From Mytilus edulis (taxonomy: Eukaryota): a DNA stretch of 64,000 bases. Below the pieces are notes generated by a model that saw only the letters and a program-made list of their open reading frames with translations, ran no database searches and was not told the origin of the DNA. The position numbers and the translations under genes are program-made. The stretch is from contig NC_092349.1 of NCBI RefSeq assembly GCF_963676685.1, positions 69,688,001 to 69,752,000 on the forward strand, in the 5' to 3' direction. Position 1 is the first letter of the stretch, and every line of letters begins with the position of its first letter. Shown here in pieces: positions 1 through 64,000 of this stretch.

Positions 1-37
1 ATATTGCTAATATTAATGTTAAGCTTCGGATATTTAA

Positions 38-296
38 GGTGGTACCTAACACTTTCACTAAAATTAGTTTGGCTCGTTTAATTTCAATAAAATTTTGACA
101 AAGTATTTACTTTGACCCTTTAACAAAAATATAAAAATTTCAAAAATTTTGAACCAACCGTTTAGTCAGAAAAAATACACTGGTTATATAGCAGTTTGAC
201 AAGCACCAATTTTAATCATTAAGAAGCTTAATATTCACTTTACAACACAACGTAATTAAAACGTTTAGCTGACTCCCTGTAGCGTTAGGTACTACT
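38..296. mobile_element. MITE with TTAA target duplication (Kolobok-like termini)
   Basis: TTAA|ggtggtacctaacact ... agcgttaggtactact|TTAA; 13/16 inverted match. Confidence 0.7.
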
Positions 297-1813
297 TTAA
301 CCTGTCGTGCATTGGAATAGAGTGGTGGTCAAATGCTTGTGTTTGTTTGTTGCTTTTATCCAGCAACATTGAACATTAATTTCAAAACAGTTCGTCATTG
401 TAAAATACACTTTGGCCATAACCATATATAAATGGGGGACATAAAATAATTGTAACATCAGTGCACCTGTAGGACAAATGTCAAATGAACCCTGTCCACA
501 AAGGAATGTCTCGTCCTCCTGCTTGCAACTCAAAATATCTCTAAACAAGTGTCAAGAAAAGAGCCATCTCTGATCGACAGTATACACTTGCCATGATCAC
601 ATGACTGTAGTCTGTTTCCGATTGTCGTGATCGTTTTGCCCTATAGTCTGGTCTGTATAATTGATTTGATAATTGAACTAGGGTTAGCATTTATATCGTA
701 CTGCTGATGGTAAAAAACTTGCTTCTGTAAATGTCCTTGTAATTCATGAATAAAGTTTGAATCCCATTAAAGGTTTACAGTGGCTGTATGCGGGAGAAAG
801 GAAGAAAGACCACGTTCACAAGTTGTCTTACCTTTGTTTTTCTCTCTTTATTTTTTTAAATAAAAATAAAAATAAACCTTTCAAATGTAGAGTTCATAAG
901 ATAAAAATATTCCCTATGGAACCCTTCCCCACTTTTTTTTTTTTTTTGGTGCTCTCCATTTTCAACCCTCGAATTTAGCTTTCCAATCTAATTAAAATTA
1001 AAACCTTGCTTTCTAACCAATTTATTCATGTAACGGACCGGCAACTTTCTATATTTAATAAGAAAATATACAGTGCCATTATACACATGCATGTTGTATG
1101 CTTCGAGTCCCAGCCCGAAAAGAAAGAAATAGCCTTAACTCCAAGATACTATATTCCTGCATCACGTGATTTTTACCAGGTGGAGCTTACATTAAAATAA
1201 ATACCGAATATGAAAAGTGAAACTGAAATCCAAAACATAAATTCTGAAGGCACATAGAAGAAAAAGAAGGTTATTTTCGGCAAAGGGTGCCGGGGTAATC
1301 ATCTCGGTGTTCAAAATATACATGAAACATTTGCCACTGTCCCTTGTCTGTTCTATGAATTAAAACCCTGAGTTTTCTATCTGTTACATGCCAAGAAATC
1401 CTCGCTAAAAATTCCAGTCGACCCCCTACCGCACCCATTAGTAGTTAAAGATTTGATTTCATTCAACACATTAATGTATGACCTGCATGTGCGTGTCGCT
1501 TAGAACACGGCCATATACTAAATGGTAAATATTAATCATCCATTTAATTTGCTCTATGCGATGTTCGCAAAATTTCATCGGAGACAATTTCGTGGCATGG
1601 CGCATGAGGTCTAAGTCTATATCTGAACGGTTTATGTCTGTTATGAAACTTTATGCTCAGGGGAGATCTTTGATAGTCTCAGTAAATATATTCATAACTT
1701 AACTCAGGATGACATAGAGTGTGATAGATGACAGAGACTCTTCCGTTTTGTTGAACATCGTATGTTGATCTCGGAGATGTCTTTTGAGGGTTCCTTGTGT
1801 TGTTTAGTTAAAG

Positions 1814-1926
1814 TATAAAAAAGAAGATGTGGTATGATTGCCAATGAGACAACTATCCACAAAAGACCAAAATGACACAGACATTAACAACTATAGGTCA
1901 CCGTACGGCCTTCAACAATGAGCAAA
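1814..1926 (+). repeat. High-copy interspersed repeat family A (others ~12730-12940, ~28135-28290, ~57330-57610; inverted ~44260-44340, ~58240-58450)
   Basis: Shared AAGATGTGGTATGATTGCCAATGAGACAAC...CCGTACGGCCTTCAACAAT. Confidence 0.8.
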
Positions 1927-2172
1927 GGTTCATTGACTTTCCCTTAATTTGTATATAGCATGCTTTTATATCAATCACAAACAGCCAAAACTTTGCTTAT
2001 AGTTTGCTAAAAAGGGGTGACATTTGGTAATTTTTGTTTGCCGGATGTGGTTCATTGACTTTCCCTTAATTCGTCTATAGCATATACTTTTTATATCAAT
2101 CACAAACAGCAAAAACTTTGCTTATAGTTTGCGAAAAAGGGGTTCCATTTGGTCATTTTTGTTTGCTGGATC
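1927..2172 (+). repeat. ~122-bp tandem duplication
   Basis: Two near-identical copies starting GGTTCATTGACTTTCCCTTAATT. Confidence 0.85.
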
Positions 2173-2758
2173 TTGATGAGTTGACTTTAATTTAAAGAGA
2201 AGCGAAATATATCGAATTAACATTCAAACTAGCCATAGCAAAAAAAGAAAAAGACAGAAAGGCAAACAACTATATACAAAACACAATATAGAAAACTGAA
2301 GACTGCTCGAGCAACACGAGCCAAACCACAAACCGGTATTCTTCCTAACTAAAACATAATATATTCCTTTTAACTATAAGTACTTGTAGCTCTTTATAAC
2401 CTGATCAAGATATGAAAAGTACAAGGATCTCGGTCATACTCTTTACTGTTTAACATTGCAGTATCAAGTTAAATCGTCGTTATTTTTGCTTCTGAGTGCT
2501 TTTTAATATGATAAATGTGGCGTAAACACTTAATTTTAACAATTTTCCTCAATAATTCTTTAGTTACATCATCCAAAATTAATGGTTATGTTTTTCTTGT
2601 TTCGATGACTCTACCAGAGGTTGTGCATTTCAAAAAAATATTTCAATTCACAAGACGCCTCCCTGTGTGTGCACGTGATCTTGTCGAAACTACAACCCTA
2701 GGCTTAAAGAAGAGTGGTCGCTTGTTAATCAGTTTAGTTAACGTTGACACTGTTCATA

Positions 2759-4836
2759 ATGATAGATACGTGTTCACTGTTTCTACTCTTGGGACTCCTT
2801 GTATCATATGGAGAAAATATAAAAGCAATTCAAAACATTACCTTGGACGGAAGTAAATTGGTAACCGTTGATATGTTGGATGCTTTGAGGACAAATTTGA
2901 CGAACTTAGCAACAGAACTAATCGAACATAGTAAGTATTCACATTTGCTATTTCAAATTCTATACTCTTCTTCTTGTGGGTATAGTATAATGTTATTTGT
3001 GCATATATGTGTGAACCGCGATGGTACTCCGAACAGCGATGGTCACGCTGAAGTGCGATGATTGGACGCTGACTAGTGCGTTTTTGACTATGCTGAAGTG
3101 CGATGGTGACATTGTGGAAAAACATAAAGGGTATATAACCAGTATAATTTAAAACAGTCGACATGGTAAATGGTCATTGCATTTCCAGTCCTAACTGTTA
3201 CGATGTAGTGTACTTTGTAAATAGCCAAGACAACAAAAAAAGCAGTCGTTCATACAATCGTTCAAAAATTGACCACTATGTAAGCTACATACGAAGGTTA
3301 TTTTCCTTTACAACCAGAAATAATTGTAATGACTGAAAAACGTGGAAGTTGTTTGAAATGCAAATACTTCTTGATTAGGCAGAACGAAACAAAATAAGCG
3401 AAACATCTATATGACTGCAGTGAATGAAGACAACAAATGAGATAGATCACCCGGTAGATGGTTTTTACTGCAACTGGAGAAAATATTGAATGTCTGGTAT
3501 TTCTATATACTAACTAATTTAAACTCTCATAATAATTGGACATCTGTGTATATACATTTTAAACTAGTATTCACGCATCTAATAGACAATCGCACATCAG
3601 CGAAAGGTCCAGCATACGTCGGCGTAGAACATCGCATTTCAGCACGACTATCGCACTTCAGCGTCCAAATCGCACCTCCGAGTCCTACATATGTATATAT
3701 GATCTCTCTTTCTCACCAAGTTGAAACCGTAACCTGCATTTATTAAAAATCCACACTACACCACATCTTATCAGGCGCTCCCTCCTCCAAAAATAAAAAC
3801 CAACAAAAACCAGAACAATCGTGGTACCATTCTTATTGTAAAACATTGTTGTAGAAGATAACTCACTCGAAGGAAAAATTACCATTTATGTTACAAGCTT
3901 ATAAATATCTTAACTGCTGGAAAATACAACTTAATAAAAATACAACTTAATAATACTAAAAACATGAAAAAAATATTGAATCGGCTACACTCTGTCCATT
4001 TTGATTCGAAACACAAACAAAACTCCGGTCAATTCAAGAAATTTTAATTTGGAGTAAATAATATGAATTTCGTTCTGACACGCTCTTTAAGTTTACAGCG
4101 GTGCGTGATGGTGTCCGTTTGGATTTTGAACAAATGTCAGATACAGGTCGGTTGTAAGGTGTATATCCGCAACAATTGTTATGGTATCCATGGATTGTTG
4201 TGGTTCCCATTCCCGTTTCGAATCAGTTAAGTTGTGTAAGTTCTGAAATCCTTGCGTGCATTTATTATTGGGATATTTGAAGAATGAACAATAATGCGAG
4301 ATTAATCATTGCTATTTCATAGAAATCTGAAAAATTCTTATGTCGGTATGCAGTTGTTTTTCACAGGGAATATTATTGGTTTAACTCGGCTTATATCTAT
4401 ATTTGTTTCAGATTCTAAGATGGACAAGCCGATTTTCTTCCATGCAAAGATGCCTGCAGCTAAAGTAGATTACAACAAAAACTCCATTGTGAAATTTAGC
4501 AGTATTTTAAACAATGATGGAGATATTTTTAACCATGGAGACAGTGTTTTTGTTTCACCTGTTACTGGCGTTTACTTATTTTCCTGGACAATGCTTACCT
4601 ACAGTGGGAAATCCATTAGTACTGAATTACGAGTAGACAATGTTGTTAAGGCAACACTCCATGCAAGTCTCGGTATGGCTGTTGGACATGTATCGGTCAG
4701 TAAAACTGCTATTTGTAGAGTAGATAAGAATGAACACGTGTGGATACAGACTGGTGATTCTTACATAGGAAACGGTTTTGACTACGATGCCGGAAGTTCG
4801 AGTTCATTCATGGGTGCTCTCATATACAAGATTTAA
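2759..4836 (+). CDS. Secreted C1q-domain-containing protein, gene 1 (exons 2759-2930, 4412-4836; ~198 aa)
   Basis: Exon 1 MIDTCSLFLLLGLLVSYG (signal peptide-like) plus heptad-like LDALRTNLTNLATEL, ending CAT A|gtaagt. Acceptor tttcag|AT is frame-compatible (phase 1). Exon 2 has gC1q motifs (FFHA, IVKFSSILNNDG, FVSPVTGVYLFSW, VWIQ, SSFMGALI). A small additional exon cannot be excluded. Confidence 0.85.
3010..3689. mobile_element. Non-autonomous element with TGT...ACA ends and 4-bp TSD (Ginger-like), in the gene 1 intron
   Basis: TATG|tgtgaacc ... gtcctaca|TATG. Several GCTGAAGTGCGAT motifs near the left end and their inverse ATCGCACTTCAGC near the right end. Confidence 0.72.
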
Positions 4837-6792
4837 ACACACGAATCGAAAGATACGTTTGAAATGGATTTACAATTTCATTACGATGACCATCAGTTTA
4901 CTAGTCACTTGCTTTTCTTATATCTTGTACTTTGTGTCATAATCGTGTTTTTATAAACTGACATCCATAATGTTCCATTAAATCCATATATACATTATTG
5001 GTTTATTATTTTATTTATAAATATATATATAATAGTAAATGTAACCTTTTGACAAGAATGGAATACGGAGATATGGAGTATTGAATCAATTTTAATTGTA
5101 AAGTTGAGTCATCTCTTCAAAAATAGAGGGATGCTATTAAGATTGGGTTGGTGGCTTTTTCACAGATTACTTTAGATAATGTTTCATTTGTCTAAGTCAC
5201 GAGTAACACCATGGATGGCACTAGTGGAACATAGATGTAATGGGTATTACATCTATGAGTGGAGCAAGGACCTTTTCAGATCACCTGAGTATATTTCCGA
5301 TTGTTGGTGGTGTTTATATCGCTATAAATCTTTAGTTTTGTGTATTGTTTTTATCATGTTTTGGCCCAATTTCCGGCGCAGAGCGCAAATCAGCTCCATA
5401 CTTAATACTTCGTATCACTACACTTAATATGTAGTGTAGTGTACTGAGTATATGGAACGGAAACGAGCGCTGTACAGAGATTGGTTTAAACTGAAGTACT
5501 TGCATTAAAATATACAGAAATGAATTTGAACATGTATTATGACCGTTTAGTTTTGTCTGCTATTTTTATAAACCTAAGACCACTAGTGTTTTTAGATCTT
5601 TTATGATGCAGTGAATACAAAATTTAGAAAAATTATCAAAAATTCATTTTCACCTGTATGTATAGTTATTTCATATTTTTCTACACCTGATTCATCCCAT
5701 AGTTTAGGAAATATTGTTTAGTAGATACCGTATACTATTGTTTGTTCAATCACACTGTTCAAATACATTGACTTAAGTAGGGTACTCAAAAGAGCAACCT
5801 AAATCCCGGAATGTAAATACCGTGCCACCTTAAGGGCTGGGTTTATGGCTATGATGTTGACGGTCTTTCTTTTGACTTTATGTTTGTGATTGCCATTGAC
5901 ATCTTTCTTTTTAGAAAAAAGTAGAACTGGTTCCAATTCTCTCCTTTGTCATTTCTTGTAGTCTTATACCACTGCATACTTGCACTGAAATATAGTTCCC
6001 AAGACTCGCCATGTTTGGTCAGTGCTTTTAGTTGTGTACTGATGCAATACAATAGACAACTTTCGAGTTCGATGCATTTCCATCACAAACTTTGGTTTTA
6101 GTGAACATCATTCGTGCGTTTAGGGCAATCGTCACTTCCGTTTCCATGTTGAGCGAGTGGTTGGAAAACTTGACTATATTAAATGCTATATTGCAGGAAT
6201 TATTCGGCAAATTGAATTCTCATAATTAACAATCAACACTGATGTTATTAGGGAATTGTGATTAAGTACCTACAGAAATGACATTATTTCTTGTTTATCC
6301 TGCACAATGACGATCACTAAGACGCTTGATGAACGATAATAGTACAGGGATACAGGCGATCCCCTGGTAAATGACGTCATAAAGGCGCGCATAATTGACG
6401 AATTTTTTTTCCGGTGGAGGACAAACTCGAAAGTGGTTTATTAAGATTGACATCTGTCATAATCTACAAAAATCAAAAACAAAGGTGGAGTTTTATTTGA
6501 CCAACTACCAAATTTTTTACCAAAATAATTGCGTTTAACTGCTGATTACACTAAACTTTTAAAGAGATTACTTCCTGTCTATGACTAATAAGGAGAAATA
6601 CATGTGGGTTCGTTAAATTAATCCACCATCTTGACCTTATTTATAATTTACTTGCAATGATTTGCACCCTTCAAAACAAAACATTTGTCCATTGAAGCTC
6701 GCACCAAAGGTATATTATTAGCCATTGATTGAAGACCGAAGAAACAAATAATACTTTAAAAAAAATATGCAAAAACACTTTTAAAAGGTGGT

Positions 6793-7051
6793 GGGACTCG
6801 TAGGTCGAGTGGTCTAAGTAATCGAACTACTATATCATTATCTCGTCAACACTGAGGTTGGGAGTTCGAATCCCGCACGTGGCAGGTGAACTCGACTCCA
6901 ATGTTAATTGACTAGGAATGTCAGTTTCGAAATTCCTACCAAATGTCAGTGGATCTTTCCAGGCACCCCGGCTTCAACCACCAATAGAAACTGACTGTCA
7001 CGAAATTTCGATAAACACCAATCAATCAATCGATCAATCAATCAATCAATC
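6793..7051 (+). mobile_element. tRNA-derived SINE (Meta/V-domain-like body)
   Basis: A-box-like GGTCGAGTGG, B-box GTTCGAATCC (6864-6873), body CCAGGCACCCCGGCTTCAACCACCAATAGAAACTGAC, (CAAT)n tail. Confidence 0.82.
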
Positions 7052-7382
7052 ATAAAATTGGAAAAGTGTCATGTCATTTATTGGGACCTTGGTTTATTTA
7101 AAATTTTGTTGCAAAATGGAAGTATAAATTTTGTCTAGTATTATAGATGAAATGTAAACTTAGTACTTTTAAGAGGAATCTTAAATTGGTATTCTTTCTG
7201 GTTGAAAAATGTAACCTTAAAATTTTGAATATGATTTTGATTAATTATCAAATAGCAATTTAAAAGAAGTTGCTCAGCGAATTAAGTGACCAGACACACA
7301 GCTAGCTCATGTTATCTTATGATAAAAACATCGCCTTTCTTTCTGTAAAATGGTAGCTATAGGTAAGTGAGTAAATAAGTCA

Positions 7383-8054
7383 TTTTTAACCGGATTTTTG
7401 TGACAAAAATGTCGGTTATTGATTTGGGGATATACGGCGGGCGGCCGGGCGGGCGGCAATCAAATGTTGACCCCCCCCCCCCCCCCCCCCCCAATGTTGT
7501 CCGTGCATTAACTCATGAACCATTCAACCAAAGCTTTTAAAATTTTAATATGTTATTAGGGAGCTACCATTTGATTTTTATGGAAAGGGGGGGGGGGGGG
7601 GGGGGGGGGGCTAGGATGAAATTTGAAAAAAAATAGGCAGGACAGGAGTTTTGAGTAAAAAAAAAAAGGCAGGATGAGACACTTTGCAAAAAAAAAAGGC
7701 AGGATGACAATTTAGGTAAAAAGAGTCAGGATAAACTAATAAAAAAAAGGCAAGACCGAATAGAGTGAAAAATAAAAAGGCAGGACAGAGATTACAACTA
7801 AAAAAAATGCAGGACAAAATTTTTCATCCTAGGCGTAAAATGGCGTTTCCATTCACGTTGTTACATTTACTCAATAACCATTCAATCTAAGCTTTTCAAA
7901 TTTTAATATGTTGATACTGATGACAAAATGGACGTCAAATTTGATATTGACGATTTTCACTTTCATCATTCATCAGTAAGGGTTCTTGTGATATTGCCAG
8001 GACACAAATAAATGTTAATAAATCCGGTTTGCTGTCGTTGTGACAGCCTCTTGT
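7383..8054 (+). mobile_element. pearl/DTC84/HINE-type (Helentron-associated) non-autonomous element with a nested insertion (~7556-7832)
   Basis: Sub-terminal inverted repeat AACCGGATTT...AAATCCGGTT, (GGCG)n microsatellite, internal repeat units, 3' hairpin GCTGTCG-TTG-TGACAGC, ends CTTGTT. The nested piece has a G-run and AGGCAGGA repeats. Confidence 0.7.
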
Positions 8055-8296
8055 TATTGAAATAAAGTCCAGACTATCATTAAATACAACAATTACAAAA
8101 TGAACACATATATGTGGTTATAGAATGGAACGAAATTATAAAATCAACAATACATTGAACAGACCAATTATCATCACTGAGTTAATTAGAGTTACGTCCC
8201 ATGTTATATATATATCTTAGTTATTACAAAGAATTTACAGGTTATCTCTCTTCGACTTCGTACTTTGTTTGGCCTGTTTAACATTTTTTTATTCGA

Positions 8297-8342
8297 GCGT
8301 CACTCTGATGAGTCTTTTGTAGACGAAACGCGCGTCTGGCGT
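8297..8342 (+). ncRNA. Minimal type I hammerhead ribozyme motif (2-nt CT insertion before the core)
   Basis: GCGUCA cu CUGAUGA GUC uuuugua GAC GAAA CGCGCG UC UGGCGU. Confidence 0.75.
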
Positions 8343-8645
8343 AAATCTAAAATTTCAATCCTGGTATCTCAGTACGATTAGCTTATTTACTACACAACAA
8401 TGGAAATATACTTTAATTCAGTAGAAATAAAATTTGTACACAAATGAAGCTAACTAGTAATATACGTCTTGTTTTAAAGACAGATTCATATCATACATTG
8501 TTGACACCTAAAATACATATTTTACATACTAGTACATCTAAGCCATTACTGCTTACTTTAAATCTAAATTTCTCAAACTCTAAAAAAAAATCAGAAAAAA
8601 GAAGTTATAACAGAAATAATGTTTCTAAATAGTTCTGCCCTTTGC

Positions 8646-11600
8646 TTTTTAACAGGATTTTCGAAGGAAAAATCGGTTATTGATTTGGGGATGTACGATG
8701 GGCGGGCGGGCGGCTGCTAAACAGTGTCCGTTCATTAACATCAGGCCTCTACATTAACATTTTTTCTAACTTGTCCCTTCGGACAAGTGGCAAGAAAATC
8801 AACTTGTCCGAACTCTTAACTCACTTGTCCGAATTCATAAATTACTAAGACAGCTTCGTGAAACTGGGCCAAGTTTTATAGATTTTTAAAAGACAATGTA
8901 TAAATGATGACATTTTTTTGGTACAAGTGAGTTGAATTCAATTTCCACTGATTTGGTTATAAAAGGCTAAAGGATAGAATCGTGCATTCTTGATATCAAT
9001 ACATCGATTTTTCATTGTTGACAAATCATGATAATCCGTCAACCTATAAAAATTAAGTTATAAGCAGGAAAAGGAGAATAGATAATTAGACTAGTAATAA
9101 TAAGATAAATTGCAAAATTGATATAATAAATGAGTGTAATTTATATAAATAAACGTATGACTATCCTAAGACCATCATAAAACACCTCTCGTATTGTCCT
9201 AACTTTATGACCAACTTTAAGAGGTGTCCTAATTTAGGACCACTTTGTGAAACCCACTTAGGACTAAGATATGTTGTAAGACCATCCTAAGACAGCTTCG
9301 TGAAACTGCGCCAAGTTTTATAGATTTTTAAAAGACAATGTATAAATGATAAATGGCATTTTGGATTTTTTTTTCTTTTCTTTGGTAAATTGTTTGAAGA
9401 ATTTTGTGGTAGGTTTGTTTGTTATTCTGTATAAACTAATTTTCTGAATGCTATATATATATAAGATAAGATAAGATATTTTATTTTCCAATTATGGGCC
9501 CCAAAGGGCATAAACATTACAACATCAATAATTTTTTCATAATACAATACAAACAATGAGATAAAAAAAAAAAAAAGTTAAACGAGAACTATTTAAGTTC
9601 TTAAAGAATACGTAGATAAAGAATCTATACTAATGCATTTTATTGCAAGTGTGGTTGATATAGATAACAAACAAGCAGCCCAAAAAGAAAAAAAGAAAAA
9701 TAGATATCCACATATGTATAGTACACAAAAAGTTGGATCAATTAAATATATAATAATTAGCCAAAAAGAAAGTAGAAATTAAACATGTCCATGACTCATC
9801 CTGTGTCAGCAGCAAATAGGAAAGCATTATGGTTTCCTAAAGGCAGCTGACACCAGGGGGCGATACCTTATGGGCCATAGGCATGTAAAATGTGTGTAAA
9901 TGTCTATTTCCTACCTGTATCAAAAGCAAACAAGGAAGCATCATAGGTAACTTGAATGCAGTTGATACTAGGGGACGATGCCTCAAGGATATAAGAGAAC
10001 ATTTGAATAAATAATATATCTTAACAATTATTTTTTTTTTTTAATCGGCTAGTATGTTTGTGATATTCAGATGAATATAATTTTCTATGTCCAATCAAAT
10101 GTATATACACACATAGATTTCCTTTAACTAATCTTCACTAAGGAAGATGTTTGTATATAAAATTACATATTATTTTAAGTAACTCAACATTTTCTACACT
10201 AAATAACCAGATAATTTTGCTTTGACTGTTCATATGATTAAAATAAGAATTATATTGTGCAATACTAGCTAACATACAATTTCTATCATCCTCAAATTTG
10301 TTACAATCAAGTAGAAAATGAGCCTCATCTTCGACAGTATTGGAAGAACATTTATTACATATTCTGTTAATTCGGGGAATACCCTGATATCTACCTAATT
10401 CTATTTGTAATCTATGAGAAGATACACGTAATTTAGTAAAACTTCTTCTAAGTTCAAAATTCTTGATCAATGTTAGATATTTTTCAAAACCAAAATTTGT
10501 TTTATATAAAAGGTAGGTTTTCAGTTTACTGTCTGAAAATTTATCTATTTGTTTTTTCCAACAGCTAATAAACAATATTGATAGCTTGGTTTGTATATAT
10601 TTCTTAAATTTGTATAAGGATTCACAAAATGGAGCATTTATGGCATTTGTATAGTCAATACCAAGTATTTTAAAAACAACATTTATTGAACCATACCATG
10701 ATGTTATATTCATGTGATGTAGTGTCTTTGATTGTGTATATGCCTCTTTTAATAGAGGAAAATTATTACCTAAATTCTCTAATCTATACCAGTACAATAA
10801 CATTCCTTTTATAATATTAAAATATATTGGAAATCTTCCAAGTTCAGATAACACTGCAGCATTTGTTGTTTTCTTGTGTACCCCAAGTATAAATTTACAA
10901 AATTTTATATGAAGTTTCTCATAGGGTAAACCTGAATACAATTTTTCAAAAGATATATCTTCCAATATATATATATATATATATCATTTTTTTTTATGAA
11001 GTAAACTCATTTAAAAACTAAGCATATATTGTCTATTGATAAAGATATATTAGATTTCTGATTTTGGGCCCTGTTTTCAAGTTAGTCCATATCGGGGTCC
11101 AAAATTAAACTGTGTTTGATTATAACATAAATTGTATATATATACATTGATATATAGGGTTCTTTGAAACGCTGAATCTAAACCTTTATTTATTTTCATT
11201 ATTAATTAGATAAGACCACATTGAGGTCCAAAGGGTCCTTAATTAAACTTTTGTTTAATTTCATCAAAAATTGAATTCTTCGGGATCTTTGATATGTTGA
11301 TTCTAACAATGTTTTAGTGGTTAAATCATATCTCATTTTAGAGAACTATTTTTGTTGATTACATTCATGGAAATAAGTTTGAGTTATTTCCCTTTGATTA
11401 ATAGATATTGTATTAATGATAAATGACATTTTGGATTTTCTTCTTCTTTTCTTTGGTAAATTGTTTGAAGAATTTGTGGTAGGTTTGCTTTTTATTCTGT
11501 ATAAGCTTATTTTCTGAATGCTATCCATATATTTTTTTGATGAAGCTAACTCCCTTAAAAACTAGTTTATTTTTTCTATTAATAAACATATATTCAGATT

Positions 11601-11927
11601 TCTGATTTTGGGCCCAGTTTTCAAGTTGGTCCAAATCGGGGTCCAACATTATACTGTGTTTGATTTCAACATAAATTGAATACATATAGGGTTCTTTGAA
11701 ATGCTGAATCTAAACCTGTATTTATTTCATTATTAATTAGATAATACCACATTGTCTAATTTCAATTCTTTGACCACATTTATTTTGGTTCAAAAACCTA
11801 TGCTGTGTCAAATATTCAATCACAATCCAAATTCAGAGCTGTTTTAAGCTTAAATGTTGTGTCCATACTTGCTCAACTGTTCAGGGTTCGACTTCTGCTG
11901 GAGAATCCGGTTTGCTGTCACTTAGTT
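8646..11927 (+). mobile_element. Second pearl/HINE-type composite element hosting internal duplications and the LINE
   Basis: Start AACAGGATTTT...TCGGTTATTGATTTGGGGAT...(GGCG)n as at 7383. End AATCCGGTTTGCTGTC. Internal direct duplication 9351-11220 vs 11421-11750. Confidence 0.55.
9462..10965 (-). mobile_element. 5'-truncated non-LTR retrotransposon (LINE): ORF2 C-terminus plus complete 3' UTR; clade uncertain (RTE-X-like suspected)
   Basis: Uninterrupted 275-aa frame 10965-10138 with post-RT motifs FCKFILGV, SELGRFP, LRVSSHRLQIELGRY and CCHC knuckle (CNKC...H....C). The 3' end has a GCCC-TTTG-GGGC hairpin, AATAAA and a (TCTTA)3 tail. Flanked by (TA)n on both sides. Confidence 0.88.
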
Positions 11928-12992
11928 TGGTACATGAATGAATACAATGAAACTCATCCTCAACTCCTGAATTACACAGTTTACAACTCCTCTCCTCTAT
12001 ACTGGCAATCTGAGATATCTACCTCTTTCAAAATATAAGTAACTATTGCTAATTCGTATTTTAACAAATGTTGTAATGCTTTTTTGAGTCAATATCTGTG
12101 AATAAAAAAATTCTCTGCAAAAGTTTGTTAAAGATTACGGTATGTTCTAAACTACGATATGTTCTAAACTTATTACCGCCTGCCTTTTTTTGTCACCATT
12201 ATAAAGTAACCCCTCCCCTTGACAATAGATGAAATTAATTTTGACTTAGAAAAGGTACCTGGACTTTCCAAACATGTTCAAAGCCAATAAGATTTAAAAA
12301 ATCTCAAAGTTTATTAAATATAATATTTCTAAGTAAAACATTATCTTTTTAAGACCAATGCGTCAACTTTTGCCTTTAATACATATAAAAAGTAACTTAT
12401 ATTAGACTTGAATGCAGTCAGAGAGAGAGAGGATAAAAACCCAATTCACCTAGGACAGCAATATATAGACACTTAAAATGTATTTTGCAAATTTAAGCTG
12501 CACTTTGTTAGCGCTTTATCATGTTTATCGAGTTTCAGTTTTTGTCACAACCCTCAATAGAAGATAACATTTTTTTTTTAATTATGCACAAAACTCATGC
12601 AATCTCATTGTCAGTGATTTACGTCACTTTGATTTTGTTTATCAATGGATTTGACAAGGTTAGGAATCTGAAGCTGACAAGAAGGAGTAAAATACCATTT
12701 TTTTTTTGGTTTACAATTATTTTTGGTGGTATAAAAATAAGGAGATGTGGTATGATGTCTAATGAGATAAATATCAACCAAAGTTCAAATGAAGTGGATG
12801 TGAGTAATTATAGGCAATCGTACAGCCTTCATCAATGAGAAAAACCCATACCGTATAGTCGGCTATAAAAGGTACCGACATTAAAAATATGAAACAATTC
12901 AATAAAGAAAACTAACAGCCTTATTTATAACAAACAATGTGTTCTTTAGATTCATCTTATCTTGATGTTACACCTATATGTTTTCGATAAGT

Positions 12993-13078
12993 TGTATTGA
13001 TGAAAGGAGCACGGAAGAAAATGTATTGATGAAAGGGGCACGGAAGAAAATGTATTGATGAAAGGGGCACGGAAGAAA
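12993..13078 (+). repeat. 29-bp minisatellite x3
   Basis: TGTATTGATGAAAGG(A/G)GCACGGAAGAAAA units at 12993, 13022, 13051. Confidence 0.9.
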
Positions 13079-14280
13079 GTTGTCTATGTTACATACCACA
13101 TGTTTGTCTTGCTTGCCAAAACTGTCTTGGGTTTCGGTAATGCCATAGTCTTCAACACTTATATGTTTATTTCTCAGGGTAGTTAAATTCAGAAGAAATT
13201 CTTATAATGAACCTTTGTTATTTGTTTTACAGTTATTTTAGCGTTCCTCCTCCTCGATGCTTTGTGGTAAATACATTCTTCACATTCAGTCTTGTTCCAA
13301 ATACATTTTATAAAAGTGTAGGTTCATAGCAGGGTCTTATTTGACCCTAAGATATTAATTCGGTCAAAATACTTTAAAAATTCACATAGAAATAGTTGTA
13401 ATAATTCTATTTATTCAAAATAACTTCTTTTTGGCACATCACAATATAAACAATAAAGAAATAGAACTCTTAATTATGCATTATATGTGTTGAAATACTG
13501 TTTTGGTCCAATTTTTCTTAACTTATAACATAAGCAAAGGTGGATTTAGGGGGATGGAGCTTCATGTATGAGAAATTCAAAGACCTTTTACAATTATATC
13601 ACTCCAAACATTAGCTGGCTAAGGGCACCCCTTCACCCTTTTCCCCAAAAATCATCAATACACAGCCGTTTAGCTAAATTACTTTTGCTGCAACCTATCT
13701 TCCACATATTTTTTTTATGTCTAGGGACTCAATATAAACCTTGGCAGCTTTTGGTTACCCGAGTTTTTAAATCGTAGGTGACAAGCATTCCATATCCCAA
13801 AAATGCACAAAATCATCGTATTTGGCTTTTGTGCCTTTAATGTTCCCTTGTGAACATTTATTTATAGTATTCAAGGCTAATGAACCAAATTGTGGCCTTT
13901 TTCTACTTTATGATATAGTTGAAGTTCGAGGCTATTTTATAGCTAAAGGTGAATTTTGTCCTTTGGTGCGTCTGAATCGCTTTTTTTTGGTTTACCTTCA
14001 ACAGGAACGTTCTAACCCATAACTTAAAAACCTAGGATGTATAAATACTCAAATGCTTGATGAGCTATTTGACTTAAAGGGACATAAAAAGGACTATTCT
14101 TATCAATATAAGGCTCTTTTTTCTCAAGGGTGTTTGGACCCGTAACCTACAAAATATAGTTCTGCAATTCTTTCACAAGATATAAAGAGTTGCTCCCAAA
14201 TTTTATGTCCTGCGGGCTGTGATATTACGGTAGGATTGAAGGACAATAGCTACACATCCATTCTTGCCTTTGACTACATT

Positions 14281-14379
14281 TGCTCTGCGTTCTGCAGTAA
14301 TGTAATGCTGTTCTGCTCCGCGTTTTGCAGTAATGTAATGCTGTTCTGCTCCGTGTTTTGTAGTAATGTAATGCTGTTC
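14281..14379 (+). repeat. 33-bp minisatellite x3
   Basis: TGCTCCGCGTTTTGCAGTAATGTAATGCTGTTC-type units. Confidence 0.9.
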
Positions 14380-14679
14380 CTGGCATTGACACATTTTCCT
14401 TAAATCCTATCTGTATCTGTATCTGTATAGTAATGGAAATGAACTCAAAATACTGAGTAAAACTTATCCAGGAAGTGTGTGTGCGCCACTGATGTAACTA
14501 GTCGCGCGATATAACTGCCTTAAAACTTTCCACCGTTTTACAGTTCACGGCAGTATTTGGTAGTAAGTTCCAGTCGATGATAGTTTGTGGAAAAAATGAA
14601 TGCTTATAGGTTGGTTAGTTCAGGTACTTATGGACAGGACATTTTATGTTGCCCTCCCCTTTTTCTCTAAATATATTAT

Positions 14680-14885
14680 AAAAAGTCAAATAACAAAAAT
14701 ACCGAACTCCATGCAAGGAAAATTCAAAACGAAAAGTCCTTTATCAAATGGCAAAATCAGAAGCTCAAACACACCAAAAAAAAAAGGAAAACAACTGTCA
14801 CATTTCTGACATGGTATAGGCATTAGCTAATGTAGAATATGGTGGATAAAACCTGGTTTTATAGCTAGCTAAATCTCCCACTTGT
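14680..14885 (+). repeat. Interspersed repeat family C (others ~49518-49640, ~51288-51390)
   Basis: Shared CAAAAATAC.GAACTC...GGAAAATTCAAAA.G.AAAGTCC.T.ATCAAATGGCAAAATC..AAGCTCAAACAC. Confidence 0.75.
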
Positions 14886-17521
14886 AAGGCTCACACGAAA
14901 AAAACACCTTTCCGAAGATAATTTGATTTTAAGGAAGAAATAAAGAATTTAGAAAAAAAGGAGGAACAAACAAAAAATGTCCTGTCCCAAAGTACCTGAG
15001 GTTGTAAGTAGTCGATGTTTAAACTTTAAGTGGTACATACTAAGATAGTCTTGTATAATCCAAATTCGGAAACATGCTTGTTTTTCTTAATTGGTTTGAG
15101 AATGGAAACGGGGAATGTGTCAAAGAGACAACAACCCAAACAAAGAGCATATAAACCATCTTCTACTTCAAGGTCATATATCAATACTATAGATCGTTAA
15201 TACTAGTTGTACAAATAACTCCTACGCATAAAGACCCCAATAATGGATGGGTATTGAAATATTGCCAACTCGGCAGCAAAACCCATTGTTAACAAGGATG
15301 TCCGTTGTGGTGCATGTGGTGTGTTGAGTGCTTAAATACGCAGCCATGCGCATGCTCGATAGGAATGAGGACGTTAATATCGATGCCTTGTTTACTGTGT
15401 AGTGGCAGTGCCGTACGCGTTTTCTGCACAAGAAAGAGCCTTTGAGCGTCTTAAGGATTGCTTAACCAAGTTAAACTTTCCCCCTTATTCAGCATACCAT
15501 CGTTTATTTGTGGCAATCTAATTTTCCAGACTTCAATTCCGGTAAAATTTCTTTGCTGAATCTTCCTATTTAATGGATTATTTGGAATATTTTTTCTTGT
15601 CCTGAACACGCATTAACTATTTAGCCACTGGACGTTACACAACCACCAATCAATCATAGACATGATATATAGATATTGTGTGTGCTTTGTTAAAAAAATA
15701 TCAAAATGTATGCAAATCTTTGATATAGTCTTTTATATAGATTAAAACCGTGTATAATGTTTATGTCCGAGATCGGTTCATCCGCCTCACTGATATACAC
15801 ATGTGCTGTGTTATTTTCTATTTGTTACCATGATACCGATTCATATCCCTTAAAGAGTTTTAGAATTTGTGTCAAATGTTCGGACTCCTTGGTGTTTTTC
15901 CATACAATACAATGTAAAATATTTTGCCCCATAACACCCGTTTATTTTTTCATATAAGACTAAATAGCTCATTAAAAATCATTTACCAAAATTTTAGAAG
16001 ATTCTTGATTTTCTTTCTTTTGTTTTGAGACCCAAATAATACCAATGCAAACATAAGGTAAAAGTCCGAGTCAGCCTTTTCCCGTCATATTTTAAATCAT
16101 AAATAACTCGAAAAGGAGGTCCATGACCTATCAATATTTTTAGCTTATCTTTTTCTTTAATTGATGTTCTACCAGCTTATAGTATCAATTTTAATTTCTT
16201 AATCTTTGATAGTTTTTGATAATTTACTCACTACCCTTTTAAGACTATATATAGGGACGATATAGAGCTTGATATATTGTATAGACATTTATGAATTGAC
16301 AAAGAATGTACGTTGACCTCTAAATGTCTTTTGATTGATTGGTATCTTGGGTGCCTGTCTCATGTCGTATATTCCACATTCCCTTTCATTCACATATATA
16401 AAGGTTTCCGCGAACGGTTTAAAACTTCTGCTACTTTCACTTAAACTCACAAGTTCGATGTCAATATTCAATCGCAAAGAACGCATTGATATACATTGGC
16501 ATTTCCGAGCATTCACCTTTCTCGAGCGATTTTTATACACTTTGGTAAATACAAAATTCCTTATGTATACTTATATCTGAGACTGGTAAATAACTGTAAT
16601 CAACGTTCATTTCCCAAGCTAAAGAAATCAAAACGTTTTACATAGGGATAATTACATGTAGGGAGGTTGACTTCTTACTAATAATGATAGCATTATCTAT
16701 TCATAATATTTAACTTTAAGAATTTGTAAATGTACTGTAAATGATTTAGGTTATTACTTGTGTTAAATATTGTTAACACAACAATGGTGATAATGGCCTC
16801 ATAGTTGTAATCTATAAAGAATACAATTTTATATTATTAAAAGGAAGTTTGTATTGTTATATATCTCGTTTGACTAATGGCTTTTGACAGGTGTATGCTT
16901 TATTGGTCTTTGCCATACTAGAGGGGGTTCGGAGGGGTCCTGTACCGAAATCCCTGGCTTAAAAACATGAAATTCGATAAAAAAAAATATCCGGATCCCG
17001 AAAGGATTAATCCCGAAATCCCGAACTTAAAAACACCCGATTCTGACGTCCCAAAAAAGTTAGGGTTTGTAGGGAAAACATACGGGAAACAATAACTAGT
17101 ATGAAATAGTGGGGTGCTAGTATAAATGCATAGAGAGAAAATTGAAAATTTGTCTTAAATTGTAAGAATATTGAAAGACCCTCAGTTTTAAACATATTTA
17201 TTAATAATGGACTGGGAAACAAGTTTTGCAACTTATGCTGATCCCTTTCCACTTTATAGGTGCGAGTGCTACCTTGTAGCGGCATTATCCTGCCCTTTTT
17301 TCGAAATCTTCAAGGGTGTCTTTAACGTGCAAGATATATAGCTTTCTTTTAAGACCCTCAGTGTATACCTCATTCGATCCAGACCCTCTTGTTTCTTTTT
17401 CTGTTGAACCTTCCTAATGTTATTTGGAAATGTGTACACTACCGAGACACTTCCACCGATTTATTCACATTTTTGGAACTTTTAGATGTTTTCTTTTTTG
17501 TAGGACATCCGGCAAGTTATA

Positions 17522-18110
17522 CAAAGGAGAAGGTCCAGTAAGACCCCTTTTTGGCCCCAAAATATAGCAGTTTTACAAAATTGTTAAAATGTCAACTTTT
17601 AGTTATTTAATGGACAGAAGAATGCTTCTGATACATAAATATGGGCTGTTTTTGACAATACAATGCACATATATTGGGTACTAGTACCAATAAGTCATGC
17701 TAAATTACTGAAATCTTCATAATTCTAGCATTTTAGTTAAATTTTATACTGTTTCCGTGTAAAACGAAAGTGGCCGCATTCGTGTTCATCCAAAATATTG
17801 AAATGTAAGTTGTATTTGATGATAATACATAACATATATAAAGGTTGAGGATGAACACGGATGCGGCCACTTTCATTTTTGACAAAAACCATTTGAAAAG
17901 TGACATTTTTCGGCATATTTGGTAGATTTGTCATATTTAAGCTTGAATCGGAACGGTTTTAATGACTAAATTAGTTAAAATCTTTCACATAAATTGAATT
18001 GAATCAAATGAAGTAGACACTTAAAAGGGTTTTAAAAGTGGTCAAAATCTTTCGTCAGATGAATCTGAAATTTGAGGCCAAAATCGGTCCTTACCGGACC
18101 TATTCCTTTG
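17522..18110. mobile_element. MITE, TA-flanked, with long imperfect TIRs and an internal inverted repeat
   Basis: TA|caaaggagaaggtccagtaagacc ... ggtccttaccggacctattcctttg|TA. Internal AAAGTGGCCGCATTCGTGTTCATCC / GGATGAACACGGATGCGGCCACTTT. Confidence 0.75.
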
Positions 18111-20067
18111 TAGTACTCTGTAGCTACATGGTATAAAACACAAAATGCAAGTTTTATATGCTGTTCAGTGTCCTGTATTGAAACATGTGAAAATTAGACA
18201 GTGATTGATATGAGTATCTTTAGTCGTGAGAAATGGAACTTTTTTTGTGAGTGGGAAAATGCATAAGTTATAAACAGTAAATGCGTCTGAACGAAACTAG
18301 AGCCTATGTATGTGCATATGTTTTGGATTCGTTCGTTTTATCAGTAGTTATCTTTAAATCTATATACTATTCTTGTGTTGTATAGTTTGTTGGTCGTGAC
18401 CGATTTTCATCGGTAATATTTGCAATTTTACGGGTGAAACAAACAAAAACAATGAATTGACTCCTTTAACGTTTGGCATTATTTTTAATCTAACGTTTGG
18501 CATTTTATCTTAATCTAACAGTGTTGAGTCCTCAATAATCATTTTCTTGTCATTTTATAAAATTTCCTAAAATTAAATCTTATAAAATTCTAGTTATGAA
18601 ATATGGCATAAGACAGCAATTCTTAATTAAATGATGAGATCAGTTTTCTGCATACCTATTCGAAGGCTCCAAAGAGATACCAGATGTGTATCGTCTGCAG
18701 ATAATCAAATGATTGTCTGCACGTGAATTACAGCATTTTCGTCTTCTGATTCATAACATCAGTGCCATAATTCAAGAAGGTTAAGATACACAGGTAAGAA
18801 AGCAAATACTTTGAATTTTTCACCTTTTGTAATGTGTGATTTATCCAATGTACAATTACATTTTGTCAGTCCCTTGTTGATTACGATTACGTACTATAAT
18901 ATGTTACAATTATTGCGCATTTGACACATGTTTCCCTTAAATGCTACAAAAATATGTGGATATCAGACATCCCTCCCCCCTTTTCATTACAAAATGTTTG
19001 CTCTATGAGTTGCAATCTTTCATTAGATACAAAACATAAGTATAGTTGCGTTATTTTCATGTATATGTATTTAATGATGTACAGAGTGCGTGCCTATGGA
19101 GAGAGTATAATATGTACTATATATTACAGCGTTTTGATAAAAAAAAAAACCAACAAAACACTGAATAAATCACAATCATTGGCAAAGTGTTCAATAATTA
19201 TATCATGTATATTGTTTGTAAAGAATGTCAGAAAACTGAGACGAATGTTAGAATAATATTTTACTTTGAAAGCGCAAATGGTATTCATACGCTATTATAT
19301 GCCACAGCTCACGTGCGATTGTAATTTCCACAAAACTTGAATGAAAGTAATTCAATGTGCATTAAAGATATGCAGAAATAGTTTGACAACATAGTATAGT
19401 GGACAAATATTGAGAACAATACTTTAACATTCAGCGATGATTCAATGGCACTTCTCATTATCTATCAGTCAGCCATTACACGTGATCAGCGACAGATGCA
19501 CATGCATGTACGTGCATTTTGTTTACATGAAATCGAACATAAAATAATCAGTAAAGTATTTATAGAGTAGAACAATATGTAGCTGATTTGACGATGTTTC
19601 TCATCAATATCAATTGAAATTGAAGCTGCCAGACAGTTATATTAATTCATAGGATTAAGTCATCACAAACTATAATCATCGCAATCGATTAATAAGATAA
19701 AAAAAGTAAAGAAGGCTGACATATATTGTGGCTGTACCAAAAATCAACGTAAATTACACATGAATAAGTGAACTTGTAACAAATATGTTGCACTCTTTAT
19801 GTATCTAGCAATACCATTCTCGCATTAATTATTTGTTTATGTTAACTTTGATTGCGACATCGTTATTAGCTATCATTAACTGTCGAAATAAATGAAGACA
19901 TAAAAAAAAAATCATTTTCTGAAAAATGTTTTTATTTATTACAAAATAGATATAATAAAAATGCTCGGTCTTTTACTTGAACATGAGTATGATATTATCT
20001 ACGTGTGTTTTGTCGACTTCATTTCTCATTTCCAGATCAATTTCTTCTAAAAGTTTTTTTTACAGGT

Positions 20068-21187
20068 TTACTCGGTAATTAGGTATCCAGAAAATGTCGA
20101 CCTTTGATCTCCATAAATTTTTTCCGAACCACCACTATGTTTGACATAAACTGTGTCATTCATCTTCAATGCCATCACAACATTCAGAGTTCCAGTCGAT
20201 AAATCATTACCGAAAGCCCTGACCAGATTCTCATTATTCTTCCACAAATCGCAGTGTAAATGGCTGTTATGATTAGACATCACCGTTGTTGAAATAGAGT
20301 AGAGTCCCATTTTAGGAGCAGTAAAAAGTCCAGTCTCGTGATCGTAAGCTCTACCCATGTTTAACCATACTTTGTCAAATTTTACAACTCCGTTACCACC
20401 GAAATATTGTGTGGTTGTAAGCGATGCTGTAAAAGCTGGCCTTTCCTTTTCTCGTCCAGGTTCTGAAAGATAATTTTCAATGCCATTTGCATACAGCTTG
20501 AAAAATAACCAAATACAGTTTATTTTATCTATATGAAATTATACTAATTGAAAGAAAAAATGGGCCGTCACTTAAGTTATATATATTTTTGCCCTCTGCA
20601 TATCAGTAATATAACATAAATACATGTGGTAAGGTCATCATATCAATAAGACAACTCACCGCCATAGACCATATGATGGAGAAGTTAAATTAAAAAGCAT
20701 AACATAACATAACAACATCTCTTACTAAAGCGATTCACAAATACATTTAGGGGTTGGATGTTTTTTTTTGGATGATCAATTCATTTCAATGGGGACATAT
20801 GGTAGGAATCCCCCGTTCTTCTGGGTTGGGACCCTCCTTTTTTTAATGGCTGGTTCCGCCTCTGACTCGAAAATATTGTCATGGATGTATACTATTTTTT
20901 TAGTCATAAAAGCTACATATATATACTTCATACATACCGTATCCAATGTCGTCAATAACAGCCTGTTTTATCCGAGGAATCATCTCGTTCATGGTATCTT
21001 CTACTGTCTTCTGAATAGCGATCTTCAACACCTCGTTAAGTTTTGTGGTATCGAACAGAGCAACTAAAGGCATATTTTGATTGTCCAGTAGTGGTATCTC
21101 AGTAGAAGAGTTGTCACTATTTTGTCCTTTCGCGTATTTCATAATCGAAATTACTAAAAGTTGAAACAAAATCCCTCTTAGTACCAT
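20068..21187 (-). CDS. Secreted C1qDC protein, gene 2 (exons 21187-20938, 20462-20068; ~214 aa; alternative upstream ATG at 21196)
   Basis: Exon 1 MVLRGILFQLLV...PLVALFDTTKLN...DIGY G|gtatgt. Acceptor tttcag|AA CCT GGA. Exon 2 ERPAFTASL...VVKFDKVWLNMGRAYD...GLFTAPKMGLY...STFSGYLI. 250+395 nt, in frame. Confidence 0.93.
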
Positions 21188-21289
21188 CATAACCATGGTT
21201 ACAAGTTTAACAATTGTTTACTTCACTCCGACTGTTTATTCAAAAACCTACTCAGTAGAACTTATATTTTTCGGAAATTACGAATGCAA

Positions 21290-21302
21290 AGTATTTATAT
21301 GC
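21290..21302 (-). promoter_or_regulatory. Putative TATA box of gene 2 (conserved at ~26962 for gene 3, ~30827 for gene 4, ~41342 for gene 5)
   Basis: GCATATAAATACT on the minus strand, ~100 bp upstream of the ATG in genes 2-4 and identical in all four paralogous promoters. Confidence 0.55.
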
Positions 21303-21610
21303 ATTGCTCACGTGGTTTATTATAAAAAAAAAAACCACAAACAAACTGTCAGAGTAAGAGTGGTTGTTTGCAAATTAAAAACCGGCAAATGGTGTAAGTT
21401 AATGTTTGCTGTCTTTTATAGTTTTTTTTTTATTATCAGATATCAAAGGGAACTGTTTAAATTAGATAAAAGTTTTGTTACAATATTTATATAGTTTTGT
21501 TGAACATGGTTTAAAGCAATATCATCCACCTTGGTTAGGGCTCGTGTAAGGTAGCCCTCTTGGATTGCAAGATCGCTATTAAAGAAACCCAATCTGAGAT
21601 TCACAGGTGA

Positions 21611-23118
21611 TTTTTGTCGAGCCTGCGACGCAGAAAGCTCGACATGGGGATAGTGATCCGGCGGCGGCGGCGTTAGCTAATTTCTTAAAAGCTTTATAGT
21701 TTAGAAGGTGAAAGACCTGGATGCTTCATACTACTTGAAAAAAAAAGTTATTTTTTGTATTGTTAAGTAATAGGATAACCATATTTGGTATGTGCGTACC
21801 TTGCAAAGCCTCATGCCCGTCAGACAGTTTTCACTTGACCTCGACCTCATTTCATGGATCAGTGAACAAGGTTAAGTTTTGGTGGTCAAGTCCATATCTG
21901 AGATACTATCAGCAATAGGTCTAGTATATTCGGTGTATGGAAGCACTGTAAGGTGTACATGTCCAACTGGCAGGTGTCATCTGACCTTGACCTCATTTTC
22001 ATGGTTCAGTGGTTATAGTTAAGTTTTTTGTGTTTTGGTATGTTTTTCTTATACTGTATGCAATAGGTCTTCTATATTTGGTGTATGGAATGATTGCAAT
22101 GGGTCTTCTATATTTGGTGTATGGAAAGATTGTCAGGTCATTAAAGATTGTATATTTTGGCGTTAATATTGATTCACTTATAGGGTCTTTGCATCGGAAC
22201 TAAACACATTTATTCAAAAACCAGTTGTTGGCATGACACGGGTTATGTTCTTCTCATATATGTTATGATGGTATGATACTAAACCCCTAACGGGAAGGAT
22301 TGTGCCTGATGTTCATATGATGAAATCATAATCTTTCAGTCAGTTTAATTGAAGTCTGGAGCTGGCATGTCAGTTAACTGCTAGTAGTCTGTTGTTATTT
22401 ATGTAATATTGTCATTTTGTTTATTTTCTTTGGTTACATCTTCTGACATCAGACTCGGACTTCTCTTGAACTGAATTTTAATGTGCGTATTGTTATGCGT
22501 TTACTTTTCTACATTGGCTAGAGGTATAGGGGGAGGGTTGAGATCTCACAAACATGTTTAACCCCGCCACATTTTTTGCGCCTGTCCCAAGTCAGGAGCC
22601 TCTGGCCTTTGTTAGTCTTGTATTATTTTAATTTTAGTTTCTTGTGTACAATTTGGAAATTAGTATGGCGTTCATTATCACTGAACTAGTATATATTTGT
22701 TTAGGGGCCAGTTGAAGGACGCCTCCGGGTGCGGGAATTTCTCGCTACATTGAAGACCTGTTGGTGACCTTCTGCTGTTGTTTTTTTCTATGGTCGGGTT
22801 GTTGTCTCTTTGGCACATTCCCCATTTCCATTCTCAATTTTATGTCTAGCGGGCAGGTGTCATCCTACCTTGACCTTATTATCATGGTTCAGTGGTCAAA
22901 GTTAAGATTTTGAGTATGGTCTTTTTTCTAAAACTATATGCAACAGGTCAATTATAATTGGTGTATGGAAATATTTTATGATCTATATGTCAGTCGTGCA
23001 GGTTTTATTTGACTTTGACCTCATTTTCACAGTGTGAAGTTTTTGTGTTTTAATCTGTTTTTCTTAAACTATAAGCAATATGTCAACTATATTTGTTGTT
23101 TGGAAGAATTGTTAGCTG
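21611..23118 (+). mobile_element. pearl/HINE-type element upstream of gene 2, with a nested high-copy repeat
   Basis: GTCGAGC...GCTCGAC 5' hairpin, (GGC)n, tandem units containing TGACCTTGACCTCATTTTCATGG. Absent from the paralogous site ~31125. Confidence 0.65.
22139..22842 (+). repeat. High-copy interspersed repeat family B, longest copy (others ~49062-49404, ~53278-53504, ~57257-57308, ~15099-15150 inverted)
   Basis: Near-identical copies share the end GGTCGGGTTGTTGTCTC..CACATTCCCCATTTCCATTCTCAATTTTAT. Confidence 0.8.
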
Positions 23119-25955
23119 TAAATTGTAAAAGTTTCCAATTTAACGCTTTGAACATATTTAAAGGTCACAAATCGTTTTCATTTGACGTCAGGTTGCACGA
23201 TTGCCAAGCAAACCCGAAGGTCTCAGGTACGAATTTGACCATGTTGGACCCATTTGGTTATTCGGCGAGATCAACACAACTTTTGAGACAAATTTGTGTA
23301 ACCATTCCAGAACAATTTAGTAAAATGACAAAGAGAGTCAACGTCGAGTTGGCTAGTCCTGCGCCAGTATTTTCTGGAGGCATTTTAAGAGGGAAATAAT
23401 CTATCATCAGATTAAACAAATTCACTTAGGTACTGAGTCCGTTTTAAAGTTATAAAGGCCATGTCAAACACATATGACGTCACAAATCATGACATGGAAT
23501 TAAAGGAAGAGCTGAACAGAAATTTACACAGGCTCATTGAAGACAGATTTCACATATCACATCAGGCTCCGCTTTTATTATAACATGTGAAGCCGGATAT
23601 GCTTACCCTTCCGGAGCAACTAAGACCAACCCCGTATTTGGTGGGGTTCGTGTTGCTTAGCCTTTGATTTTCTATGTTGTACATTTATTTTGTGCAAATT
23701 AAGTGCCTGTTTGTCTAATTTTCTTTAGCCATGGAGTTGTCAGATTATTTCGACATTTATAAATGACTTAGATAAAAATTGATTTCACAATTGTAGAAAA
23801 ATATTCAGTGGAGTAAAATTTCGAACGAAGAAGTTCCAGGCGGGCTTAATTTAGTTTCAATATAACGACTCTGACTCTCGAATCTGAAGCATGCAATGTG
23901 TTTACAGACTGTACGCATTGGGTTCTGTTGACGTCAATGTTTATCATAGAAATAGATCTATTTTTTTTTACATTATCACTACAACCATGCACACTATGTT
24001 CGTATGTTCTCCCGCCCTCAACTCAAACTTCTGAGGAACTATTTTTGAGAGATTTCTATCGTTGATTTCCAACTTGAGGAGTAATCGTACTTGATCACAA
24101 TTTAAATGATTTTGTTTACTAGTAGTTCCTAGTGACATTTTCCATTTGTAATCTGTCGACACCAGTATTCAAGACAAAACCATGGTTGTTTGAAAATATC
24201 ATCGCATTTCTTATGATAGCACAAACATTAATAGTATTATTCTAGCTGTAAATTTAGATGATTTATAAACTGTATTGAAATGTCGGCATCACTGCTTAAA
24301 AGTTAACATGACCACAATTTTATCACTATTTTGTTTTAGAATAATAAACACAATTACATTACGAATTGTTCAGTTAGAAGTCTTGTATATATAGTGTACT
24401 CGAACTATGCCCACTCAAATTACACCAACAATCAAAATACTGAAGTACTGAACATCGGATGACCGCAAGTTCTTGTGGATGTTACAAGTACAAGCACAAG
24501 TGTCTCAGAAAATAAATCACATCTCTATACCTAAAAGTAAGGTTAAGGTACATTGATATATTTTTTTCTGAGATCGTGTGTGGATGATGAATAAATGACA
24601 GGGAATTCAACCTCACCGTAATAACTATTATACTGTAGTGATATAATCATTTGTGAGCAGTATACTTTGGTTTGTTATTATATATTATATTATATCAATA
24701 TTTGTATTAACAATACATATGTATATAATTTTCATTCATTTGTATATGATTCTATCCTACTATTCTAACGATAGTGCAGAGCAAGTGCATGTTGGACACT
24801 CTTCTGTTATAATTCGTTTTTCTGAAATATAGATGGGATTTGAAAAGTCATTCATTTTTTCCTGCGTTTGTTGCATTTAACTGAAATGTTGTTAAAATAC
24901 GTGGTACCAGATTTTTAATTTCGTTTTCGTTACAAAATGTTTGCACTTTGAGTTGCAATCTTTCATTTGAAATACAGAGCAAAAATATAGTTGCATTATT
25001 TTCATGTATATGTATTCAAAAAGTCCCTATGGGGAGATGATAATGCACACTATATATTACAGTGTTTTGATAAATGAGAAAACACTGAACAAATCAAACT
25101 CATTGACAAAGTATTCAAAGTATGTGGTTTTTATTGAATTTCAGACTTTGAAAGGGCAAATGACATTCATATCGTAGTATATGTCACAGGCTCACGTGTG
25201 ATGCTCATTTCCCCCAAAGTTGATTGAAACTAATTCAATGTGCATTACAAATATGAAGAAAGAGTTTGACAAAATCATTGAATATAGTAAAGTGGACAAT
25301 TATTGATATCAATACTTTAAGATTCAATGATGATTCAATGGCTCTTCTCATTATCTACCAATCATCCATTTACACGTGATCAGCGACAAATGCACATGCA
25401 TGTACGTGCACTTTGTTTACATGAAATCAAATCTAAGATAATCAGTAAGGTATTTATAGAGAAGAACAATATGTAGCTAATTTGACGGTGTTTCTCATCG
25501 TTATAAATTAAAATTGAAGCTACAAGCAGACAACTTTACTAATGCAGACGATTACTAGTAATTAATTGCAAACTATAATAACCGCAATCGATTAATAGAA
25601 TAGAAATATTAAAGGCAAAAATCACAAAACAATATAGAGTGAACTTGTAACAAATATCTTGCACTTTGTATGTAGCTAGGAATGCAATGCTCACTCTAAT
25701 TATTTGTTTATGTTAACTTTGATTGCGACATCATAATTTGTTTAATGGGTACGCCAAAACACTTATATAGCGTATTCCACTATCAAGAATTGCAGAAATG
25801 AATGAATATATAAAAAAAAAAATCAGATTTAAATTTCTGGAAAATGTTTTATTTATTACTAGATGAATATATTAAATTTGCTCGGTCTTTTACTAAACAC
25901 CTCCAAAACATTTCTCATTTCCAGACCAAATTCTTCTAAAAGTTTTTTTACAGGT

Positions 25956-26871
25956 TTACTCGGTAATTAGGTATCCAGAAAATGTCGACCTTTGATCTCC
26001 AAAAATTGTTTCCGCACTACTGGCATGTTTGACATAAACTGTGTCACTCTTCTTTAATGCCATCACAACATTCAGAGTCCCAGTCGAGAAATCATTACCG
26101 AAAGCCAGGACCATTCTCTCATTATTTTTCCACAGATAGCAGTGTAAATGGCTGTTATGATGAGACATAACCGTTGTTGAAATAGAGTAGAGTCCAGTTT
26201 TGGGCGCAGTAAAAACTCCAGTGTCGTTATCATAAGCTCCACCCATGTTTAACCATATTTTGTCAAATATAACAACTTCATATCCAGCAAGATTCTTATG
26301 TGGTGTAAGCGATGCTGTAAAAGCTGGCCTTTCATTTTCTCGTCCAGGTTCTGAAAAATAATGGAATTTGAACGCAGCTTGAAAAATAACCCTAACAGAC
26401 TATATTCAATTTGTCTTTATGACATTATGTTAATTGAAAGGAAAAATATACCTTTTGATAGACAAGTAAAAAAAAAGAAGCATTAAATAATATAACAAGA
26501 TCTCTTTATTGAAATAAATTTTACGCATACGTTCAGAACTCAAAAAACATTGTCATGCGAATTTTTTTTTTATTGATTTTTTTAAAAGCTGCTGAAACAC
26601 ATATACTTTTTTAATACATACCGTATCCAATGTCGTCAATAACAGCCTGTTTTATCCGAGGAATCATCTCGTTCATGGTATCCTCTACTGTCTTCTTAAT
26701 AGCGGCCCTCAACACCTCATTAAGTTTTGTGGTATCGAACAGAGCAACTAAAGGCATATTTTGATTGTCCAGTAGTGGTATCTCAGTAGAAGAGTTGTCA
26801 CTATTTTGTCCTTTCGAGTATTTCATAATCGTTATTACTAAAAGTTGAAACAAAATCCCTCTTAGTACCAT
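25956..26871 (-). CDS. Secreted C1qDC protein, gene 3 (exons 26871-26622, 26350-25956; ~214 aa)
   Basis: Same two-exon phase-1 GT-AG structure as gene 2. gC1q motifs AFTASL, FDKIWLNMGGAYD, GVFTAPKTGLY, STFSGYLI. Confidence 0.93.
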
Positions 26872-29839
26872 CGTTACAAGTTTAACAATTGTTTTCTTCA
26901 CTCCGACTGTGTATTTGAAAACCTGCAAGAACTTATATGTTTAGGAAATTACGAATGCAAAGTATTTATATGCATTGCTCACATGGCTTATTATAACAAA
27001 AACATAAAAAAACCAAAAAAAACCAAAACAACAAAACTGTCAGAGTAAGAGTGTTTGCTTGCAAATTAAAGACCGGCAAATGGTGTAAGTTAACGTTTGC
27101 TGTGTTTTATAGTTTTTTTTTATCAGATATCAAAGGGAACTGTTTAGATTAAAAAGGTTTTGTTACAAGATTTATATAGTTTTGTTGAACATAGTTCAAA
27201 GCAATATCATCAACCTAAGTTGGGGATCATGTAGGGAAGCCCTCTTGGATTGCTAGATTGCTTCTAAAGAAAGACAAGCACAGACTGACTTTAAAGGTCA
27301 AAGGTTTTCATTAGACGTGAGATTGCACGATTGCCCAGTTAACCCGAAGCATGTTGGACCTACTTGGTTATTCGGCAAGATCTGTAACCATTCAAGAAAT
27401 ATCTAGCTAAATGACAAGTGGAGTCAACATCGAGTTGGATAGTCCTACGCCAGTATTTTCTGGAGGCATTTTGAGAGGGAAATAATCTACCATCAGATTA
27501 AACATATTCACTTAGGTACTGAGGCCGTTTTATAGTTATGAAGGCCATTTTAAACACACATGACGTCACTAATCGTGACATGGGATTAAAGGAAGAGCTG
27601 AACAGCAAATACACAGGCTATTTGAAGACCGATTAGACATATCACATCAGACCCTGCTTTTATAATTACATGTGAAGCCGGATATTTTTACCCTTCTGGA
27701 GCACCTGAGATCACTCCCGTTTTTGGTGGGGTTCGTGTTGTGTACTCTTTAGTTTTCTATGTTGTACATGTATTTTGTGTAAATTAAGTGCCTGTTTGTC
27801 TTTATTCTTTTGAGACATGGCGTTGTCAGTTTATTTTCGACTTGTGTGAGTTATTTCGCCTCTCTTTTGTGAATTTATCAATGACTAAGATCAAAATTGA
27901 TCTCACAATTGTAAAAAAAAATCAGGATATAAAATTTCGAACATAAAAGTTCCAGGTAGGCTTAATTTAGTACTATGCTTTAAATATAACGACAAGGATA
28001 TGAAGAATGCTATGTGTTTACAGTTCAATTTTCGTATAATTTGCACTCAAAAGAATTTTGTTTATACGCATTGGGTTCTGTTGACGTGCACGTATTTCAT
28101 TGAAATATATAATTTTTTTGACATTATCACTCCAATATAAAAAAGAAGATGTGATATGATTGCCAAAGAGACAACTGTCCACAAGAGATCAAAATGACAC
28201 AGACATTAACCACTATAGGTCACCGTACGGCCTTCAACAATAAGCCAATCCCATACCGCATAGTCAGCTATAAAAGGCCCGATATGACCATGTTTTATAC
28301 AATAAACTCATAATCTCCTGCCCGGGACTCAAAACTTTTTTAGGAGATAATCGTACTTCATCACAATTTTAATGATTTTGTTCAGTTCCTAGTGACAATT
28401 AATACTAGTATTTAAGACAAAACCATGCTTGTTGGAAAATACTATCGCATATCTTTTAATAGCACAAAAATTAATAGTATTTCAGCTGTAATTTTTCGAT
28501 GATTTCCTACAATCACATCTTTACAATTTTTTTTAACGATTTTCATGTAAGAAAAAAAATTCTGTACAAATAACACTTGAAAAAGCGTTTTTTTTTCAGG
28601 CATGCTTTACTATCTATAACTGGTGAAATGTAAAAATGGTTAGTTTTATGAGACCCAAAAGAACTGCTTTGTTGTTTTCATTCAAAGAAACATATTTACT
28701 GAAATGTTGTTAAAATACGTGATACCAGGATATTTCCCCCCTTTTCATTACCAAAATGTTTGCACAATCTCTCATTTGAAATACAAAGCATAACATGATA
28801 CATATAGTTATGTTATGTTCATGTATGATCATGTATATGTATTCAATAATGTACAGCTAAGTGTCTCTCTGGGGAGTAAAAGGCACACCATATAACGGAG
28901 TGTTTTGATAAACACAACAAAATACTGAACAAATCACACTCATTGACAAAGTGTTCAATAATTATGATGTTTTTAAAGAGTTTCAGAAAACGGAGATGAA
29001 TGTAAGAGTTCTAATTTGAAAATTCAAATGTCATTGATAGCCTATTCATTCACCATAGATTCAATGTTGATTTTTTAATTGCCCCACAAATTTAATGAAA
29101 CTAATTCAATGAGCATTAAAGATACGCAGAACGAGTTTGACGATATAGTATAGTGGACAAATATTGAGAACAATATTGCAAAGATTCGATGAGGATTCAT
29201 TGGCACTTCTCTTTATCTACCAGTCAGCCATTACACGTGATCAGCGACAGAAACCCATGCATGTACGTGCATTTTGTTTACATGAAATCAAACATTAGAT
29301 AATCAATAAGGTATTTATAGAATAGAACAATGTTTAGCTGATTAGACGACGTTTCTCAGCATTATACATTGAAATTGAAGATGCTAGCAGACAACTACAC
29401 CATTCAGATGATTAATTTATCGCAAACTATAATCACCGCAATCGATTAATAAAATAAAAGAATTAAAGAAGGCATGAAATATATTGTGGCTGTACCACAA
29501 ATCAACGTGAATTACACATGAATGAGTGAACTCATAACAAATATGTTGCACTTTGTATGTATCTAGGGAGATCATTCTCACATTAATTATTTGTTAATGT
29601 TAACTTTGATTGCGACATCATAATTTGTTTAATGGGTACGCCAAAATACTTCTATAGCCTATTCAACTATCAAGAATTGCCGAAATGAATGAAGATATAA
29701 GCAAATCAGAATTAAATTTCTGGAAAATGCTTTATTTATTACTAGATGAATATATTAAATTTCCTTGATCTTTTACTAAACACCTCCTAAACATATCTCA
29801 TTTCCTGATCAAATTCTTCTAAAAGATTTTTTTACTGGT

Positions 29840-30731
29840 TTACTCGGTAATAAGGTATCCAGAAAATGTCGACCTTTCATCTCCAAAAATGTTTTCCGTA
29901 CTACTTATATGTTTGACATAAACTGTGTCATTCCTCTTCAATGCAACCACAACATTCAGAGTCCCAGTTGATAAATCAGTACCGAACGCCAGGACCATTC
30001 TCTCATTATTTTTCCACAGATAGCAGTGTAAATCGCTGTTATGATGAGACATAACCGTTGTTGAAATAGAGTAGAGTCCTGTTTTGGGTGCAGTAAACAC
30101 TCCAGTGTCGTTATCATAAGCTCCACCCATGTTTAACCATATTTTGTCAAATATAATAACTTCATTTCCAAGATTCTTATGTGATGTAAGCGATGCTGTA
30201 AAAGCTGGCCTTTCCTTTTTTCGTCCAGGTTCTGAAAAATAACGCAACTTGAACGCAGCTTGAAAAATAACCCTAACAGACTATATTCAATTTGTCTTTA
30301 TGACATTATGTTGATTGAAAGGAAAAAGATACCTTTTTATAGAGAAGTAAAAAAAGAAGCATTAAATAATATAACAATATCTCTTTATTAAAACAAATTT
30401 TACGCATACGTTCAGAACTCAAAATAGTTCTGTTTTTTGATTTTATTCAAAGCTGCTGAAATACATATACTTTTTACATACCGTATCCAATGTCGTCAAT
30501 AACAGCCTGTTTTATCCGAGGAATCATCTCGTTCATGGTATCTTCTACTGTCTTCTTAATAGCGGCCCTCAACACCTCGTTAAGTTTTGTGGTATCGAAC
30601 AGAGCAACTAAAGGCATATTTTGATTTTTCAGTAGTGGTATCTCAGAAGAAGAGTTGTCGCTATTTTGTCCTTTCCCGTATTTCATAATCATAATTACAA
30701 AAAGTAGAAACAGAATCCCTCTTAGTACCAT
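29840..30731 (-). CDS. Secreted C1qDC protein, gene 4 (exons 30731-30482, 30231-29840; ~213 aa)
   Basis: Signal peptide plus stalk exon and gC1q exon, canonical splice sites, 250+392 nt in frame. Confidence 0.93.
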
Positions 30732-31840
30732 TATTACAAGTTTAACAACTGTTTTTTTTTATGCTCAAACTGTTTAGTTAGCAACCAGAGAAAACTGATA
30801 TGTTTCGGAAATTATCAAATGAGAAGTATTTATATGCGTGGCTCACGTGGTTTATTAAAAAAGCCACAACAAATAAAAAAACTGTCAGAGTCTAAGATTT
30901 TTTGTTTGCAAATTAAAGACCGGCAAATGGTCGCTGTCTTTCATTGTTTATTTTATCAGATATCACAGGGAACTGTTTAAATTGGATAAAGGTTTTGTTA
31001 AAAGACATATAGATCCGTTGAACATAGATTAAAGCAAAATCGCCTATCTTGGTTGGAGCTCCTACATGTAGAGTACCCTCTTTAGTCACATGGTCGCTTT
31101 TAAATATATCACAGGTCACAAGGTGACTTTCAAGCAAATTTAAAAGTCTCCAAATTAATGCCTTGAACATGTTAAAAGGTCACAGATCGTTTTAAATTAG
31201 GCGCCAGGATGCACGGTCGCCTACCAAAGCCCGAAGGTCCCGGATACTAATTGGACCATGTTTGATCCACTTGGTTATTCGCGAGATTAACACAACTTTT
31301 GAGAAAAGTCGTATGATTATTCAACAACAATGGGGTTAAATGACAAGTGGAGTCAACACCGATTTCGCTAGTCCTACGCCTTTATTGTCTGAAGGAATTT
31401 TGAGAGGGAAATAATCTATCATCAGATTAAACATATTGATTTTGGTACTTGATCCGTTTTAAAGTTATGAAGGCCAGGTCAAACACATATTACGTCACAA
31501 ATAGTGACATGGGATTTTGGGAAGAGCTGAACAGAAAATACACAAGCTCATTGAAGACCGATTTGACATATCACATCAGGCTCCGCTTTTATAATTACAT
31601 GTGAAGCTGAATATGCTTACTCTTCCGGATCAACTAACACCAGCCCCGTTTTTGGTGGGGTTCTTGTTGCTTAGTCTTTAATTTTCTATGTTGCACATTT
31701 ATTTTGTGCAAATTAAGTGCGTTTGTCTAATTTTTCTTTCGCCATGGCGTTGTCAGTTTATTTTCGACATTTATAAAAGACTTAGATCAAAATTGATCTC
31801 AAAATTGTAGAAAAAAAAATCAGAGAATAAAGTTTCGAAC

Positions 31841-31970
31841 GGTCGCCGAGTGGTTTAAGTAGTGCACTCAACTACAATCTTAATTGACTAGGATTGTCAG
31901 TTTTCCTATTGAAGGTCGGGTACTCCGGCTTACTCCCCCAATATAAACTGGCCGCCATTAAATAGCCTAA
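31841..31970 (+). mobile_element. Internally deleted copy of the same SINE family
   Basis: GCCGAGTGGTTTAAG...TTAATTGACTAGGATTGTCAG...GGGTACTCCGGCTT matches 6793-7020. It is absent from paralogous sites ~23825 and ~27940 (tttcgaac..aagttccagg). Confidence 0.75.
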
Positions 31971-34637
31971 AAGTTCCAGGTGGGCATATTTTAGTTTAAA
32001 TATAACGACTCTGACTCTGTGTTTACAATTTTCGTATAATTTGCACCCAAAAGAACTAAATGTATATACGCATCGGGTTCTGTTGACGTCAACGTATATG
32101 ATAGAAACATATCTTCTTCTTTTTTACATAACCACTCCAACCACACTATGTTTGTATAAAACAAACTAATGATCTGCTGCCCGCAACTCAAACTTCTGAG
32201 AAACTATTTGTGAGTGATTTTTATCGTAGATTTCAAACTTGAAGGGTTATCGTACTTGATCACAATTTAAATGACTATGTTAAGTTGCTAGTGGCATTTT
32301 AAAACTGTTAATACTAGTATTCAAGACAAAACCAGATACCATCGCATATTTAATGATAGCACAAAAATTAATAGTATTCTAGCTGTAATTTTAGATGATT
32401 TATAAACTTTCTAATTGAAATGTCAAATAACATACACGGCATCACAGTATTTTGTTTTAAAATCATAAACACAATTACATTTAGGATTGTTTAGTTAAAA
32501 GTCTTGTCTCTGGTGTAGTCGAACTATGGCTAATGAATTACACCAAAAATCAAAGTACTTAAGCACTGAATATCGGATAACCACAAGTTCTAGTGGATAG
32601 TCACAAGCACAAGTGTCTACAAAACAAATCACATCTCTATAACTGGAGGCAAGGTTAAGGTACATAAATGTATTTGTTTCTGAGGTAAGGTCGTGTGTGG
32701 ATGCTGAATAAATGACAGGGAATCCAACCTTTCCGTAATAAATATTAATTGTATGTGGTATACAATCTTTGCCGCAAGTTTATTGTTTTCAGTCTGGTAT
32801 TAAATCGGCAATAACAGTCAGCAGGGTTTTAGAACATCAGTTTGACCTGTTGGTCAAAGGCGTTTAATTAATATATACTTTTTTCACTCTTTTGGAAAAT
32901 GTTGTGTGTGCTGTATTTAGGCCCCTCTACAACGAAATTTGTATTACATGCACACGTATAAAAATTGTAGCATTTGTACAACACGATCGTAGGTTTGAAC
33001 GTTATTTTCAATTTAGAATTGTACATATAATTTTCATCCATTTGTATATGATTCTATTATACTATTCTTATGATAGTGCAATGCAACTGCATGGTCGACA
33101 CTCCTCTGTAATTATTCGTTTTTCTAATAGATTGGATTAGAAAGACATTAATATATTCATTCGTTTGTTGCAGAATGTTCTAGGATATTCTTCCACATGC
33201 GTTGACACAAATTTCGGTATTCCTGATTAGTTCTATATATACATTTATTTCTTACGACCAAACAGTTTCATACCATTTATCCATGTTCTTTTAAATCAAT
33301 TTAATCAATATTTTTTATGAAAGCGATAAGGAATACTATCTTCACTCGGTAATATCCGCGTTTTTTATTATACGTAATAAGTTCGGTTATAAGTTAGAAA
33401 CGCATGTCAGGTGGTTAGAAATCTCTGTGGCAACAATACAGCGGAATACCTCACCTCACGGTAATCCGCTGTAAAAAAAAATGGGGTCGATAAAATGTTG
33501 ATTCCCTTCATTCACATCTTTTCAATTTTACTTTTACGATTTTCATGTATAAAAAGTCTGTACAAATAAAGTTTGAGAAAGCGTTTTTTTTTTGGAGCAT
33601 GCTATAATATCTATTACTGGTTAAAGGTTAAAAATGATAAGTTTAATTAGACTCAAAGGATTGATATGTTGTTTTCATTAAAAAAAAAAAAAAAACACAT
33701 CTTACTGAAATATTGTTAAAATTTGTAATAGACATTATTTTTTTTCTGTTTTCATTACAAAATTGTTTTCACTGTGAGTAACAATCTTTCATTTGATATA
33801 CAAAGTATACATATAGTTGCGTTATTTTTTTTTGTATATGTATTCAATAATGTACAGCTAAGTGTTCCTTTTGGGAGTAATCGGAACACCATATATCATA
33901 GTGTTTTAATGAATAACAAAACACTGAACAAATCACACTCATTAACAAAGTGTTCAATAATCATGTTGTTTTTCACGAAGTTAAAAAGAACAGAGATGAA
34001 TGTAAGAATTCTAATTTGAAAATGCAAATGGCATTGATAGCCTATTTATTCACCATATGTTCCATGTTAATTTGTAATTCCCCGAAAGGTTGATTGAAAC
34101 TAATTGAAGGTGCATTAAAGAAATGTAGAAAGAGTTTGACAACATAGTTTAGTGGACCAATATATAAAACAATACTTTAAGATTCAATGATGGTTCAATG
34201 GATTTTCTCATTATCTATAAGTCAGCCATTACACGTACTCAGAGACAAATGCACATGCATGTACGTGCATTTTGTTTACATGAAATCGAACATAAGATAC
34301 TCAGTTTAGGTATTTATAGAGTGGAACAATATGTAGCTGATTTGACGATGTTTCTCATCATTATAAATTGAAATTGAAGCTGCCAGGAAGCTATACGAAT
34401 TCATGTAATCAATTCCTCTAAAACATCGATTGCAACCGGTAAATGAAGTGATAGAGAGACATCACAAGAGAACAAAATAGAAAAAAAGAAAGAATTGTAA
34501 ATGTATTTTTTGTTTGTTTATTGTTTGTTCGTTTTTATTTTTAAATTAATAGGACTACATTATAAATTCAATGGGCAGTACCATACACTTCTAGCAGCAG
34601 TCCACTACCAATAATTTGACTAAAACAATAAAGATAA

Positions 34638-34948
34638 ATAAGAATGTGTCCCGAGTACACGGATGCCCTATCCGCACTATCATTTTCTATGTTCAGTGGA
34701 CCGTGAAAATGGGATAAAATCTCTGATTTGGCATTAAAATTAGAAGGATCATATCATAGGGAACATGTTTACTAAGTTTCAAGTTGATCGGACTTCAACT
34801 TCATCAAAAGGTACCTTGAACAAAAACTTTAACCAAAACTTTAACCTGAAACGGGACAGACGGAAGAACAGACGAACGAACGAACCAACGAACAGACGGA
34901 CGGAGACACAGACCAGAAAACATAATGCCCATAAATGGGGCATAAAAT
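34638..34948 (-). mobile_element. pearl/HINE-type element just downstream of gene 5
   Basis: Minus strand begins TTTTATGCCCCATTTATGGGCAT (hairpin), then a (CGTT/CGTC)n microsatellite, and ends GTGTACTCGGGACACATTCTT. Absent from the gene 3/4 flanks. Confidence 0.7.
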
Positions 34949-35179
34949 AAGAAGGAAATTTTCTGGAAAAGTGTTGTATTTATTACTATATAAATATAAT
35001 AATAATTTTCAGTCATTCACTAAACAAATTCTTTTTTAAGATTTGAAATGATATAGGTACTAGCATTTTTAATTTTGCAGTTTACATGAGTTAACCAATA
35101 TCTATATATAACAATCATAATGACGGCTGCTTCCAAAACATTTCTCGTTTCTATATCTATTACTTCTTTTGTTCCTGGT

Positions 35180-38100
35180 TTACTCGGTAATTAGGTATCC
35201 AGAAAATGTCGACCTATGATTTCCAAAAACTTTCTCCGTGTTACCAGTATGTTTGACATAAACTGTGTCATTCATCTTCAATGCCATCACAACATTCAGA
35301 GTCCCAGTCGAGTTATTAGTACCGAAAGCCAGGACCATTCTCTCATTATTTTTCCACAGATAGCAGTGTAAATACATGGCATGATAAGACATAACCGTTG
35401 TTGAAATAGAGTAAAGACCCGTTTTCGGCGCAGTAAAAACTCCAGTATCCTTATCATAAGCTCCACCCATGTTTAACCATATTTTGTCAAATATAACAAC
35501 TTCATGTCCACCAAGATTTCTGTTAAGTGTAAGCGATGCTGTAAATGCTGGTCTGTCTTTTTCTCGTCCAGGTTCTGAAAAATAATTTTCTATACAATTG
35601 GCATACAGTTTGAAAAATAACCCTTATATACTATATTGTCTATATGACATTCAGTTGAACGGCAAACGATTTAATGGCTTCTAAGTTCAAGACATTGGTC
35701 ACGTGATAAAAGGTCAGAGTTTACGATTTTTTGGTAAACGTGCATGCCTCGTGGTTTTTGGACTCGTATCGTCTTATTTGTACTCGTACATTAATAAAAA
35801 CCAAAGTGTTCAATTCTAGATTGAATAAGCTTTCTTATTTTATATAATTATAATAAAAAAGTATTGTTAAAATGTTATAAATTCACGAGTGAAGTGAAAC
35901 TTTTTTTCTGAAAATTTGCGTAGGTCCACGGAAAATCATTAATAAATCCTTAAATAGGTTTGGTAACGTGTTGAGGGGTATAAAATATGAAGTAAAACCG
36001 TTTTTTCCTTCTTATATAACAATATCAGATCACAAAAACCCCGGATACGCAATTGTGTCAGTTTATTCGTGGCGAAGCGGAGTTCAAAGGGAGATTGTCA
36101 CGGAACAGAAGTTCCTTCATAATATAATTTCCAATTGGAACAAATATTCTGGAATATTATTTCCACAGGAATAAATATTACAGTAGATGTTCCTAACGGA
36201 ATAAATAGTATAGAATATTTGTTCCATCAGGTACAGGTATTATGACCTTGTTTATAACAAAGTTTCCACTGGAACTTCTGTTAGGTAGAACAAATATACG
36301 TTGACAAGATAACTCGGTACTCGCATCGTAGGATATTGCAAGTTTACAACAGTAAATTTGAGTAAAATTAATGATTGCAGATCTATTTCGAAGAGTTCTT
36401 GAATACCTTTCAATATTCCATGTTCCTCTATTGTTGTAACATTAAAATAGTCATGGAATGGTTGAATATGACATTTTTTTCAAGTTCTTACAGGTTGTTG
36501 AACACTTCCAAAGAAGACAATTACCTACATTTTATAACAGACTGACTTTTTCTCTGAAACTTGAACTTATTGTATATATATTCTCAAACACCTTTTTGGT
36601 AGATAGAAGGATACAAGATGGGTTTATCAGTCATTTGTCAAAAGAACCTGTGTTACAATAGAAGCAGAAGGCTCAAGCAGAAGATTACATTTAAACAAAA
36701 ATATGGAAAAAAAGGAAATATAGTCTTCAAAATTGTGACCATAATTACCATAGATTGAAAATAAAATCAATCTGCAGTAGCCAGAAGTACATGTACAATT
36801 TTTGTTTTATTATAGCTGCTTTAAGATACAATTGCAGATCTCAGGGAGTCTGGTGATTGGAACCTCCTCTTTTTATGGAAGATTAATGCATTTGAATGGG
36901 ATCATGCATATAATTGGAACCATCCTTTTTATCCTTGGTTGAGAATACCACCACTTATGTTTAAAATTTTCTGGATTCACCCTGAGATAAGAAACTACAT
37001 AAGTTGTACAAGTTCTGTTGCTTGCCTTAATCAAGAGAAAAAAATCTGAACATCCAAAGAACCAGAAAGGGATTTAAAATATAATAATCAACACAAAGAT
37101 AACTGTACAAAAGCTGTATTGCAATCTGATATCCTGCAGTTATCATAAATCCTATTATATGTAATATTTCAAGTTTTGCTTTATATTTTTTCTTCTTTCT
37201 TATATTTGAATTCAAAAGTCCTGCAACCAACTGTTAAGTCCTTTCAATTAAATTTTTGATTGGATAATAACCTAAGCTGACCAGTAAATAAAATTTGAAA
37301 ATGCTTTGTTGAAATAAAATAGTGGTATTATGTCATTAGATATACTGAATCAACTTCCAATTTAATCCAAATTCACATTTACCTGCTCTAAAATGCATAG
37401 TCAATTGGACTACAAAAATCTGTGACTACTTCAATGTATAACATAGAGATTGTGGTCACCTCCCAAGTTATAGTAGTCTCAGACAAAAACAAAACTGATT
37501 TAAATACAGTATGTTCAGAATTTTTTTGAAAAAGGACAACAAAAAGAAATTTATTATTCTGATATCAGAAATAAATTCAAAGCGGAATGTCAGTTCTTTT
37601 AATTGAGATAACTAGTTTAATAACATTATTTACTATTTTAAAAAAATCATGATATTATCTGGATTTACAATCATTGACTAAGCTTGTCTTCCACTCACTT
37701 ACTTTAAATGCTTTTAAAAGTTAACCTGTCAGTACTAAAATAAAGAAATGTGGTATAAGACAAGATATTTTATTCCAATTAAAGGGCATATGAAGAGCAA
37801 AGTAATGTACATGTATTACAATGATTTACATATATGTATATATAATGGAACAATGATGTTGATATTAATCAGATAAATATGGAGATAACCAACTCCATTC
37901 TTAGATGTTAAACCACAGCCAGATCAGAGCCACACATATATTTGAAAAGGCATATAACAATTATATCTTCAATTAACAGCCAAATATTCCCAAAGGCCCA
38001 ATTAAAACAATATCTGTACTCTATATATTGATAGTTTTCTGAGTTCAAAACATTTATTTTTCAACACTTTTCAATGCCTCTAGGTTTTCTTGAATGAAAA

Positions 38101-40421
38101 GCCAATTAGATTTGGCACTTGTGCTTAACTTTTCAATTTTTTTACAACTTATTATTATATTATCATTAAATTCTTTTCATAAAACTTATAAAGGGGAAAC
38201 TGACATTTATGGTATAGTTGCCAATGAGATAACATTCTGGAAACTTATCACCAGAGTCCAAGTCTCTGTTAGCAGTGACAGTTAAATTACAAGTCACTTT
38301 ACATACATCAACAATCAATACATTCCATTGTTTTAAGGCACATGAGGAAAATACATATAAGAGTAACATGCCTTAGCACAAGAGAATATTAGAAATTATA
38401 ATATAAATAAGTAAATATCAGAGGCAAAAAAGACAGGACTTAGCCACTGGACTTTTAGTAAAGTATGCCCTTACCAATCCTTAGAGGAGCTGCTGTATAC
38501 TAGAAAAAATGATGTTGGTGATTTAACCCTATCAATAACCATTTTAGCATTACATTATTGTCAATTGCTATCTGCTCTATTTGTTCCAACCTGTTATGAG
38601 AGTCAAAATGTATACCCAGGGTGGGAATTAAACCCATGTACGTTCATTTACTTTATTGTTCTTTGTGTACATAAAATGTACATGTACATGAAATATATCA
38701 AATGCAAAAAATGCTGTAATGTATCATTACACCGGCCCTCACCAGTTAAGGACCAAGTAAAGGAAGTCCCTGCACCTACCTAGACGTATATCCTGGGTAA
38801 GATGTATTGTATAACTCTTGAAAGTATAACACGATAAAGGTTATTGGTAAGTATATAGTAACATCAACGTGCAATTCAGGTAAACAAACTGTCAAACATA
38901 AACAATCTACCACGTGTTTGTCTGCTGTGCTTGAATTCAAAACGACCCATCAGGCTTATTTACACGAATTTTTGCTCAAAAAGACAGTTAAATATGTCCG
39001 TTTACCTTATGGGGTCTGTTAAGAATGGATTTGCTGTTATAAATTGTGTATGCATGGAAATATAAGGAAGATAACATTGATTTTTACCGTAACTTTTGAA
39101 TACACAACATTCCCAAGGTATCCCCACAAAACACATGGCTACTTTGTAACGACGGCTGGTAACGTGTAGCCACTTTCTAACGGCAAATGTGATTGGATGA
39201 TCTTCAAAGATCAATAATAAAATTCCTAATAAATGATTGGATACGAATTTGTGTCAGATTATAAATAGGTGAAAAAATGTAAACATTGAAATCCGCCATC
39301 TTGACGTAGGAAACAAACTAATTTTCAGTCTTGGATTAAAGGACATTGCCCACATTGCCAGCGTATCATGCATAAACAGTCATCTGCAAATATATCTTTC
39401 AATTTGTGTTTTACACTTACTTTTCTATGTTATAGTTAATTTAATGTTTTAATTTACTACAGAATGGGACATCGTTCTCAAAGATGCCGTAGAAAAAATT
39501 ATAGGTGGCGCTGTTTGTGGGCGTAAACATTTTACATACGGGTTCTTTTTTTGTCGACAAATTGACCTCTATCTGTCAGATTCAGGCGTTTGCCTTCCAA
39601 CTGATTATTTTAATTGAAAGGAAAAAGACTCCTTTTGAAAGCGGAGTGAAATAAAGAATGATTGAATACTATTATTAGTTACATAGTGTGTACGTAAGTG
39701 ACTTTATTCGATATACATACGGGGTCAGTAGATTTCATAGGGAGTGAGAGCGAAGCTCAAACCCCATATGATATTTTCTGTACCCGTATATATTGTATTA
39801 GGTCACTAGAACACTATGAAACGAATTTATCTTACCGACTATCTTTATGTGTTGAATATAGACTAGAGTCGTCTCATTTGCAATCATACCACATCTTCTT
39901 ATTTTTATATTAAAGTGTTCAAGTGTTCATTTTTAAGAACTTTCTTCCATTGGTCTGTACAAACTACTACTAACCTAATATGGAATATACACGGTATCCA
40001 TGCGGACGCTTTTAACCAATCATATTCGTACAAATGTATACGAGGTAAGATAAATCAATATCTCTTACTAAAACAAATTTTACGCATACGTTCATAACTC
40101 AAAATACATTGTCATGCGATATTTTTCTGATTGATTTGTTTTTTAAAAGCTCCATAATATATGTACTTTTTACATACCGTATCCAATGTCAGCAAGAACA
40201 GCCTGTTTTATCCGAGGAATCATCTCGTTCATGGTCTCTTCTACTGTCTTCTTTATAGCGATCTTCAACACCTCGTTAAGTTTTGTGGTATCGAACAGAG
40301 CAACTAAAGGCATATTTTGATTGTTCAGAAGTGGTATCTCAGCAGAAGGTTTTTGTCCATTCCCGTATTTCATAATAATTGTTAGTACAAAAATTAATAA
40401 CAAAATCCCTTTTAGTACCAT
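35180..40421 (-). CDS. Secreted C1qDC protein, gene 5 (exons 40421-40178, 35574-35180; ~212 aa; 4.6-kb intron)
   Basis: Both exons open and frame-compatible (244+395 nt). Intron ends are homologous to the short introns of genes 3/4, and the extra length is explained by insertions. Confidence 0.9.
35652..39603. mobile_element. 3952-bp non-autonomous TIR element in the gene 5 intron, 3-bp ATT TSD
   Basis: ATT|cagttgaacggcaaacg ... cgtttgccttccaactg|ATT (15/17 inverted match). Empty site gacatt-atgttaattgaaagg in the gene 3 intron. Confidence 0.8.
36096..36306. mobile_element. 211-bp Ginger-like MITE nested in the 3952-bp element
   Basis: AGAT|tgtca ... tgaca|AGAT. Internal inverted AACAGAAGTTCC / GGAACTTCTGTT and several TTCC...GGAA palindromes. 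Confidence 0.68.
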
Positions 40422-42686
40422 TGTTACAACTTTAACCGATGTTTTCTTTGCTCCAACTGTTTAGTTAACAACCTTACAGAACGGATATGTTTTGGAAATA
40501 AAATACATGAAAAGTTACATAATATATGTATATAATATATATAGCACGCCATTTATGAATTAACGTATTTAATTCACTTTGCGTGATTGAATATGTTAAT
40601 GATTAAGACGTGGCTATATATCATATGTACCATAAATTGTAACTGATTCAGGTTAAATGTTAAATGGCTTTATGCTGACCATTATAACTTTACCGTACTT
40701 TCCAATATATCAATCGAATAGTGGCGGGATACTATATTTGATTTTCAGAAAATGAACAAATCAAGCAGATGAAAATTGAGTCTGAATTGTAATATAAATG
40801 TATATTTAAATGAGTTCAGATTTTTTTAGCTATTTATGTGTTGTTTTATAGTTTGTTCTTTCCATCCTTGAAAGAGGTTGGGGTGTGAGGTGCAATATTC
40901 ATTTAAATGATTGTTGATTGCGAATTTTTTTATGTTATTTCGAATAGACTGATAAAATATTAAAGTGATTTCTTATAATTTAATTCTAAATTCCATTTTA
41001 AACAGGCGTAAATCATGAAAAAACGTTGATGAAATCAGAAGACGCGTTACATCCAACATTAAATTACATAGTTATATCTTTTACATTTTGTTTCATTTTG
41101 TTTCATAAGTTAATTACCGAAGGAGGCAGTGCCATACGTATATTAACAACGTCTAAGATGGAAATTAGAACACTGGTTTAAGCTCCTCCTATTCTCTGCT
41201 ATTCCCGCAAGATGCAGTCCAGATCGGTCACCGGCGGGATTAGAAAGTGCAAAGAAAAACCATTCAGTTGACATACTCCTCAAAAATAACAAAATTTAAC
41301 TCACTTGAAGATCAAAGGAAACATTACGATTTATGTTACAAGTATTTATATGCATAACTCACCTAGTTTTTTAAAAGAGCAAAATCGCTTGGGATTTTTG
41401 CTTCTTTCTCGCAAATTAAATTCCGACAAATAATGTAACGTTAGTAGTCTTTGAATCGTGTTTTATTGGATACCAAAGGGAACTGATCTGATTGGACCAA
41501 AGCTCACATATATCGTAGCAATTTATATATGTTTTTGGCATTATCACTTCAATCACAAGATATGAATACAAAACAAATCACCAAGTATATAATTTCCATA
41601 GGATCACTATTTGTTTTTGAAGTTAGGTCCTCAAATATTCAACCAAAAACATGCTGAACTGTAAGCCTATATCATGCCTGGTCACAATGTTTATAATAAT
41701 GATAATGTCATATTTATTTATTTAAATGGAATTAGTTCTATATAACCACTTATCAGACAATGTTACATTAAGCACATGACATCGTTCTTGGAAGTAAGCG
41801 CTACCACCATCTATCATTAAAACAAATTTAGTTACTATAATTTGTGTTTAAAATATAACGCCAAAAAACTTTATTTATAATTCAGTTTAAACTTATTACT
41901 ACTCTTTCAGAACGTTGACTTACTAATTACACAAACAGTGTATAAAGGGGTCTAATAAAATGTTTGTCCCTTACAACCACAAGCTTACAATATTATTTTG
42001 TTATTTTCATGTCCAAAAAAATTATTAAAATCTTTTTATACAAAACTTGAGAAAAAAGTATAGTAGCGTTGATAAAATCAACAGTATAGAATTTAGAATG
42101 GACTAAAGATCCGAAATCAGTAATAGTATCTATTACAGGTTCAGAGGTCAAATGAATGATTTTAAGGAACACCAAATAAATGCTATTGTGTTTTTCGTTA
42201 ATTAAAAAGATTCAGTATAGTATTATAGAAATATGTTCTGTTAGTATGGTAACTGCTAAAACCCTTTATATGGTAGGAAATGCGAGCTCTAGAATATCAA
42301 ATCACAAGGTTGGTACATACATTATACATAGGTCTCGCTAAAATGCTACTTGGACAAAAATAGAACGACTCACAATGAAAACAAAGTAATTTCTTTGTCA
42401 TATAGATTTCAAACATTTATTAAAGTTTATTGCGTAGTAAAACTCCTTAATCTGATGTTTTAGCTGTTATATTTTAAAGGAACAGTGTGAAAGTTATAGT
42501 TGAAAATGATTGAATCCAGAATGAGTTTTGTTCTAATGCAAGAACCAATCAACCTATAGTCGTTTATTGGCAATTGCAATCTTATCCAATGAACACAGTT
42601 ACGAGTTCCAATCAAGTCCTTATTTTATTCCCTATCTTGCTTAAGTTGGTCGAATACCAAAGTTCACATTAGTTTCACCAGTTTCA

Positions 42687-45600
42687 TCATTCATTAATTA
42701 AATATGCAGAAAACATACTGTAGTGCCCTCCTAAAATCGTTTCTCCGGCTCTTTTGTCTTTCTTTATGTAGATGATATCCCCTTTCTTCAGAGGCATAAC
42801 ACTATTTATTGTCCCCGTAGAATAGTTAGTACCAAAGAGGCTCAAAGTGGACTGATTATTCTTCCAGAGATGACAGTGTAAACGCGAAGAATGAGTGGCC
42901 CTAACAGTACTAGATACGAAGTACAATCCGTTTCTTGGAGCTGTAAACACTCCTGTAATGGGATTGTAGGCATTTTCCATATTAAGCCAAACTTTGTCAA
43001 ATTTTACAACTTCATTTGAATGGATAGGCTTAGTTGTCGTTAATGATGCTGTAAATGCTGGTCTTTCGTGTAATCTTCCAGGTTCTATAATAGAATAGAA
43101 ATAATAATCAAATGTAGACATATAAGAAAAGACTGTTTTAAAATACTATACAAATAAAGTTCTTTATGTCTGTTGGCTTTCAGACAAAAACGAAAATAAC
43201 GACATCTTCTAGAATGTTATGCCTTAATTAGTTCTTACTTATGAACACGCTATGCTTTTCTTTGTTGCTTACTGCTTTTTATCTAATAAGTTAAGCCTTT
43301 TTCCAACTGATTGTTATTATCTATTCTTATATTATACTGTTACACAACTGCCCCAGTTAAGGGAGAGGTTTTGGCGCCAGTAAACATGTTTATTCCTGCC
43401 CCATTCTACATGTATTTGTCATAGTTGTTTTTGTATGTTGCTGTACATCTTCTGATTTTTTAAAAAGATAATGTATGAGTTTAACTGATGGTGATTATAC
43501 CATGTTATACAATAAGCATTGGTCGTACAAAAGTAATAACATTAACGTTACCAATTTTCCTGCACCAGATGCGCATTTCGACAATACATGTCTCTTCAGT
43601 GATGCTCGTGGCCAAAATATTTGAAATCCAAAGCTTATAGAAAAGATGAAGAGCTATAATCCAAAAGGTCAAAAAAGTATAGCCAAATCGTAAAAGGAAT
43701 CAGAGCTTTGCATGAGGGAGATACATTCCTTAATTTATAATAATTTCTAACATTTTGTAACAGCAAATTTTAATAACACAAAAAATCCATATTTTCATGC
43801 CGGTACTATATACAATATAATCGGTATGATACGTTTTGTTACCTCTTCAATAGGCCAGTCCTGTCACACCTCATAGTAAAAACCGCTTAGTACAACATTC
43901 TTGTATTTAGTTGATTACCTTTGAATCGGAATGCTCACTATTAGTTTATGTGTTATTTTATGGAACTAAAACTAAGGGTTTGACCCCATCACATTGTATG
44001 AGTTAAGGTTATATAATTTGATCAGTTATGCTATGACCATTCACTGTCTAACTATTATTTTGGTCTTGAGCGTCCTGATATAAACATTTCGCCCTTCTTT
44101 GAAAAGACATTATATACTTAAGTCTCAGCTTTTTTTGTTTTGATTATACTGAGCTAGCCTTTTGATAAATGTTGTTTTGGTTTGTCATTGTTTCCTGAAA
44201 AAACAGTTACTTTTAATAAATAAAAGCTAGATAAGAACATTAAAGTATTTTATTATGTGCTATAATGGTTTACTTTTTAAATTGTTATTTGTATGGAGAG
44301 TTGTCTCATTGGCACTCACACCACATCTTCCTATATCTATGTAAAAAAATCAGATTATTAATTTCTTGATTAAATGTTACTACCTTCGGGAAGGTTGGTT
44401 AGTCCCAGGTATGTTTTTGCATAAATAAAGATTAAGAAATTAGTTTTAAAATTGTATTCTAAGTAAAATGAAATACTGAATATTTGCAAAATTTCCTATA
44501 CAAATGGAAGGACATGTCTTAGTCAAATGAAACAAATCGTTACTTCAAAATAATTTGGTAACATTATCAGATTATTACACTGGATTCTCGATATATGATC
44601 ATGTTACAGTAAATGAGCTCTGTCACAGATTTCAGTAAAGATTTGCATACAATTCTGGCTCTATAATCTTCAACTAAAAATAATGGATTTATCTCATTCA
44701 TAATTTGAAATATTATGGATGGAATTCTCACAAAATAGGCTTTCATTTGTGTAGAAAGCACATAAAATCGGTCAAAAACATTCTAAAATTTGTCTTAAAA
44801 TCATGAAATTTTTTATGTCTGCTCCATATATTTTTGTTAAAAAACTATCTGTTGTTGATACATAATTTTTCTGTTATAATGATGCAAAATAAAAAGGGTC
44901 GCTGACTTCGTTTTTACGGTATACATCGTTCAGAGTTGTGTTCTTTGTGAAAAAAACCTCCAACAACGCGTCGAAATGATCGTAACGTCACCACGTTGCA
45001 GGTTGTAAATTTTGATTTTTAACGGTTTTCACTATAAAAAAGGTAAGAAATTGATTATTAGACAAAAAACGAAATCTGTGACCATATGATTATTTCATAT
45101 CGTTAAATCAGAAATTTATGCGTCACAACATACAGTTTTTATTAAGGAAAATCTATGAAATAGAATTAGAAATTAAAATTTTAAGAAGGTTTTTCGACGA
45201 TTTAATGTGCCTTCTGGTCCAAGGACACAATTATCGTCCTTTGGTTTTCGCTGTCTACGAATATAGTCCCTAGTGTGAATAGTGTATACCTTGCATTTTT
45301 TATTTGATACACTTTTCCAATTTATTTCTTGATATTTAATACATGAAATATTAAGTTGGGGAATGTTATTACATGCTAAGGATTTGGGTGCTGAATCTGT
45401 ATGTTGAGTAGTGATTTGGTCCAGTTAAAAAAGTCAAATTTTATTACGTCTCAAGCTGTCAAACTGAATTATAGACCCCCTTAACACAATATTGTCAATA
45501 TTTTGAGTTAGAGCTGGTAGAAGTTTCTATAAATTTGATATTATTTGTCCCACTAGTAGGAATCCTTTTGAGATAGAGCAGGTAAGATTTTTTAAATTAG

Positions 45601-46966
45601 AATTTAATTATCTAAAAGAAATGCGCTACGAAATAGATGTGTTTTCGGGCCTTCTATACAAATATTCATCCATATTAAAAGATATCAAGCTGCAATGTTT
45701 TAGATTCTAATATGACGTGTTTCTTTCGCTTTGTAAACAACACTGTGATAAAATTCTCGATATATCTGTACTAAGCGCAGACTCAGAGATATACGTAATA
45801 ATGGATGTTACAATATACTTTCTACGTTAATCTACATGTATTGGAACCTATTCGCAGACCCTTTGCCGATTTTATTGTTTTAAAAATTGCAATTAAAAAA
45901 AGACAAAACAACTTTTATTCTTATTCGGATGCATAATAAAAAGAAGTAATGCACAAGATCTCGGAGAAATCAACAAAATATAAATTAAATTAAATTCCGC
46001 GTAAGTCTATTAATGTTTTCGGCGCATTTAAGTCATTTCAAACCATGACGTCATACAAATGAAACCGCTAAAGTTGAAAGTTTTCTGTTACGTGAACCAT
46101 CGAAATTCGTATGATATTGTATTAAAACTGATTTTTGAGGTAGGTTTTGTTTTATTTTCTATTCTATTGCATTATTTGCATATTTACTGATTTCAGCAAG
46201 TCAACATGGCGGCTCCTTAGTTACGAAATGTCAACTTCGGTTTTGACGGAAGCTTACGAGAACAAAATATAAAATAAATATGTTGGGTTTGAGAATTGAA
46301 AGAATTGAATAGATTTTTTCTAGCGGTTATTCACGAAATAACCCGTGCAAGCTACAGATTTATTAAGATGTTTGAGCTTTATCTTACATGGAGTAAAAAA
46401 GAACAGCCTCACACACAACATACCCACCCTCGCTTCAGTTTTAAATGACCGTATTTGTACTGTTAGAATCGAAATAATTCATGGAAGCTAACGCTCAGGA
46501 TAAAATTCGAATATCACGACCCAGGCCATGTGTAAATTTCCAACAATCTATGGCTTCCACGAATTATTTCTTAATCATAATAGAGATAAATGCACTATTT
46601 TTTCGATTTTCAGTTGTTTTTCAACGAGCCAAGGTTGTATTCAAAGTTTTAGCAAAATCTGCTATATAGCCCATTTACTGATCATTGACCTTAATACGAC
46701 TTACCATATCCTATATCTGCGATGACAGCAGTTTTGATAATTGAGATTCTCTGGTCAGTAGCCTCATTAACTGTCTGTAAAATAAAGTCCTTCAACACAT
46801 GGTTTAGTTTAGTTGTGTCAAAAAGCGCCACTAAAGGCATCTGCTGATTGTCCAAAAGAGAAACCTCTACTGTGGAGTTTATGTCGAATTCCTGTGACCA
46901 AATTATTGATTGAACGCCACTGATTAGAATGATCATAAATGAAAGATGTAACTTCGCTTTGTCCAT
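42687..46966 (-). CDS. Secreted C1qDC protein, gene 6 (exons 46966-46705, 43084-42687; ~219 aa; 3.6-kb intron)
   Basis: Exon 1 MDKAKLHLSFMIILISG...PLVALFDTTKLN...DIGY G|gtaagt. Acceptor ttatag|AA CCT. gC1q motifs in exon 2. 262+398 nt in frame. Confidence 0.9.
43562..43605 (-). ncRNA. Minimal type I hammerhead ribozyme (intact core), inside a ~280-bp repeat (~43525-43806) in the gene 6 intron
   Basis: Minus strand reads GCAUCA CUGAAGA GAC auguauu GUC GAAA UGCGCA UC UGGUGC: stem I, CUGANGA core, 3-bp stem II, GAAA, palindromic stem III, AUC cleavage triplet. Confidence 0.85.
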
Positions 46967-48239
46967 TTTGACTAAATAAAAATATTAAAAGAAATGCTGC
47001 ATTAAACGTGTTCCTTATGTTACAAATCGTGTTTCAGTTTTTGAATACCGGAAGGTCGTTGGTCTACTTTATAAACCAGCAAGCATTTGGAACACCTTGG
47101 CACATTATGGTACCATACTTCAACATGTTGATAACCGGAATCGGAATCTGCTGAGGTGTACCAAATGTAGTATGATGCGTACTGATGTTCATTTCGTATT
47201 TGTTTTGATAACAATTTTTTTTTGTTCTTTCAATTTACATTTAGCGTTTCAAGCCAGATGTTGCGTATCGTGACACTGTTTTATAGTTTTGGAAATTAAC
47301 TTATCAGTAAAAGTTAAATTAAACAGTAATGGAGTAATACAGTATATAATTAAAAACCAATTGTTCAGAGAACAATTGAAAGTCTTAATTTCCACATCTA
47401 AAAATGAAATACACAATACTATTACCATTTCCAATTGAGAAATGTATCTTTTTTTCATTGTATGTGATTTTGATTTTTTTTTTACAAAATTCATTTTTTT
47501 TCAATAAATTGCATGATAAGCACGATTGGAATATTTTAAAAACATATTTAAAAATAATTAGATTTTCAAATAAATCAGAATTAACAACATCAAAGAATAT
47601 TTCCAAAATTCCATAGTATGAAGAAATACGACGAAAATACAAACAAAAGTCCAAAAATATCAACAAAAAAGATGGTTCATGTCTTCTTGACGATCCATTG
47701 TATACATATGACTTCTAATTATAGCAGTAACGTTTAAATAATTGCGACAATAAAGGATAATTTGACAAGCCATAATATAAATCGATTTAATGTGACGCTT
47801 ACTATATTCTAAAATTCCCATTTTGCGAATGACGGAAAAGGGCATTTCAACTATCTTACAAGATTTCTAGGATCACTTATTACAATACGAGCCCGTATTT
47901 TTAAAGACGATTTTTTTCATTGCATTGGATGATGTTTGCTGTATTATGTTTTCAAATTGAAATCACAAGGCCGTCATAAATCATGGTCAGTTAGGGGCTT
48001 TTAACCCAGATTTTAACCATCGGGAAAGAAGACTAGGGTCACGTATGACAACACGGACCCGTTGTTTGAAAGACGAATATTTTTATTGCATTGAAAGATG
48101 TTTGTTGTTTTATGTTTTCTAATTGAACTCGTAAGGCCGACATAAATCTATCGATAATAATAGAATTTATTGAAATGCATAAAACTGACAAGTAATCACA
48201 GCATGCTGACATGGTCAATTATGGAAGAAAACTGAGAAG

Positions 48240-48605
48240 AAAAAATATAGACAAGCAAAATATAAATCCCATAAGGCGTACAAAACAAACAATAAAAAAA
48301 AAGTGTTTCTTGTTGATGTGAATAACTTTGTATGAGTGAAATTTGAGTATACTTTATCGTTTATATAGACAAAAAAATATAAGTCACATTCGACGAACAA
48401 AACAAACAATTGTAATAAAGTGTTTCATGTTGATGGGAATAACTGGAACTTTGTAGGAGTGAAATTTTAACAGACTTTATCGTAAATATAGACCAATAAA
48501 ATATAAGTCACATTCGACGAACAAAACAAACAATTGTAATAAAGTGTTTCATGTTGATGGGAATGACTGGTACTTTAATGCAATTTCAATAGACTTTATC
48601 GTAAA
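48240..48605 (+). repeat. ~120-125-bp tandem repeat, ~3 copies
   Basis: Recurrent AAAATATAAGTCACATTCGACGAACAAAACAAACAATTGTAATAAAGTGTTTCATGTTGATG. Confidence 0.75.
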
Positions 48606-50698
48606 TATTTTGAAGTCGGGTTTTTCTTCTTAAAATGAGAAAAAAGTACCTCCAAAGACAAATGTGTCTGTTGATAAATCATCATGACACTTTACTAGGA
48701 AGTCTCTAGGTTCGTTTCACTGGATGAATTTTTGTGCTTCGGACGGATAAGCAAATTTTGCTGCTGATATACACTGACCAGCATTTTTTTCTTATAAAAT
48801 GATTTAGATGAATAAAGAGAAATTTTAATATCAGTTATGTCTTCGAATATTTAGAAGAAATTTTCCTATCTCTAGTCTAAAGTTTCGTTGTTGAATTAAC
48901 ATTCACGAAGGCAAGCTATGAAGGTATTCCTGCTCTCGTTTTTCTTTTAGTTTTAACATTTGTAGGGAAGCAACTTAGGAGCCCCGCATTGTACAGTTGT
49001 AATTGTCGATGAAAATCAAAATCACGAGAAGAAAAAGTACTTCCTCTTCAAACAATTATGATTTTCTACATTGGCTAGAGGTATAGGAGGAGGGTTGAGA
49101 TCTCACAAACATGTTTAACCCCGCCGCATTTTTGCGCCTGTCCCAAGTCAGGAGCCTCTGGCCTTTGTTAGCCTTGTATTATTTTAATTTTAGTTTCTTG
49201 TGTACAATTTGGAAATTAGTATGGCGTTCATTATCACTGAACTAGTATATATTTGTTTAGGGGCCAGCTGAAGGACGCCTTCGGGTGCGGGAATTTCTCG
49301 CTACATTGAAGATCTGTTGGTGACCTTCTGCTGTTGTTGTTGTTTTTTTCTATGGTCGGGTTGTTGTCTCTTTGGCACATTCCCCATTTCCATTCTCAAT
49401 TTTATGATATATGAACTATCGTCTATCTATATAATTATACACAACGCCATATATAATCATTTGAGCAAAGTATTCTCTGTTTCTGTATATTGTTTTCTCA
49501 TAAGAGTTATCTATACCAAAAAGTAAAATCACAAAAATACTGAACTCCGAGGAAAATTCAAAAAGGAAAGTCCCTAATCAAATGGCAAAATCAAAAGCTC
49601 AAACACATCAAACGAATGGATAACAACTGTCATATTCCTTACCAAGCAGTTTCAATTTTAAGCACTTCATTTCGTTTTTCTGTTATGCTAATTTCTATAA
49701 CATTCCGGTCAAATTATTTTTTGTTAAGTATACTTAAATGTTGTTAAAAGGAAATGTGTAGATTATTCATGATAAGAAGAATTTATAATTTTGTCAAAAG
49801 GAAGTTATATCAGAGATATGGTGAGTATGTATTGACTTAAAATATGCACCTGTTAAGACAATTTATCTTAGTTATAAGTTAATAATAGATTTAGTTTATA
49901 TACACAAAAGAAAAGGCATAGACCATAATAATAGTTTATACAATATTGAAGTGGTCATTACAATAACCTGACCAAGCAAAGATATGAAGATATCTACAAA
50001 AGTTCTCACTCATAGTAGAGAAGGCTTTATTGTTTGTATTCTTATTTATTTTTTTGAAAGATTTGAAAAAAAAATTATTTCATGTTTTATCATATTCATT
50101 ATCATTAATTTTGTTATCTCTTTTTAATATTTTAGATTAAGATATAATTATATCAGTAAAACCCAAAATGATACTAGTACTCAGTTCTGTTTTTTAAAAA
50201 TGTTCCCGCCAAAATTATTCCACTAGTTAACATTATATAAAAAATTAAAATAGTGATTCTTTTGCATTAAGAAAGTGACACTTCCTGTTTGCGCAATTCA
50301 TCTTGTGTAATCTGTCGGCCGTGTAAATTTTATTATTATGATGTAATTTTAATTGAAATTTTTGCCATCCTGTTTGCAGAATTTTTATTTAGAGCGTCTA
50401 AAATATCTCCCCATGGTAAATCCTTCCCAAAATGCACTCCACATGGTAGCAATATGGTTTTAGCTAGTATATGTTAGAGGGAAAGTTTGAGAGTGAAGGG
50501 TGACAATTATAGCATCACAACCAGTTTGAGAAGATTTCATTTGTTTAAAGACAAATTGTCCAAAACGATTCTATGTCACTTGGTAATTTCAACAGATAGA
50601 AATCTTTGCGTAGAATAACATAGCCATGAGCCTAAATCAAATATCGTCAAATTCCAATTCCTGCCGAAGTTGGTCAAACTCTAAAGTTCCCATCAGTT

Positions 50699-51711
50699 TC
50701 ACTGTTCATTAATAAGAAATGCTGAAAACATGCTATAGTGCCTTCCTAACATTTTTTCTCTGGCCTTGTTGTCGTGCTTTATGTAGATTTTTTCCCCTTC
50801 CTGCAGAACCATTGCACTATGTAGTGTTCCGGAGGAAAAATCATGTCCGAATAGTCCGATTGTGTCTTGGTTGTCCCTGTAGAGATGACAGTGTAAGTTC
50901 CTTCCGTCAGCGGACATTAAAGTACCGGTTAAGGAGTACAATCCGTTTCTTGGAACTGTGAACACCCCTGTAGTAGCATCATACCCATTGCCAACATTCA
51001 GCCATACATGGTCAAATATTATTATTTCATTTGGTTTGGGCCAATCATCTTTACTGAATGATGCTGTAAATGCGGGTTTTTCGTGTATTTGTCCTGTTTC
51101 TATAATAGAATAAAGATAATAATCATATAATAGACGGAACGAAAGGAAAGTTATCAAATGAAATTAAAATGATATAATTACTGATAGTCGGCCTTTGGCC
51201 GAACAAAAAGGAACAAAGATTCGAAGCTTATATTAATATGGATGTTGAAGGCCGTAATTTGATCTATAATGGTTTACTTTTACAAAAACTTAAAATCACA
51301 AAAATATTGAACTCATAGGAAAAATCAAAACGAAAAGTCCTTAATCAAATGGCAAAAGCAAAAGCTCAAACACATCAAACGAATAGACAAACCCAGTTTA
51401 GCGTTGACAACATTGATTTTTACTGATAATTTTTAAGCATTTTACTTACCATTTCGAATATCTTCGATGACAGCATTTTTAATAATCGGAACTTTCTGGT
51501 CAGTAACTTCCTCAACGGTCTTCATGATATAGTCCTTCAACACTTGGTTTAGTTTAGTAGTGTCAAAAAGAGCTATTAAAGGCATCTGCTGATTGTCCAA
51601 AAGGGAAACCTCTACTGTGGAGTTTTTGTCGGGATCCTGTGACCCATTCGTTGATGGAACGCAACTAATTAGCATGATAATCAAGAATGGATGTAACTTT
51701 GTTTGGTTCAT
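50699..51711 (-). CDS. Secreted C1qDC protein, gene 7 (exons 51711-51450, 51099-50699; ~220 aa)
   Basis: Exon 1 MNQTKLHPFLIIMLISC...PLIALFDTTKLN, donor G|gtaagt, acceptor ttatag|AA ACA. gC1q exon. 262+401 nt in frame. Confidence 0.92.
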
Positions 51712-52642
51712 TTTGACTTTAAACCAATATGTACAACATAAACCCGCCGTTAACGTGTTCCCCTCGTCACAAACGTGTTTTAGGTTGTTGATATCTTGTC
51801 TTACTCGATTTCAATTGTGAATATAATACCGGAAAGGCGAATGTCCACTTTATTAACCAGCATGCATTCGATGCACCTCGGAATATTATTGTACCGTTCT
51901 TTACATTTTGATGTTCGGTATTTGAATCTGCCGAGGTGTACCAAATGTCGTATCATGCGCAGTGATGTTCATTTTGCATTTGTTTTGTAGACACATTTTT
52001 CTTTTCCTTAATTGAATAAAGTGTTTCACAATACAGGCAACATGAAATGAAACTTTTTTGAAATTTAAGTAACAAAGCTCTCAGCAAAAAAAATACATAA
52101 TTAAATAAACGATTACTGCTGAAAAGTATAATTAAGGAAGTTACCGGTTTGTTTGAATAAGGTGATTTATAAAACATTTTTGACTGAAGTAGTTTGAACA
52201 CTTTAGATGTCTTGTCTTGGCAATAGTTTCGTTAACATTGAAATGAATTAACTGAAATCATTGTACTACAATATAGATATCAATGTTCATATAATGAACT
52301 AAAAAAATGTAAGATCAATTGAGGGCGAAGATCAAATACAGTTATTAATTGCTACAGTTTCTTACCAGCGCAGAATCTATCCAAAGGCAAGGCATTGTGT
52401 TGTGAAATATATATGGGTTGCTTTAGTTATTAATAAATTAATCAGAATAGCTTTTGAGAGAACAACTATAAACCTGTTCTTCTTTGTTTTACTAAATATG
52501 TTCAATTTATAGTTTAAATAGCTGTATGGGGTTCTCAAAAATAGTTCATATGTGTGTCAGGGATTCGTTATACCAAAACCAAACGTGATTTAAATACATT
52601 TTTCTATTTTATTTATTGAACTGTTTTGGTAAGAGTCGGAAA

Positions 52643-52678
52643 GTGATAAGCCTTGTGTAGACGAAACGTGTGTCTGGC
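52643..52678 (+). ncRNA. Decayed hammerhead motif of the same family as 8297-8342
   Basis: gtgataag cc ttgtgta gac gaaa cgtgtg tc tggc: the 3' half is retained, the core and stem I are mutated. Confidence 0.5.
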
Positions 52679-53833
52679 AACTTTTGTAAATTTTTACAGC
52701 TGCATTCAAAACCTGTACACTTTAGATGGACTTCATTGATCTCTTTATATTCTCCTGAGCTATAGTACATTTTCTGTAAAATAGTTGAGCCAGGACAATT
52801 TACATTTATGAATAAAAGAATAGTAACAAGTTACAATTTCAAATACTAGTACTGAAAAATCATTGAAATCCTAATTGTAATACACTATTTCCAGTATAGT
52901 TTTGTTCATTTGGTTCCTGTGTTAGTATAATATATGCATATGTAATATCAAAGTTAACCGAAATAGAAATAGCTAATTAATAAATAAGAAAGTTTGAACC
53001 CCAATTTTCCAGTAGTTAAAAAACTTACGAAATAGGAAAATTGAATTAAACAGGGATTTTATTTTAGTTCTATGTAACCCCTGAACCCCTATAAAAGGAA
53101 AAACAATTGCATGTTGTTGTAAATACTGCAAAGGGATTTTAATGAATGAAAAGGTAACAACTTTATGTTACCGACTATTCTGTATATATTACTGTTTTAA
53201 AGATTGATTTGATTGATCGCTTTACACAAGGAATGCTTCATGTCAACCTAGTAAATTATTCAGTTTATCAATGTTGCTTCTTGTATTATTTTAACTTTTA
53301 GTTTCTTGTGTACAATTTGGAGTTTAGTATGGTGTTCATTATCACTGAACCAGTATATATTTGTTTAGGGGCCAGCTGAAGGACGCCTCCGGGTGCGAAA
53401 ATTTCTCGTTGCATTGAAGACCTGTTGGTGACCTTTTGGTGTTGTCTGCTCTATGGTCGGGTTGTTGTCTCCTGTCACATTCCCCATTTCCATTCTCAAT
53501 TTTATCTATCACAAATGCAATATTAAAATATTTGCGATTCAATCTGAAACTTACAGTTAAGCATAGTAAATTTATGTCCATTGTGTATACTATACCTTGC
53601 ACAGATTATTATAACCAACTTGGGCGATAAGAATCAACCTGTTAATGGGGTACTAGCTACGAGAAATCATTAATGAAAGTGAAATAGTGAAATAAGAATT
53701 CGCTTTTAGCAGCCAGTATGGTTAAGTTTTGTCAAAATAAGCTACATCTATAATGAATTGTTTACTAAATATATTTCAGTTCCGTATTGGCAAGTACTAA
53801 TGTTACAAGTATATAAATATTTTGTCGTCTTAA

Positions 53834-55606
53834 CCCTCTTGCTGCCGAGTTTTTTTCTTGCTTTGTCGCGCCAAAAGCATTTTGACGTTTCTTATCTGTG
53901 ACGTTGCAAAACTTGTGCCTATCTGTAGAACTGCGCTTTCCCGCCGTCAATAATTTTTCCCGCGTCAATGTAGCCGTAATTATGAAAACGATGTATAAGT
54001 AATTTTACGGAAGTTAAATATGCTCTAAGATTGTCATAAACGATGTTTTTAATACAAGATTATTTACAAATACAACTTTTAACCTTGGAATATATATTTT
54101 TTTTATCTTTCTTGTCTTAAAATAAAGTGAAAATAATATACCAATTGCTATACTAGCAGACTTTGTTTTATCTTTATCAAGTGAAATGCATAAATGATTC
54201 TTAACCACCTATAAAATAGTAAAATATTTATTCTCGGTTTTTTATTAGGTAATTGGTATAAATACTGTAAAAAAATCTCTCAAATCATTATATAAACGGC
54301 AAAACAACGGCACTCAATGAAAATGAAAATAAAAACAAAGCGTGTACAAATTCATAAAAATAAATAAAATCTCCGAGCAGCTGTTCTATGAACTACTTCT
54401 TGTTGTAAGGTATCAAACGTGTCAGATTAAAATTATCATGATTTCAATCCTTGTTTCGGTAGGCGAGGACATATTTTTTATATAACAATTATTATCCATA
54501 TTCATTTTGCTTATTTTTTAATCATGATTATTTTAATTTTGTTGACCACTTATTACTCAAAATTTTGGAGAATACGAATTAAAAAAAACATAGTAAAAAC
54601 GAGGAAAGAAATTCTCTAAAATGCATTTCTATTGTCTACAAGTGAACCTGAATCAATAATAAATCATTTTCAGTTACTATGATAAAGTACACACTGTATT
54701 TGACATACACGCAATATCTTTCAATCTGTTAATTGATAAATTATTCTCTTCTCAACGTTCAGTGGCTAATATTTCATGCAATATTAGGACGTCTGAAATT
54801 CAATATACAATAAATCTATTGCTCAATGAGTCCTACTGGGGGTGACAAAGTAAAAGATCTGTGGTGAATGCCAGAAAAAAAGAGGTTGCCACTGGGAAAG
54901 GATATCTATGATAGGAATAGAAATCATTGTGTCTACTACTAATTTAACATCCCCATTTCGAACGAAAATGAACATTTTTAAGGCATGGCTTCCATGATGA
55001 AACAGGTTTAAAATGTATTGAAATATCGTATGGCAATACAAGTACATCGGTTAACATGTGTGTACTTTTACAAAAAAAAAATCCTAGCTGAGATTTTAAT
55101 CGTGGTATTTGAGCCCTAAATAAATTATCCAGTTCTTTTAAATAAAGCGTGTATGGTGTATTGTGAATGAATATTAATATTTAACGTAATCAAGTATAAC
55201 AGTTACCTTTTTTATGATTATTTATCAGGGATAAGATTTTTGATTTATATGAGTTATTCTGATTGATAGATGTACGAAAAAAAAACGTAAAACAAATTTC
55301 TCGAAAGAATGTAACATTTTACATGAAAATGACGAACTAGATAATTAGTAAACACGTTAAATAAGTTTGTATTATAGTACTAACAAGCTTATGATCCTGT
55401 ATCATTTCTTGACATCCGTTTAAAGTATACTTTTAAAGCATTTTATTCAGTTTGCTTCATTCCCGCCAAAATCGCCCTTTTGACGCCATATTTTGACGTT
55501 GTCAGTGCCCCTGACAATTGTGACGTTACAATGGACCTTTGACGTTCTACACAATCAACAAGATTTGTGTGTAGAAGCCATAAATGTCCCTTTGGCAGCA
55601 TGAGGG
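53834..55606. mobile_element. Non-autonomous piggyBac element (1773 bp)
   Basis: TTAA|ccctcttgctgcc ... ggcagcatgaggg|TTAA (12/13). No transposase ORF. Joined flanks match an uninterrupted paralog at ~57720-57800. Confidence 0.85.
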
Positions 55607-56257
55607 TTAAAGAAATGAATTCATAAGAAGTTTTTAAATTGAAGTATTACACTTAAGATAATTGAAATCGCATACTTTACGAAAGAAGATTTGATGTAAG
55701 TGTTTCATTCTGATGATGCACTTGGTAGAAAAGAGAATACTTCATGTTTATACAACATATTTTGTAGCTAAAAATTACTAGACCAAACCGAAAAAAATCA
55801 GGTTGCTGGTTATTTTCTTTGAAATAAGTGGAAAATGTGATTTCCAATAAAAAATGTATATTGTGATAATAATATTATAGCATTAATTAAGGAACTGCAT
55901 TGATTCCTTTCCATTAAAAGGTGTGAAATTATCCAGTCAATTCACATATATATATATACACATGGAAAGGAGTATTGCAACACCTTGAATTTTTAAACCT
56001 TGAAAAATCAGCCTCTTATTTTGGATAAATATTGAAACATAGTTAATGATAACATTGGCATTAAAACGAATAAAAAAATGTATGAAAAAAAAGTTTTATC
56101 TAACCACAATTTTGATAATAAAATGAAGTATTTTTTTGTACAAAAAAAATGCATTTTACAACTTTTACTGTAGTCGAACTTTACAATGTCAGACATTCAA
56201 AATTAATCTTTAGATGATTGTTGACATAATTGTTGATCGTTATACACCAAAGAATAA

Positions 56258-57007
56258 GTACTTGGTGCAGCCTCCATTCAAACGGATAACCGCCTCTTAA
56301 CGTCTTTTGATTCCTGTCACCAACCGACTAATTTGTTGCTGAGGTAACCGCAACCATTCCTGATGAAGGGCATTGTTTATTTCATGACGTGTTTAAACTG
56401 GGGGTGTCCTTTCGCGCATTTTACGCCAAATAGTGTCCCATATATGCTCGATATGGTTCAAATCCGGGCTACGATCGGACCAAGGAAGATCTTTTATGTG
56501 GTTAATCTGCAGTCCAAATTTCAATAACGCAGATATACTGTGCGCGTGTGTCAACCAGTACTCGCCAAGATAAAAATAAACAATAACTTTTGTGAATTTA
56601 CAGGAACAAAAACAACTAAAATTATGTGATGTTTGCAACAACTGTACAGAGTTAAAATCGTAAGCAAAGGTCCCCGAAATGGTCTTATCGCACGATAACC
56701 AATTCTTGTTTAAAGTCTCCTGTATGGCAACCACTCTCTTTTAAGGATTGTATTGTTTGCAATGGGTTTCCTTCTGACCAACCTTCATTATACTTTTCCT
56801 AGCAGATGTTATAGGGGGTCTTCTTGAGCTCGGAAGGTCTTTAACATCGTTTGTTGCCTGATTTTTATTCTCAACACGACTTATAGTGGAATGGTAATGA
56901 CCAACAATACGTGCAATTGTCACAGCGACATACCTGCTTTTCTCATGCTGATAATCTGCCATCTTGCTGCAGTTAAGAGTTGTGGAGGACCCATTACAAG
57001 GTTTCAA
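56258..57007 (-). pseudogene. Degenerate Tc1/mariner transposase remnant
   Basis: N-terminal HTH-like IARIVGHYHSTISR...DLPSSRRPPITS, catalytic-region motif PWSDRSPDLNHIEHIW, and C-terminal ALHQEWLRLPQQQISRLV...NGGCTKY. Broken by stops and frameshifts, with the central part missing. Confidence 0.88.
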
Positions 57008-59230
57008 TCACATAACTTTATAAACTTGGTTATTTAAGGTGTTGAAAACAATGAGGATAAAACATCTGTTTTATTGTTTACGGGTACAGTAGTTTTTTAT
57101 GCATGTGCAGATAAGAACTTATCGAGTCGATATTTATTGATTAAACTCAGGTGATATTTAAATAATGTTTAACTTGTTCTATTTCAACAAATTATATCAC
57201 AAAAATACAGAGTGTTTTTTTTAATTTTAATTTCAATTCGTTTTTTTTTTTTATTTGGTCGGGTTGTTGTCTCTTTGACACATTCCCCATTTCCATTCTC
57301 AATTTTATTGCAATACTTTTTCCATATGTATATAAGAATAAGGAGATGGGGTAAAATTGCCAACGAGATAACGATCCACCAAAGTTCAAATTAAGTGGAT
57401 GTAAGCAATTATTGGCAAGTGTACGACCTTCAACAATGAGAAAAACCCATACTTTATAGTCGGCTATAAAAAGCCCCGACCTAAGAAATATGAAACAATT
57501 CAATTGCGGAAACTATGGGCTTGATTTATAACAAAACAATTATGAAAAACAAATATTACAGACATGAACCAACGAAAAACAACAGACTACAGGCTCCTGT
57601 CTCTGGACAGACACAACAGTCTCTCCTTGCACTGATTAAAAGTATTTTCTTGTAAAAAAAGTTTTGTGTTTTGATTTTCGCCAAAGTCAGTTATATGTTA
57701 AAAAGTAAAAATATATGTTAAGTTTCAGTTCTGTTATTGGGAGTTACGCACGATATAAGTGTATCTTATTTGTCGACTTGAAATGAATTCATAAGGAGTT
57801 ATAAAGATCATTTACATTACATAATCTACTAAAGGATCTGACGTATTAGTGTTTCCTGTTGACGATGTGTATGACTGGTACGCTGTATAAGTGAGAATAA
57901 CCTTGGTTATAAAATCAACTTTAAGTATTGTTTGAAAGTTTTTACTAGACCTAATCGTAAATATCCGGTTTCTTGTGATTTTAATCTAAAAAGGAGAAAA
58001 CATACTATCCGATAACAAATATGTCTTGTGGACATCAAACCAGGAAGTGTATAGATTGTAATCCTTCACACAGTTTGATATTAAAATATAAAATTCCAGG
58101 CTTGTAATACGTGTTTCTCGTTCCTCGTTTTTTTATGTAGATTAGACCGTTGGTTTTCCCGTTTGAATAGTTTTACACAAGTAATTTTGGGGCCCTTTAT
58201 AGCTTGTTGTTCGGTGTGAGCCAAGGCTCCGAGTTGCAGGCCGTACATTGGCCGATAATGGTTTACTTTTATAAATTGTTACTTGGATGGAGAGTTGTCT
58301 CCTTGGCACTCACACCACATCTTCTATATCTATTATATTAATGAGAATGTTGAAGGCCGTACTTTGACCTATAATGGTTAACATTCACAAATTGTGACTT
58401 GGATTGAGAGTTGTCTCTTTGACACTCATAACACATCTTTTTATATCTATCATAATTTTGTACACAAGTGTGTCCAGTGGGAGAGAGGGCCTGATTTGGT
58501 GAACGCCACGCTTTTGATCGTTATGAGCTCTTGCAACAACAACTCTTAGTCCTTATGCTCCCTGTTGTGAGACAAAAGTAGGAAGCATGCTATGAGGCTT
58601 TACATGGCCCTTGAAGTTTGGAAAATAGTATTATTCAATTAACGTTTCACAATTGTATTAATTATATTGATGAATAAATAGGGTGATGGGATCTGGCACA
58701 ACCTTTTATAAAACTGTTTTGATTTAACTAAAACGCAAAACAAATTGAGGATAAGTAGCGAGCGAAGATATTATCCATCTACGTAAGCATCTTTGTACAA
58801 GACATTTGTTAGCAAATATTGTCTTGGTAAAGTCTTGGCTCAAATTAAAAATGTCTCGGTCTGGAAATGATACTCACATTGTACTGTTGACTATCAAAAA
58901 ATTTTATTATCAAATTCACGGGGCAAAAAAAAATCGCATTATTAGACCTTCTTCTTTCTTTCCTTATCGTAAATACTTCATTTTTCAGAAGTAGTATTAT
59001 TTCCCGCCTATCATCACGGTCGACCTTCTTTACTACTGAACCTTCCAATTATATCAACAACAAAAAATATGCGTTTTTTCCAGAATATACGTAGAATATT
59101 TAGCCCTGAACGTTAGGAAAGTACCAATCAGTCAATCAATCAAGATTGTTCCTTATAATAATGCATCGAAAAACACTGGAGATGTTTATTTAGACACAGC
59201 TTGTAAAGATTCAATTGTTCAACAATTTCA

Positions 59231-60568
59231 TTACTCACTTATTAGATATGCAGAAAACATGCTCCAGTGATTTCCGTATAATTGTTCACCGTCTTTGTTA
59301 TGGTCATGTTTAGCATAGATTCTGTCGCCTTTCTTCAATGCCATTACAGTGTTTAGAGTTCCCGTAGAATAATCAGTTCCAAATATTCCCACATCTGATT
59401 GGTTGTTCTTCCAGAGATGACAGTGTAAATGTAATCCTCTACTGGCCATTACAGTACTTGAAACGAAGTACAATCCGTTTCTTGGAACCGTAAACACGCC
59501 TGTAGAAGGATCATACACATTGCCAATATTCAGCCAGACTTTGTCAAATTTCAGTACTTCATTGGGTTGGAGAGTTATAGATGACGTCAACGATGCTGTA
59601 AATGCGGGTCTTTCTTGGTTTCGGCCAGGTTCTATGAAATTATTAAATAAAAGACGTTGTAAGAATAGTCTTGAATAAGACGTTATATCAATGCGTTAAT
59701 AACTGTTTATTAACTATACTTTAAAAAAAAAACTCCCACAAAAATAACAACGTTGTGTCTCCATAAAGCCCTGTATTTTATACATATATTAATATTAAAG
59801 TGTTCCGATACTGGATAGTTTTTCGAAAAAAATAGTTGAATTGCCAATGTTGCTGAAGTGTTAATAAGTGCAAATTTTGACATTTTACAATGTTAAAAAA
59901 AGGGATTTTTCCTTTGACTCAAACATCTACAGACGGTTGTAAAATTAGATAAAAACAAATGCAGATACTGTTGCTTCCAGCGACAAATATGTATTCATTA
60001 CAAATACAAATTTTACTTTTATTCTGAGCCCTAATGTTAATTAAATACCTGCGTCGTTTACTTTGATATGGTTTTTCAAATAACAAACCATATGTCTTGG
60101 AATCCGTCGATGTAAAGCACTGACACATTATAAACATTACAACTTCCTAAAAAAACACTTCTCTATAAGGGTATAGTTTAAATTCTTTGATTCAAACTTT
60201 AAAAATTGTTTGGTTTTCACAGATGGATAAAATGTTTGATTGCATTTTGTGGATGATGATTTGCAATGGTATAACAAAAAGTCTACTGACAATGTATCTT
60301 TTTACTTACCATATCCGATATCTTCGATGACCGCATTTTTTATCATTGGAATTCTCTGGTCAGTAGCCTCCTCAACCGTCTTTATAATATAGTCCTTCAG
60401 CACTTGGTTTAATTTTGTAGTGTCAAAAAGAGCTAGTAAAGGCATCTGCTGGTTGTTCAGAAGGGGTACTTCTACTGTAGAGTTTTGTCTAGTCTCCTGT
60501 GACGCCATTAACTGAACGCAACTCATTAGCATGAAGATAAAAATAAGATGCAACTCTCTTTGCTTCAT
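59231..60568 (-). CDS. Secreted C1qDC protein, gene 8 (exons 60568-60310, 59631-59231; ~219 aa)
   Basis: Exon 1 MKQRELHLIFIFMLMSC...PLLALFDTTKLN, donor G|gtaagt, acceptor catag|AA CCT. gC1q exon. 259+401 nt in frame. Confidence 0.92.
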
Positions 60569-61602
60569 TTTAACTTTATATCAATATAAATAAGAAGATT
60601 GTTTATTTTAGACAGTCCCGCTTATGTGCTTCTTTTGAGACAAATTTCTTTTAATTTGTAAAGTTTATTGATGATCATATATATGTTACAGGAAGGAAGA
60701 AGGTTAAGTATCACAAAATGGTGAGGTCAAAAACTGATTTTGAATGGCGATCTTTGTTTTCGTATTTTCTTTTGTATCCTGATACCCCAAGCCACGCAAG
60801 ACATACAGAGAAAACATAATGCACGTCATCGTTTGTACGCGGCCCATAATAAGCCAATATCTGCAAGAACAACTGAAAGAGAATACAATCATGTAAATGC
60901 AAAATGAAATTGATATTGGATTTGTTAGTGTTCAATGTACAAAATCGGTTTGTGACAGTCATAGAAGGTGTTCGTTTTATCGTATCTGTTAAACCAAATA
61001 TAAGATAGAGATTTCAGTGACCGCGAAAAGAGTATTCATTTCTCGACCTATACGATATTCAAGACCTTGCAGCTACTACTAAGACTTGGTAAAACGTCAT
61101 TGGTGTCCGAGGAAAAAAATAACGAACCAGCGTTTTATCAACAATCGTTGCATCCACTTTCTCAAAGAGTTCATCAGAAAGAATCAAAAATATTTCACAA
61201 ATAATACAAGATACTTGGTGCTAAAGTTGGGGAACTTTTTTTTTTACAGTTTTCCTTTATTTTTTCGTGGTTTTATGTTGTTGTTTTTTTTGTCGTACGT
61301 CTTTTGACATGAAAAGGTATTCATGCATCGCACTATTGGGTTTTTGATTTTAGGCGTTTCTGTTGTAGTCGGTCCTGATGTGCAATTTGGACGCAAGAGG
61401 TTTTTTTTTAGTGTTTATTCCATTTTGTTTATACTTTTTTACTTAACTTGTACTTTATCGACATCGTATATATATTATATACGGTTTGTACTATCAACTA
61501 CAAACAATTTTTTGCTGGTGTCTTTTCGAAAATTAATAACATATTTCTCGTTACCGTCGTTGTTAGATTTATTTGTATGTTTGTTGGCCTTTTGTAGTAA
61601 AT

Positions 61603-61895
61603 TGTGTTGAATGTATGTGGTTTATGTGTACACAGTTAAGTAAGTTGTGTTGAATGTCTGTGGTTTATGTGTACACAGTTAAGTAAGTTGTGTTGAATGT
61701 CTGTGGTTTATGTGTACACAGTTAAGTAAGTTGTGTTGAATGTATGTGGTTTATGTGTACACAGTTAAGTAAGTTGTGTTGAATGTCTGTGGTTTATGTG
61801 TACACAGTTAAGTAAGTTGTGTTGAATGTCTGTGGTTTATGTGTACACAGTTAAGTAAGTTGTGTTGAATGTATGTGGTTTATGTTTACACAGTT
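61603..61895 (+). repeat. 43-bp minisatellite, ~6.8 copies
   Basis: TGTGTTGAATGT(A/C)TGTGGTTTATGTGTACACAGTTAAGTAAGT head-to-tail, with no spacers. Confidence 0.93.
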
Positions 61896-62057
61896 TTGGC
61901 TGTGAGATCACAATTATTGTCATTTTAACCTATTATGTCTGTATGGGTTTCTCAACCTATCATGTCAATATAACGAACTATGAACAACTGCCATACAATT
62001 GAAAGGTTTAGATAGCTATAATTTCGAAAAATGTCTGTACCAAGTCAGGTATAGGAC

Positions 62058-62176
62058 TAGTCCAAATAATTATGACATCTTGAAAGGCTATTATAATTTT
62101 TTCTTTGACGCCTTACTTCAACGCGTCAAAGAAAAAAAATATAATAGCTTTCAAGACGTCATAATTATTTGGACTA
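62058..62176. mobile_element. 119-bp foldback MITE with 9-bp TSD (Mutator-like)
   Basis: GTATAGGAC|tagtccaaataattatgac...gtcataattatttggacta|GTATAGGAC; almost entirely self-complementary. Confidence 0.8.
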
Positions 62177-62238
62177 GTATAGGACAGTTGTTTTCTATGT
62201 TGATAAAGTCTAAGGTTTGATTTTTTCAGTTTCTATGG

Positions 62239-62403
62239 ACTTCCCTCCTTTTCTTAATTTACCTTGGAGTTACTTCCCTTCTTTTCTTAATTTACCTTGG
62301 AGTTACTTCCCTTCTTTTCTTAATTTACCTTGGAGTTACTTCCCTTCTTTTCTTAATTTACCTTGGAGTTACTTCCTTTCTTTTCTTAATTAACCTTGGA
62401 GTT
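62239..62403 (+). repeat. 33-bp minisatellite x5
   Basis: ACTTCCC(T)TCTTTTCTTAATTTACCTTGGAGTT units. Confidence 0.9.
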
Positions 62404-62769
62404 TGGTATTTTTGTTATACTTTTTCATTTTGTTCACGATTCTGCTCACTTCTTCGTGAACGCAAGTTGTGTGATTGATACATTATTATCATTTATTATT
62501 ATTATAGTTGGAGAATATGTGTAGGATGTAACTTCACTTCGAAATGTCAATAGTTTCCTATTTGATTCTCAAATGTATATTATATCAAGGATTGGTTAAA
62601 ACTGCATTTTATTTACATACAGAGCAAAACAGTGCAAGATAATCAAGCACAAACACATTTAATTCGTAATTTCAATTACTTAAATCAATTCCACTACAAT
62701 ATATTCCCCATTCACTGGTCAAATTTTAAACTAAACCCCATCATAGAAGACCGTGTATTAACATCCATG

Positions 62770-63949
62770 TCAATTTATAAGATATCCAGAAAACATAGAC
62801 CAATGACCTCCATATATAGACTCGTTATTATATACATCATGCTTTATATAGATTTTATCTCCCTTTCGCAATGCCATCACGGTATTCAGTGTTCCGGATG
62901 AATAATCTGTTCCGAAAGATCCAACATTTGACTCATTGTTCCTCCATAGGTGACAGTGTAGGAATTTTCCTTTTGTTGACATTACAGTATTCGATATAAA
63001 GTATATCCCATCTTTTGGAACTGTAAACACACCAGTTGTAGGCTCGTATCCGTTCCCAATATTTAACCATACTTTATCAAATGTTAGAACTTCGTTCAGT
63101 CCGAGTGATTTTGACGAAGTCCTTGATGCTGAAAAGGCCGGTCTTTCGTCTGTCCTTGCGAGGTCTGTAATATATATTTTACATTATGTTTGAGCTTTGA
63201 TTCATTATTTGCATCGGACTCTTTACGGACGCATGCATTTATAACGTGTTGTTTTGTTTTGCAAAATTTTAGTGACAAACAGAAATAAAGCATTATTCAT
63301 TATTATTATTATAGAATAATTGCGTACGGAAGCAGTTAATAACATATACAGATTCTAACACAATACCCCATTGGAGATGATATTTCTTCTACTCAAGAAG
63401 GGGAATGTCGAAGTTTTCAAATACTGCAGTAATGGATAAGTATAAAAACAAAAGCGCCTGTTTACTTTTACAAATTGTGACTAGGAGGGAGAGTTGTCTC
63501 ATTGGCACTTATAAGATGGCACTTAAAATAAAAGTTGTCAACTTATAGTTCGTTTCTGTGTCGTTTTGGTTGTTTGTTTTAACTGAAGCGTTTCTGTTGT
63601 TTCGTTGTTTTCCTCCTATATTTGATGTGTTTCCCTCGGTTTTAGTTTGTAACCATTAGTATGTATTCTAAGTTAGAGACTTACCTTTGTTGATATCTTT
63701 CAAAAGATCATTTTTCATATTGGAAATTTTGTCTTCTGTTGCCTTTTCTACAGTTGAATTGATATACGTCGTTAAGACTTTGTTGAGATTTGTCGTGTCG
63801 AACAAGGCTACCAACGGCACATGCTGAATATCCAAGAGAGGTATTTGCACGGTGGAGTTGTCCACCTCATGTCCACTGGTGTATCCCAGAATCCATATCA
63901 ACAATATACTCAATAATTCAAAATATGAAGACGTCAGATACTTTGCCAT
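62770..63949 (-). CDS. Secreted C1qDC protein, gene 9 (exons 63949-63685, 63164-62770; ~219 aa)
   Basis: Exon 1 MAKYLTSSYFELLSILLIWILGYTSG...PLVALFDTTNLN, donor G|gtaagt, acceptor ttacag|AC CTC. Exon 2 ERPAFSASR...FDKVWLNIGNGY...SMFSGYLIN. 265+395 nt in frame. Confidence 0.9.
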
Positions 63950-64000
63950 TGTCACAGGTCCAGCCGATATTCCTTTTTGTATACGTATGATTCTTTGTTA

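What the first reader, a model, noticed from the sequence alone, without database searches (positions are those of the whole stretch)
9800..9985. Duplicated structured RNA motif with compensatory changes in the LINE 3' UTR
Seen: two diverged ~71-nt copies, B (9985-9914) and A (9870-9800), on the LINE sense strand. A: UAAGGUAUCGCCC CCU g GUGUCAGC u GC cuu UAGG aaaccauaaugcuuu CCUA uuu GC u GCUGACAC AGG. B: UGAGGCAUCGUCC CCU a GUAUCAA cu GC auu CAAG uuaccuaugaugcuuc CUUG uuu GC uu UUGAUAC AGG. Four base pairs change on both strands (two in the lower stem, two in UAGG/CCUA to CAAG/CUUG), while the bulged purine, GC/GC pairs and U-rich internal loops are kept. The 5' leader also stays complementary to the apical loop with covariation (AAGGUAU/AUGCUUU vs GAGGCAUC/GAUGCUUC). 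This pairing works through G-U pairs on the LINE sense strand. Inference: a selected RNA structure. Candidates are an ENE-like U-rich triple-helix stabiliser, an ORF2 recognition element, or a switch/inter-copy pseudoknot (the ~4-nt linker is too short for a simple intramolecular knot). I could not fit it to hammerhead, HDV-like, twister or pistol cores.
Basis: partly seen in the sequence, partly recalled or inferred. Interest (0 to 1): 0.8.

Follow-up and report, generated by a model that had tools for sequence, protein, structure and literature searches.

The report
Paired folded RNA module in LINE tail
Two neighbouring, long, irregular RNA hairpins just after the last gene of a mussel-type LINE retrotransposon are kept in shape by compensating mutations across several related LINE families, so they form a real RNA element that I could not find described and whose job, probably to dock a protein, is untested.

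Summary
A (9870-9800) and B (9985-9914) are two related hairpins on the minus strand, in the 3' UTR of a young 5'-truncated LINE copy (10963-9461). Of 17 shared pairs, 4 changed on both sides and 1 broke.

Sister LINE families of the same genome give stronger evidence. 24 units from about 8 families keep the fold: 82.7% of cells pair, 14 of 23 pairs changed on both sides, and 0 of 500 shuffles reach the covariation score.

Units come in pairs: tandem, circularly permuted or nested.

- The leader-loop pseudoknot is not conserved.
- ENE and ribozyme readings fail, and Rfam has no match.
- Two sister families lack the module but keep the terminal hairpin, AAUAAA and microsatellite tail. The module is therefore probably not the reverse-transcriptase priming signal.

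Best guess: an accessory protein-docking platform on the sense RNA.

The scan found the same module earlier on other DNA of this genome (note s1-837618). I reached my reading before seeing that note, and the two agree.

The parts
9461..10963 (-). 5'-truncated copy of a high-copy, young LINE family (read from 10963 down to 9461)
   Evidence: other loci match the window from variable upstream ends (10963, 10583, 10353, 10145, 10022 and others) down to a common end at about 9449-9479 in 26 of 29 (three break off earlier); 2210 rough CM candidates in the genome; the 150 scored all reach 88-101 bits.
10138..10965 (-). C-terminal 275 codons of the LINE ORF2 (after the RT domain; ends in a Cys/His motif)
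   Evidence: ORF; 98 homologues, several carrying PF00078; a fuller copy, L067, has RVT_1 upstream in the same frame.
9898..10004 (-). Unit B, whole extended hairpin (weak outer helix P0, bulge, P1, bulged purine, P2, GC box, upper stem, loop)
   Evidence: MFE of the extended stretch. R2 gives 72.6 bits.
9914..9985 (-).
9783..9886 (-). Unit A, whole extended hairpin with an outer helix P0 of about 16 bp
   Evidence: MFE -43.6 kcal/mol. P0 cognate duplex -14.7 kcal/mol, ranked first of 21. R2 gives 78.2 bits.
9800..9870 (-).
9973..9984 (-). 'Leader' of B: a 12-nt one-sided bulge between P0 and P1
   Evidence: It can form a 3-bp mini-hairpin (read by eye).
9858..9869 (-). 'Leader' of A: a 12-nt one-sided bulge between P0 and P1. 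Position 9860 is C in 23 and T in 36 of the other copies
   Evidence: MFE draws a 3-bp mini-hairpin here.
9498..9509 (-). Terminal 4-bp G+C hairpin with a 4-nt loop, shared by all sister families; the likelier reverse-transcriptase recognition hairpin
   Evidence: Seen in own, L074, L077, L080, L087, L082, L084, L086 and L092, with a both-sides change in L077.
9480..9485 (-). AAUAAA signal in the conserved terminal block
9461..9478 (-). Pentanucleotide microsatellite tail (3.6 copies) that ends the LINE
   Evidence: TRF: period 5, 100% matches; common 3' end.

Best explanation
A and B are the two units of a conserved, sense-strand RNA structural module. It sits 13-133 nt after the ORF2 stop codon in one clade of LINEs of this genome (a mussel, according to the scan's earlier notes).

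Each unit is an irregular hairpin of about 105 nt. From the base upward it has:
- an outer helix P0;
- an 11-12 nt bulge on the 5' side, which may form a tiny hairpin;
- a short helix P1 (CCUU/GAGG, with a conserved U.G pair; CCU/AGG in this family);
- one bulged G;
- a freely covarying helix P2;
- a UGCA/UGCA box, P3;
- a variable upper stem, P4.

Shown here: the helices are kept by compensatory change. The module comes as a pair. It tolerates circular permutation and nesting, so what matters is the central helical core, not the loops or the connectivity.

Inferred: the pair is a docking platform for a protein, possibly a dimer, either the element's own or the host's. It decides the fate of the LINE RNA (assembly of the particle in cis as translation ends, or protection or localisation of an mRNA with a long 3' UTR). 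It is an accessory. The priming signal for reverse transcription is more likely the terminal hairpin, AAUAAA and microsatellite block at 9509-9461.
For: **Fold conserved with covariation**
- 9 units aligned by MAFFT: 85.5% of cells paired, 12 of 23 pairs changed on both sides, 0 of 500 shuffles reach any of the five measures, slid controls 31-53% paired.
- 24 units aligned to the model: 82.7% paired, 14 of 23 pairs, covariation 0.363 against 0.151 in shuffles (0 of 500).
- Outer helix P0: cognate duplex -10.65 against non-cognate -5.68 kcal/mol over 21 units.

**Sense strand**
- U.G at the P1 pair in 19 of 24 units. Overall 37 G.U cells against 9 A.C cells.

**Paired, in three topologies**
- Tandem standard units in own, L079/L080/L088, L087 and L176.
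- Tandem permuted units in L076 (z -3.6 and -4.4) and L074 (z -4.1 and -3.6).
- Nested in L077: outer-unit duplex -45.5 kcal/mol, z -5.6, 0 of 300 shuffles.

**Specific to these LINE 3' UTRs**
- A core pattern is found 218 times in the genome against 26 for the reversed control.
- Sampled hits lie downstream of an ORF2 C-terminus in 3 of 12 loci (L176, L177, L183); L184's match lies on the opposite strand downstream of the unit. The other 8 have no match to the own-family ORF; I take them for 5'-truncated copies.

**Not the priming signal**
- L081-L086 (6 loci of 2 families) have 3' UTRs of about 150-200 nt with no model hit at E up to 1. They keep the terminal block that all families share.

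**Not catalogued**
- No Rfam match.
Against: - No protein, binding or function was tested; docking is inference from anatomy only.
- Open frames of ORF2 are of similar length with and without the module (1170-1223 aa against 1176-1186 aa). No extra protein domain goes with it.
- Units within a family are usually each other's closest relatives (3 of 4 families). Part of the resemblance between units may be recent duplication or homogenisation, not long joint selection.
- Alignment A5 is fitted to the model, which inflates pairing.
- In the window itself the antisense strand folds slightly better.
- RNA reads are few, come from both strands and show no defined ends. Expression of the element as its own transcript is not shown.
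- All evidence comes from one genome. 80 more distant LINE relatives from metagenomes (60 of them with at least 200 nt after the projected ORF end) gave no hit.
Confidence: 0.5

Rival explanations
1. The module is the recognition element that the LINE's own ORF2 protein binds to start target-primed reverse transcription, as in stringent-type LINEs.
For: It is a conserved stem-loop in the 3' UTR of a LINE that ends in a microsatellite, which is the setting of stringent-type recognition (abstract of PMC4176376). It is conserved across families.
Against: It lies about 320 nt upstream of the tail, not next to it. Two sister families with long open frames lack it. Every family has a separate conserved hairpin directly before AAUAAA and the tail.
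Confidence: 0.15
2. The long imperfect hairpins are precursors of small RNAs (miRNA- or siRNA-like) cut out of LINE transcripts.
For: Each unit has about 35-40 bp of interrupted helix. The arms above the bulge are about 22 nt. Units come in tandem like a miRNA cluster.
Against: No miRNA family matches A or B; the only miRNA row, mir-297 at E 7, lies at 10055-10118, outside both, and none in the six sister loci at E up to 1. Circular permutation moves the loop to the other end yet keeps the same core sequence, which a measuring nuclease would not tolerate. A conserved 11-12 nt bulge sits where a cut would fall. No pile-up of read ends was seen, but depth was low and no small-RNA library was laid.
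Confidence: 0.08
3. There is no function: a palindromic stretch was duplicated, drifts neutrally, and looks conserved because the families are related.
For: Units within a family are close relatives. Related sequences can beat column shuffles without any structure (caveat stated in the output). Some families carry half units or rearranged units.
Against: P2 and P0 have entirely different sequences in different families yet stay complementary. 12-14 of 23 pairs changed on both sides. Slid controls, which keep relatedness, fall to 30-53% paired. Bulges and internal loops are kept, which arm-to-arm DNA copying would erase. The families concerned have near-identical copies and long open frames.
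Confidence: 0.07
4. It is a conformational switch or pseudoknot. Either the leader pairs with the apical loop, or the 3' arm of B pairs with the 5' arm of A to make a central permuted unit.
For: B's leader and loop form a -13.6 kcal/mol duplex. All four compensated pairs differ in the direction that lets B's 3' arm pair with A's 5' arm through G.U (read; chance 1 in 16). Inner cross-pairing beats outer in own and L080-type families.
Against: Leader-loop: cognate -4.20 against non-cognate -4.11 kcal/mol. The central segment of the window folds no better than shuffles (z -0.24). The inner/outer cross-pairing trend is absent in L087 and reversed in L176/L175.
Confidence: 0.08
5. It is a self-cleaving ribozyme or an ENE-type triple-helix stabiliser.
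For: Natural circular permutation is typical of small ribozymes (recalled). The internal loops in A and B are U-rich.
Against: No Rfam family matches A or B at E up to 10 in the window region, and none at E up to 1 in six sister loci. Copies are continuous across the element and keep the tail needed for copying. No read ends or joints were seen (low depth). In sister families the loops are 2-3 nt and not U-rich.
Confidence: 0.03

Closest known systems
3' tail stem-loop of stringent-type LINEs (zebrafish ZfL2-1/ZfL2-2; eel UnaL2 recalled)
   Same: A conserved RNA stem-loop in the 3' UTR of a LINE that ends in short tandem repeats. It is recognised as RNA on the sense strand (abstract of PMC4176376).
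   Different: That stem-loop is short and sits directly before the tail. Here that place is taken by a separate hairpin at 9509-9498. The module is about 2 x 105 nt, lies near the stop codon, comes in pairs, can be permuted, and is missing from two sister families.
Conserved 3' UTR stem-loop proposed for human L1 and Alu (PMC5135761; search listing and start of abstract only)
   Same: A structured element in a LINE 3' UTR, proposed to act in retrotransposition.
   Different: Different LINE clade with a poly(A) tail. I made no sequence or fold comparison.
RNA localisation stem-loops of Drosophila I factor and gurken, bound by Egalitarian-BicD (recalled; PMC13186709 and PMC3964905 seen only as search listing)
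   Same: A LINE RNA carries a stem-loop of tens of nucleotides that docks a host protein. Recognition is by shape more than by sequence.
   Different: Those signals are single hairpins, and that of the I factor lies in the coding region (recalled). No sequence likeness was tested, and no localisation data exist here.
RNA stability element after the gag stop codon of Rous sarcoma virus (recalled from memory, no call)
   Same: A cis element placed directly after a stop codon of a retroelement RNA with a long downstream region. Here the families with the module have 3' UTRs of about 550-680 nt and those without it about 150-200 nt.
   Different: No likeness in sequence or fold was tested. That element is pyrimidine-rich rather than a defined hairpin pair (recalled).
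Conserved central domains of mollusc SINEs (Vhc stem-loop, MESC, Nin-DC/Snail; PMC4758252, abstract and part 1 of sections 9 and 11 read)
   Same: Conserved, hairpin-forming modules shuffled among bivalve retroposons. Vhc_1 SINE tails match oyster CR1 LINE 3' ends.
   Different: Those are SINE bodies. The paper's text gives no sequences and its supplements were closed, so identity with this module could be neither shown nor excluded.

Membership tests
Stringent-type LINE 3' tail recognition stem-loop | Stem-loop lies directly upstream of the terminal tandem repeats | tested here: not met
   A ends at 9800 and the tail starts at 9478. A different hairpin (9509-9498) holds that place.
Stringent-type LINE 3' tail recognition stem-loop | Present in all active relatives that share the tail type | tested here: not met
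   No model hit at E up to 1 in L081-L086 (6 loci, 2 families). Their relatives have open frames of 1176-1186 aa.
Stringent-type LINE 3' tail recognition stem-loop | Bound specifically by the cognate ORF2 protein | not testable with these tools
   Needs a binding or retrotransposition assay.
ENE / triple-helix stabiliser | U-rich internal loop of several U on both strands, flanked by stems, that clamps an A-rich 3' tract | tested here: not met
   The loops flanking the box are 2-3 nt per side and are not U-rich in sister families. No Rfam hit.
Small self-cleaving ribozymes (hammerhead, twister, pistol, hatchet, HDV-like, hairpin) | Match to the family's covariance model or conserved core | tested here: not met
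   Rfam 15: nothing over A or B at E up to 10 in 9500-10300. Nothing at E up to 1 in six sister loci.
Small self-cleaving ribozymes (hammerhead, twister, pistol, hatchet, HDV-like, hairpin) | RNA ends at a defined cleavage site | tested here: inconclusive
   No places where many molecules begin or end, and no joints, but depth was only 1-12 reads.
H-type pseudoknot (leader with apical loop) | The two strands stay complementary in relatives | tested here: not met
   Cognate -4.20 against non-cognate -4.11 kcal/mol over 24 units. Permuted units lack the loop.
pre-miRNA / pri-miRNA hairpin | Match to a known miRNA family; small RNAs with defined ends | tested here: inconclusive
   No miRNA family over A or B. 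No small-RNA library was laid.
SINE central domains of molluscs (Vhc, MESC, Nin-DC) | Sequence identity to the domain consensus | not testable with these tools
The text of PMC4758252 gives none, and supplements were closed.

The most novel reading that the evidence does not exclude
The pair is a topology-independent docking module for a host RNA-binding protein. A LINE clade places it right after its stop codon to shield or route an mRNA with a long 3' UTR, as protection from nonsense-mediated decay or as germline localisation. That would be the first element of this kind in a non-LTR retrotransposon outside Drosophila, and a rare natural circular permutation of a non-catalytic RNA.
Probability: 0.2. 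Interest if true: 0.75.

Novelty: new variant of a known kind. Interest (0 to 1): 0.6.

Why it matters
How LINEs that end in microsatellites choose, protect and package their own RNA is poorly known outside a few vertebrate and insect models. Here one genome offers a natural experiment:
- several active sister families with the module in three topologies;
- two families without it;
- all families sharing one terminal hairpin.

That separates the likely priming signal from an accessory element and gives ready-made mutants for testing. A covariance model of the module would also improve annotation of bivalve repeats. It would keep thousands of structured hairpins from being mistaken for miRNA or ribozyme candidates.

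Tried and rejected
1. **Leader/apical-loop pseudoknot.** Duplex energies of cognate and non-cognate leader-loop pairs do not differ. Rejected as a conserved feature.

2. **Central alternative fold (3' arm of B with 5' arm of A).** The segment folds no better than shuffles (z -0.24), and the inner/outer cross-pairing trend is inconsistent across families. Rejected.

3. **ENE and ribozymes.** See the membership tests.

4. **Relatives outside this genome.**
- 80 metagenome loci with more distant relatives (25-49% identity) gave no R1 hit at E up to 1, and one R2 hit at E 2.2, taken as chance. 60 of the 80 have at least 200 nt after the projected ORF end.
- A loose home-made scan for the two core halves hit 43 of 160 locus-strands on both strands alike. 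It is uninformative noise.

5. **RNA evidence.** Four RNA runs hold the LINE, but depth is low, both strands are read, and there are no defined ends or joints. This shows neither an own transcript nor any processing.

6. **Age of the duplication.** A tree of the 24 units puts the two units of a family together in own, L080-type and L176-type families, but not in L087. Whether the pair is old or was remade repeatedly stays open.

7. **LINE clade.** Only RVT_1 was found. Calling it CR1/L2-like rests on the tail type and on recall, and was not tested. The full-length element could not be fetched.

8. **Uninformative loci.** L073 loses likeness to L074 9 nt after the stop. L090-L092 are broken or rearranged copies. 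I count none of them for or against.

9. **Mini-hairpin in the bulge.** 2-3 bp in one of two registers is possible in most units (read by eye). With such short helices this is only suggestive.

10. **Literature.** Searches for a description of the module found none. Supplements of PMC4758252 were closed and may hold SINE consensus sequences that bear on novelty.
Full report
**What is at the site**

- A folds at -28.2 kcal/mol (z -4.97; 0 of 200 shuffles as good). B folds at -18.1 kcal/mol (z -2.22; 7 of 200).
- The plus strand folds at least as well (-32.0 and -20.0). The main stems of this window alone therefore do not tell the strand.
- A and B align over 76 columns.
- 9 of 34 paired and 13 of 42 unpaired positions differ. 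Four double hits among nine changes has P about 0.0012 under independence. This is a post-hoc figure for one pair of sequences.

**Context**

- The hairpins lie 152 nt downstream of the stop of a 275-aa ORF (10965-10138, minus strand).
- That ORF has 98 homologues at E up to 1e-5, several with a reverse-transcriptase domain. In a fuller copy (L067) it continues an ORF with RVT_1 (E 1.8e-32).
- 29 other loci match the window from variable upstream ends down to a common end near 9461 (three break off earlier).
- There the element stops with 3.6 copies of a pentanucleotide, preceded by a small G+C hairpin (9509-9498) and AAUAAA (9485-9480).

This is a 5'-truncated copy of a LINE with a 3' UTR of about 677 nt. 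The family is young and abundant:
- the 40 scored DNA matches are 99-100% identical over 231 nt;
- a model of A and B finds 2210 rough candidates, and the 150 scored all reach 88-101 bits.

Among 59 other loci (52 distinct places), this copy differs privately at 9969 and 9906. Position 9860 is C in 23 and T in 36. Position 9969 is the 'bulged a' of B, and every other copy has G there.

**Relatives**

Copies of the own family are too alike to test covariation. I therefore searched the genome with a foreign homologue, P0001. This showed at least eight sister LINE families at 42-52% identity to it, many with open frames of 1170-1223 aa. I fetched 20 of their 3' UTRs.

The model of A and B alone already found the motif in L087, L088, L077/L078, L079/L080 and L074, twice in L079/L080, L087 and L088.
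- A MAFFT alignment of 9 units with a 23-pair structure gives 85.5% of cells paired and 12 of 23 pairs changed on both sides. 0 of 500 shuffles reach any of the five measures, and slid controls give 31-53% paired.
- A core pattern occurs 218 times in the genome against 26 for the reversed control. It showed further variants.
- I fetched 12 loci for these variants. All 12 have model hits. Three (L176, L177, L183) have an ORF2 C-terminus upstream of the unit; L184's match is on the opposite strand downstream. The other eight have no match to the own-family ORF, and I take them for truncated copies.
- 24 units aligned to the second model give 82.7% paired, 14 of 23 pairs changed on both sides (1 of 500 shuffles) and a covariation score of 0.363 against 0.151 (0 of 500). 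This alignment is fitted to the model and leans towards it.

**Anatomy**

Folding the units with their flanks shows that each is about 105 nt long.
- An outer helix P0 of 5-17 bp has a quite different sequence in each family, yet cognate strands pair far better than non-cognate ones (-10.65 against -5.68 kcal/mol, 21 units).
- Next comes an 11-12 nt bulge on the 5' strand only. Its sequence is partly conserved, and it can form a 2-3 bp mini-hairpin (read by eye; weak evidence).
- Then follow P1 (CCUU/GAGG; CCU/AGG in the own family), a bulged G, P2 (6-8 bp, the most variable and best compensated helix), a small internal loop, a UGCA/UGCA box (only its GC core in the own family), another small loop, a variable upper stem and the loop.
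- The closing pair of P1 is U.G in 19 of 24 units and U-A in 5. Over all pairs there are 37 G.U cells against 9 A.C cells. This favours the LINE sense strand, though 19 of the 37 come from that one pair.

**Topology**

- In own, L079/L080/L088, L087 and L176 there are two standard units in tandem.
- In L076 (the same stretch was found in copies L075 and L089) and in L074, the 3' half comes first and the 5' half second. P0 is closed by a short loop and the upper end is open. These are circularly permuted units, two in tandem, and each folds as such (z -3.6 and -4.4; z -4.1 and -3.6).
- In L077 one standard unit is enclosed by a permuted one. The permuted unit's halves lie about 260 nt apart and pair at -45.5 kcal/mol (shuffles -23.3 +/- 4.0; 0 of 300 as good), with the 12-nt bulge in place.

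So the helices and the bulge are kept, but the connectivity is not.

**What it is not**

- Rfam 15 has no match at gathering score in the window. Nothing lies over A or B at E up to 10, and nothing at E up to 1 in six sister loci.
- The leader/apical-loop pairing is strong only in B (-13.6 kcal/mol). Over 24 units, cognate and non-cognate pairs do not differ (-4.20 against -4.11; loop alone -1.52 against -1.25). Permuted units have no apical loop.
- The internal loops are too short for an ENE and are not U-rich in the sister families.
- A central alternative fold between B and A is not supported.

**Function**

- L081-L086 (two families, six loci) have 3' UTRs of only about 150-200 nt and no model hit at E up to 1.
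- Every family that could be read to its end shares the terminal block: a hairpin (with one pair changed on both sides in L077), a conserved stretch with AAUAAA, then a family-specific microsatellite. This covers own, L074, L077, L080, L087, L082, L084, L086 and L092.
- By position this block matches the tail stem-loop that ORF2 recognises in stringent-type LINEs (abstract of PMC4176376). I therefore take it, and not A and B, as the likely priming signal.
- The module always begins 13-133 nt after the stop codon (read). It goes with long 3' UTRs (about 550-680 nt).
- ORF2 open frames are equally long with and without it.

I infer an accessory docking platform for a protein, own or host, that acts on the RNA's fate. 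This step is not shown.

**Other data**

- Near-identical sequence is held by 20 listed runs from 15 studies, under three coded organism labels and several metagenome labels.
- Four RNA runs laid on 9200-11200 show low depth on both strands, one long-read contig over 9646-10957, and no joints or preferred ends.
- 80 distant LINE relatives from metagenomes gave no hit.
- A tree of units groups the two units of a family together in three of four families.

**Earlier notes of the scan**

After I had reached the reading above, a word search showed note s1-837618 on another piece of this genome. It describes the same module, 'usually present twice and in either of two circular orders', as undescribed and probably protein-docking. 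My results agree with it. It is not independent evidence.

**Literature**

Four searches found no description of this module. PMC4758252 (abstract, and part 1 of sections 9 and 11) describes conserved hairpin-forming SINE domains in bivalves but prints no sequences. Its supplements were closed, so a link to those domains stays open.

**Verdict**

This is a new, uncatalogued variant of a known kind: a structured cis element in a LINE 3' UTR. It is unusual for its paired state and its natural circular permutation. Its function is untested.

Noticed in passing
window 9969 and 9906: Two private substitutions of this LINE copy. All 59 other loci examined have G (minus strand) at both places. 9969 is the otherwise universal bulged G of unit B.
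   Followed up: yes
window 9328-9462 and 11398-11532: A stretch of about 135 bp directly beyond the LINE's 3' end recurs at about 90% identity some 435 bp beyond its 5' end. RNA reads pile up at 9334-9467, with poly(T)/poly(A) loose ends at 9366 and 9383. This is probably another repeat into which the LINE inserted.
   Followed up: no
window 9873-9911: The spacer between B and A gives a weak match to the Rfam family IBV_D-RNA on both strands (E 0.2 and 1.2). I take it as chance. Its 3' arm is the start of A's outer helix.
   Followed up: partly
window 9492-9500 and 9870-9878: The same 9-mer occurs in the terminal block after the hairpin and in the outer helix of unit A. It is not seen in the sister families printed, so it is probably coincidence.
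   Followed up: partly
My gathering-score Rfam search of the whole window gave no match.
   Followed up: no
window 11094-11121: Very high word depth in two metatranscriptome runs (2023 and 77) over a stretch of about 28 nt outside the LINE. It may be a fragment of an abundant RNA or a low-complexity word.
   Followed up: no
L141:464-786: In one metagenome LINE relative, a core-like 5' half lies between two core-like 3' halves inside the ORF2 match. It came from a noisy scan and is likely chance.
   Followed up: no
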